This document shows, one piece after another, positions 1-64,000 of a DNA stretch of 64,000 nucleotides. How positions within the stretch are numbered: the first letter of the stretch is position 1; every line of letters starts with the position of its first letter. The notes under the pieces were generated by a model. It saw only the letters and a program-made list of their open reading frames with translations. It was not told the DNA's origin and did no database searches. The position numbers and the translations under genes were made by a program. This stretch comes from Scyliorhinus canicula (taxonomy: Eukaryota): the NCBI RefSeq assembly GCF_902713615.1, contig NC_052161.1:120745574-120809573 (forward strand). Reading direction: 5' to 3'.

Positions 1-300
1 TCTAATATTTCTGCCGCCTTCACCCCAGCTGGCATTGCCTTCCCTACCACAAAAACGTCAATCTTCGAGTACCCCTGAAGTACTGAGGAGAAGAATGAAT
101 CCTCCCTGTCTTGTGGGTGCATAAACCTCCATGGATAAGCCCCTCCCCTTCATGAGCCTGGCTACCTCCCCCCCCCCCGGGGTTGGGACCTGTCCATCCT
201 CGGGTCCAACACCATATTCCAATCCTCCCCCCAGTATCCAGGTCTGGTATAGCCGATCAAACGTTCCTCAAAAGCCTGGAAGAGTGGCAGAGGGGGATTT
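1..300 (-). mobile_element. L1-clade LINE ORF2 endonuclease fragment
   Basis: Minus translation GEDWNMVLDPRMDRS resembles the APE motif GGDLNTVLDPSLDRS in the L1 at 60 kb. Confidence 0.7.
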
Positions 301-308
301 GATAAAAA

Positions 309-395
309 GGGCGGCACGGTGGCATAGTGGTTAGCTCTGTGCCTCACCGCGCCTGGGACCCAGGTTCAATTCTGGCCTCGGGTGACTGTGTGAAG
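309..395 (+). mobile_element. tRNA-derived SINE head fragment (V-SINE/HE1-like)
   Basis: GGGCGGCACGGTGGCATAGTGGTTAGC...GGTTCAATTC A/B boxes, shared with more than 20 other copies in the window. Confidence 0.8.
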
Positions 396-523
396 TTTTT
401 AATATCTAAGTCACTACTTTTCATAATTGTGCCTACTTGGATAGTTGGGATTGTTCTGTGCTTTAAAGAAGCTGTGACCAAGTTCTGGAGCAGAACAGTT
501 GTTGATGGTTTTTTGTTTGACAG

Positions 524-635
524 GGGCTGTCTGTATTTCTGGCTCCCGCAACCATACATCTGGAGTAATTACGCTATATTGGCCATTGGGGTCTGGGCCA
601 TTGCCCAGAGAGACTCTGTTGATGCCCTTGTGATG
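524..635 (+). CDS. AGTRAP: AGTRAP (angiotensin II receptor-associated protein) internal coding exon
   Basis: ttgacag acceptor and gtgag donor. Encodes (W)GCLYFWLPQPYIWSNYAILAIGVWAIAQRDSVDALVM, matching the AGTRAP segment LGVWAVAQRDSIDA. Phase 2->0. Confidence 0.93.
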
Positions 636-1849
636 GTGAGTACCTCCAACTCAACACTGGCATATAATGCTTACCCAGGTATAGGTGCAGCTTCCAGCTC
701 AATGTGTTTCAGTTATGTTCTCCCATGCTCCCACATTTACAAAAGTACTGAACTTTATTGGAATATCATTCACTGCAGGTCACCCAGGTTACCATTTTCA
801 TGCAAGTCTAGACAGTGAATGTTGACAACGCAAAGGTTCACCGTGTGATCTCCATATGTGTGCCTCCAACAGCAGCCGCCATGTGGTCATCAGGCATGGG
901 GACTGATTTTCCCGATTTGACTCTCCACCCCAGCTCAGTTGTAGCTGCCCCTCTGTCCTGAGATCAGTTACCTCAGTTCAAATTGCATCAAATAAACATT
1001 CAGAAGTTCTCGAAGAAGGCGGTCTCCACCATTTTCTCAGGGCAACTAGGGATGAGCACTAAATGCTGAACTTGCCAATAACGTTCATATACAACAAATA
1101 AAAACGGAAACCTGAAATCTTCCTGGGTTCATGGGTCCCCTCGCCTTTTGTCACTGAACCTTGTATGACCTTTCACTGACAATGTTGTACTGCCAATTAT
1201 CAAGTGTTTTGCTGTAGTTCAGTGAAGTTGTGAATTAAAATAATTAATTCAGTAAAGCATGGGTGTATGTTTCCTTTAAAATGAATGATGTTAACTGCAT
1301 TCCATTCCTCTGAAAGTGAGTGGGAGAGACGGGATTGAGATTGTTACAGCTAGGAAGAAGTGGAGCAATGAACCAAGTGCTAGTCTATACTTGCCAGTAC
1401 TGTTTGCATGTGTCACTGGACATGACCTCTCCAAGCACCAATCATTTACTGCTTCAGTTAAGTGTTGTATCCGAGGTTTAAAGTATTCTCGACTGTAATG
1501 AGGTCATTATCAGCTGGGACCAGCTTACAACAGGGTATATCAAAACATGAACACTGATGCCCACCACCATAAAGGCTGAAGTTTATCCCTGGGGCATGTC
1601 CACCTTGTGCTAGATTCACATTGTTCCCTTCACCCCCTGGAATGGCCTTGTACCTCTGGGCTGCAAAGCATGCTGAAACTCTTGAGTTCTTGTGTCAAGG
1701 ATGAATATCTGGCCACAGTCTGTCAATGGTGTTTAGAGCGAAGAGAAGTAAACATGGGGTTAGGACACGGCGAGGTCTCCCTTTCTCTTCCCTAGTCCTG
1801 TGTTTAATTCACAATTAGCTGCTGTCCTAATACAAACTCACAGAATTCA

Positions 1850-2040
1850 TAGAACATGGAATTCCTACAGTGCAGAAGGAGGACCGACTCTGAAAGAGAA
1901 CACTGCCTGGGCCCACTCCCCTGCCCTATCCCCGGAACCTCACCTAATATGAACAACTTTGGACACGAAGGGGCAATTTAGAATGGCTAATCCACCTAAC
2001 CTGCTCATCTTTGGACAGTAAGGGGCAATTTAGCATGCCA
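1850..2040 (-). mobile_element. HE1-type SINE 3' tail fragment
   Basis: CATAGAA repeat and TACAGTGCAGAAGGAGG tail, plus CTAATCCACCTAACCTG body. Confidence 0.65.
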
Positions 2041-2796
2041 TCCCGGACCTGTTTCTGGAGTTATTTTGGGCCTTCTGGGTGACCAGGAAGTGGGGGCGGA
2101 GCAGGGATCGGCACCACTGTCTCCCGCTGGCCCGGACGAGCCTGAGGAGATCCCGCCTGTCGATGATCCCGTTGCCGGATCAAGCAAGCCCCTGGTTGTC
2201 GGTGGGCCGTCTTGCCCGCCGCACTCAGTGTGGTGGAGGCTTCGTGCCCGGAGGCGACTGTCCGAAGGCTGTCAGCCGCCCAGTGTCGGGATCGGAGGAT
2301 GCTCATGAGGTTTCTCTTGTAGCGGTGTGCGGGTCTCACGTCGTTGCCTGATACTGGTGTCGCCCTCACCCCGTCTGGGGCCTCACGGAATCTGTCACAT
2401 TATAACTGAAGGTTCTTTTGTTTTTCTGCCTCTGTAGATAGTTCAGGAAGTGCCCTATTGGGCCACCCCTTCACCAACACTCCGATTCCCTCGCTCCCCA
2501 CCACCCCTCCTCCTCCTCCTTCCCCCCCCCCCCCCCCCCCCCCCCCCCTCCCCCCCCCCCTCCTCCTTTCCCTTCTGTTGGTACCGGCGAGGGTATCTGA
2601 TCTCTCCAGCGCAAAGTTTAGTGCTTGTACTGTTTGTTTTTGTAAAACTGTGTTGTGAACTGTTTTAATAATCAGAGTAACCAGCCCCCCTCCCCGTACA
2701 TTGGTACTGAGGGGAGGGTACCCTGTTTCTCCAACACAAAATTAGTGTTTGTACCGTTTGGCCTTGTATATATTTTTAACTGTTTTAATAAAAACA

Positions 2797-2970
2797 TATG
2801 GCCAATCCAACCTAATCTACACAACTGGGAGGAAACTGGAGCACCCGGAGGAAATCCACACATACATGGGGAGAATATGCAAACTCCACACAGTCGCCCA
2901 AGGCTACAATTGAACCCGGGTCCCTGGCGCTGTGAGGCAGCAGTACTAACCACTATACTGCCACCGTGCC
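2797..2970 (-). mobile_element. V-SINE/HE1-like SINE
   Basis: Reverse complement of the shared tRNA head and V-domain (GCAAACTCCACACAG...GAACCCGGGTCCCTGGCGCTGTGAGGCAG). Confidence 0.85.
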
Positions 2971-3041
2971 TCCCTCATGTCCTCAGACTGTGTGCCTGCT
3001 ACTGACGTTTGTTGAATCTGATGTCTTACTTTTTCTTTTAG

Positions 3042-3258
3042 TATTTAGTTGGCACAGTGATAACGATCCTCACTGACATCATCCACATCGCGATCAGCTA
3101 CGACCGTTTAGCTGGCAAACAAGTCGACGGTGCATCGAGGGACCAGTTCCGCTTCAGTGTCGGCATGGCAATTTTGAGCCTCCTTCTGAAGCCAGTTTCT
3201 TGTCTCTTTGTGTATCAGATGTACAAGGAACGAGGGGGAGATTGCAACCTAAACTTTG
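3042..3258 (+). CDS. AGTRAP: AGTRAP internal coding exon
   Basis: ttttag acceptor and gtaag donor. Encodes YLVGTVITILTDIIHI...RFSVGMAILSLLLKPVSCLFVYQMYKERGG, a hallmark AGTRAP segment. Phase 0->1. Confidence 0.95.
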
Positions 3259-3656
3259 GTAAGAGTCTAGGTCAACCAACCCTTTTGCTAACCCTGAGCA
3301 ACAAGGTGGGTGGTTAGGATGCATTGGCAGGCAGATGTATTAACGGAAGGCTTGGGGTTAAATCAATCTGCATGGTCAGAGGCACTAATGTACTTAATTT
3401 CTTCCCCTGACGTTCCCCCCCCCCCCCCCACTGACACCTGATAGATCAAACGCATTGTCATTCTGTCCTCAGTAGATGATCGCCGCACACATTCTGGAGT
3501 GGATTTGAGCAGGATACATTGAGAGCAATGAATCTTGGATAGGTGGGTGAATGGGAAGCATAGGTTCTTAAGACGAGTGGGAGGTGGGTTCAGTGATTAC
3601 TGGCACGGATTGAGATTGAAGAGATTCAAATCACAGCCAAGTCTGTTGACATCTAG

Positions 3657-3880
3657 GGGCAGCACGGTGGCGCAGTGGTAGCACTACAGCCTCACGGCGC
3701 TGAGGTCCCAGGTTCGATCCTGGCTCTGGGTCACTGTCCGTGTGGAGTTTGCACATTCTCCCCGTGTTTGCGTGGGTTTTGCCCCCACAACCCAAAGATG
3801 TGCAAGTGGATTGGTGGATTAGGTGGATTGGCCACGCAAAATTGCCCCTTAATTGTAAAAATGAATTGGGGACATGAATT
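3657..3880 (+). mobile_element. short-tailed V-SINE-like SINE
   Basis: Shared head plus CCCACAACCCAAAGATGTGC...AAATTGCCCCTTAATTG tail. Confidence 0.9.
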
Positions 3881-4432
3881 TACATCTTCCCCAGACCTGC
3901 ACCTTTATGACCCTCTGGGAGTCGCTGGATGATATTCGGAGGCTCCCGCTGCTACTCTGACACCGAGCAATGCTGTTCCCAGGCTGCAGGCATGGCTACT
4001 TGCTGAATAAATTTGTTGAGCCTTTAGGGGAGTGATGAATACCTTGAAGACACTGTTTCGAGCTGCTCCCTTAAAATACTTAAAATTGTAATGAACAGAA
4101 AAAGAATCATCCAATCTGAATGTTTCTCAAATTCTGGGGTTTGGTAAATTTTGGGCAGAGTTTGTCTCTGTTCCCCACCCTTCAGAGGGCTTGTGCAGTA
4201 TGTGCAGTATTCTGGAAGTAGTGAATTGCTGTGAATGAATTGTATTTTTTAATAGAGGTGGCTACTTTTTAAGATAATTGTGCTGCATGTTCCTGTTTTA
4301 TGCTGAACCTGTTCTGTTTGTTTAGTTACTTGCTTCTCAGCCTCCTGAAGGTTTTCTTTTAAATCAAAGCTTATATTTGTCTTTTTATTTTTCCTTCTCT
4401 CGCTCTCCCTCTCCCTGGTTTCTCCATCCCAG

Positions 4433-4509
4433 ACCTGGACAGCTCCATTGACAGCAGGTTTACATGCGATAGTGTTGAATCCAGTGCTCACTACGGTCGT
4501 TCCAACTGA
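4433..4509 (+). CDS. AGTRAP: candidate alternative terminal coding exon of AGTRAP
   Basis: About 50-nt pyrimidine tract plus cag at 4381-4432. The phase-1 join gives DLDSSIDSRFTCDSVESSAHYGRSN*. ATTAAA at ~4772. Confidence 0.45.
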
Positions 4510-5169
4510 ACCACCCACCCCTGTCTCTCCTGCAGTGTGTGTATACTCTTCCTCCCTTTGCTGTAACCCTCAGCTCTCCCGCTTTGGAATGCTGATCTTC
4601 CAATAGTCACCTGATCCCTCCTGAGCTGCTGAAATGATGCTGCTGTTTTTGTGCTGTTAATTTGTCCTTCGTGAAGATCCAGAAGTTTTATTTTCATTTT
4701 TGCATAACATTTCTGAAGGTTATTGTGCGTGTTTATAGTCTCTTTAAAATGGGATACTTTTTTTTTCCTCTATTAAAACTGTGGGTAATTGAATGAAGGT
4801 TTCTGCTTGTCACAATGCTTCCCTGGTGACTGGGGAACCGTATGGATGGTAAATTCACAAGGTGCATCTTGCTAAGATGAGTTTGCAGATCTTGGCTAAA
4901 GCACGATAATTGGCCTCAAAGCCCTCAAATTGAGAAGGATGAAATCGGATGACACTAAAATAGGATGCATGATCACTAATTCTGAGGACTCAAAAAAAAC
5001 TGCAAGGGGATATTGAGAACATGATGGAGTAGGCAAAGAAATGGCTGATAGCATTCTATGTCAGTGAAAGAGGGACACCTTGGTAAAGTAATAATTATAC
5101 ATCAAAAAGATGATTCTCATCTTTTCTCCATGACCAACTGTTTCCTTAATAAAAGCAAAATACTGCAAA

Positions 5170-5285
5170 TGAAATGAAAATTGCTTATTGTCACGAGTAG
5201 GCTTCAATGAAGTTACTGTGAAAAGCCCCTAGTTGCCACATTCCGGCGCCTGTCCGGGGAGGCTGGTACGGGAATGGTACGAGAT
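5170..5285 (-). mobile_element. short SINE (second tail type)
   Basis: Reverse complement of CGACTAGGGGCTTTTCACAGTAACTTCATT...GACAATAAG, also seen at 11880 and 24445. Confidence 0.75.
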
Positions 5286-5296
5286 GTGGAAATCGG

Positions 5297-5497
5297 AAAT
5301 AAAAACAGAAAATGTTGGAATATCTCAGCAGGTCTAGCAGCATCTATGGAGAGGGAGTAAAATAGTTAACGTTTTAAGTCCAATGTTACTTCTTCAGAAT
5401 CGAAGAGGAGTCATATTGGACTCAATAATAACTCTGTTTCTGTCTCCACAGATGCTGCCATATTTGCTGAGTTTATCCAGCATTTTCTGTTTCTATT
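5297..5497. repeat. palindromic dispersed repeat (Penelope-terminus-like or MITE)
   Basis: Arms AAACAGAAAATGTTGG..CAGCAGGTCTAGCAGCATCT and AGATGCTGCC..GCTGAG..CCAGCATTTTCTGTTT are inverted. A second copy lies at 11500-11675. Confidence 0.6.
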
Positions 5498-5499
5498 TC

Positions 5500-6355
5500 A
5501 ATTCTCTCCCTAAACCCATCTCCCGCATCCTCTTCACCTTAGTTCCAACAAGAACTGGAGGGATCTGATACACTTATGACACAAAGATTGAGACCATCCA
5601 TGTAGCCGCCTCCCCGCCTCCTATCCCTGAGCACGTGTCTTTCCCTCCTATTTTCCCTCGTGTCTTCCGGAGGCTCAACTTGTCAATAAGACCCATGCCC
5701 TCCTCCTTCAACCCATTCCCAGTAAACTGCTGAGCACCCGACTGCCCTCTGTGGTAACTGACTTTGTAAATAATTTCCCCTCTTTAAGGTACTACCCCGC
5801 CTCCTTTCAAAACTACCGTCGTCGCTCGGCGAAACAAAATCACCCTTAACCCCTTTCTCCTTAGAAACCTCAAGTCGATGTCCATATTTTCATGTAATTT
5901 AAAGTTTGAATCTCTGCAATCTGGTTTCCTTCATCACCCCAGCATTAGAATGGCCCAAAGTGATAAGTGACACGTTCCAAGATGTGATACTGTCCTCTCC
6001 CATCCTTATCAATTCCATTGGAAACATGAAATTGTTCACCGCGCCGTTCTCTGCCATCTCCTCTGCTGTCCAGTTGAGCCTTGCTTGATTCCACACTTGT
6101 CATCCAGAGTTTCTCCAGCAATGACTTCAGTTGCTCTTCTCTCGCTGCTATCTCTCCAGGCCTCCACAAATCTTCCCTCGAGCCCCCCTCCCTCCTCTTC
6201 ATCTATGTACTTTCAAAGATATGTGATTTAGCTACTGGTTCTCTGACAACCAATTCTACCTCTTTTGATCCCATTCGCATCTCTTTGTTGCCAAACTGCC
6301 TGCCTGACGTACATTTGATGAACCGCAATTTGCTCCAGTTAAGCAAACAAATTCT
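5500..6355 (+). mobile_element. degenerate L2/CR1-type LINE reverse-transcriptase fragment
   Basis: C/T-rich decayed sequence with RT-like residue patterns and no intact ORF. Confidence 0.45.
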
Positions 6356-6356
6356 C

Positions 6357-6645
6357 TAAAGTGCAGAAGGAGTCCATTCGGCCCACTAAGTCTGCACCGA
6401 CCCTCTGAAAGAGCACCCTACCTAGCCCCATTCCCCGCCCTATCCCCGTAACCCAACCTAATCTGTACATCCCTGAATATTAAGGGGAAATTTTCTCATT
6501 GACAATCCACCTAACCTGGACATCTTTGGTCTGTGGGAGGACACTGGACCACCCAGAGGAAATGCACGCAGACACTGGGAGAAAGTGCAAACTCCATACA
6601 GACAGTTACCCAAGGTCGGAATTGAACCCGGGTCCCTGGCGCTGT
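6357..6645 (-). mobile_element. HE1-type SINE with CR1-like tail
   Basis: AGTGCAGAAGGAGTCCATTCGGCCC tail and full V-domain on the minus strand. Confidence 0.85.
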
Positions 6646-6802
6646 CCCCTTGCTCTACCATTCACAGCTGTGCCTTCAACTGTTTTAAGTTCCACAATCT
6701 GAAATTTTCTCTCCTCAACCTTTCCCTCCTTAAAATGCACTCTGAGCATGTTTTTTTTACTTGCATCTCTTGATACCTCCTTTAACTTGGTATCATTTGT
6801 GT

Positions 6803-7012
6803 GGGCAGCATGATGGTGCAGTGGTTAGCACTGCTGCATCACCACGCCGAGGTCCCAGGTTCGATCCCGACTCTGGGTCACTGTCCGTGTGGAGTTTGCA
6901 TATTCTCCCCGTGTTTGCGTGGGTTTCACCCCCACAAGCCAAAGATGTGGAGGGTAGGTAGATTGGCCACGCTAAATTGAAAAATGAATTGGGCACTCTA
7001 AATTTTTAAATA
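6803..7012 (+). mobile_element. short-tailed SINE with 16-bp TSD
   Basis: AACTTGGTATCATTTG at 6784-6799 and 7013-7028. Confidence 0.9.
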
Positions 7013-7565
7013 AACTTGGTATCATTTGCTACCTGATTATCATTTTGAGAAGTACCTTGAAACGATGTGCAAACTGTTGTTGATTTGACAGGTGTTTGGA
7101 ATTATGATGGGCTAAGACAGACAAAGACAGTTTCCAGTGATTAGTTTGAGAGGAGACACCCATTTACAGATTTGAGTGGGATATCAGAGAAGCAGAGGTC
7201 ATGTCAACATTTAGAAATAGATTCGAGAGGTGGTTGAAGGCAGTGAGAAGAGAGATATGGGTACAGGGTAAGAGCATGGAATTAGGGTTACTGCTAATTA
7301 TGACTGATTGAGGCAGAATGTTAGTTTCTTTGTAGTAATTTCTTGGTAATATTAGGATTTTATTGCTCATTCCTCGGTGAGCAGTCTCTGACTCTGCCAG
7401 TGTTGCTGTAACAAGCTAGTGCCTCAGGTTCCTGGCAATCCGCTCTGAGCTCATAGCTGAACCAGGTCGGTCTGGCGGTTCTTGTGTTCCTCACTTGTAT
7501 TGTTTTTGGTTCTTTCTGTCGGGGGGGAAGAGAAAATGACTATTTCTCTGAATTGTTCTGCACAG

Positions 7566-7684
7566 GTTTCCCAGATTTAACTGTTGGTCGGGATCGAACT
7601 TCATACCAGACTATTGATGGGCAGGAGCCTCACCACCAACCTGCAGTTTCTGCAGGGACCAAGACCCTTAGCGCAGCCTATTAA
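7566..7684 (+). CDS. AGTRAP: AGTRAP terminal coding exon
   Basis: cacag acceptor, phase 1. (G)FPDLTVGRDRTSYQTIDGQEP...SAAY* matches the AGTRAP DRSAYQTID motif and C-terminal Tyr. Confidence 0.93.
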
Positions 7685-9240
7685 TTAATATTCAAGTTAT
7701 AAGGCGCTACGGTATGAAAGCCTGTACAAACAACCTTGTGCCTTAGATTCAGTAACCACTTGCTCATGTATGTCTGTATTGATGAGCCAATGTATTCTGT
7801 GCAAATGTTACATTCACATCTTCCGGATGATGTTATTGTGATGACTGTCCAGGGGGCAGCTGGGCTGCAATACTGTCAGCAACAAAAGCTACTTGGAGTT
7901 GAAGCTGGAAATTGTTGCACTTAAGAAAATTCTAGCCCCGGCGAATTCCAATGTAGTGATTGGGACATGAATCAAAATCACTGTCTATTCCATTCAGGAC
8001 ATTACAGTCTTGGCTGACTACGATAAGCAGAATGAACGCGGTTGCCAGCTCCCTGCATGTTTAAAGGCATGGTTCAGTGTGTTAATACTGAGCGATAGTG
8101 ACCAAAGTGTTGAAGGTGACTTGCCTCAGAACTTTACTCGGGAGGCAGAGGTGACATTGGTCACCCACTATTTAGCCACAGGGACATCCCCACCTCACCA
8201 AATCAATGCTGTGTTTCAGCTCCTGAAATATGACTGTTACAATTTACAGTATTATCCAACTACAGGCTTCAGTTTTCTTGCTCACAAGCAAAGTATACAG
8301 CTCCAGTAATTTTGTCTTCGTGGTCGCTTGCTGAGATTTGGCAGAGGTGCATAAAGGAGTTAAATGTTACCTTAAATTTGAACCTTATGAATTTTCGTTG
8401 GCTCTGGCCAGAGCGAATCTATTGGGGTGGCATGATTGGTGCTCAATTGCTATTTTTCAGTGGGGCACAGGAGAGTGTCACCAGGTGACCAACCCTGTTC
8501 TCCACTCAGGAAAGTGATTCGGGAATTTGCTATTTAGGAGTTGTTGGTGCAAACCTTTGTCACGCACAGTACATTGTACCCTTCCCCCACCATGCGGATT
8601 TCTTGGACTGAAAGGCCTGTTTCTGTGCTGTAACGTTTTGCAAGAGCAAACGGTTCTCTTATTTGTTCCGGGCCTAGGGACAGTTTATCTGTAGTAGGGA
8701 ATCTTTGCTTGTTGTCCCACTTACCATTTTCAGGAGCAGACATGATTTTGAATATGTTGACAGTCTAACTTCTGAACTCCAGCAAAATGAAACCCATTTC
8801 TGTCGTGCAAAAGTTGATGTGTAAATGAGCTTTAAAATTTTGTTAATATGTAAGAATCTTGATTTTATGAAGCTGCACAATTGGTGAATGAAGGAAAGAG
8901 CGATCAAAACCCCTGCAAGCAGTTGTTGGGGAACTGCTGCTGCTGCTTATTGGAAATGACAAAGGGTTAATAGCCTGTCCATTTTCTGCAAATGTCATTC
9001 ATACTGTCCCAATCTCAAGATGGTTGCTAGCCTCAGCATGCGATTCAATTGCCATGGGAACAAGTGCCAGGTATCAATCTTGGGCTCTGTGTGTGGGTGA
9101 ACGTTTAAATCCTGATGTGTAATTTTACTCAATTATGTGCCATTTGTTCGATTTTAGTGCCTACTTACTGTCAGCATCCTGAATGCTATGATTGTGAAAT
9201 GTATCTATTATTGCTAATAAAATCCTGCTAAAATGGATAC
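7685..9240 (+). other. AGTRAP: AGTRAP 3' UTR with polyadenylation signal AATAAA at 9216-9221
   Basis: Unique stretch with no recognisable transposon after the stop codon, ending at an AATAAA in AT-rich context. Confidence 0.55.
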
Positions 9241-10822
9241 ACTGCAGTGAACTCTGAATAAGCGCTACTCAATACAGGTGCAGTTCAACATGAGACAATT
9301 GGCAACTTGGAGTAGAGGCTTTGATTCTTTTCCGAAGAGCAACTGAATTGTGTGACTCCTCAGCAATACCAGGAAGACTTTGCTGATCACCCTGTCAAAT
9401 AAAATGCAGACAGCAGCAATAACTTTGCTACCAGTATTCGTGTCTGTGCACAAGCCACAGTATTGGACACAGTGTCTGCATGTTGGGGTTGAGTGCAGGT
9501 AACAGGCGACACTTAAATACTAAACCACAGATTCAGGATCACCCAGACACAAGTTTATTTTAACTTTCCTAACAGTAGCTTTAAAATGATGTTGCTGCTC
9601 CGTAGTCTTCTTTCTCGCACATTCTTATGACACACGGACACCAACTCACGAACATTGAAACATTTCTGCAAACCACAGCTAGCTCATCATTCACTAACTG
9701 CAGGAGATCTGATTTCTCCAATAATCTCTTGCATAACTCATCAGAAATGAATCATGCAATAAATGTGACTAAACATCCTTGTCTGCTGTTTGATTTCGCT
9801 GCTAATTTAGATATGTATATTTGTATTTAACGCAAGAGTAACAGGAATTGTACAGAGAAAAAAACATTGAAGCTTTTGGTGCAGTTCAATATCTGAAATG
9901 GAGTACATTTATAATATTTATCAACAACCCTTCCTTTAAACCACCCCTTCCCTGAGCTTTGGTCAGCTTGCAGATACTGGACATGAGGCAGTCACCCTCT
10001 CATTTCTTTGTAAGCTTTACAAGCCCCAGGGAAAGGCGAGGTGAGTCACGCTGACTGAGCCGATCAGCAAAGCTGTTGGTTCCTGTGAGAGATTTGGGGA
10101 ATCTCCAGGGATCCTTTCTTTTAATTGAGAAATCCTTGCATCAGCTGGTAACAGCTACAGGATTTATTGTGTGCATTGGCTTTATTGACCTGCCACATGT
10201 GCTTTCTATAATATGCTTCAAATACTATTTTCAGCATGTGAGGGCAATACATTCTTGAAGCAAGTTTCTTTCGCAGTGTAAGAACATAAGAAAGAGAAGC
10301 AGGAGTAGACCATTCAGTGCCTCAAGCCCACTCTGCCATTCAACGTGATCATGGCTGATCCCCTTCAACACCATTTCCTGCATAAGTCTCTACCCTTTGA
10401 TAATCTGAATATGTAGCCATCTATTGGTCATGTGTTATCTTCTGTTGCCTTGTTCCTTTGTCATGCTAAGGTTCAAACAGTTTGGACTGGGATGGGGAGA
10501 TCAGTCAAACTTGTACCTAACTTTTGCTCTCTTTTTTAACAATCACCACACAAGAGGGTTGGTTCAGAGAATGGATGGTTGCATAACTCCAGTTCCACCT
10601 TGTGCACACTGGAGAGGGGTTGGAGCAGAGTCAAAACGAGTTAAAAAGAAAAACGAAGTTTCTGAGGGAAGGGAAGAAGGTTGGATGTACGTAACACAGG
10701 TAGTTTGAGTGCCCAGTAACTGCATCACGTACTTACTGATCAGAGATGTGTAGATTCCAGTTTGCCTAGGCTTAATATTCTGACACTGGGGCAGCTCATT
10801 TCCACAGGGAAGATTTAGCACG

Positions 10823-11194
10823 ATGCCCAAGGCGGCGGGGAAAGGCATTGCCCCCAAGAAAGGGCCAAATAAGGCGGCCACCAAGAAGCGCATCAAGGGC
10901 GAGAAGAAGAGCCGCAAGGAGAGCTGCAGCATCTACAGCTACAAGGTGCTGAAGCAAGTGCACCCGGACACGGGCATCTCCTCCTCGGCCATGAGTGTCA
11001 TCAACTCGTTCGTCAATGACATCTTGGAGCGCACCACCTGCAAGTCCTCCCGCCTCATCCGCTACAGCAAGCGGCAGACCATCTCCTCCTGGGAGATCCA
11101 GACCACCGTCTGTCTCCCGCCGCCCGGCGAGCTGGCCAAGCATGCCGTCTCCAAGGGCACCAAAGTGGTCACCAAGTACACCAGCTACAAATGA
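10823..11194 (+). pseudogene. H2B: solitary divergent histone H2B copy (open frame, probably decaying)
   Basis: [15 protein letters not shown]...[18 protein letters not shown]. Many non-conservative changes (R>W, R>C, LL>PP, E>K). No 3' histone stem-loop. Confidence 0.85.
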
Positions 11195-11269
11195 AGGGCG
11201 CCTGGACAGACGGACTGCGTTTAAAAAGAAATACTTAACTATGTTAAGAGCAAGTTACTGAGAAGGCTG

Positions 11270-11485
11270 GCTGGTGCAGTGGTTAGCACTGCTGCTTCAC
11301 GGCGCTGAGGATCTGGGTATGATCCCGGCCCTGGGTCACTGTCCGTGTGGAGTTTGCACATTCCGTGTCTGCATGGGTCTTACCCCCACAATCCAAAAAG
11401 ATGTGCAGGATAGGTAAATTGGCCATGCTAAATTGCTCCTTAATTGGGAAAAAAAAGAAGTGGATACTCTAAATTTATTTTTAAG
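11270..11485 (+). mobile_element. short-tailed SINE
   Basis: Shared head and tail. Degenerate TSD AAGTTACTGAGAAGGCTG / AAGTTATTGCGGATGCTG. Confidence 0.85.
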
Positions 11486-11499
11486 TTATTGCGGATGCT

Positions 11500-11675
11500 G
11501 TAATCTGAAACGGAAACAGAAAATGTTGGACAATTTCAGCAGGCCTGGCAGCATCTGTGGGGAGAACTGAGCTAACCTTTCGAGTCTGGATGACTCTTTG
11601 TTGCAAATGTTAACTCTGTTCTCTCCACAGATGCTGCCAGCCTCCTGAGATTATCCAGAATTTCTGTCTTTGTCC
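11500..11675. repeat. palindromic dispersed repeat, second copy
   Basis: Same inverted arms as 5297-5497. Confidence 0.6.
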
Positions 11676-11679
11676 AAAA

Positions 11680-11960
11680 GCACTGTTGCTTTACAGCTCC
11701 AGGGCCCCAGGTTCGATTCCCGGTTTGGAACACTGTCTGGAGTCTGCACGTTCTCCCCAAGTCTGCGTGGGTTTCCTCCAGGTGCTTTGGTTTCCTCCCA
11801 CAAGTCCCAAATGATGTGCTGTTAGGTAATTTGGACATTCTGAATTCTCCCTCACTGCACCCGAACAGGTGCCAGAATGTGGCGACTAGGGGCTTTTCAC
11901 AGTAACTTCATTGCAGTGTTAATGTAAGCCTACTTGTGACAATAAAGATTATTATTATTA
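11680..11960 (+). mobile_element. SINE (second tail type) ending in (ATT)n
   Basis: B-box GGTTCGATTCC, V-like domain, GACAATAAAGATTATTATTATT tail. Confidence 0.8.
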
Positions 11961-25253: not shown

Positions 25254-25833
25254 CAGGGCCGGCTCAAGGCACCGGCAACTCGGGCTGTTGCCCGGGGCGC
25301 CATGTGCTCGGGGGCGCCAGACTCGGGTCCCGCGCATGCGCAGTTGGTCCGGTGCCAACCAGCGCATGCGCGGTGGCCGCCAGCCCCCAGGGCGGCCCCC
25401 CGGCTCGGTCCGCCCCCACCCGCTCGGTCCCCCCCCCCCGCCCCCCTCGGGTCCGCCCCCCTCGGGTCCGCCCCCCCGCCCCGCCCTCGGGTCCGCCCGC
25501 CCCCCGCGTCCGTCCGCCCCCCGCGTGTTCGCCCCCCTCGGCCCCGCCCCCCCGCCCCCCTCGGGTCCGCCCCGCCCCCCTCGGGTCCGCCCCTCCTCGG
25601 CCCCCCCCCCCCCCCTCGGGTCCGCCCCTCCTCGGCCACCCCACACCGCCCCCCCCACACCGCCCCCCCTCCTCGGCCCCCTCGGCCCCGCCCCCCCCCT
25701 CGGCCTCGGCCCCCCCCCCTCGCCCCCCCCCCTCGGCCCCGCCCGCCCCCCCGCCCCCCCCCAGCCCCCGCCCCCCACAAGGGCGCCGAAGTTCAGCTTG
25801 CCCGGGGCGCCAGCAACCCTAGAGCCGGCGCTG
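25254..25833. mobile_element. non-autonomous hAT (Tip100-like) element with internal GC minisatellite
   Basis: TIRs CAGGGCCGGCTC / GAGCCGGCGCTG. Perfect 8-bp TSD TATGTGCA (25246-25253, 25834-25841). CCCCTCGGGTCCGCCCC repeats inside. Confidence 0.88.
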
Positions 25834-26149
25834 TATGTGCAGGAGGACTTTATAAAATGGCCAGTAAATTGAATGGAAAAGAAAGCAAGGCCAAGAGGAT
25901 CTATTAAATAATGAAGTTTGCCAAATACAAAAAGGTATTTGATTACTGTGAATGCAGGAAATCCCTCCTACTTCACCCCACCCCAGAACACTCATCACAC
26001 TCCCAAATCACTAGAACAAAACAAAGTGTGATAATAAACCTTTAACTAAATAAAATCATGAATTAAATCCTGAGCAGCATGTATTCCGTCTTATATGAGA
26101 TCCATTTACGAACCAACCGTTTTAATGGGGCATACCCCCGACATATGAA

Positions 26150-27857
26150 CTACATTATATAATAAGCCACTGGAGGTTGCTTGTTCTAACTGCATTGTAA
26201 GAGCTCCAATATAAACAATACAGGCATTTAAACACATGATACCCAAAATAAGCCCACCATGAATTACATATGTGCCGCTGAAGGAAAGAGTCTGCCTCGT
26301 CTGATGCGTCAAAATGATCTTCTCCGTTAAATGTGATGCGGAGACGGGCTGTATGAATCAGCCCAAAGCTAATTCCTTTCTTGTACAGTTTGGACTTGAT
26401 GTTGTTAAAGGCTGCACGCCTCCTTGCCGGGTCTGCACTCATAATTGCGTGGCCTTGGTAAGTAACATGGCAGTGCTCCTTTACCCTTGGGCTGGATTCT
26501 CTGGTCTGACGCCAAAATCGCGTTCAGCAACCGGCCGGAGAATCCAAGTTTACGACAGAATGGGGGACGGTGCCGCTTTCGCGATGCTCAGCCCCCTCCA
26601 AAACGCATATCGACGGCCTCAGGACATCGCCTAAGGCCCATCCCCCGATGTTCCGTCCCTGACCGACCGAGTTCCCGATGCCGCGGGTCTCTCATGGTGT
26701 CACCCGTTGGGAGCTCGGCTTGGCGGCTGCGGACTTAGTCCAATGCCGCGGGGGGGGGGGGGGAGGGGCAGGGGTCCGTGGGCAGGGTGGGGACATTATT
26801 CAGGACTAGGAGCACTGTGGGGGGTGATCTGTGGCGCGTGAGCCGGCCGAAGGAGGGGGGAACTATTTCGCGGGCTGGGTTCGCGAGCGACCTCCGCCAT
26901 GAAGCACGGTATGGCCGCTGAAGGCAGCCAGTGTGCACATGCGTGGCCACGGACCCGGTAATTCTCCGTGCCGTTTTCGGAGGTGGAGCTGGGTGCTCTA
27001 CGCTGCCGTCCTGCCAGCCCCCAGCAATACAGGGAATGGCTGGCCGTTTGCGCCAGTTTTCCTGGCGTTCCCACACCAACGTGGGGACATAGCCCCAGAA
27101 TTGGAGAATTGAGCCCCTTACCTTTGTAGTGATGAAACTCAACCACAATGACTCTTTGGGGGCTGCCAGGGAGAGGTTTCCGCCGAAGCATACGGTGGGC
27201 TCAGTCTAACTCTGGGGCTTAGGGAAAGTATCTTCATCCACCACCTTTTTGAATAATTCCTGTATGAACTGTGTAGGGGTTTGACCCTCCGTCCCTTCTG
27301 ATAGACCAACAATGCATTTGTTTTGTTGTCTTGATCGGCTTTCCAGTCATCGACTTTGCTCCTCAACGACACGCTCTCCTTAATGGCCATAGTCACTGGA
27401 CTCCAGTGTACTGACCTTATTGCTGTGGTCCAAAAGGGTCAGCTTGATGTCGGAAAGGGTGCTGGCATGAGAGTCGACAGGTAAACATCTGGTGTTGAGG
27501 GAGGACTGAATAGGAACCAGGGATTCTCCCAATGAATTTTTCAGCTCTAGAGCCAAACTTTGTTGGGACTTGTTGAACTGAGTAACCAGAAATGTTCTCA
27601 AAATTGCGGTTGTTAGTAGCTTGAGGGAGCCGGCTGCCATCTTAATGGCAGGGGCATCTGTACCATTTGATATTTTGCAGCCTGTTTGTTTTAAATTCTT
27701 GGGCATATCAAAAAACATTAGTTACCTGGGTGTTTAACTTTGTTTTTGAGGCGGCATATAACAATATACCGGCACATTAAGAAGGAACTTGTAAAACGGA
27801 TCATCGGGAGGAACATCACACGCGCTTCCCCTACGTAGCGCAACTGGAAGTCCTCCC
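26150..27857 (-). mobile_element. L1-clade LINE 5' end and ORF1 (degenerate), split by a MITE
   Basis: Coiled-coil-like ORF1 N-terminus (27380-27718), VIVVEFHHYK, and RRRAAFNNIKSKLYKKGISFGLIHTARLRITFNG C-terminus. GGAGGACTTCC-type 5' start at 27857. Confidence 0.8.
26489..27116. mobile_element. non-autonomous PIF/Harbinger-type element
   Basis: Imperfect TIRs GGGCTGGATTCTC / GAGAATTGAGCCC and 3-bp TSD CTT. Confidence 0.8.
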
Positions 27858-27859
27858 GT

Positions 27860-28085
27860 TGATACTTTCTAAATGTCCTGTTATCATATCCTTTTGTAAT
27901 GGACTAACATTTTCCCTGCTACAGTTGTTAGGCTAACCAGTCTGTAATTCCCTGCTTTCTCCTTCCCTTTTTTAAATAGAGGGGTTACATTTGCTACCTT
28001 CCAATCTGCCAGGACTGTTCCAAAATCGACAGAATTTTGGAAGATAACAACAAACACATTCGCTGTTTTCAAGGACACCTTGTTG
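27860..28085 (-). mobile_element. CR1 RT fragment
   Basis: DWKVANVTPLFKKG..AGNYRLVSLT. Confidence 0.85.
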
Positions 28086-28867
28086 GCCTTGTCCTTCTTC
28101 TTGCAGTGTGGTGCCCAGAATTGAATATAATTCTCTACTTTGATTGATGGAGAAAATAGAATGACAGAATGCCGATGAAGTAGAGTTGTGAATTGGATGG
28201 GGTCTTCGAACAAAATGCTTTTTTTAAGTTTAGTCCTAAGAAACAATAGAGCAGTAAATCTGTCAAAACTAAACCAAATTAGAGCTCCACACTTCTTGCT
28301 AAGTGAAGTAATGGATCGAAGCTCAAACTTTTTAATTGGGTTCAAGATCTTGAAATTTAGAGCTAACAAGAATTTCTAAGCTGAATTGCAAACGGTTTGC
28401 TGAGAGTCACCATACCAGATTTAGATTATATTGTGGGTGAGTGGAAGAAAGATAGTCTTTCTGTAGACAGATGCCTTGCCTGAAAGAGGCAGCGTTATTA
28501 GCAATAATACACATGAAAAAGCACCGTGAGCTCTGATGGTGTACTTTAAACCGTTAAACACAAAAACAATTTGGAAAATGTAATCACATCTGGTCTTTAA
28601 CTCTTAGACATATATTTAGCTACAAATTAGTAATCAGTACATTGCGGTCAAATTTAGCTCAGGATGAAGTGGCTTTCTGCTATACATTCTCTGAATTTAA
28701 AATAAATATTTTTGGCTTCATGGGACAAAACCCACAGAAAAGAGGAGGGAGGGAAGTGGCTGCCCATTTGAAATGTGTGCTACAGTATCTGCAAATATTT
28801 GTGATCTTGACATAATGTGTGCAAGTGTGACTTTAAACACCTTGATTTGGTTTCTTTTGTTTGATAG

Positions 28868-28926
28868 AGTACAGAGCCGCGAGGATTTCCTTTGGATGGT
28901 GGCTGGACAAAGCGACCAGTGAAAAG
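28868..28926 (+). CDS. C1orf167: C1orf167-like candidate coding exon
   Basis: tttgtttgatag acceptor and aag|gtacag donor. The phase-1 join reads EYRAARISFGWWLDKATSEK. Confidence 0.55.
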
Positions 28927-29069
28927 GTACAGCAGTTTGTGGGGAGTGGGTTAAATATATTTGAAGCTGTTTGTCAGGATTTCACATTTTCAGTCGTCAA
29001 AACGAAATGAACTGGAGCCTGGAAAGTATGCCGGAAATGGTGCTTCAAAAGAATTACTCGGAAAGATTT

Positions 29070-29290
29070 AAAAAAAAATTTAGAGTGCCCAATTATATTT
29101 TTTTCCAATTAAGGGGCAATTTAGTGTGGCCAATCCACCTAACCAGAATATCTTTGGGTTGTGGGGGTGAAACTCAGCAGACATGGGGCGAATGTGCAAA
29201 CTCCACACAGACAGTGACCCAGGGCCGGGATTCGAACCTGCGTCCGCAGTGCCGCAGTCCCAGTGCTAACCACGGCGCCACATGCCGCCC
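29070..29290 (-). mobile_element. short-tailed SINE with degenerate 18-bp TSD
   Basis: AATTACTCGGAAAGATTT / AATTATTCAGAAAGATCT flanks. Confidence 0.88.
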
Positions 29291-29574
29291 AATTATTCAG
29301 AAAGATCTTAGATGCAGTGCCAAGTGCTGCTTTCTAAAAGCTACATAAATGGTATTATGTGGATTTCCAAATGTTCAATAGCGTTCCAAAGAATTTTTCT
29401 AACATTTACGGTCATGGAATTGAAGTCAAATTATTGACCGCTTGGATGATTTTTTTTATTAAAGAAATTTAAAGTACCCAAATCATTCATTCCAATTAAG
29501 TGGCCGTTTAGTGTGGCCAATCCACCTACTCTGCACATCTTTGGGTTGTGGGGGCGAAATCCCCCCCCCCCCAA

Positions 29575-30050
29575 ACTTGCCTGGGTGAATGCAGCTCCAA
29601 CAACACTCAAGACGTTCGACACCATTCAGGACAAAGAGGCCCACTTGATTGCACCCCTTGCACAAACATTCAAACCCTCCACCACCAATGAACAGTGGCA
29701 GCTGTGTGTACAATCTACAAGATGCACTGCAGTAACTCACCACTGTTCCTTAGATAGCACCTTCGAAACCCACAACCACAACTATCCAGAAAGGACAAGA
29801 GCAGCAGATACCTGGGAACCCCACCACCTGGAAGTTCCCCTCCCACCACCCTGACTTGGAAATATATCGCCATTCCTTCACTATCGTTGGGGCAAAATCA
29901 TGGAACTCCCTCCCTAAAGCACAGTGGGTGTACCTTCACCTCAAGGATTGCAGCGGTTCAAGAAGGCAACTCCCCACCACCTTCTGAAGGGCAACTAAGG
30001 GTAGCCAATAAATGCTGGCCTAACCAACGATGCCCACATAGCATAAAATC
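29575..30050 (+). mobile_element. LINE 3' end (CR1/L2-group family; also at ~1000-1100, 36480-36660 and 56445-56745)
   Basis: Shared CCTGACTTGGAAATATATCGCC...GGTTCAAGAAGGCA...AATAAATGCTGGCC tail. Confidence 0.7.
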
Positions 30051-30059
30051 AAAAGATAT

Positions 30060-30900
30060 ACTGGCAGATTAAGTAAGTGGACAAAACTTTTGACAGATTG
30101 ATTTCTGTGTTGGTAAGTGTGAAGTTATCTATTTTGGACAAAATATGGATAGAATTGAGTATTTCAATGATGAAAAATTAGGAACAGTGGAAGACCAAAT
30201 CGATTTAAGGGTCCATGTTAAATTTCAGAGCCACTGCAAAATCCACATAATCTGGGTTGATAATTGACAAGTTGACAAATCACTAAAATGTAGTAGTCAA
30301 ATATAAAAACAAATAATAAAAAAGATTAATGGAATGTTAGCCTTTCTAACTATAGGACAAGAAAGGGGAGGAAGTTTTGTTACAGCTATACAAAACTCTG
30401 GTGAGAAATCTGGAGTACTGTGCCCAGCTCTGGGCACTTGCATCGTAGAAAGGATATAGCGGCGCAGATCGGCCAGAATGTGACCAAGGTTACAAGATTT
30501 AGATTAAGGAGATATTACATAAAGTAGGTGTGTAGTACCTGGAATATAGATTGAAGGGTGATTTGATTAAGGTATTTAGGATTTTACAAGAAATTGATAG
30601 AGTTGATAAAAATAAGCATTTTCTGCTGGCTTGGACACTAGGATAAGGGGACATAACCTTAAAATCAGAGCCAAGCATTCAGGAGAGGAGTTAGGAAACT
30701 ACACACAAAAGGCTAGTAGAAGTATGGAACACTGTCCCACAAAATACAATGGATGCTAGCTCAATTAATAATTTTAAATCTGAGATCAATGGACCTTTTT
30801 TGCTTGATAAAGGTATTTAAAAAAGTGGAGGAATTAAAATACAGATTAACTATGATATCACCGAGTGACGTAACAGGCTCAAGGGGCTGAGTGACTGACT
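30060..30900 (+). mobile_element. old CR1 3' fragment
   Basis: Decayed LYK.LVR..LEYC.Q.W and C-terminal motifs. Confidence 0.7.
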
Positions 30901-30929
30901 GTATCTCTGCTCCTAATACTGAGAAAGGG

Positions 30930-31219
30930 GGAACCTGTGTTTACATAGTGCTTTTCACAACGATAGGATGATCCAAAGTGCTTTGTAGCCAATTAAGCAC
31001 TTTATTGAAATGCAGCACTATGATATTGCAGAGGCAGCCAATTAGTATGCAGAAAGTTTCCATAAACAGCAATGCAATAAATAAGTTGATCATCTGAGTT
31101 TGGCCAGGGCACTGCTCTCCTTTGAATTGTATCGTGGATTAATGTCTCATTTAAAAAAAGAACAAATCTGACCGTGCTGGACACCCTGAGTACTGCACTG
31201 AATTATAAACCCAGATTAT
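30930..31219 (-). mobile_element. Deu-domain SINE-like repeat (SacSINE1-like)
   Basis: CCAAAGTGCTTTGTAGCCAAT...TTGAAATGCAGCACT and GAGTACTGCACTG segments, similar to 43630-43990. Confidence 0.55.
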
Positions 31220-31546
31220 GGGCGGGATTCTCCGACCCCACGCAGGGTCCGAGAATTGGCGGGAAGCGGCGTTATTTCCGCTCCCGCAGGTTTTCGAATT
31301 CTCCCGCTGGTAAAAAACCGGCGTTGTGCAAATCCCGTCGGCAGCCTGTGAAAACAGCTGGCGCCGGCGGGATTTCATTTTATTTGCACTGACCTGAAAT
31401 CTCCGGCCCGGATGGGCCGAAGTCCCGCCGACGTGGCCACGGGTCACGTCGGCGAAAATCACAGTTGATTTAAAACGGCGTCAACCATTGATGATGGTTG
31501 ACGCCGTTCAGTGTCGGGGGTGGGTTGAGGCATTGGGGGGGGGGGG

Positions 31547-32147
31547 GTGGGTTGCGGCCATCGGGGGGTTGCGGCCATCGGGGGAGTGGGTTGCAGCATC
31601 GGGGGAGTGGGTTGCGGCCATCGGGGGAGTGGGTTGCGGCCATCGGGGGAGTAGGTAGCGGCCATCGGGGGAGTGGGTAGCGGCCATCGGGGGAGTGGGT
31701 AGCGGCCATCGGGGGAGTGGGTTGCGGCCATCGGGGGAGTGGGTTGCGGCCATCGGGGGAGTGGGTTGCGGCCATCGGGGAGGGGGTTGCGGCCATCGGG
31801 GGAGTGGGTTGCGGCCATCGGGGGAGTGGGTAGCGGCCATCGGGGGAGTGGGTAGCGGCCATCGGGGGAGTGGGTTGCGGCCATCGGGGGAGTGGGTTGC
31901 GGCCATCGGGGGAGTGGGGTGCGGCCATCGGGGGAGTGGGTAGCGGCCATCGGGGGAGTGGGTTGCGGCCATCGGGGAGTGGGTTGCGGCCATCGGGGGA
32001 GTGGGTTGCGGCCATCGGGGGAGTGGGTTGCGGCCATCGGGGGAGTGGGTTGCGGCCATCGGGGGAGTGGGTTGCGGCCATCGGGGGAGTGGGTTGCGGC
32101 CATCGGGGGAGTGGGTTGCGGCCATCGGGGGAGTTGCGGCCATCGGG
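31547..32147 (+). repeat. 22-bp minisatellite (GGGGGAGTGGGTTGCGGCCATC)n, about 25 copies
   Basis: Head-to-tail near-identical units with no spacers. Confidence 0.95.
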
Positions 32148-32884
32148 GGGGTTTGGGAGCAGCGGCGGGCAGAGAGGGGGGGGCGACGGATGCCCGGGGC
32201 CAACGCACCGTGGCCCCCCCCCCCTCTGTATGCCGCTGCCCCCTACCCTAACCACCCCCCCCCTCACCACCCCTACCTCCCTCCAACGCCCCTACCCCCC
32301 TCCCCACCACCCCTACCCCCCTCCAACGCCGCCCCCCATCTCTCGCAACGCCGCAACCCCCCCCCCTCAACGCCGGGTCCCCCCCCCCCTCAAGGCCGGG
32401 TCCCCCCCCCCCCTCAACGGCGGCACCCCCCACCCTCAACGCCGCAACCCACACCCCGTCCCCCTCCCTCTGAAGGCCGGTACCCACACCCCCCCTCTCT
32501 CCTCCTCCCCCCCTCCTCCCCCCCTTCCTTCCTCCTCCCCCCCTTCCTCCCCCCCTTCCTTCCTCCTCCCCCCCTTCCTTCCTCCGTTAGTGGGGGGGGG
32601 GGGGTGCGGCGTTAGTGGGGGGTGGGTGCGGCGTTGGAGTGGGGTAGGGGTGGTGAAGGGGGTAGGGGTGGTGAGGGGAGGGGGTTGGGGTAGGGGCAGC
32701 GGCGTGCTGAGGAGGGGGGCGACGGATGCCCGGGGCCAACGCACCGTCGCCCCCCCTCTGCACGCAGCTGCCCCTACCCCAACCCCCTCCCTTCACCACC
32801 CCTACCCCCTTCACCACCCCTACCCCCCTCCAACGCCGCACCCCCACACCCCCACTAACGCTGCACCCCCCCCCCCCTAACAGA

Positions 32885-33312
32885 GGAAGGAAAGGGGGGG
32901 AGGAGGAGAGAGGGGGGGGAGAGGAGGAGAGAGGGGGGGGGAGAGGAGGAGAGAGGGGGGGGAGAGGAGGAGAGAGGGGGGGGGAGAGGAGGAGAGAGGG
33001 GGGGGGGAGAGGAGGAGAGAGGGGGGGGAGAGGAGGAGAGAGGGGGGGAGAGGAGGAGAGAGGGGGGGAGAGGAGGAGAGAGGGGGGAGAGGAGGAGAGA
33101 GGGGGGGAGAGGAGGAGGGGGGGGGAGAGGAGGAGAGAGGGGGGGAGAGGAGGAGAGAGGGGGGGGGAGAGGAGGAGAGGGGGGGGGAGAGGAGGAGAGA
33201 GGGGGGGGGAGAGGAGGAGAGAGGGGGGGAGAGGAGGAGAGAGGGGGGGGAGAGGAGGAGAGAGGGGGGGGGGGAGGAGGAGAGAGGGGGTGGGGAGGAG
33301 GAGAGAGGGGGG
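32885..33312 (+). repeat. ~20-bp purine minisatellite (GAGAGGAGGAGAGAGGGGGG)n
   Basis: Direct tandem units with variable G-run length. Confidence 0.92.
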
Positions 33313-33774
33313 GTGTGGGTACCGGCCTTCAGAGGGAGGGGGACGGGGTGTGGGTACCGGCATTGAGGGGGGGTGTGGGTACCGGCATTAAGGGGGAGGG
33401 GGACCCGGCGTTGGGGGGAGGGGGACCCGGCGTTGGGGGGAGGGGGGGGGACCCGGCGTTGGGGGGAGGGGGGGGACCCGGCGTTGGGGGGGGGGGGACC
33501 CGGCGTTGGAGGGGGGTAGGGGTGGTGGGGAGGGAGGTAGGGGTGGTGGGGAGGGAGGTAGGGGTGGTGGGGAGGGAGGTAGGGGTGGTGGGGAGGGAGG
33601 TAGGGGTGGTGAGGGGGGGTGGAGGTAGGGGTGGTGAGGGGGGTTGAGGTAGGGGTGGTGAGGGGGGGTTGGGGTAGGGGGCAGCGGCGTACAGAGGGGG
33701 GGGGCGACGGTTGCGTTGGCCCCGGGCATCCGTCGCCCCCCCTCTCTGCCCGCCGCTGCCCCCAAACCCCCCCC

Positions 33775-34260
33775 CCCAAATGCCGGGAACACACCCCCCC
33801 CCAAATGCCGGAACACCCCCCCCCCCCACCCAATGCCGGAACACCCCCCCCCCACCCAATGCCGGAACACCCCCCCCCCCCACCCAATGCCGGAACACAC
33901 CCCCCCCCCCCAATGCCGGAACTCACCCCCCCCCAATGCCGGAACACCCCCCCCCCCCCACCCAAAAATGCCGGAACACACCACCCCCCCCAACTGCCGG
34001 AACACACCCCCCCCCCCCCCCAACTGCCGGAACACACACACCCCCCCCCCAACTGCCGGAACACACACACCCCCCCCCCCCCCAACTGCCGGAACACACA
34101 CCCACCCCCCCCCCCCCCCCAACTGCCGGAACACACACCCCCCCCCCAACTGCCGGAACACCCCCCCCCCCCCCCCCCCCAAACTGCCGGAACACACACA
34201 CACCCCCCCCCCCCCCCCGAACTGCCGGAACACCCCCCCCCCCCCCCGCCCCCAACTGCC
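33775..34260 (+). repeat. minisatellite (AACTGCCGGAACACAC(C)n), ~25-30-bp unit
   Basis: About 17 tandem TGCCGGAAC cores separated by C-runs. Confidence 0.92.
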
Positions 34261-34707
34261 AGCTCTGTCTCTCTCCTCCTTATCCTCCAAAATACGCCGG
34301 GTCTCACCACTTCCGCAGCTGGAGAAACTGACGCGTATCGCGTCAGTCAGCTGCTAGCCCCTCCGGGAACGGAGAATAGCGGCCTTAAAGAAGGCCCCGG
34401 CGCCGGAGTGATTAACACCGATTTTTTTCGCAGGCAACCCGCGTTACGAAGGGCTACGGAGAATCCCGCCCCATGTGGATTTTGCAGTGGCTTTGAAATT
34501 GCAGCCAGTATTGAATGCATATTCGTTATCCAGCAATACGTTATCAGCAGAATTTACCAGAGAACCCAATATTGAACTGGAACCCATGGGCTTTTTAGGA
34601 ACTAATTCTGGGGGAAAAAAATCCAGAAATTCTATGAAAAAAAGTGTGTTTGTGTTTTGTAAATACATTTGCTTAAGCAGCAGATACTGATTAGTACATC
34701 CTCAGTT

Positions 34708-34932
34708 GGGCAGCACGGTGGTGCAGTGGTTAGCATTGCTGCCTCACGGCGCCGAGATCCCAAGTTCGATCTCGGCCCTGGGTCACTGTCCGTGTGGAGT
34801 TTGCACATTCTCCCCGTATTTGCGTGGGTTTCGCCCCCACAACCCAAAGATGTGCAGGTTAGGTGGATTGGCCACGCTAAATTGCCCCTTAATTGGGAAA
34901 AATGAATTGGGTACTCTGAATTTATTTTAAAA
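34708..34932 (+). mobile_element. short-tailed SINE with perfect 15-bp TSD
   Basis: AGTACATCCTCAGTT at 34693-34707 and 34933-34947. Confidence 0.93.
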
Positions 34933-36239
34933 AGTACATCCTCAGTTGAGGTGATGGAGAGAAATCACTTGCTGCAGTTTCATAGGGAGCTGAGTTAACA
35001 ACTCCCAGTTGTAATGACAGGAATACAGAAAGCTTTTGCATTGCTGACAAAACTATATTGAGGTTAATTCCCTAGCACTGTCCAGTTTAGTAATTCTTGC
35101 CCTTGTGGCCTGCCGTGGTGATTATATCTGCACTGATGTTAATCCAGCCGACTCACGCTGTGAGAGTTGGAAACTATTGCCAGCAGTTTCCTTCATTAAA
35201 TCAGGTGCAGGACTATTGTCTTCCCAATGAGAAAGCCCTGTTTTGGTTGCCAGTGTTAGTGACCCAATTATAAACCAAAGTTGATACCAGTGATTAGAAT
35301 TTTAGGTTAGTCACTGTTAAAAGTATAAGATCATATCTGGTTGAAGCTGTGATTTATCAGTGTCTCAGTCAGAGTGTGGCTGATTGCCAGGAGCTGCCCA
35401 AGGCTTGCACATGTGTGATTTATTGCTGTATTTGTGCAGCACTGACCCTGTGAGATAAATAATGCTGCAAACAATCAACCTAAACAGCACCAACTTCACA
35501 CATCACTCGGGGAAGAATCTGTACAATTCTATTGTGTTTATTCAGCAGATTACAAACCCAAGTGCATTTGCAAATTTCATTATAAATTAATTAACTTATC
35601 TACAGTTTACATAGTCTTAGTAGTTCCTTTGTGATTATGTAATATTTAATTTTGGGCTGTCAAAACAGACATCACAAAGGCCTAATTAATGTAAGTTCCG
35701 GTTGTTACATTTGTGAATTTCAGGGTGAGTCACAGATGGCAAATTGGAGTTAACGCTTTAAAGATAATGACCAATTTCTTAAGTTTAATTATCAAGTGTT
35801 AATTTCCGTCAGTGCACGAGGGATTGAATCAGCACTTGCATTGACGAGAAGTTTTTCTAATTAAATTCAGTTTTGGCTCCAGTAAAGTCGTTCTAAGGGT
35901 GTAATGTAACACAATTTTCTTTCAAACCCAATTTGTTTCACTTATTAGCTTCTAATTCTCATGTTATGATATCTTTATAAAGCACTGATCAGGCCTCAGC
36001 TGGAGTATTGTGTCTGACTCGCAGCACCATAATTCAGGAAGGATATCAAAGCCTCTGAGAGGATGCAGCTGAGATTTAGTGGGGATGGAATTTTTCAATT
36101 ATATGGACAGGCTAGAGAAACTGGGGTTCTTTTCCTTAAATCAGAGAATTTTAGGAGAAAATTGAATAGAGGTATTCAAAATCTTACCTTTTTCTTTTAA
36201 AATTCTTTTAGAGACTCAATTCATTTTTTCCAATTCAGG

Positions 36240-36465
36240 GGTCAGCACGGTGGCGCAGTGGTTAGCCCTGCAGCCTCACGGCACCGAGGTCCCAGGTCCG
36301 ATCCCGGCTCTGGGTCACTGTCTGTGTGGAGTTTGCACATTCCCCCTGTGTTTGCGTGGGTTTCGCCCCCACAACCCAAAGATGTGCAAGATAGGTGGAT
36401 TGGCCACGCTAAATTGCCCCTTAATTGGAAAAAATGAATTGGATACTCTAAATTTATTTTAAAAA
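36240..36465 (+). mobile_element. short-tailed SINE
   Basis: Full head, body and tail. Confidence 0.9.
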
Positions 36466-37074
36466 ACGAAGAAAAGTGAGGAAGGACAAGGATTTTGACC
36501 CAGCGATGACGAATAGGGATATATTTCCAAGTCAGGATGTTGTATGATTTGGAAGGGACGTTGGAGATGGTGTTATTCTCATGCTCCTGTTGCACTTGTC
36601 CTAGATGATGGAAGTTGCAGGTTTGGGAGGTGCTCTCAAAGGAGCCTTGACTAGCTGTTCTGCTGTGTCTTAGAATTGAAGAGTTGGGATGAATCCTGAG
36701 CAGCGTTCGATGGATGATAAAGTCAGAATTTCATTCCCATCTCAGTTGGAGTTGGTTAAATGTTCCTGTTCAGTGGAGCATTTGCAGGAACTGCTGTTGT
36801 TCGGTGTCTGGTTCCTGCTGTAACAACACAGAGGGTCAGTGGGGTGTCTCTTGTACTTTTGCGTTTCTATGGAGATGAGCACAGATGGGGCTCAGCGGGT
36901 TAGGAGTAGCCTGATGTAGGATAAATCTTTCTGATTATGATAAATTTGTGTGGGTAAGGATAGTGGGATGTAAGTGGCAGAAAATTTTGACTACAATGGA
37001 GTGCCTCCAAATCTTACATCCTTTTCAGTCAAATCATATTTTATCTAGGGTGTAATTCCCTTTGTGTTTAAAAC

Positions 37075-37297
37075 ATATATAAATTTAAAGTACCCAATTC
37101 TTTTTTTCCAATTAAGGGGCAATTTTAACGTGGCCAATCCACCGACCCTGCACATCTTTGGGTTGTGGGGGTGAGACCCATGCAGACGCGGGGAGAATGT
37201 GCAAACTCCACACGGGCAGTGACCTGGGGCCAGGATCGAACCTGGGTCCTCGGTGCTGTGAGGCAGTAGTGCTAACCACAACACCACCATGCCGCCC
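37075..37297 (-). mobile_element. short-tailed SINE
   Basis: Full copy. TSD TAATTC(C/A)CTTTGTGTT. Confidence 0.9.
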
Positions 37298-38166
37298 ACA
37301 TAATTCACTTTGTGTTAAGGAGAGGATTCATGATCTATATTCATTTCTGAAAAATCTATTAAATCAATTTGAAAGTGGCAAATGGTTTCAATGGAAATGA
37401 AATTATTTTTCTGTTGTCCTTTAGCAAGGCATTCATTGGCACCGTTAAAAGCTTATTTTAACTTCTGTAAAAACCATGAGGGTTTTCGAGATGCACCCAA
37501 ATGACTCATGTTCGTAATAACGAACAGTGAAAACTGACTGATGCTTTTCCATTTGTAAAACTGTGTGTCAGGTCACACACCAAGCTGCTGCTTAATTCTC
37601 ATAAAAGAAGTGATGTTGTTGGAAGGGAGAGAAGGCACATACATTCATTGTGAGGTACTCTTCTCCGTAAACATCATTACAATAAACCGCTGAAAAGCCT
37701 ACCGTCTGAGAAGAAGCTTTTGTCGACTGGCCATAGCCAGTTTACCAGAGACTTGGGTGTGCTGTCCTTTAAAGACAACCCCATCTGTGGGCCAGTCTTT
37801 CTCCTGTTTCAGGTTGGTGGAGATGGGATCATGCATGGATAATAATTTTAATGATCAGATTTTGCCAAAACTTCACAATTTGTTGATCAAAAAATAATAG
37901 CTAATATTGCCCTTCGTGACCAAAAAGGTTAGGAGGGTTATTGGGATACGGGATAGGGTGGAAGTGAGGGTTTAAGTGGGTCAGTGTAGACTCGATGGGC
38001 TGAATGGCCTCGTTTTACACTGTGTTATATGTTCTATGGTTTGATTATAAATGCACTTTTGTGTACTGTTCTATATGTGGAACGGCCTTGTATCTAAATT
38101 GTGCAGCTGCAGTTCCATGAGTGACCTGCTTAAATACACTGGACTACACAGATTGCACCACAGTTG

Positions 38167-39600
38167 GGGCGCGATTTAACGGCCACATGGCTCCCGGCGC
38201 AGATGCAGGCATTCCGGTTAAATAGCGGGAGAGGCCAAAATCAGGATCCGTGCTGGGCACGAATCAGTTCGCGATCTAACCGACATATTCCTGATGGTGG
38301 CTTCCGGATCCTGTCCAGACATGGCAAGACACCAGTTGACTCCAATTAAAATCAGTCGCCATCTCATTAGCGGAATGTAAGTCCAATCTAATGGTTTTCC
38401 CGGGAACTAACAGACTGCCCAGTGAGAGGTCACGTAGGCGCCGTTTAGCACTTTTTAAATACGGGAAGCTAGCGCAATGGCTGCTGAGGAGGTGAGTAGC
38501 CATTACCATTCCCCAGCATGTGGCCTGGGGCAGGAGCTGTTTCTCCAGTGCCTGTGGGTGGGAGATGGAGGGGGTGGTGTTGCAGGGGGCTGGGTGTCAT
38601 AGATTGGGGGCCGCTCCTGGGGGTGGGGGTGGGTGCGGAATGAGGGGCTTAGCATCTGCTAAGCATCTATTGCGTTTACCTATAACAGGGCAGCTATAAC
38701 TGCTGCATGTCTGTCCTACCAATCGCTCCCAGGAAAGAGCCCTGTTCACGGTTATTGCTGAAGGTCACTTTAACTCCCTTCAACTGTGAGCAGCCTCTAG
38801 CTGCACAGCTGCAGGCTATTGCTAACAAGGAATTAGCAGTGTTGATTATGTGAGCACTTCACAGCTCGCAAATCCATTCTTGTGGGGTTACACATCCCAT
38901 GTCTCAGATGAGTATTATTGCCTTGCATTCTAATCAAACTGAGGCCTGGACACTTTGCCTGAACCCTGGGGACATCAGTGCCACAGAGGCTGCAGCCGAC
39001 AATCAAACACCCAAGAGCTGGGCTCCCCGCGACCAGAGCGTGAGTGTGTTGATCATGGGAGGCCACAGTAACACTGCCCCCGAGTGTTCCTGGCAGGGAC
39101 CTGGGTTTTGGGGTCCAGGGGCTCCTGCTGTGGCCGGGGGTGGGTGTGCAGTGTGGGGTTCTCCAGCACAACAGGCTCGGTGGATGGAACTCTGAGAGAA
39201 GGCAAGACAGGTAATGATGGAGGAGGTTCGGGGGATATGAGGGTCCTGGGGCGGAAGCCCTAACAGATTGTCAATCTCTCTCGTTCTCCAATTCCTTACA
39301 ATTCCAACATGGATGGTGTTGTTGACCCCGCAGCAGCAGCCCTCATGGCACTGGTGGCAGACCAGGTGGTCAGATGCTGCACATACCCTGTAGACAGGGC
39401 CGCCCATCAGTCTGGGGAGAGAGTCAGAGGAGGATGCTGGTGACAGCCAAGGTGTACAGGCGTGGCTGGTGGAACACAGAGTTGAAGGACAGCATGTGCC
39501 GCAGGAGGCTCCGTCTTGACAAGGAGACGGTGAGGCACCTGTGCCATGTCCTTGCGGAGGAGGAGGGCGCTCGTTTTTGGTGTCCGTGATGGTCACTGCA
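38167..39600 (+). mobile_element. degenerate PIF/Harbinger transposon (left end plus transposase N-terminal remnant)
   Basis: GGGCGCGATTTAAC terminus. VYRR...DSMCRRRLRLDKETVRHLCHVL at ~39450-39555 resembles a HARBI1-type transposase N-terminus. Confidence 0.65.
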
Positions 39601-39759
39601 GCTGGTTGACTGGTGGCGGCCTGAATCCCAGCATCTTCAGGGAGGAATGTTCTGAACCGTAGGCCTTTCAGGGGGCCTGAACCCCAAAGAAACTCTGAGT
39701 GGAGGCAATTTGAACTCCAGTGAGAGTTAGTGTCTTAAGGATAGGAAGGGAAAGCATAG

Positions 39760-40145
39760 GGACATAAGAAACAGGTGTAGGAGCAACCTAAATAGGCCTT
39801 CAGTCCTGCTCTGCCATTCAACAAGATGAAGGCTGAAATTCTATCACAACTCCACCGACCTGTTAATTCCCTTAGTACCCAGCCTCTATCGTGAATATAC
39901 TTAATGACTGAGTATCTATGGATCTCTGGAATAGAGAATTCCAAAGATATGTAACCCTTTGAGTAAAGAACTTTATCCTCGTCTCAGTTATATAAGGCCA
40001 ACCCCTTATTCTGAGACTGTGACCCTGAGATCTGTATTCCGAAGATAGGGGAAGCAATTTCTCAGCATCTCCCCTGTTAAGCCCCTTTAGAATTTTATAT
40101 ATTCCAGTTGAATCACCTCTCATTCTTCTAAACTCCAGAGAATAT
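39760..40145 (-). mobile_element. CR1 3' end
   Basis: RGD..GIYKILKG...FFTQRVTYLWNSL. Confidence 0.85.
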
Positions 40146-40258
40146 CGGTCTCGTCTAGAAAGAGAGAATTCGCTTAACTTAATAGTTACACAGGAGATTG
40201 ATGCAATGAATAGGGCACGTTGGTCAGCTTGACAATGCAGCTAAATGTATGAGAGAGA

Positions 40259-40500
40259 GGGCAGCATGGTGGCGCAGTGAGTAGCACTGCTGCCTCACGG
40301 CGCCGAGGTCCCAGGTTCAATCCCGGCTCTGGGTCACTGTCCGTGTGGAGTTTGCACATTCTCCCTGTGTTTGTGTGGGTTTCGCCCCACAACCCAAAGA
40401 AAATGTGCAGGTTAGGTGGATTGGCCACGCTAAATTGCCCCTTAATTGGAAAAAAATAATTGGGTACACTAAATTTATTTTAACAAAACAAAACAAAAAA
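40259..40500 (+). mobile_element. short-tailed SINE ending ~35 bp upstream of an exon acceptor
   Basis: Full copy with (AAAAC)n tail. TSD-like AAATGT(AT)GAGAGAG. Confidence 0.9.
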
Positions 40501-40535
40501 AATGTGAGAGAGTCTTTGAAATTTCTTTGTTTCAG

Positions 40536-40755
40536 GTATCTGAAGCTGTATCACCATCGGCTCCTGTTACGGTGTCTCAGTGCCTGGAACTGCTTTGCGC
40601 AGCAGCGCTATGCTGCAGCTGTATCTTTGCAGGAACGCCAGTTGCTGCGGAAGGGTCTGCATGCATTGCACTGGGCTGTGCAATTTTCCAAGATACAGGA
40701 GAAATTGCTGGAGAGAAGGCAACGCGCACGGCTCCTGGCTCATTCCTTTAAGCGA
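40536..40755 (+). CDS. C1orf167: C1orf167-like coding exon
   Basis: tttcag acceptor and gtgagt donor. YLKLYHHRLLLRCLSAWNCFAQQRYAAAVSLQERQLLRKGLHALHWAVQ. Phase 2->0. Confidence 0.85.
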
Positions 40756-41147
40756 GTGAGTATAGCAATCGCCCAAATCTCACAAGATTAAAAAATTCAC
40801 AGGCTGTCACAAGTAGAATCATTTTCCTACTTAAAATAGGATAAAACCCATAGCAGAGATCATCTGTTCCTCCTTGGGCAACTATATCTTAACCTGGGTA
40901 TCTGAGCACATCCTAGGGCACAGAGAGTTAGGATTCACCTGTGAGAGTAATTTGTAGCACAAAAGCCACAGATATCTGAACTGAACCTCCAAAATGTATT
41001 AGTTTCAATTGAAACATATTTGCAGCTCCTTTCCTCCTCCACCGTTAAAAGCTTGAAATAAAAATTTCAGTGTACTATCTCCCTTTATAGAAACTTTGTG
41101 AAAGTGATTATGTTGTAAATTTTCTCCATACCCGCTCCCCTGAACAG

Positions 41148-41335
41148 TGGACAGTTGCAGCCAGGCCCAGTCAGTGTCAGCTGGTGACAGGAGCTCCAAA
41201 CACAACTGACAAATTCTGTACTATTCACCCGAGGAAGCCGGTCACACTGCAGTTGATTAGGACGAAAACTTACAAACTCTGGAGGAATCAACAAGAGGCT
41301 GCACAATTACTGAGCTTGGCCAGTCTGCATGGGCA
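41148..41335 (+). CDS. C1orf167: C1orf167-like coding exon
   Basis: aacag acceptor, gtaagt donor, open frame WTVAARP...TYKLWRNQQEAAQLLSLASLHG. Phase 0->2, completing HSFKR|W. Confidence 0.75.
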
Positions 41336-42064
41336 GTAAGTGTGAATATTGGCACCACAATAATGCAAAGGCAATTGACATATGCCAAACGTTATATAAC
41401 GGTTCTATAATTCACCTCATGGTGCAGGGAATAGAACTGATCCTGGCGCCTTCCTGCCAATGAAGTTCAGTACCACATCAGGCATAGTATGTACCCACAG
41501 GATTATCAGGAATGCTGCTGCTTTGTTGCTTGAGTGATGTCTTGCTACAGTATTGGCCCATTGCACCATGCAGCAGTACCACACATGTGAAATCTTTTGG
41601 GATAGAAGCTTCATGGTTTCATAATCAGAAACCAGGCTGAAATTCAAACATGTCGGTATTAAGAGTTGGTGACTTGTCTGAAGATGAACTGTGAACGTAA
41701 CCAGTCAACATGAATTATGTAAATAATAGAGAACCAGCTGCTTCTACTCCCACATGTAGTGTAGGTGTGCAGCAATCAGCTCTGACTATAAACTGCTTTA
41801 AAGTGTGGTCTACCCGGCAGGGATTTGACTTCTAGAGGTTTGCGTCTCATGTTTGAAGAAAGAATTTTTAAGCTTCACACCCTGAAGGATGTGTGCTTGT
41901 CCTGACACTAATGGATACATGGAATTGATGCAACGTATCAGCACTCTATAGGAGCCTTTGCTCTGCACTATGCTTGTTCATCCAGTTTATTCCATTTAGT
42001 GTCTGTTTGAGCCCGTGTTGGTCATACACTGTGACCTACCTGTGCCTTCTAACTGTGAGTGCAG

Positions 42065-42295
42065 CTTGAATCTGACATGGAGACAGAGGTTGGAGTTGGT
42101 TTGTAGACAGGTGCTGCTGTCATGGGTCAGGTTCATGAAACAAAGGAGGCAGACCAGAGAACGTGCCGGGAGAGTCCTGGAATGTGCTCTGGGGCAATTT
42201 CTTTACCACCACATATTTGTTGCTTGGAGGAAGCAAGTTAATAGAGCAGGAATAAACATACAGAATACACAGAATACTCTGTGTTATCTCTCCCT
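42065..42295 (+). CDS. C1orf167: C1orf167-like coding exon (acceptor uncertain; 42107 is an alternative)
   Basis: RQVLLSWVRFMKQRRQ...HHIFVAWRKQV. ct|gtaagt donor. Phase 2->2. Confidence 0.6.
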
Positions 42296-42420
42296 GTAAG
42301 TGTCATCTCTACCTGAAAATGTTCACATCATTTTTGCGTTCAGTGCACTCAAAACAACCAGCGGTCACTTGGCATCAAATGTTCTAATTTGGAATGAGTT
42401 TGATTGCAATCAGTAGGGTT

Positions 42421-42626
42421 TAAAAAAAAAATAATTTAAAGTACCCAATTCTTTTTTTCCCAATACAGGGGTAATTTAGCGTGGCCAATCCACCTTCCCT
42501 GCACATCTTTTTGGGTTGTGGGGGTGCGTCCCATGCAGACACGGGGAGTGACCCGGGGCTGGGATCGAACCTTGGTCCTCAGCGCCATGAGGCAACAGTG
42601 CTAACCACTGTGCCACCGTGCTGCCC
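42421..42626 (-). mobile_element. short-tailed SINE
   Basis: Shared head and tail with an internal deletion. Confidence 0.88.
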
Positions 42627-43342
42627 TTGGGTTTTGCCATCTTTGACACCAGGTGACAAAAGGAGCCTAAAGGTATCCAATGTACTCAGCAAGCGACATT
42701 GAAAAATACCCCTCCCCCCCACACCCCAACTTACCAGTAAGGGTATCTTTGAGTCCCCCGTATCCCACATCATAAGGTTAGGGCGACGTCAGGCTTCTTG
42801 CCCTGGACTAGGAAAGAATCTCTGTTTCGGGTAACTCTCCACTGATTGTTGCTGGGAAGCCCACATGTGTAGATATCTGCCATAGGACAGGGTTATCTCA
42901 ATTCTGAAGTCAGCTACTCTTTTGCCACTCAGTTAAGGTACACATGAAGAATTGCATTTAGGGAGGACAACCAGCACGCAGGGAATCAATCTCAGTGCTT
43001 TCAGGGAGGTGAGGAGGTCAAAACAAGGGACTCAAACATCCTCTAAACTTCACCCAGAGCAGCAGAAATGCTTGGTTGAAGCAGGAGGAAGCCAGGAGAT
43101 GGTAATGTCAGCATGCGGTAACTCCTGTATCTGCAATCTATTTTGTGTGTATTTGTCCCTTTGTGTGGAGTGTGGTGCACTCGCTGGGGTGAAGGTGTTG
43201 GTGTTTACATTAATTACAAGGGGTTAAGTGAAATTGCTGTGATGCAGTAAAGTGCAAATGATTTTCAGCTCTGCATATGCTGGTTGTGCAATCTGTGTGC
43301 CACCACACCACTGACCTGTATTTTGTGTGTTTCTGTTCCCAG

Positions 43343-43530
43343 TGCTTGCTTTGATGCATGGGCACGTTTTTGTGGACAAAAGATTGCCTGCCAACAGGCA
43401 CTGGAGAGGAGACAGATAGAGAGTTTGCGGAGTTTCTTCCTGCAGTGGCGCTCAATGTTACAGCTAAAACGTGGAGAGAATCTGCATCTTTTCCAATTGT
43501 GCCACACACAAACACATCAACAAACTACAG
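43343..43530 (+). CDS. C1orf167: C1orf167-like coding exon
   Basis: ttcccag acceptor and cag|gtttgg donor. ACFDAWARF...SLRSFFLQWRSML. Phase 2->1. Confidence 0.8.
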
Positions 43531-43629
43531 GTTTGGGTATTTAAAAAAAAAAAGTGCCGCTTTGTAACACTATGCTAGCAGTGTTGCAACAGTACAGATA
43601 TGCTCATGCCATTTTAGTTTTTAAAATTG

Positions 43630-43990
43630 TATAACCTGCATTGTTACAGCGCCTTTCATGAACCTGGGACGTCCCAAAGGGCTTTGCAGCCAGTTCAGTA
43701 TTTTTGAAGTGTGGTCACTGTGTAATATAATGCAGCAGTTAGTTTTGACACAGCAAACCTCCCCAAGCAGCGGTGTGATAATCTGTTTCCAAGCTGTTGG
43801 GTGTGGGATGAGCTGTGGCCAGGGTACTGAGGAGAACTCCCCAGCTCCTTGAATAGTCCAATGCAGGCAGGCGGGCGGGGCCTCGTTTTAACATCTCATC
43901 CAAAAGGCAGCATCTCTGATAGTGAGGCACTCCCTTTGTATTGCACTGGGGAGTTGGATTGCATTGTGTTGCCAGGACTCTGGAGATCCT
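43630..43990 (-). mobile_element. Deu-domain SINE-like repeat (SacSINE1-like)
   Basis: AGCGCCTTTCA..GGACGTCCCAAAG..CTTTGCAGCC tail and GGCCTCGTTTAACATCTCATCCAAAAG body. Confidence 0.6.
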
Positions 43991-44789
43991 TGTTCTCTCG
44001 ATGAAACCATACAATGTCTTTTATCCCCTTAGAATTGCTGTTTTAAATTACAGACGGCTGTCCATTAATGTGACAGCAATCCGAATGTTCATCGTTAATG
44101 GGCAACGAAGAGAGCCTTGCATGAGCAGAATTTTTAAGGAACAAGAACAGGTCTTTTTCTTTTTGATGGATTGACCTAATGCCGCCAAGTTTTCACCTAT
44201 TCTCAGTACATTACTGCCGCAGAGGATAACTTATTCAAAGGAGGCCAGCTGTCACTACTGATTTACATCTCAATTTGCATATATTTACATTATAGCAAAT
44301 TTGAGAGGGGGTTGAGGATAGTTAATATAATGAGAAAGGTGGGAAGAAAAACAATGTTCATAAACTTGCAGAATGGGCATGTAATTGACAAATTCATTTA
44401 AAAATAGAAAAGCATGAGGTGGTGCATTTTCATGCGAGGAATACGGAAGCCACAGACTGTTGCAAAATTCCTGGAAAAGTGGTGTAAATAGGGTGAAGGA
44501 TGAAAGGGATCAAGCACTGCTGATACACATCATTAAAAGTGGCAATACAGGTTTACACAGGCCTAAACTGCAAACCAAAGGCTTCATTTTGAGAGGAATA
44601 GAATTGAAAGGCAGAGAGGTTATGTTAAACAACCTTGGTTAGGCCATACTTAAGGTACCGTGCATAGTTCTGGTCACCGTACTACTAAATAGATAGAGAG
44701 GAACAGCTGGGGTTGTGGTATAACCGTTTGACGGAAACCCACTTTGTACTTGAGAGTGCACATTGCCCGGGATTGGGGTGGGCTCTGAA

Positions 44790-45305
44790 ACATAATTTCA
44801 CTCTTTGGTGACTAGTTTCACGAGGCCGATTTGCTAAAGGTGGGGCAACCTCCCTCTGTCGTTGGCGGTCCACCTCTCGAATTTCCTCTGTCAATTTTTG
44901 GGCTCCTCTTCCTCCTCCTGTTTCACCTTAGCCTTGAACGAGATCATCTCTCCCCTCCCTACTGCCTTTTGAGCCTCCCAAACCAGCGACTGCGAAACTT
45001 CCCCTGTGCAATTAAACCCCCCATATTCCTTGATCACCTTCCCTATCTTATTGTAAACTTTGATCCACTAACAACCCCACGTCCATTTTCCACCCTGGCC
45101 TATGGGCCATCCCTGTCTCCAAAACCACATTCACCAATGTGGAGCATGGTCCAAAATTACTATTGCTGAATATTCCGACCTCCCAACCCCAGCTAATAGT
45201 GCCTCACGCGCCAGGAAAAATTCTATCCTCGAGTACACTTTATGTATGGGGGAGAAAAACGAATATTCCTCTTCCCTCGGGTGTAAGAACTTCCCATCTC
45301 TCATG
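44790..45305 (-). mobile_element. L1 ORF2 endonuclease fragment
   Basis: EYSFFSPIHKVYSRIEFF...SEYSAIVILDHAPHW. Confidence 0.88.
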
Positions 45306-45306
45306 A

Positions 45307-45627
45307 GGGCAGCACGGTAGCACAAGTAGATAGCACTGTGGCTTCACAGCGCCAGGAACCCAGGTTCAATTCCCTGCTGGGTCACTGTCTGTGCGGAATC
45401 TGCACATTCTCCTCATGTCTGCGTGGGTTTCCTCCAGGTGCTCCGGTTTCCTCCCACAGTCTAAAGACGCGCAGGTTAGGTCGATTGGCCATGATAAATT
45501 GCCTTTAGTGACCAAAAAGGTTAGGAGTGGCTATTGGGTTACGGGGATAGGGTGGAAGTGAGGACTTAAGTGGGCCGGTGCAGACTCGATGGACTGAATG
45601 GCCTCGCCTTCTGCACTGTATGTTCTA
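45307..45627 (+). mobile_element. full-length HE1-type SINE with CR1-like tail
   Basis: Complete V-domain (GGTTTCCTCCAGGTGCTCCGGTTTCCTCCCACAG) and ...CTGCACTGTATGTTCTAT tail. Confidence 0.9.
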
Positions 45628-45791
45628 TAACTATTCTAACTGCCCCCCCCCCCCCCCCCCAGGCCCCTCCTATTCGCAATCATAATAAGCCCAGGCCCTG
45701 TCCTTTGGGCCTGACACGCCCCATCCTTTTGTTGCTGTCGAACCCCCCGAATCCCCCCCCATCCACTTCCTCTTGAAAACACATCTCCCAT

Positions 45792-46015
45792 GGGCAGCAT
45801 GGTGGCGCAGTGGTTAGCACCGTTGTCTCAGGATGCCAAGGTCCCACGTTGGTTCCTGGCTCTGGGTCACTGTCTGTGTGGAGTTTGTATATTCTCCACG
45901 TCTTTGCATGGGTTTCATCCCCACAACCCAAAGATGTGTGCGGTAGGTGGATTGGCAACACTAAATTGCCCCTTAATTAGAAAAAATTAATTGGGTACTC
46001 TAAACTTAAAAAAAA
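45792..46015 (+). mobile_element. short-tailed SINE
   Basis: Full copy. Confidence 0.9.
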
Positions 46016-46023
46016 GACACCAC

Positions 46024-46510
46024 GGTCGCGATTCTCCGCTCCCCACGCCGGGGGGGGGGAGAATCGCGGGAGGGCCGGGCGAATCACGCTACGCCGCCCT
46101 GGCAATATCGCCCCCCCGCGATTCTCCCACCCCCCCAAAATGGTGTGACGCGTTTTGCGACACGCTGCTCGGAGAATCGGCGCTCGCCGTTTTTCACGGC
46201 GACCGGCGATTCTCCGGCCCGGATGGGCCAAGCGGCCTGACGACCCCGACCGGTTCACGCCGGCGGCAACCACACTGGTCGCTGCCGGCGTGAACATCGC
46301 GCAACAGGTAAGTGTGGGGCCAGTGGGGGGCGGAGAGAGGATCGAGCACCACGGGCGTGCTCGTGAGGTGACTGGCCCGCGATCGGTGCCCACCGATCGT
46401 CGGGCTGGCGTCTCTAAGTGATGCACTCTTTTCCCTCCGCCGCCCTGCAAGATCAAACCGCCATGTCTTGCGGGGCAGCGGAGGGGACGACGGCAACCGC
46501 TCATGCGCAG
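46024..46510. mobile_element. Harbinger-type MITE, partial
   Basis: GGTCGCGATTCTCCG terminus and CpG-rich body with TCTCCGGCCCGGATGGGCC, shared with the 31220 element. Confidence 0.7.
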
Positions 46511-47010
46511 GTTGGAGCCGGCCAACCTGCGCCCACCTTCTCGCCAGCTTCACTGTCATGTCCTGGTATATTTGAATACCAACTCTGTCCTGCTTCACCT
46601 CGAGCCTTTGCTTTGCCCAACCCAGGACCTTCTCTTTAACATGGAACTTGTGAAAGCAAATTATGACCGCCCTTGGCAGCTCGTTTGCTTTCGGCTTGGA
46701 CCTTATGAGCCCTATCATATTGGGAATTCTTCCCCTCCCTCAACAACTCTGCCAACATCTTTGTGACGTACTCAGTTGACCTCGGACCTTCCACCCCCTC
46801 AGACAAGCACACATTTCGTAGATTCTGGCACCTCCACTTGCTCTCCAGGCCCTCCACCCCAGCTCTGAGTCCTTTATTGGCCCTTACCACCCTCTGCAGC
46901 TCCTCACCCGCTTGCTCCCATACCTCGGCCGACACCTTCAACACCGCCGCCTTTACCGGGCCATCGCCTCCTCCACCCCTCCTTCGTCTCAGCCATCATC
47001 TCCTTTCGAT
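46510..47010 (-). mobile_element. L1 ORF1 fragment
   Basis: QNLRNVCLSEGVEG...DRAH...PRAVIICFHKF...IYQD. Confidence 0.85.
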
Positions 47011-47029
47011 CAAAGTTTACAATAAGATA

Positions 47030-47455
47030 GGGAAGGTCTTATGAGGAAAGGTTGAGGGTGCTCGGCCTTTTTTCATTAGAACGGAGAAGGATGAGGGGCG
47101 ACTTGATAGAGGTTTATAAGATGATCAGGGGAATAGACAGTCAGAGACTTTTTCCCCCGGTGGAACAAACCATTACAAGATGACATAAATTTAAGGTGAA
47201 TGGTGGAAGATAAAGGGGGATGTCAGAGGTAGGTTCTTTACCCAGAGAGTAGTGGGGGCATGGAATGCACTGCCTGTGGAAGTAGTTGAGTCGGAAACAT
47301 TAGGGGCCTTCAAGCGGTTATTGGATAGGTACATGGATTACAATAGAATGATGGCGTGTAGATTAATTTGTTCCTAATCTAGGACAAAAGTTCGGCACAA
47401 CATCGTGGGCCGAAGGGCCTGTTCTGTGCTGTATTTTTCTATGTTCTATGTTCTG
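47030..47455 (+). mobile_element. CR1 (HER1-like) 3' end with (TTCTATG)n terminus
   Basis: [17 protein letters not shown]...FFTQRVVGAWNALP, then a TTCTATG repeat tail. Confidence 0.92.
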
Positions 47456-47944
47456 TACCAGTTAGGCCACAGGTCCTGTTTCTGTATGCTCAATTTGATG
47501 TAATTTGATTAGCAAACCTTGAACATATTCAGCATGGTTCTCATTCTGCTCACTGTGTATACTCCTGTTTGGTCTTAGTAAACATTCTATGCCTAAAATA
47601 TTCAAGTAACTATTTCTAGCAGCATATAGTCCAGGATCTGCTGCTCTGATCCGATTCTGCAGTGAACCTGACAGTTGAAAAAAAAATTATAAATTGCTGA
47701 GTATTAATCTCCTTTCCACCACATTTACCCAGCTCACTGGTACCCTCTGGTGATTGATACCACGTAATGCAGTGATTCACTGGTATCCGTGAGCCTGGAT
47801 ATTCGGATGATTTAGAATGGTTGGTGTCTTAAATTCAGTAAAAGAAAATCATGAAAAGCAAGACCTTGATATTAATTCATTTGTTCAGCAAGGAGACCAT
47901 TCAGCCCATTGTGTTTTTGCCAGCTCTTTACAATCGTATGTGCG

Positions 47945-48105
47945 TCAGGCGTGGGTCAGTTGGTATCATTCGTGTCTCTGAGTGAGGAGGTTGCGGGTTC
48001 AAACCCACACCAGGACAGTACAATGTGGTATTAAAATAATGCTGCACTGTCTGGGCTGCCATCTTTTGATTCAACATTAAATCTAGGCTGTATCTGCCCT
48101 CAGGT
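47945..48105 (+). mobile_element. Deu-domain SINE-like head fragment
   Basis: tRNA-like head GTGGGTCAGTTGGTA...GGGTTCAAACCC. Confidence 0.55.
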
Positions 48106-48119
48106 GAATACACAAACAT

Positions 48120-50590
48120 ATGAGTTAGGAACAAGAGTAGACCATTCGTCCTTGAGCCTGATTGTGGCCTCAATAGCATTTCCCCCTGACCCTAATACCC
48201 TCTGACTTCTTTAATCAAGAATCTTAACTATCTCTAACTTAAAAGACAATCAATTACCTTGCCTCTCCCACTCTCTGGCGAAGTGTTTCACCAACTCATG
48301 ACTTATGAAAGAAGAATATTTCTCCTCTTCCTGGTCTTAAATCGGAGACCTCTACTTTTAAACTGTGTCCTCTTGTTCTGGCCGTTCCCACAATGGAAAT
48401 CTCCTTTCAGCATTCGCTCTGCCAAGCTCCCTCAGAATCTTATGTTTCAATGCGATCACCACTCCTCCTTCTAAACTTCAGTAGATACAGACCCAGCCTG
48501 TCCAATGTCTTAGATAGACCCCTCATTCCAGTGATGAGTTTAGTGATCCTTCTCTGAACTGCTAATATAATGATGTCCTTTCTTAAATAAGAAAACCAAG
48601 ACTGTATACTTTTATATTCCATTCACTGTGCAAGAACAGCAACATCCTATTTGCCTTCCTAATCACTTACTCTACCTGCATTCTACAGTTTTGTGATTCA
48701 TGTACTAGGACACCCAGATCCCTTTGTACTTCAGAGTTCTGTAGTTAGTACTGCTGCCTCAAGACGCCCAGGACCCAGGTCCGATCCTGGCCCAGGTCAC
48801 TCTCCTTGTGGAGTTTGCACATTCTCCCGTGTCTGCGTGGATCTCACCCCCACAACCCAAAGATGTGCAGAGTAGCTGGAGTGGCCATGTGAAATTGCCC
48901 CTTAATTGGGAAAAAATGAATCGGGTACTTTAAATTTATTTCAAAAAAGTACTTCAGAGTTCTGCATTCTCTTTATATTTAGATAATATTCTACTTTCTA
49001 TATTTCCTGCCGAAGTGGACAAGTTAATATTTTCTTATGTAATATACCATCTGTCAATTTTTTGCCCACTCACCTAACCTATTTGTATTCCTTTGCAAAT
49101 ATGTCCTCTTCATAATTTACTTTCCTACCTATCATTGTGTCATCAGCAAATTTAGCAACTATGTATTCAGTCCCTTTATCCAAATCATTGGTATAGATTG
49201 CAAATAGTTGAGACCCGCGCACTGATCCATGTGGCACTCCACTCATTACATTTTGCCAACCTGTAAATGGCCATATTTTGCATGTTCTGTTTCCTGTTAG
49301 CTAACGATCCCCTATCCATGCTACTATATTATGCTCTACACCATGGGTTCTTATTTTGTGTCGTAAACTTTGTTGTGGCACTTATCAATTGATTTCTGGA
49401 ACTCTTACGTACACCACATCCACAAGTTTCCCCTTGATCCATGTTGTTTGTTACCCCCTCAAAGAACTCTAATAAATTGGTCAAAAATAATTTTCTTCTC
49501 TCAAAATCAGATTGGCCGGAACTCCAGCTGTTTGCGTCAACGGAATCTTCCAATCCCGCCAACAGCACACCCTCATCGCGTGTTTCCAGGTGGAGACTAG
49601 TGCATTCAACAGAAAACCCAGTTGTCCAAGGCAAGAGCAGAAAATTCCACTGCTGGCTAATGGCAGCCTGCCTCCCGGCCACCCAAAGACTCTGCCTGTT
49701 TGAATTGAGATTTTCTTCATTCACAGCTTCAACCTTCCTAATCACAAATTCCAGTATTTTCTCTTTGATGGATGTTAAGCCAACTGACCTGTAGTTTCCT
49801 GATTTTTGTTTCCCTCATTTCTTAAATAGAGGAATTACATTCGTTATTTTCCATTTGATAGGTTCTTTCCGGAATTCAGGAAATTTTGGAAAATCAAAAC
49901 CAATATATCTGCAATCTCAGCAGGCACTTTATTAAGATCCTCAGGTGAAATCCATCAGGATCTGGGGACTTGCCAGCTTTCAGTCTAACCATTTTTTCAA
50001 TACTGTCTCCCTGGGGATTGTAATTGTTTTAACCCTCCCCTGACTTGATTCACGGTTAATTCTGGGATGTTAATTGTATTCTCTTTTAAAAAAAATATAA
50101 ATTTAGAGTACCCAATTATTTTTTTCCAATTAAGGGGTAATTTAGTGTGGCTCATCCACCTACTGCACATCTCTGGATTGTGGGGGTGAGACCCACGCAG
50201 GCACGGGGAGAATGTGCAAACTCCACACGGACAGTGACCTAGGGCCAGATTTGTATCCTGTACAGTGAAGTTGAGTGCAAAATATCCATTCAATTCATCT
50301 GCCATTTCCTTATTTTCCGTGATTGATCCCCTGACTCTCTCTTTAATGGACCAACGCTCACTTGAATTACTATTTTCCTTTTTAAATACCTGCAGAAACT
50401 CTTACTATATTTTTTATGTTTCTAGCCAGATTTCTCATGTATTTTAATTTCTCCCTTGATATTATTCTTTCATATTCTCGTTAATCGTCTGACCTGCCCA
50501 TAATCTTTGTGGAATTGTACAGCTTTCCTTTAATTTAGATACTATCCTTAAATTCCTTAGTTAGCCACGGATGGTGCGTCCTTCTCCTAG
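48120..50590 (-). mobile_element. degenerate CR1 ORF2 interrupted by SINEs (48742-48945 +, 50095-50248 -)
   Basis: LTNLLEFFEGVT, FADD and MADELNGYF motifs. The SINE at 48742 has TSD GTACTTCAGAGTTCTG. Confidence 0.8.
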
Positions 50591-50852
50591 TCCCACTACT
50601 CCACAGGCCACACCATAATTTAAAAGTTTAATTCACCCACCAGAATGGCCAATTATTTACCTTCGCTATTGTTAGACCCAGAATAAGACTCTACCTGGGC
50701 TTTTTAAAAAATAAATTCAGAATGATTGATTTATTATAAAACAATAATACTTTTGTAAAACAATTGCAAGAACTGGTTAACGTATAATTTGTAATCTGGA
50801 AATGTAACTATTTATCCCCTTTAAAATTTGCACATTCCACGTACACGCGTGT

Positions 50853-50885
<33 letters not shown>

Positions 50886-50974
50886 GGACTATCAAATAGG
50901 ACCTCTGCAGTGATGGGTGGTTGTAGAAAAACCTTTATAAAAAAAGGATAAAGTTTGCAGGGTTTTGGCAATGT

Positions 50975-51201
50975 CTTTTTTTTTATTTAGAGTACTCGAT
51001 TAATTTTTTTTCCACTTAAGGGGCAATTTAGCGTGGCCAATCCATCTAGCCAGCACATTTTTGGGTTGTGGGGGTGAGACCCACGCAAACATGGGGAGAA
51101 TGTGCAAACTCCACAAGGACAGTGACCCAGATCCGGGATCGAACCTGGGACCTCGGCGCCGTGAGGCCGCAGTGCTAACCCACTGCGCCACCGTGCTGCC
51201 C
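50975..51201 (-). mobile_element. short-tailed SINE
   Basis: Full copy with poly-T. TSD-like GGTTTTG(G/A)CAAT. Confidence 0.9.
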
Positions 51202-51669
51202 CAGGTTTTGACAATATTGAGCTGGTGCTCTCTTATGTAAAGCTGGGTTGCTAGTCCCAGTAGGTGCCTGGAGGTTCTCGCCAACGTAGCTTCGGCATGG
51301 AGAAGAATAGAACCAGACCTATCCCTCTTGCCTCGGCCTTTCGGGTTTCGAAATACAGCCAATTTCACTGAGGTGAGGATTCCTGGCTGGATACTCAGAA
51401 TCACATTGTATTTCAGGCAAGACAAGTAGAGCATGAGCTAGGCAGCTTTCCGCCATCTCAGTTCATTCCCAGTTCAAAAAACAAATTCAGAGCTTTAAGC
51501 TCATCTTTGTCAGATTTCCAGTAAATAACTAGGGTCTTTGCCTTTCACACAGTATTTCCCATCAGCTAAGGAATTGCAATTCAAATAAGCAAATAACTCC
51601 CCCCTCCAACATCTATGCTGTGAAGTCATGTGATTTCTTAGAAACCACATGCACGTTTATTTCAGGGGG

Positions 51670-52225
51670 ATTTGAAGACAAGAATAAGTAAGTATTGCTA
51701 CAATTGTACATGGATTTGGTGAGACCACATGAGAGAACTATGAACAGTTTTGATCTAGGGAAGGATATATTTATCTTGGGAGGCGATAAAGCAAGAGGTT
51801 CACTAGATTAGTTCTGATGACTAGAGGCTGTGTAAATTGAGGCTACACTTTCTTTAATTTAGAAGGATGAGAGGCTATCTCATTGAAGCATAAAAGGGGT
51901 TTTACAGGGCAGACAATGAGGGGGTGTTGCTTGTGTCTGCAGAGTCTCAAGCACAGTCTGAGGATAAGGAGCTGATCATTTAGGACTGATGTAAAGATAA
52001 ATCTTTTTACTCAAATAGCTGTGAATGTTTGGAATTCTCGACCCCAGAATGTTCTAGATGCTCCACCATTGAATATATTTAATGCTGAGATGAACACATT
52101 TTGATCATTCAGGGTATCAAAGGATATGGGAGCAAATGGGAAAATGGAGTTAAGGTGAAAGATCAGCTATGGTTGTATGAATGGTGGAGCAGAGTCGAGG
52201 GGCTATATGGACGACATCTGCTCAT
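51670..52225 (+). mobile_element. old CR1 3' fragment
   Basis: Decayed RMRG.LIE and FTQ..V..WNS motifs. Confidence 0.7.
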
Positions 52226-52229
52226 ATTT

Positions 52230-52432
52230 CTTTTTTAAAATAAATTTAGAGTGCCCAATTCTTTTTTCTCCAATTAAGGGGCAATTTAGCGTGGCCAATT
52301 CACTACCCTGACACATCTTTTGGTTTGTGGGGGTGAGATCCATGCAGGCACGGGGTTAATGTGCAAACTCGACACGGACAGTAACCCGGGGTCGGTTGCG
52401 ATCGAACTCGGGTCCTCGGCGCCATGAGGCAA
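52230..52432 (-). mobile_element. short-tailed SINE, 5'-truncated
   Basis: TSD-like ATCTGCTC(A/C)TA(T/C)TTC. Confidence 0.85.
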
Positions 52433-52479
52433 TCTGCTCCTACTTCAAATGTTCTTAGAAATACTATTATTTTGTAAAC

Positions 52480-53090
52480 GGTACCAGGAAAGCCCGGCCA
52501 ACCACACTGTCACATCCACATGTTTTGGGCCTGCCCAAGACTTGTCAGGTTCTTGACAAACCTCTTTGAGGCAATTTCCAAGGTGTGGAGGTGAGGGTGG
52601 AGCTATGCCCGAAAGTGGCAGTCTTTGGGGTCTCAGACCAGCCAGAACTCTTTATGTGAGGAGGGCCAACACCCTAGCCTTCGCCACCCTAGTTGCCCGC
52701 CAAAGAATCCTGCTTAGCTGGCGATCGGCAGCACCACCCAAAGCTGCAGTCTGGCTGTCCGACCTGTCAGAATTCCTGCAACTGGAGAAAATAAAATTCA
52801 TCATCAGTGGGTTCGAAAAGGGCTTGCACATGATGTGAAAGCCGTTCACGAACGTTTTCCAAGACCTGTTTGTAGCCACCAGCTGGGTAGAGGAAGTCTT
52901 TGGAGGGGGGGGGGGGGGGGGTGGGGGCACCGACACGCCAGATCACAACACAGCTGTATATACAGGTGTTGCACTGTCTGGGGGTATCAACCCCACTGGA
53001 TGGAAATTTGTAATAATACAACTTTGATTTGGCAATGATAACCACGTACTATAAAACATGACAATCAATAAAAACATTTAATAAAAAAAC
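52480..53090 (+). mobile_element. L1 3' end with poly-A
   Basis: LAFATLVARQRILLSWRS...LEKIKF, then AATAAAAACATTTAATAAAAAAA. Confidence 0.88.
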
Positions 53091-53269
53091 ACTTATTTCA
53101 GCTATCCGATTATTCTCACTATCCTGCCCTTTTCCCATAGCACTTCAATTTTTTTTACCTTTTACATATTTATGTAATTCCCTCATGGAGGTTATTATTG
53201 AATCCTATATTACTACCCTTCAGATAATGCATTCCAGATCATAACGGCTCAACTATTCCTCTCAACGGT

Positions 53270-53937
53270 GTGGCAATAGAATTGCCAGGGGGCAGCGTGA
53301 ATCCCGCTTCCACCGGCTGCCGAATTCTCCGGCGCCGGGGATTTGGTGGGGACGGGAATCGCGATGGTCGGCGGCCGCTGGCAGCGCCCCTCCCCCCCCG
53401 CCCCCGGTGATTCTCCGGCCTGTGATGGGCCTAGTAGCCGTCCGTTTTTGGGCCGGTCCCGCCGCCATAAATTAGAGTAGGTACTTACAGTCGGGACCTG
53501 GCTGCACGGGCGGCCTCGGGGGGATCTGGCCCCCGTGCCCCCACGGTAGCCTGGCCTGCGCTCGGGGCCCACTGATCCGCGGGCGGGCCTGTGCCGTGAG
53601 GGCACTCCATTCCTCCACATCGGTTGGTGTTAAAGGTACGATGGTCGACGCAGAGATGAACCCCCCCTGCACATGTGTTGTGATGACGCCAGCACACGCT
53701 GGCGCTCCCGCACTTGCGCCAACTCGCACTGGCCGCGCAGAGGCCCTTCGCTGCCGGTTGGCATGGCGCTAAGCCCCTTCTGCTCCAGCCAGCGGGGTGC
53801 AAACCACTTCGGCGCTGGCCTAGCCCCTAAAGGCGCGAAGGATTCTGCACCTTTGGGGCGGCCTGACGCCGGAGTGGTTCACGCCACTCCTCGGCGCCGG
53901 GACCGCCCGCCCCGCCGGGTAGGGGAGAATCTCGCCC
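53270..53937. mobile_element. Harbinger-type MITE (right TIR intact)
   Basis: GGAGAATCTCGCCC right terminus and CpG-rich body. Confidence 0.72.
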
Positions 53938-54010
53938 CTCATCTCACAAATGTAAATTCAGGATTTTTGTTCTTTCATTCAAACTTACTGGCTTGTGTGT
54001 CTCTGTTTAG

Positions 54011-54191
54011 CCTTTGCTTGTTGGAGTCATGGGAAGGATGATGTATTTATCCAGGATGGAGTAAGTGAGACCTGTGTCGAAGCGGAGAATATCCAGGTAT
54101 CATGCCGAGAGCCCCGATCACTGGACGGTATCTGCCCTGACGAAACACTCCAAGATTGGAGAAAGGACACTTATAAAGTGCAATTGAATAG
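54011..54191 (+). CDS. C1orf167: C1orf167-like coding exon
   Basis: tgtttag acceptor and ag|gtatga donor. AFACWSHGKDD...KVQLNR. Phase 1->2. Confidence 0.72.
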
Positions 54192-54409
54192 GTATGAAAT
54201 GGGATGTGGAGTGGGTGAGGTTAGTGCCTGGGGATGTGGTTGCTTGTGGGGAAACTTTAATTTGGACATGAAGCGAGAGCAGCTGAGTTTAAGAATGCTG
54301 TGGGGGCTATGTTTGGGAGTGAAGTCCCCATGGAATGAATTGGTTTCCAGGTGTTTCTGTGCATATTATGGCACTGAGTTGATTACCTTGTATCCTGTGA
54401 GCTTTGCAG

Positions 54410-54572
54410 GATCCCAACATGTAGTCGATTGCAGGATGCTCTGCAACTCTGGCCTGCGGAACCATTCCAACACCATTTGAGATTCAGCAAACATCTGCCT
54501 CAGCAGGACTGCACAGTCACATTAGTGGATACAGAGGGATCATCTGACACTAACTGCAGCTGCCCTGAACAG
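54410..54572 (+). CDS. C1orf167: C1orf167-like coding exon
   Basis: tttgcag acceptor and cag|gtaact donor. IPTCSRLQDALQLWPAEPF...CPEQ. Phase 2->0. Confidence 0.78.
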
Positions 54573-55528
54573 GTAACTAGAATATATGTGTCCGTGACTC
54601 CCAGTTGTAATGTTTTCTAAATCGATCAAGCGAGTAACATCCAAGCAGCAAAGTTTGAGGTCATCTCCTGCACATTCTGAAACTGTTGGTATTTCTGTGA
54701 ACAGTTGAAATGGAAATTTTCCTGATAGTCCAGAGGATCTAGAAATAAAACCGTTGTCTAAATGTCGAATATGGCAGACATATCCATCTCCACGCTCTAT
54801 GTGTGTTGCCTGCTATATTGGATCAGGCTCCTCCGTAGGCATGCAGGACACATGCTGCAAATATCAAAATGGACATATAAATACAGGCCCGACACTGATT
54901 AGGGTAGCCTTTTGTGATACTGAGCTGACCAGCTGACTCTGGTTTGATAAACTTGCCCAAAAACTAATTGTGCTGACAGGAAGGACCAGCAGTGCTTCTG
55001 AAATTCCCCTTCAAATTCCCTCATCCCATTGCCACTGTGCCCTCTCGGCGAAAGAACTCTCCCGTGTGTAAAATGTACTAGATGCTGTGGTATGAAGAGG
55101 CAAGAGTTCAGCTCCTTTTCCACCAACTCACCTTTAATGGTTCAAACTCACTCTGCACAGAACTCTACAGATCATCACAAGCTCCAGAGTCCACCTGAAG
55201 CCCCTTTACATATCAGTGTCAATCATTGAACACTTAACATAAATGAGACAATCATTGAACACTTAACATAAATGAGAAAACTAATTGCAATGTCTCTTAA
55301 CCCATTACTTAACACCGTGGTCCCACTCGTTTTAAATGTCTTACTTTTCCAGCAGTGATACCTTAATCACAATTCAGCACAATCTCAATCCTGCTTTAAC
55401 TGATATACTGCTCTGTGCAGTGAGGCAGGTTAATTTTTCTCACCTGTTTTGAGGTGTTATGCTTTCGTTGACATTAAATTAAAATCCAAACACAAAGGGT
55501 GCAACTGATTATTTGTGATGTTTTGCAG

Positions 55529-55719
55529 GGGACTGAGCTGCGACCACACAGGTTACATGAAACAATACCAGCGAATAGAGTTGATCTGGAGAAAGCAGGA
55601 AAGTGGCTACAGCACAAAGTGGAGAAGCACCTTGTTGAACAGCATCTGGCATGCTGGGTTGCCCAATTCCGACAGGTGCGCCGAGTGGAGCGGTTCCACC
55701 AATGGTCCCTGCTTGCACG
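55529..55719 (+). CDS. C1orf167: C1orf167-like coding exon
   Basis: ttttgcag acceptor and cg|gtacac donor. KHLVEQHLACWVAQFRQVRRVERFHQWSLLAR. Phase 0->2. Confidence 0.8.
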
Positions 55720-57061
55720 GTACACGAGTGTTAGTTCTGATGTTCTACCCAATTCTTTCTTGTTGGTATTTATTTCGTTTCCTCTTCCCCCCTCATCACC
55801 TCTCCTGAAGAGACTCTCATCGAGTGTGAGTTCCACAAGAACCAACTGCTTTCCAACACTTGAATATCCAATCTTTGTGTGTGCCTGGATGGTGATTGTT
55901 GGGAAAACCATTCATCCACAATAGGCATCACAATTGAGTCTAATAGTTCCCTTGCACAAGTGACAGCTGCTGGACAATAATCAGAAGGGAGAACCTTGCC
56001 TGTTGTCCCTTCCTATTGCCAGCCCAGGGCGAATGAGGTCAATCTTAGTGCCACACAGTTGCTACGCCTGAAAACAACTAATGACACAGGCCGTGCATGG
56101 AGCCTGGGAGCTGGCTTGGGTCCACATTGAGTCCTGCTGGTGGAGTTAAAAGGATGCTATTTGTTGTATCACATCTATTGTTACAGTGTTTGATGCTATT
56201 GGGTCTTGTGGGAGGGCCTAGCCAGAGAATATCAGGGTCAGTGAAACCAGCTTCCTGTTCATCCATGTTCCACGAAGAGACCAACTTGGACTTACCCCTT
56301 GCTTCACATCAATAGTCATGTAAACCGGAAACAATGAGTTGAATGAAACATTGAACTGTGAAACTTGGAAATAGGGAAACAAAATTTGATTAGAAAATGA
56401 ACAATTGCAACTTTTTTCCAAGCCAGCCTTCCTATTTCCACTCTCCGAACCCATGACCTCTGCCACCAAGAAGGACAAAGGCAGCAGATGCATGGGAACA
56501 TCACCATCTGCAAGTTTCCCACCAAGTCACACACCATCCTGACTTGGAACTATATTGCCATTCCTTCACTGTTGCTGGGTCAAAATCCTGGAACCTCCTC
56601 GCTAACAGACTGGGGGTGCATCTACACTTTCTGGACTGCAGAGGTTCAAGAAGATAGCTGATCATCACCGTCTCAAGGGCAATTAGGGATGGGCAATAAA
56701 TGCTGGCCTGGTCAGTGATGCCCACATCCCACGAATCAATAAAAAAGAACTTCAAAGTTCTTATCCTTGCTTTTAAATCCCCCCATTACCTCTGACTGCA
56801 TTTCCTTATGATGCTTCCTCCCTCATACCCCAGCACACATCCTTCACTCTTCTAACCCAATGCATGCTTCCTTCACTCCATATGGAAGGCTGCTGATTCA
56901 CTGAATAAGTTACCATCCTTTAGAACCCTTCATAAGTTCCTCTGCGGCAACCATGGCTTAACGGCTAGCTGTTTTGCCTCTGAACAACACAACATATTAA
57001 CAACAACTTACATTAACACAATGATAAGTTACATAACCATAGAGAAAAAAAATAGAAACTA

Positions 57062-60000
57062 CAATAAATCCCGCCATGTCACTGATCCAGGTCTCCACAC
57101 TTGGGGGCCTTGCATCTTTCCACTGCATCAAGATCCTCCGCCGGGCTACTAGGGACGCAAAGGCCAGGACACCGGCCTGTTTTGCCTCCTGCACTCCCGG
57201 CTCCACCGCAACTCCAAAAATCGCGAGTCCCCACCCTGGTTTGACCCTGGATCCAACCACCCTCGACACCGTCCCCGCCACCCCCTTCCAGAATTCTTCC
57301 AGTGCCGGGCATGCCCAAAACATATGGGCATGATTCGCTGGACTCCCCGAACACCTGGTGCACCTGTCCTCACCCCCAAAGAACCTACTCATCCTAGTCC
57401 CGGACATGTGGGCCTGGTGCAGCACCTTGAATTGGACGAGGCTAAGCCTCGCACATGAAGAGGAAGAGTTGACTCTCTCCAAGGCATCCGCCCAAGTCCC
57501 GTCCTCTATCTGCTCCCCAAGTTCCCCCTCCCATTTAGCCTTCAGCTCCTCCACTGACGACTCCTCCACCTCCTGCATTACCTTATAAATGTCAGACACC
57601 TTCCCCTCACCGACCCACACCCCCGAAAGCACTCTGTCCATCGCCCCCCTCGAGGGCAGAAAAGGGAACTCCTCTACCTGTCGCCCAGCAAACGCCTTTA
57701 CCTGCAAGTATCTGAACATGTTCCCTTGGGGGAGCCCAAATTTATCTTCCAGTTCCCCCAGGCCCGCAAACCTCCCGCCAATAAACAGGTCCTTCAATTT
57801 ACTGATGCCCACCCTTTGCCACCCCCTAAATCCCCCATCAGTGTTCCCCGGGATGAACCGATGATTTCCACCTAATGGAGCCTCCATCGAGCCCCCTGTT
57901 TCCCCCCGATGCCGTCTCCACTGTCCCCAGATTCTTAGGGTCGCCACCATCACCGGGCTCGTGGTATACCTCTTAGGAGAGAGCGGCAACAGCGCCGGTG
58001 CCAAGGCACCCAGGCTCGTACCTCTACATGACGCCATCTCCAGTCTTTTCCACCCCCCCCCCCCCCCCCCCCACCCCATCCCCCCACTCCTCCTCCATCA
58101 CCCATTTACGCACCATTGACAAATTGGCCGCCCAATAGTACCCCAAAAGGTTGGGCAGCTCCAGCCCGCCTCTATCCCTCCCTCGCTCCAGGAAAACCCT
58201 CTTCACTCTCGGAGTTCCATGTGCCCACACAAAGTTCAAAATACTGCTAGTCACCCTCCTAAAGAAGGCCCTGGGGATGAAGATGGGCAGGCACTGAAAG
58301 AGGAACAAGAACCTCGGAAGCACCGTCATTTTGATGGACTGCACCGTCCCCGCCAACGACAATGGCAGCATGTCCCACCTCTTGAACTCCTCCTCCATCT
58401 GATCCACAAGTCTGGTGAAATTATGCTTGTGAAGAGTCCCCCAGTCCCTGTCCACCTGCACCCCCAGGTACCTAAAACTCTCCCCTGCCCTCCTAAGCGG
58501 GAGCCTACCAATTCCTTCCTCCTGGTCTCCAGGGTGCACCACAAACACCTCACTCTTGCCTAGATTTAGTTTATAGCCTGAAAAGGTCCTAAACTCAGCT
58601 AGCAGCTCCATCAACCCCGGCATCCCTCCCACCGGGTCCGCGACATACAGTAACAGGTCATCGGAATACAACGACACCCTATGTTCCTCCCCACCTCGCA
58701 CCAAACCTCTCCACCTCCCTGAATCCCTCAACGCCATCGCCAACGGCTTGATTGCCAATGCAAACAACAAGGGGGACAGGGGGCAACCCTGCCTGGTCCC
58801 TCAGTAAAGCCGGAAGTACTCCGACCTCCTCCCATTCGTGGCCACACACGCCATCGGGGCCTCATATAGCAGCCTCACCCATCTAATAAACCCATCACCA
58901 AATCCAAACCTCCCCAACACCTCCCATAAGTACCCCCACTCCACTCTATCGAAGGCCTTCTCCGCATCCAGCGCCACCACTATCTCAGCCTCCCCCTCAA
59001 TCGCCGGCATCATGATGACATTCAACAATCTCCGCACATTCGTGTTCAGCTGCCTTCCCTTCACAAAACCTGTCTGATCCTCGTGTACAACCCCTGGCAC
59101 ACAGTCCTTTATCCTGGTGGCCAGGATTTTTGCCAGCACCTTGGCATCCACATTAAGGAGAGATATGGGCCCGTATGAACCACACTTCTGGGGGTCCTTG
59201 TCCCTCTTTAAGATTAACGAAATCAGCGCCCGCGACATTGTCGTGGGCAAAGTCCCCCCTTCCCACGCTTCATTAAGTGTCCGCACCAGCAAGGGGCCCA
59301 CTAGGTCCACAAACTTTTTATAAAATTCCACCGGGAACCCATCCGGCCCCGGCGCCTTCCCTGACTGCATCTGCCCGATCCCCTTAACTAGCTCCTCCAG
59401 CTCAATCGGCGCCCCCAACCCCTCCACTTGCTCCTCCTGCACCTTCGGGAAAGATAGCCCGTCGAGAAACCTCTCCATTCCCCTCCTCTCCACCGTTGGC
59501 TCCGACCGGTACAGTTCCCCGTAAAAGTCCTTGAAGACCTCATTCACCTCTACCCCCTTCCGCACCACATTCCCACTCTTGTCTCTCACTCCAGCAATTT
59601 CCTAAGCCGCATCCCGCTTGCGGAGCTGATGAGCCAGCATTCTACTCGCCTTTTCACCATGTTCGTACACTGCCCCTTGTGCCTTCCTCCACTGTGCCTC
59701 CGCCTTTCTAGTGGTCAGCAAATCAAATTTAGCCTGCAGGCTGCGCCTCTCCCCCAACAGTCCCTCCTCTGGTGCCTCCGCGTACCTCCTATCTACCTCC
59801 AGCATCTTCCCCACCAGTCTATCCCTCTCACTCCTCTCGCTCCTCTCCCTGTGTGCCCGGATGGTGGTCCCGCACCTCCCCCATCTCCAACTCCATCCAA
59901 TGCGGAGCGTGGTCGGAGATTGCAATGGCCGAATATTCGGCCTCCTCCACTCTCGGAATCAGTCCCCTACTCACCACGAAGAAGTCTATCCGAGAATAAA

Positions 60001-60590
60001 CCCTATGTACGTGGGAGAAGAAAGAGTACTCCTGTGCCCTCGGCCTCACAAACCTCCATGGATCCACCCCTCCCATCTGGTCCATAAACCCTCTCAGTAC
60101 CTTGGCTGCCGCCGGCCTCTTACCCGTCCTTGAACTGGACCGATCCAGTGAAGGATCCAACACCGTATTTAAGTCCCCCCCCATAATCAGACCTCCCGCC
60201 TCTAGATCCGGGACCCGTCCCAGCATACGCCTCATAAAGCCCGCATCGTCCCAATTTGGGGCATACACACTAGCAAGTGCCACCTTCTCTCCATGTAGCC
60301 TGCCCCTAACCATAACATACCTATCCCCCTTATCCGCCACCACCTCAGATGCCTCAAACGGCACATTCTTCCCCACCAGAATCGCCACTCCCCGGTTCTT
60401 CACATCCAACCCAGAGTGGAAAACCTGCCCCTCCCACCCCTTCCTCAGACGGACCTGGTCCGCCACCTTCAGGTGGGTCTCCTGAAGCATTGCCACATCT
60501 GCCTTTAGCCCCCTCAGTTGAGCAAGTACCCTCGACCGCTTCACCGGCCCATTCAATCCTCTCGCATTCCAGGTGACCAACCGGATCAGA
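57062..60590 (-). pseudogene. L1 ORF2 (endonuclease/reverse transcriptase), fragmented
   Basis: VTWNARGLN..LQETH..SRIDFF..SDHAP endonuclease. RT in pieces 58801-59589 and 58024-58770. C-terminal C..C..HMFWAC. Confidence 0.92.
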
Positions 60591-61256
60591 GGGCGTCCCG
60601 CCCCCTCCCCCGTCGACTAGCCATAGCCCGTCGACTGCCCGCCCCAGGCCAGCACCCCTCTCCCGACCCAGTCCCCACAGCGACAACACCTCACCTCTGT
60701 TCCCCCGGCCCACACCAGCTCCTTCCTGACCCTGCCAGCAGCAACCCGGTATTCCCCTTTCCCCCCCTCCCTCGCCCCCCAGGCTAGGAACCCTCCTAGC
60801 CACGAACCGTCCTCCATTGTACTTCCGTGGGTCAGCTAACTTCTGCTGACCCCGGAAACCCCCGCCAAAAACCCGACCCCTCCCAAAGTGGGATCATCCC
60901 CCATCCTGCCCCTCCTCCAGGCACCGCTCCAGCGCGGGGAAGAACCAGTTAAGCCCCCCCCGCCATCATCTCCACCCCCCAGCCCCGTGACGCGGGAAAC
61001 CAGAGGAAAGCCCGTGCTTTCGCACTGCCCCACCACACCCTTCTGACGCAGCTCCCAAATACCAGCCCCACTCCATACCCCCAACCCGATATAGAATACA
61101 ACAAACCCCCCAACCCTCCCCGCAAGATACAAAACTCAAACAATGCCCCACAGCAAAAAAAAACATTACAGAACAACACCCCATAAATAACCATATCAAA
61201 ATTACAAAAGTACAGAAAAAGAGAACACCGCAACAGCAGAAACCAACAATAAAGCA

Positions 61257-62048
61257 TTACAACCGACCCCGCAACCCCGAACCCCTAGTTCGAGTCCAGT
61301 TTCTCCGCCCATACGAAGGCCCACGCCTCCTCCGGGGAATCAAAATAATAGTGCCGGTCCAAATAAAAGTTACCCACAGGCGCGCAGGCTGCAACATTCC
61401 AAACTTTATCTTCTTCTTGTAGAGCACCTCTTTCGTCCGATTGAACCCGGACCGCCGCTTAGCCACCTCCGCACTCCAATCCTGGTAGATCCGTACTACC
61501 CTATTCTCCCAATTGCTGCTCTTCACCTTCTTGGCCCAGCGCAGCACACACTCCCGATCACTGAACCGGTGGAACCTCACCAGCACCGCACGCGGGGGTT
61601 CATTCTCCTTAGGCCTCCTGGCCAGTACCCTGTGGGCTCCCTCCAGCTCCAGGGGCAGATGGAAAGATCCTGCCCCCACTAGCGAGTTCAGCATCGTGGC
61701 CACGTCGGTTGTCAGATCCGACCCCTCCAGCCCCTCCGCAAGGCCCAAGATCCTCAGATTTTTCTGCCTCATGCGGTGATCAAGCTCCTCTAAGCGGTCT
61801 TGCCACTTCTTGTGGAGTGCCTCATGCCCCTCCACCTTACTCACGAGGACCACGGCCTCCTCCTCTTGTTCAGTGGCCAACGCCTGGATGGCAGCACCCT
61901 GGGTCGTCAGAATCTCCGAAAGCTTTTTATTCATTTCCTGCAGAGAGCTCAGCACCTCAGCCTTGAAATCTGCAAAACAGCGCAGGAGAGCAGCTTGCTG
62001 CTCCTGGGCCCACTGCTTCCACTCCTCTGGTGCTCCGCCGGCCGCCAT
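61257..62048 (-). CDS. L1 ORF1p-like RNA-binding protein (C-terminal frameshift likely)
   Basis: Coiled coil then RQKNLRILGLAEGLEG...LELEGAHRVL...PPRAVLVRFHRF...GMLQPARLWVT. Confidence 0.85.
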   Translation of the reverse strand: MAAGGAPEEWKQWAQEQQAALLRCFADFKAEVLSSLQEMNKKLSEILTTQGAAIQALATEQEEEAVVLVSKVEGHEALHKKWQDRLEELDHRMRQKNLRILGLAEGLEGSDLTTDVATMLNSLVGAGSFHLPLELEGAHRVLARRPKENEPPRAVLVRFHRFSDRECVLRWAKKVKSSNWENRVVRIYQDWSAEVAKRRSGFNRTKEVLYKKKIKFGMLQPARLWVTFIWTGTIILIPRRRRGPSYGRRNWTRTRGSGLRGRL

Positions 62049-62159
62049 CTTGGAATCCTTCCCCCGTTTTTGTTCCTTTGTTTTTAATACACTTGTTGAA
62101 CTATAGTATTACGGATTGTGCTCTGAACATAGCCCCAGTATTTTTGTGTTATTGTCATC

Positions 62160-62560
62160 AAAGAACAAAGAAAAGTACAGCACAGGAACAGGCCCTTCGG
62201 CCCTCCAAGCCTGCACCAACCATGCTGCCCGTCTAAACTAAAATCTTCTACACTTCCGGGGTTCGTATCCCTCTATTCCCATCCTATTTATGTATTTGTC
62301 AAGATGCCCCTTAAACGTTACTATCATCCCTGCTTCCACCACCTCCTCCATCAGCGAGTTTCAGGCACCCACTACCCTCTGTGTAAAAAACGTACCTCGT
62401 ACATCTCCTCTAAACCTTGCCCCTTGCACCTGAAACCTATACCCCCTAGTAATTGACCTCTCTACCCTGGGGAAAAAGCTCTGACTATCCACTCTGTCTA
62501 TGCCCCTCATAATTTTGTAGACCTCTATCAGGTTGCCCCATAACCTCCTTTGTTCCAGTG
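62160..62560 (-). mobile_element. CR1 3' end
   Basis: GTACAGCACAGGAACAGGCCCTTCGGCCC terminus, and FFTQRVVGA on the minus strand. Confidence 0.9.
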
Positions 62561-62677
62561 GGACAGAGCTGTAGGTAAACAGGTTCAGGTACCGATACAG
62601 TTTCAGGTTCTTTGTTGATAACTTCTATGTGGAGGATTACGATAAATAAGAACCAATGTGTAATTTTCTTTCTGCAG

Positions 62678-62886
62678 AGCGTTTCTGAGTTGGAGCCAAT
62701 GGAGGCAGGGTCGTTGCAGAACCCGAGAGTTGATTGAAAGGTTTTCCTTTGTCCGGCAGTGCCGAGTTCTGCTGAGCCTTTGGAAAATGCGTTTACTACA
62801 AAAACTGGAAGCTGACAGAAGATGCAGAGAGATATTGCATCAGCAAATTCAGAAGGCCATGACCCAGTGGCACACATATACAAGGA
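62678..62886 (+). CDS. C1orf167: C1orf167-like coding exon (gene continues beyond the window)
   Basis: ttctgcag acceptor and a|gtgagt donor. AFLSWSQWRQ...RVLLSLWKMRL...QKAMTQWHTY. Phase 2->1. Confidence 0.85.
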
Positions 62887-62904
62887 GTGAGTGTCAGTAT
62901 AGAA

Positions 62905-63990
62905 CAGTGTTTTTCAAACTTTTTTTCCGGGACCCATTTTTACAAACTGGCCAATGTTCGGGACCCACACCGGCCGACCTTCGGGACCCACACCGGCCGA
63001 CCTTCGGGACCCACACCGGCCGACCTTCGCGACCCACACCGACCAACCTTCGCGACCCTCCATTTTCTCTTACCTTGTTTGCTGCTGACAAAATGGAGGA
63101 ATTGCAATCGTGCCCAAAGCACGTGATGGCGACGTTCAGGGGCTGTGACCTGCTCACTACCTCCCTCAGGCAGGAAGATTACACAGAATGTTAAAAAGAA
63201 TATTCTATGCCTCCGATTGTGCAAATTTGCAGTCTTCAGCCTCAGCAGCCGGCTTTTATATTCAATAGAAATTTATTTTTTATAAATTGTAACAATGTTT
63301 TTGCACGGCACGTTTAATCAATGAGACCAAGCCCATGTCATTGTCAGATTCTTCCTGTTTCTTCTCTTCCTTTTTCTCTTCGTCAGCAACTGCTGCAGCA
63401 GCTGGGGCACTGCTACCAGCACCAACGTTGCAGATCAGACTATTGACGTCAATATTAGCCAATGCCTTGGCAAACAGACTAGGCCAGAAAGGCTCAATGG
63501 TCACACCAGCTGTTTTCATCAGGGCATTGGGTTTCTCTTCAGTTACAGTGCAGGATGAGCGTGCTGTAGATACAGGCGAGTTCCAACGTGGAGGCCATGC
63601 GCTGGATCTCTGCGGGTGGGTCTGATGATGCTAGTCGCCAGGGGGGGGGCTCGACCTTAGTTTCGTTCAGAAAAGGCGCGCACTTCCGAACCGGGCAGAG
63701 CGAGCAGCAGCCGGCTTTTAACTATGCCGGTTGCGAGCGGCCTTTTTACCATAAAAAAATGCGACCGCACTGCACGTGCGCAACTATTCATCGGTGCGCA
63801 TGTGCAAAACTCTTTTTACAATTATGTTGTAAAAAGGCCGCTCGCAGCCGGTGTAGTTAACAGCTGGCTGCTGCGCTTCTTGCGCACGGGTTTGCGCAAT
63901 CGGGAGCGCCGCGATGGACGGCTCCACGACCCTCTCGACACACGCCCACGACCCACCCGCAGGGCGCGCTCCCGACTTTGAAGATCACTA
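62905..63990. mobile_element. non-autonomous hAT-Charlie element
   Basis: TIRs CAGTGTTTTTCAAA / TTTGAAGATCACTA. 8-bp TSD GTATAGAA (62897-62904) / GTTTAGAA (63991-63998). Four internal 23-bp repeats at 62960-63058. Confidence 0.85.
63259..63704 (-). pseudogene. RPLP1: processed pseudogene of 60S acidic ribosomal protein P1
   Basis: Intronless [17 protein letters not shown] (ATG at 63598) ..[44 protein letters not shown], with frameshifts. AATAAA at 63277-63272. 16-bp TSD. Confidence 0.93.
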
Positions 63991-64000
63991 GTTTAGAAGG

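Follow-up and report, generated by a model that had tools for sequence, protein, structure and literature searches.

The question raised by this locus is whether a reverse-transcribed copy of a ribosomal protein mRNA, found inside a DNA transposon in the catshark Scyliorhinus canicula, is a single nested insertion or one member of a transposon family that carries and multiplies a host sequence. The locus lies at the right end of the window, i.e., of the whole 64-kb stretch of DNA that was analyzed, and consists of an RPLP1 retrocopy nested in a hAT-like element, which in turn follows a putative exon of a host gene (Table 1). According to the original prediction, an L1-made RPLP1 retrocopy had landed in a hAT MITE, and, if the composite had then transposed, a gene-carrying hAT family would have been created.

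Table 1. Coordinates of the features at the RPLP1/hAT locus (positions within the window; TSD, target-site duplication; TIR, terminal inverted repeat)
Feature	Position	Strand	Details
Putative host-gene exon	62678..62886	+	AG acceptor 62676-62677 after a polypyrimidine tract; GTGAGT donor at 62887
Left 8-bp hAT TSD	62897..62904	.	GTATAGAA; 7/8 match to 63991-63998
Left arm of non-autonomous hAT-like element	62905..63242	+	TIR 62905-62919, CAGTGTTTTTCAAAC
16-bp retroposition TSD, retrocopy 3′ side	63243..63258	.	CAGCAGCCGGCTTTTA; 100% identity, repeat finder
RPLP1 processed pseudogene	63259..63704	-	446 nt; colinear with shark RPLP1 proteins
Retrocopy 3′ UTR	63313-63259	-	55 nt; AATAAA 63277-63272
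Retrocopy broken CDS	63598-63314	-	Original TAA at 63316-63314
Retrocopy ATG	63598-63596	-	
Retrocopy 5′ UTR	63704-63599	-	106 nt
16-bp retroposition TSD, retrocopy 5′ side	63705..63720	.	CAGCAGCCGGCTTTTA; also outer part of left hairpin arm
Right arm of hAT-like element	63721..63990	+	TIR 63976-63990, reverse complement TAGTGATCTTCAAAG (63990-63976)
Right 8-bp hAT TSD	63991..63998	.	GTTTAGAA

The insert has the structure expected from the original prediction, with a 5′ UTR, a coding sequence, a 3′ UTR, and an AATAAA signal enclosed between two perfect 16-bp direct repeats. By our own arithmetic, 1.6 kb would contain about 3e-4 pairs of perfect 16-mers such as CAGCAGCCGGCTTTTA by chance. On the sense strand, the duplicated sequence begins with TAAAAG and corresponds to an A/T-rich site of the TTTT/A type. 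The retrocopy is intronless over the 109-aa RPLP1 coding sequence, whereas the parent genes, P0122 and P0121, span 7,233 and 7,668 bp, respectively, for the same 109 aa. When the retrocopy is read with X at the frame breaks for alignment, its coding sequence is seen to be broken by a deletion of ~14 nt after codon 17, which causes a frameshift, and by the loss of 1 nt within the C-terminal GFGLFD motif; 7 and 3 codons have also been lost in frame.

No poly(A) tail is present between the end of the 3′ UTR and the TSD: 13 nt separate AATAAA from the duplication, which adjoins the 3′ UTR, and the sole A run by the 3′ end of the retrocopy is the AAAA inside the TSD itself. Thus, a LINE-type origin is less textbook than had been claimed. 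The part of the predicted retroposition signature that stands is the long TSD at a TTTT/A-type site, while the tail is absent; it is this target-site pattern that points to L1 as the putative maker. At its other end (63677-63704, minus strand), the retrocopy reaches ~28 nt upstream of the pyrimidine start CCTTTTCT and includes CGGAAGTG. A pyrimidine tract is the usual start of ribosomal protein mRNAs, and CGGAAGTG is presumably an ETS/GABP-like site; the cargo may carry a putative minimal ribosomal protein promoter.

The two-ended unit that surrounds the retrocopy (62905-63990) is 1,086 bp long; subtraction of the insert and of one copy of the 16-bp TSD leaves 624 bp. It is bounded, as anticipated, by TIRs with an 8-bp TSD of its own. 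The CAGTG-type TIRs, CAGTGTTTTTCAAAC and TAGTGATCTTCAAAG, match at 11 of 15 nt, and the flanking octamers, GTATAGAA and GTTTAGAA, are identical at seven of eight positions, both having T at position 2 and A at position 7 in accordance with the hAT pattern nTnnnnAn. The CAGTG...CAAAC ends presumably resemble the MER1/Charlie termini. No transposase ORF was found within the element, which is thus non-autonomous. Since the window ends 10 nt past the right TIR, the right boundary (63990) is set by the TIR and the TSD at this locus.

The abundance of the element was followed in contigs from public sequencing runs of three organisms, at 85% likeness, with contig extent calibrated on record 14 of X14. 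Contig abundance steps up exactly at the start of the left arm, 62905, and the contig joint 62316->62905 reveals another copy of the element beginning at exactly the same nucleotide. The termini are multi-copy, with the terminal bins occurring in ~100 or more different contigs in each run and the terminal part of the right arm found in many contigs. The inner left arm (63107-63242) is a lower-copy segment, and many copies diverge after 63093. Within the left arm there is also a 23-bp tandem repeat, TTCGGGACCCACACCGGCCGACC, present 4.4 times at 62957-63058; it is far commoner in contigs than the inner arm, and the contig joints indicate that the number of its units differs among element copies. 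That the retrocopy landed in a hAT MITE, as predicted, is supported: the nested anatomy, both duplications, the intronless copy as against the intron-bearing parent, and the multi-copy termini are all present in the data.

A hairpin of 171 nt (63704-63874) occupies much of the right arm. Its two arms, 63704-63756 and 63822-63874, are 53 nt each and 85% complementary, and folding gave a dG of -68.4 kcal/mol with a z of -12.4. Because the 16-bp TSD constitutes the outermost stem, the retrocopy entered at the base of this hairpin. In contigs, the arm sequence is about 10-35 times commoner than the loop, and the hairpin may be a small palindromic element in its own right that lies nested within the hAT element. 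An Rfam match to mir-5014 was sub-threshold (26.9 bits vs. a gathering score of 101) and was read as a hairpin artifact. An inverted second insertion of RPLP1 was considered as the source of an opposite-strand joint, 63704->63891, but was discarded in favor of a simpler reading, namely, ordinary copies in which the right hairpin arm fits the reverse-complemented left arm better, plus a 17-nt difference. This reading is supported by the matching contig abundance of the bins 63675-63745 and 63888-63958.

The putative exon next to the element has one frame open over all 69 of its 69 codons and is single copy by the contigs; a Pfam search of it gave no family match. The left TIR begins 18 nt past the exon end, in agreement with the prediction, and an insertion at this distance from a splice donor could affect splicing of the host gene. 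In the contigs, DNA of the exon flank (62610-62893) occurs in single copy and gives way to repeated DNA in the bin that contains 62905. Record 32 of X9, a contig from the sister species (organism B), spans 62569-62926 at 96.6% identity and comprises the orthologous exon together with the first 22 nt of the hAT-like element. Thus, the insertion at this site predates the split of species A and B. Just upstream of the exon, positions 62113-62609 are occupied by a very high-copy interspersed repeat whose summed contig depth is, in each of the three organisms, the highest of the stretch compared with the contigs; the divergence of hundreds of contigs before 62159/62160 suggests that this is its 5′ boundary.

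The contigs also bear on whether the composite, and not only its carrier, is repeated. In another sample of the same species, X4, a contig aligned to 63608-63724 carries C63661, G63673, and A63679 and differs in this from the window locus. It covers 97 nt of the 5′ end of the retrocopy, the 16-nt TSD, and 4 nt of the right arm, so that the right junction is crossed by 20 nt. At the left junction, variant contigs of X1 and X9 read TTTT at 63267-63270, where the window locus has AGAA; they start at 63236 and 63232, respectively, i.e., 23-27 nt into the left arm. All of these same-species and sister-species crossings, 20-27 nt in length, fall below the 31-nt rule for calling a bridge. In organism C, record 14 of X14 aligns without gaps to 63193-63319 at 87% identity, comprising 66 nt of the left arm and 61 nt of the retrocopy; this contig could be an ortholog of the window locus and not a paralog. 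At 63267 in X1, the depth is 4.4 for the window locus and 220.7 for the other copies (summed depth, not copy number). Similarly, the depth of the arm bin 63178-63248 (264) is close to that of the retrocopy ends (210-225), and the outer arms rise to thousands, none of these values being copy numbers.

Matches that continue past both cDNA ends would not be found among independent retrocopies, and the contigs therefore favor a multi-copy composite, short of proof. It is on such junction-crossing contigs, now seen in three species, and on the size of the family that the favored reading of the composite as multi-copy in its entirety is based, and to this extent the predicted gene-carrying family gains support. 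A joint of an empty element, skipping the 462-bp insert, is absent from the 15 joints listed, though joints of depth 5-45 are among them; empty elements may lie among 235 further joints and 2,857 loose ends. Within the 64-kb window, BLASTN of both arms and of the retrocopy returned self matches only. The 90-aa ORF running across the right junction, used as the query of a protein word search, gave no candidates in a collection apparently devoid of non-coding catshark ORFs. Finally, tBLASTN of the RPLP1-like proteins with N- or C-terminal extensions, P0125, P0036, P0004, and P0019 against the element revealed no read-through into the shared flanks; the tail of P0019 alone matches the 3′ UTR of the retrocopy.

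The RPLP1 sequence has undergone a marked expansion in catsharks. By a protein search combined with a cluster look-up (P0001-P0059 and P0121-P0128), the RPLP1-like proteins annotated by NCBI number at least 28 for S. canicula and at least 15 for S. torazame, as compared with 1-3 for other sharks and rays. The corresponding loci are spread over many chromosomes in both species, and all four extra loci looked up are 330-bp, single-exon, intronless genes. In the alignment, each copy is 3-17 residues off the family consensus; most of these changes are private, and they include the conserved C-terminus. Judged from the alignment, such a pattern is that of neutral, star-like decay, and the intact intronless RPLP1-like genes in RefSeq are probably pseudogenes.

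Nearly all copies of both species have VVST, whereas the present parents have VVSS (S. canicula) and AVTT (S. torazame). A derived state, “HR”, is common to P0008, P0025, P0037, and P0044, which lie on three chromosomes, and A30V is found in four S. torazame copies. VVST and the common derived states are better explained by a past burst or copy-of-copy spread than by continuing retroposition from the parent. S5L and A13T were discarded as subfamily markers since both are CpG transitions (TCG>TTG and GCG>ACG) and hence recurrent.

Two of the annotated proteins deserve mention on their own account. In P0004, isoform X1 of the parent gene of S. torazame, an alternative N-terminal exon contains VFQTF, identical to the translated TIR at 62909-62923; this hints at an exonized intronic copy of the same transposon superfamily in a real RPLP1 gene, the five-residue match not being significant alone. 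P0125 of S. canicula (170 aa) has an N-terminal extension that begins with MDFSKAFDKIPNG and looks like a reverse-transcriptase motif, which suggests a chimeric annotation joining a LINE fragment to an RPLP1 retrocopy.

We infer that the composite hAT unit accounts for part of the RPLP1-like loci in Scyliorhinus. A stronger version, in which the dozens of intact 109-aa genes would derive chiefly from the hAT family with the RPLP1 retrocopy and some of them, given the ETS-like promoter element in the cargo, would be transcribed or translated, seems doubtful to us. If it were true, a ribosomal stalk protein gene would have been expanded in a vertebrate by a cut-and-paste transposon. Should the RPLP1-like genes be transposon cargo, and hence probably pseudogenes, they would inflate the gene-family counts of two catshark genomes.

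The history that we consider likely is that the nested RPLP1 retrocopy was amplified as cargo of the hAT element. In a catshark ancestor, a LINE enzyme would have copied a spliced RPLP1 transcript by reverse transcription into a TTTTA site at the hairpin base of a non-autonomous hAT element of ~624 bp, the insertion giving rise to the 16-bp duplication. The resulting composite of ~1.1 kb would have retained both hAT ends and could have been mobilized and multiplied by a hAT transposase acting in trans. One of its copies would have landed 18 nt into an intron, with the 8-bp duplication, before species A and B split, after which the RPLP1 cargo would have decayed neutrally as a pseudogene.

A simpler course of events would be a one-off nested insertion, made before or after the arrival of the MITE, with the other catshark RPLP1 copies being independent LINE retrocopies in unrelated flanks. 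Processed pseudogenes derive from ribosomal protein mRNAs more often than from any others, no second composite has been seen in full, the window holds no second copy, and the same-species crossings of the junctions are short, all of which counts in favor of this explanation. However, matches of 20-27 nt, and still more so of 66 nt, past the ends of the cDNA would be absent from an independent retrocopy, and such a copy is also unlikely to begin at the very same point, 28 nt ahead of the pyrimidine start. Moreover, the RPLP1-like copies do not track the sequences of the present-day parents. A one-off event is therefore regarded as unlikely.

Still less probable, in our estimation, is a composite that is multi-copy but owes its multiplication to segmental or tandem duplication or to travel as a passenger of a larger repeat. 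Local duplication does occur in the family, since P0012 is encoded identically at four places, three of them on one chromosome, and the pairs P0002/P0039 and P0038/P0040 are near-identical and lie on the same chromosome. Against duplication as the general mechanism, the repeated DNA begins exactly at the TIR next to a single-copy exon flank, the unit is flanked by a hAT-type 8-bp duplication, and the RPLP1-like loci are found on many different chromosomes; the spread would thus have proceeded by hAT transposition and not by duplication. As to mere chance, the imperfect TIRs (11/15) and outer TSD (7/8) might suggest that the direct repeats and termini reflect no transposon or retroposition event at all. 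This possibility is effectively refuted and carries almost no weight, given the low expectation for the perfect 16-mer pair, the insert being a complete cDNA, and the termini occurring in very many contig copies, with another starting at 62905.

Amplification of the retrocopy as hAT cargo, the reading preferred here, has several partial precedents, and a literature search found no description of this element in catsharks. To our knowledge, bat Helitrons are essentially the only vertebrate DNA transposons documented to have amplified retrocopies. In plants and fungi, housekeeping sequences have likewise been caught between transposon ends and have left tens to hundreds of dead copies, as exemplified by plant Pack-TYPE/Pack-MULE elements (PMC8903248) and by the histone H3 copies that hAT elements have amplified in Dothideomycete fungi (Dhillon et al. 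2019, PMC6710886). Those captures, however, occurred at the DNA level by transduplication, whereas the cargo here is a retrocopy with a TSD of its own, and the host is a vertebrate. The locus also resembles LINE-mediated ribosomal protein pseudogenes in being intronless, in extending from the 5′ UTR to the polyadenylation signal, in having a long TSD, and in its neutral decay. Unlike an ordinary LINE pseudogene, it has no poly(A), it begins ~28 nt ahead of the expected pyrimidine start, and its flanks are apparently common to other copies.

The closest parallel is provided by the Helitrons of vespertilionid bats, in which four retroposed mRNAs, including that of RPLP0 (HelibatN424), were propagated to 118 copies (Thomas et al. 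2014, PMC4224331); according to the authors, nothing of this kind had been reported before for a DNA transposon. In bats, as here, a retroposed mRNA coding for a ribosomal stalk protein came to lie, flanked by TSDs, inside a non-autonomous DNA transposon. The bat study presented empty-site exemplars and the flanks of individual copies, whereas the present case is built on one locus and contigs, with no poly(A) tail in the retrocopy. The carriers differ as well, the bat Helitron being a rolling-circle element and the shark one a cut-and-paste element of the hAT type with TIRs and an 8-bp TSD. If a cut-and-paste hAT element has indeed spread a retrocopy in sharks, this route of retrocopy amplification is more general, and the catshark case would be a cut-and-paste shark version of the phenomenon known from bat Helitrons.
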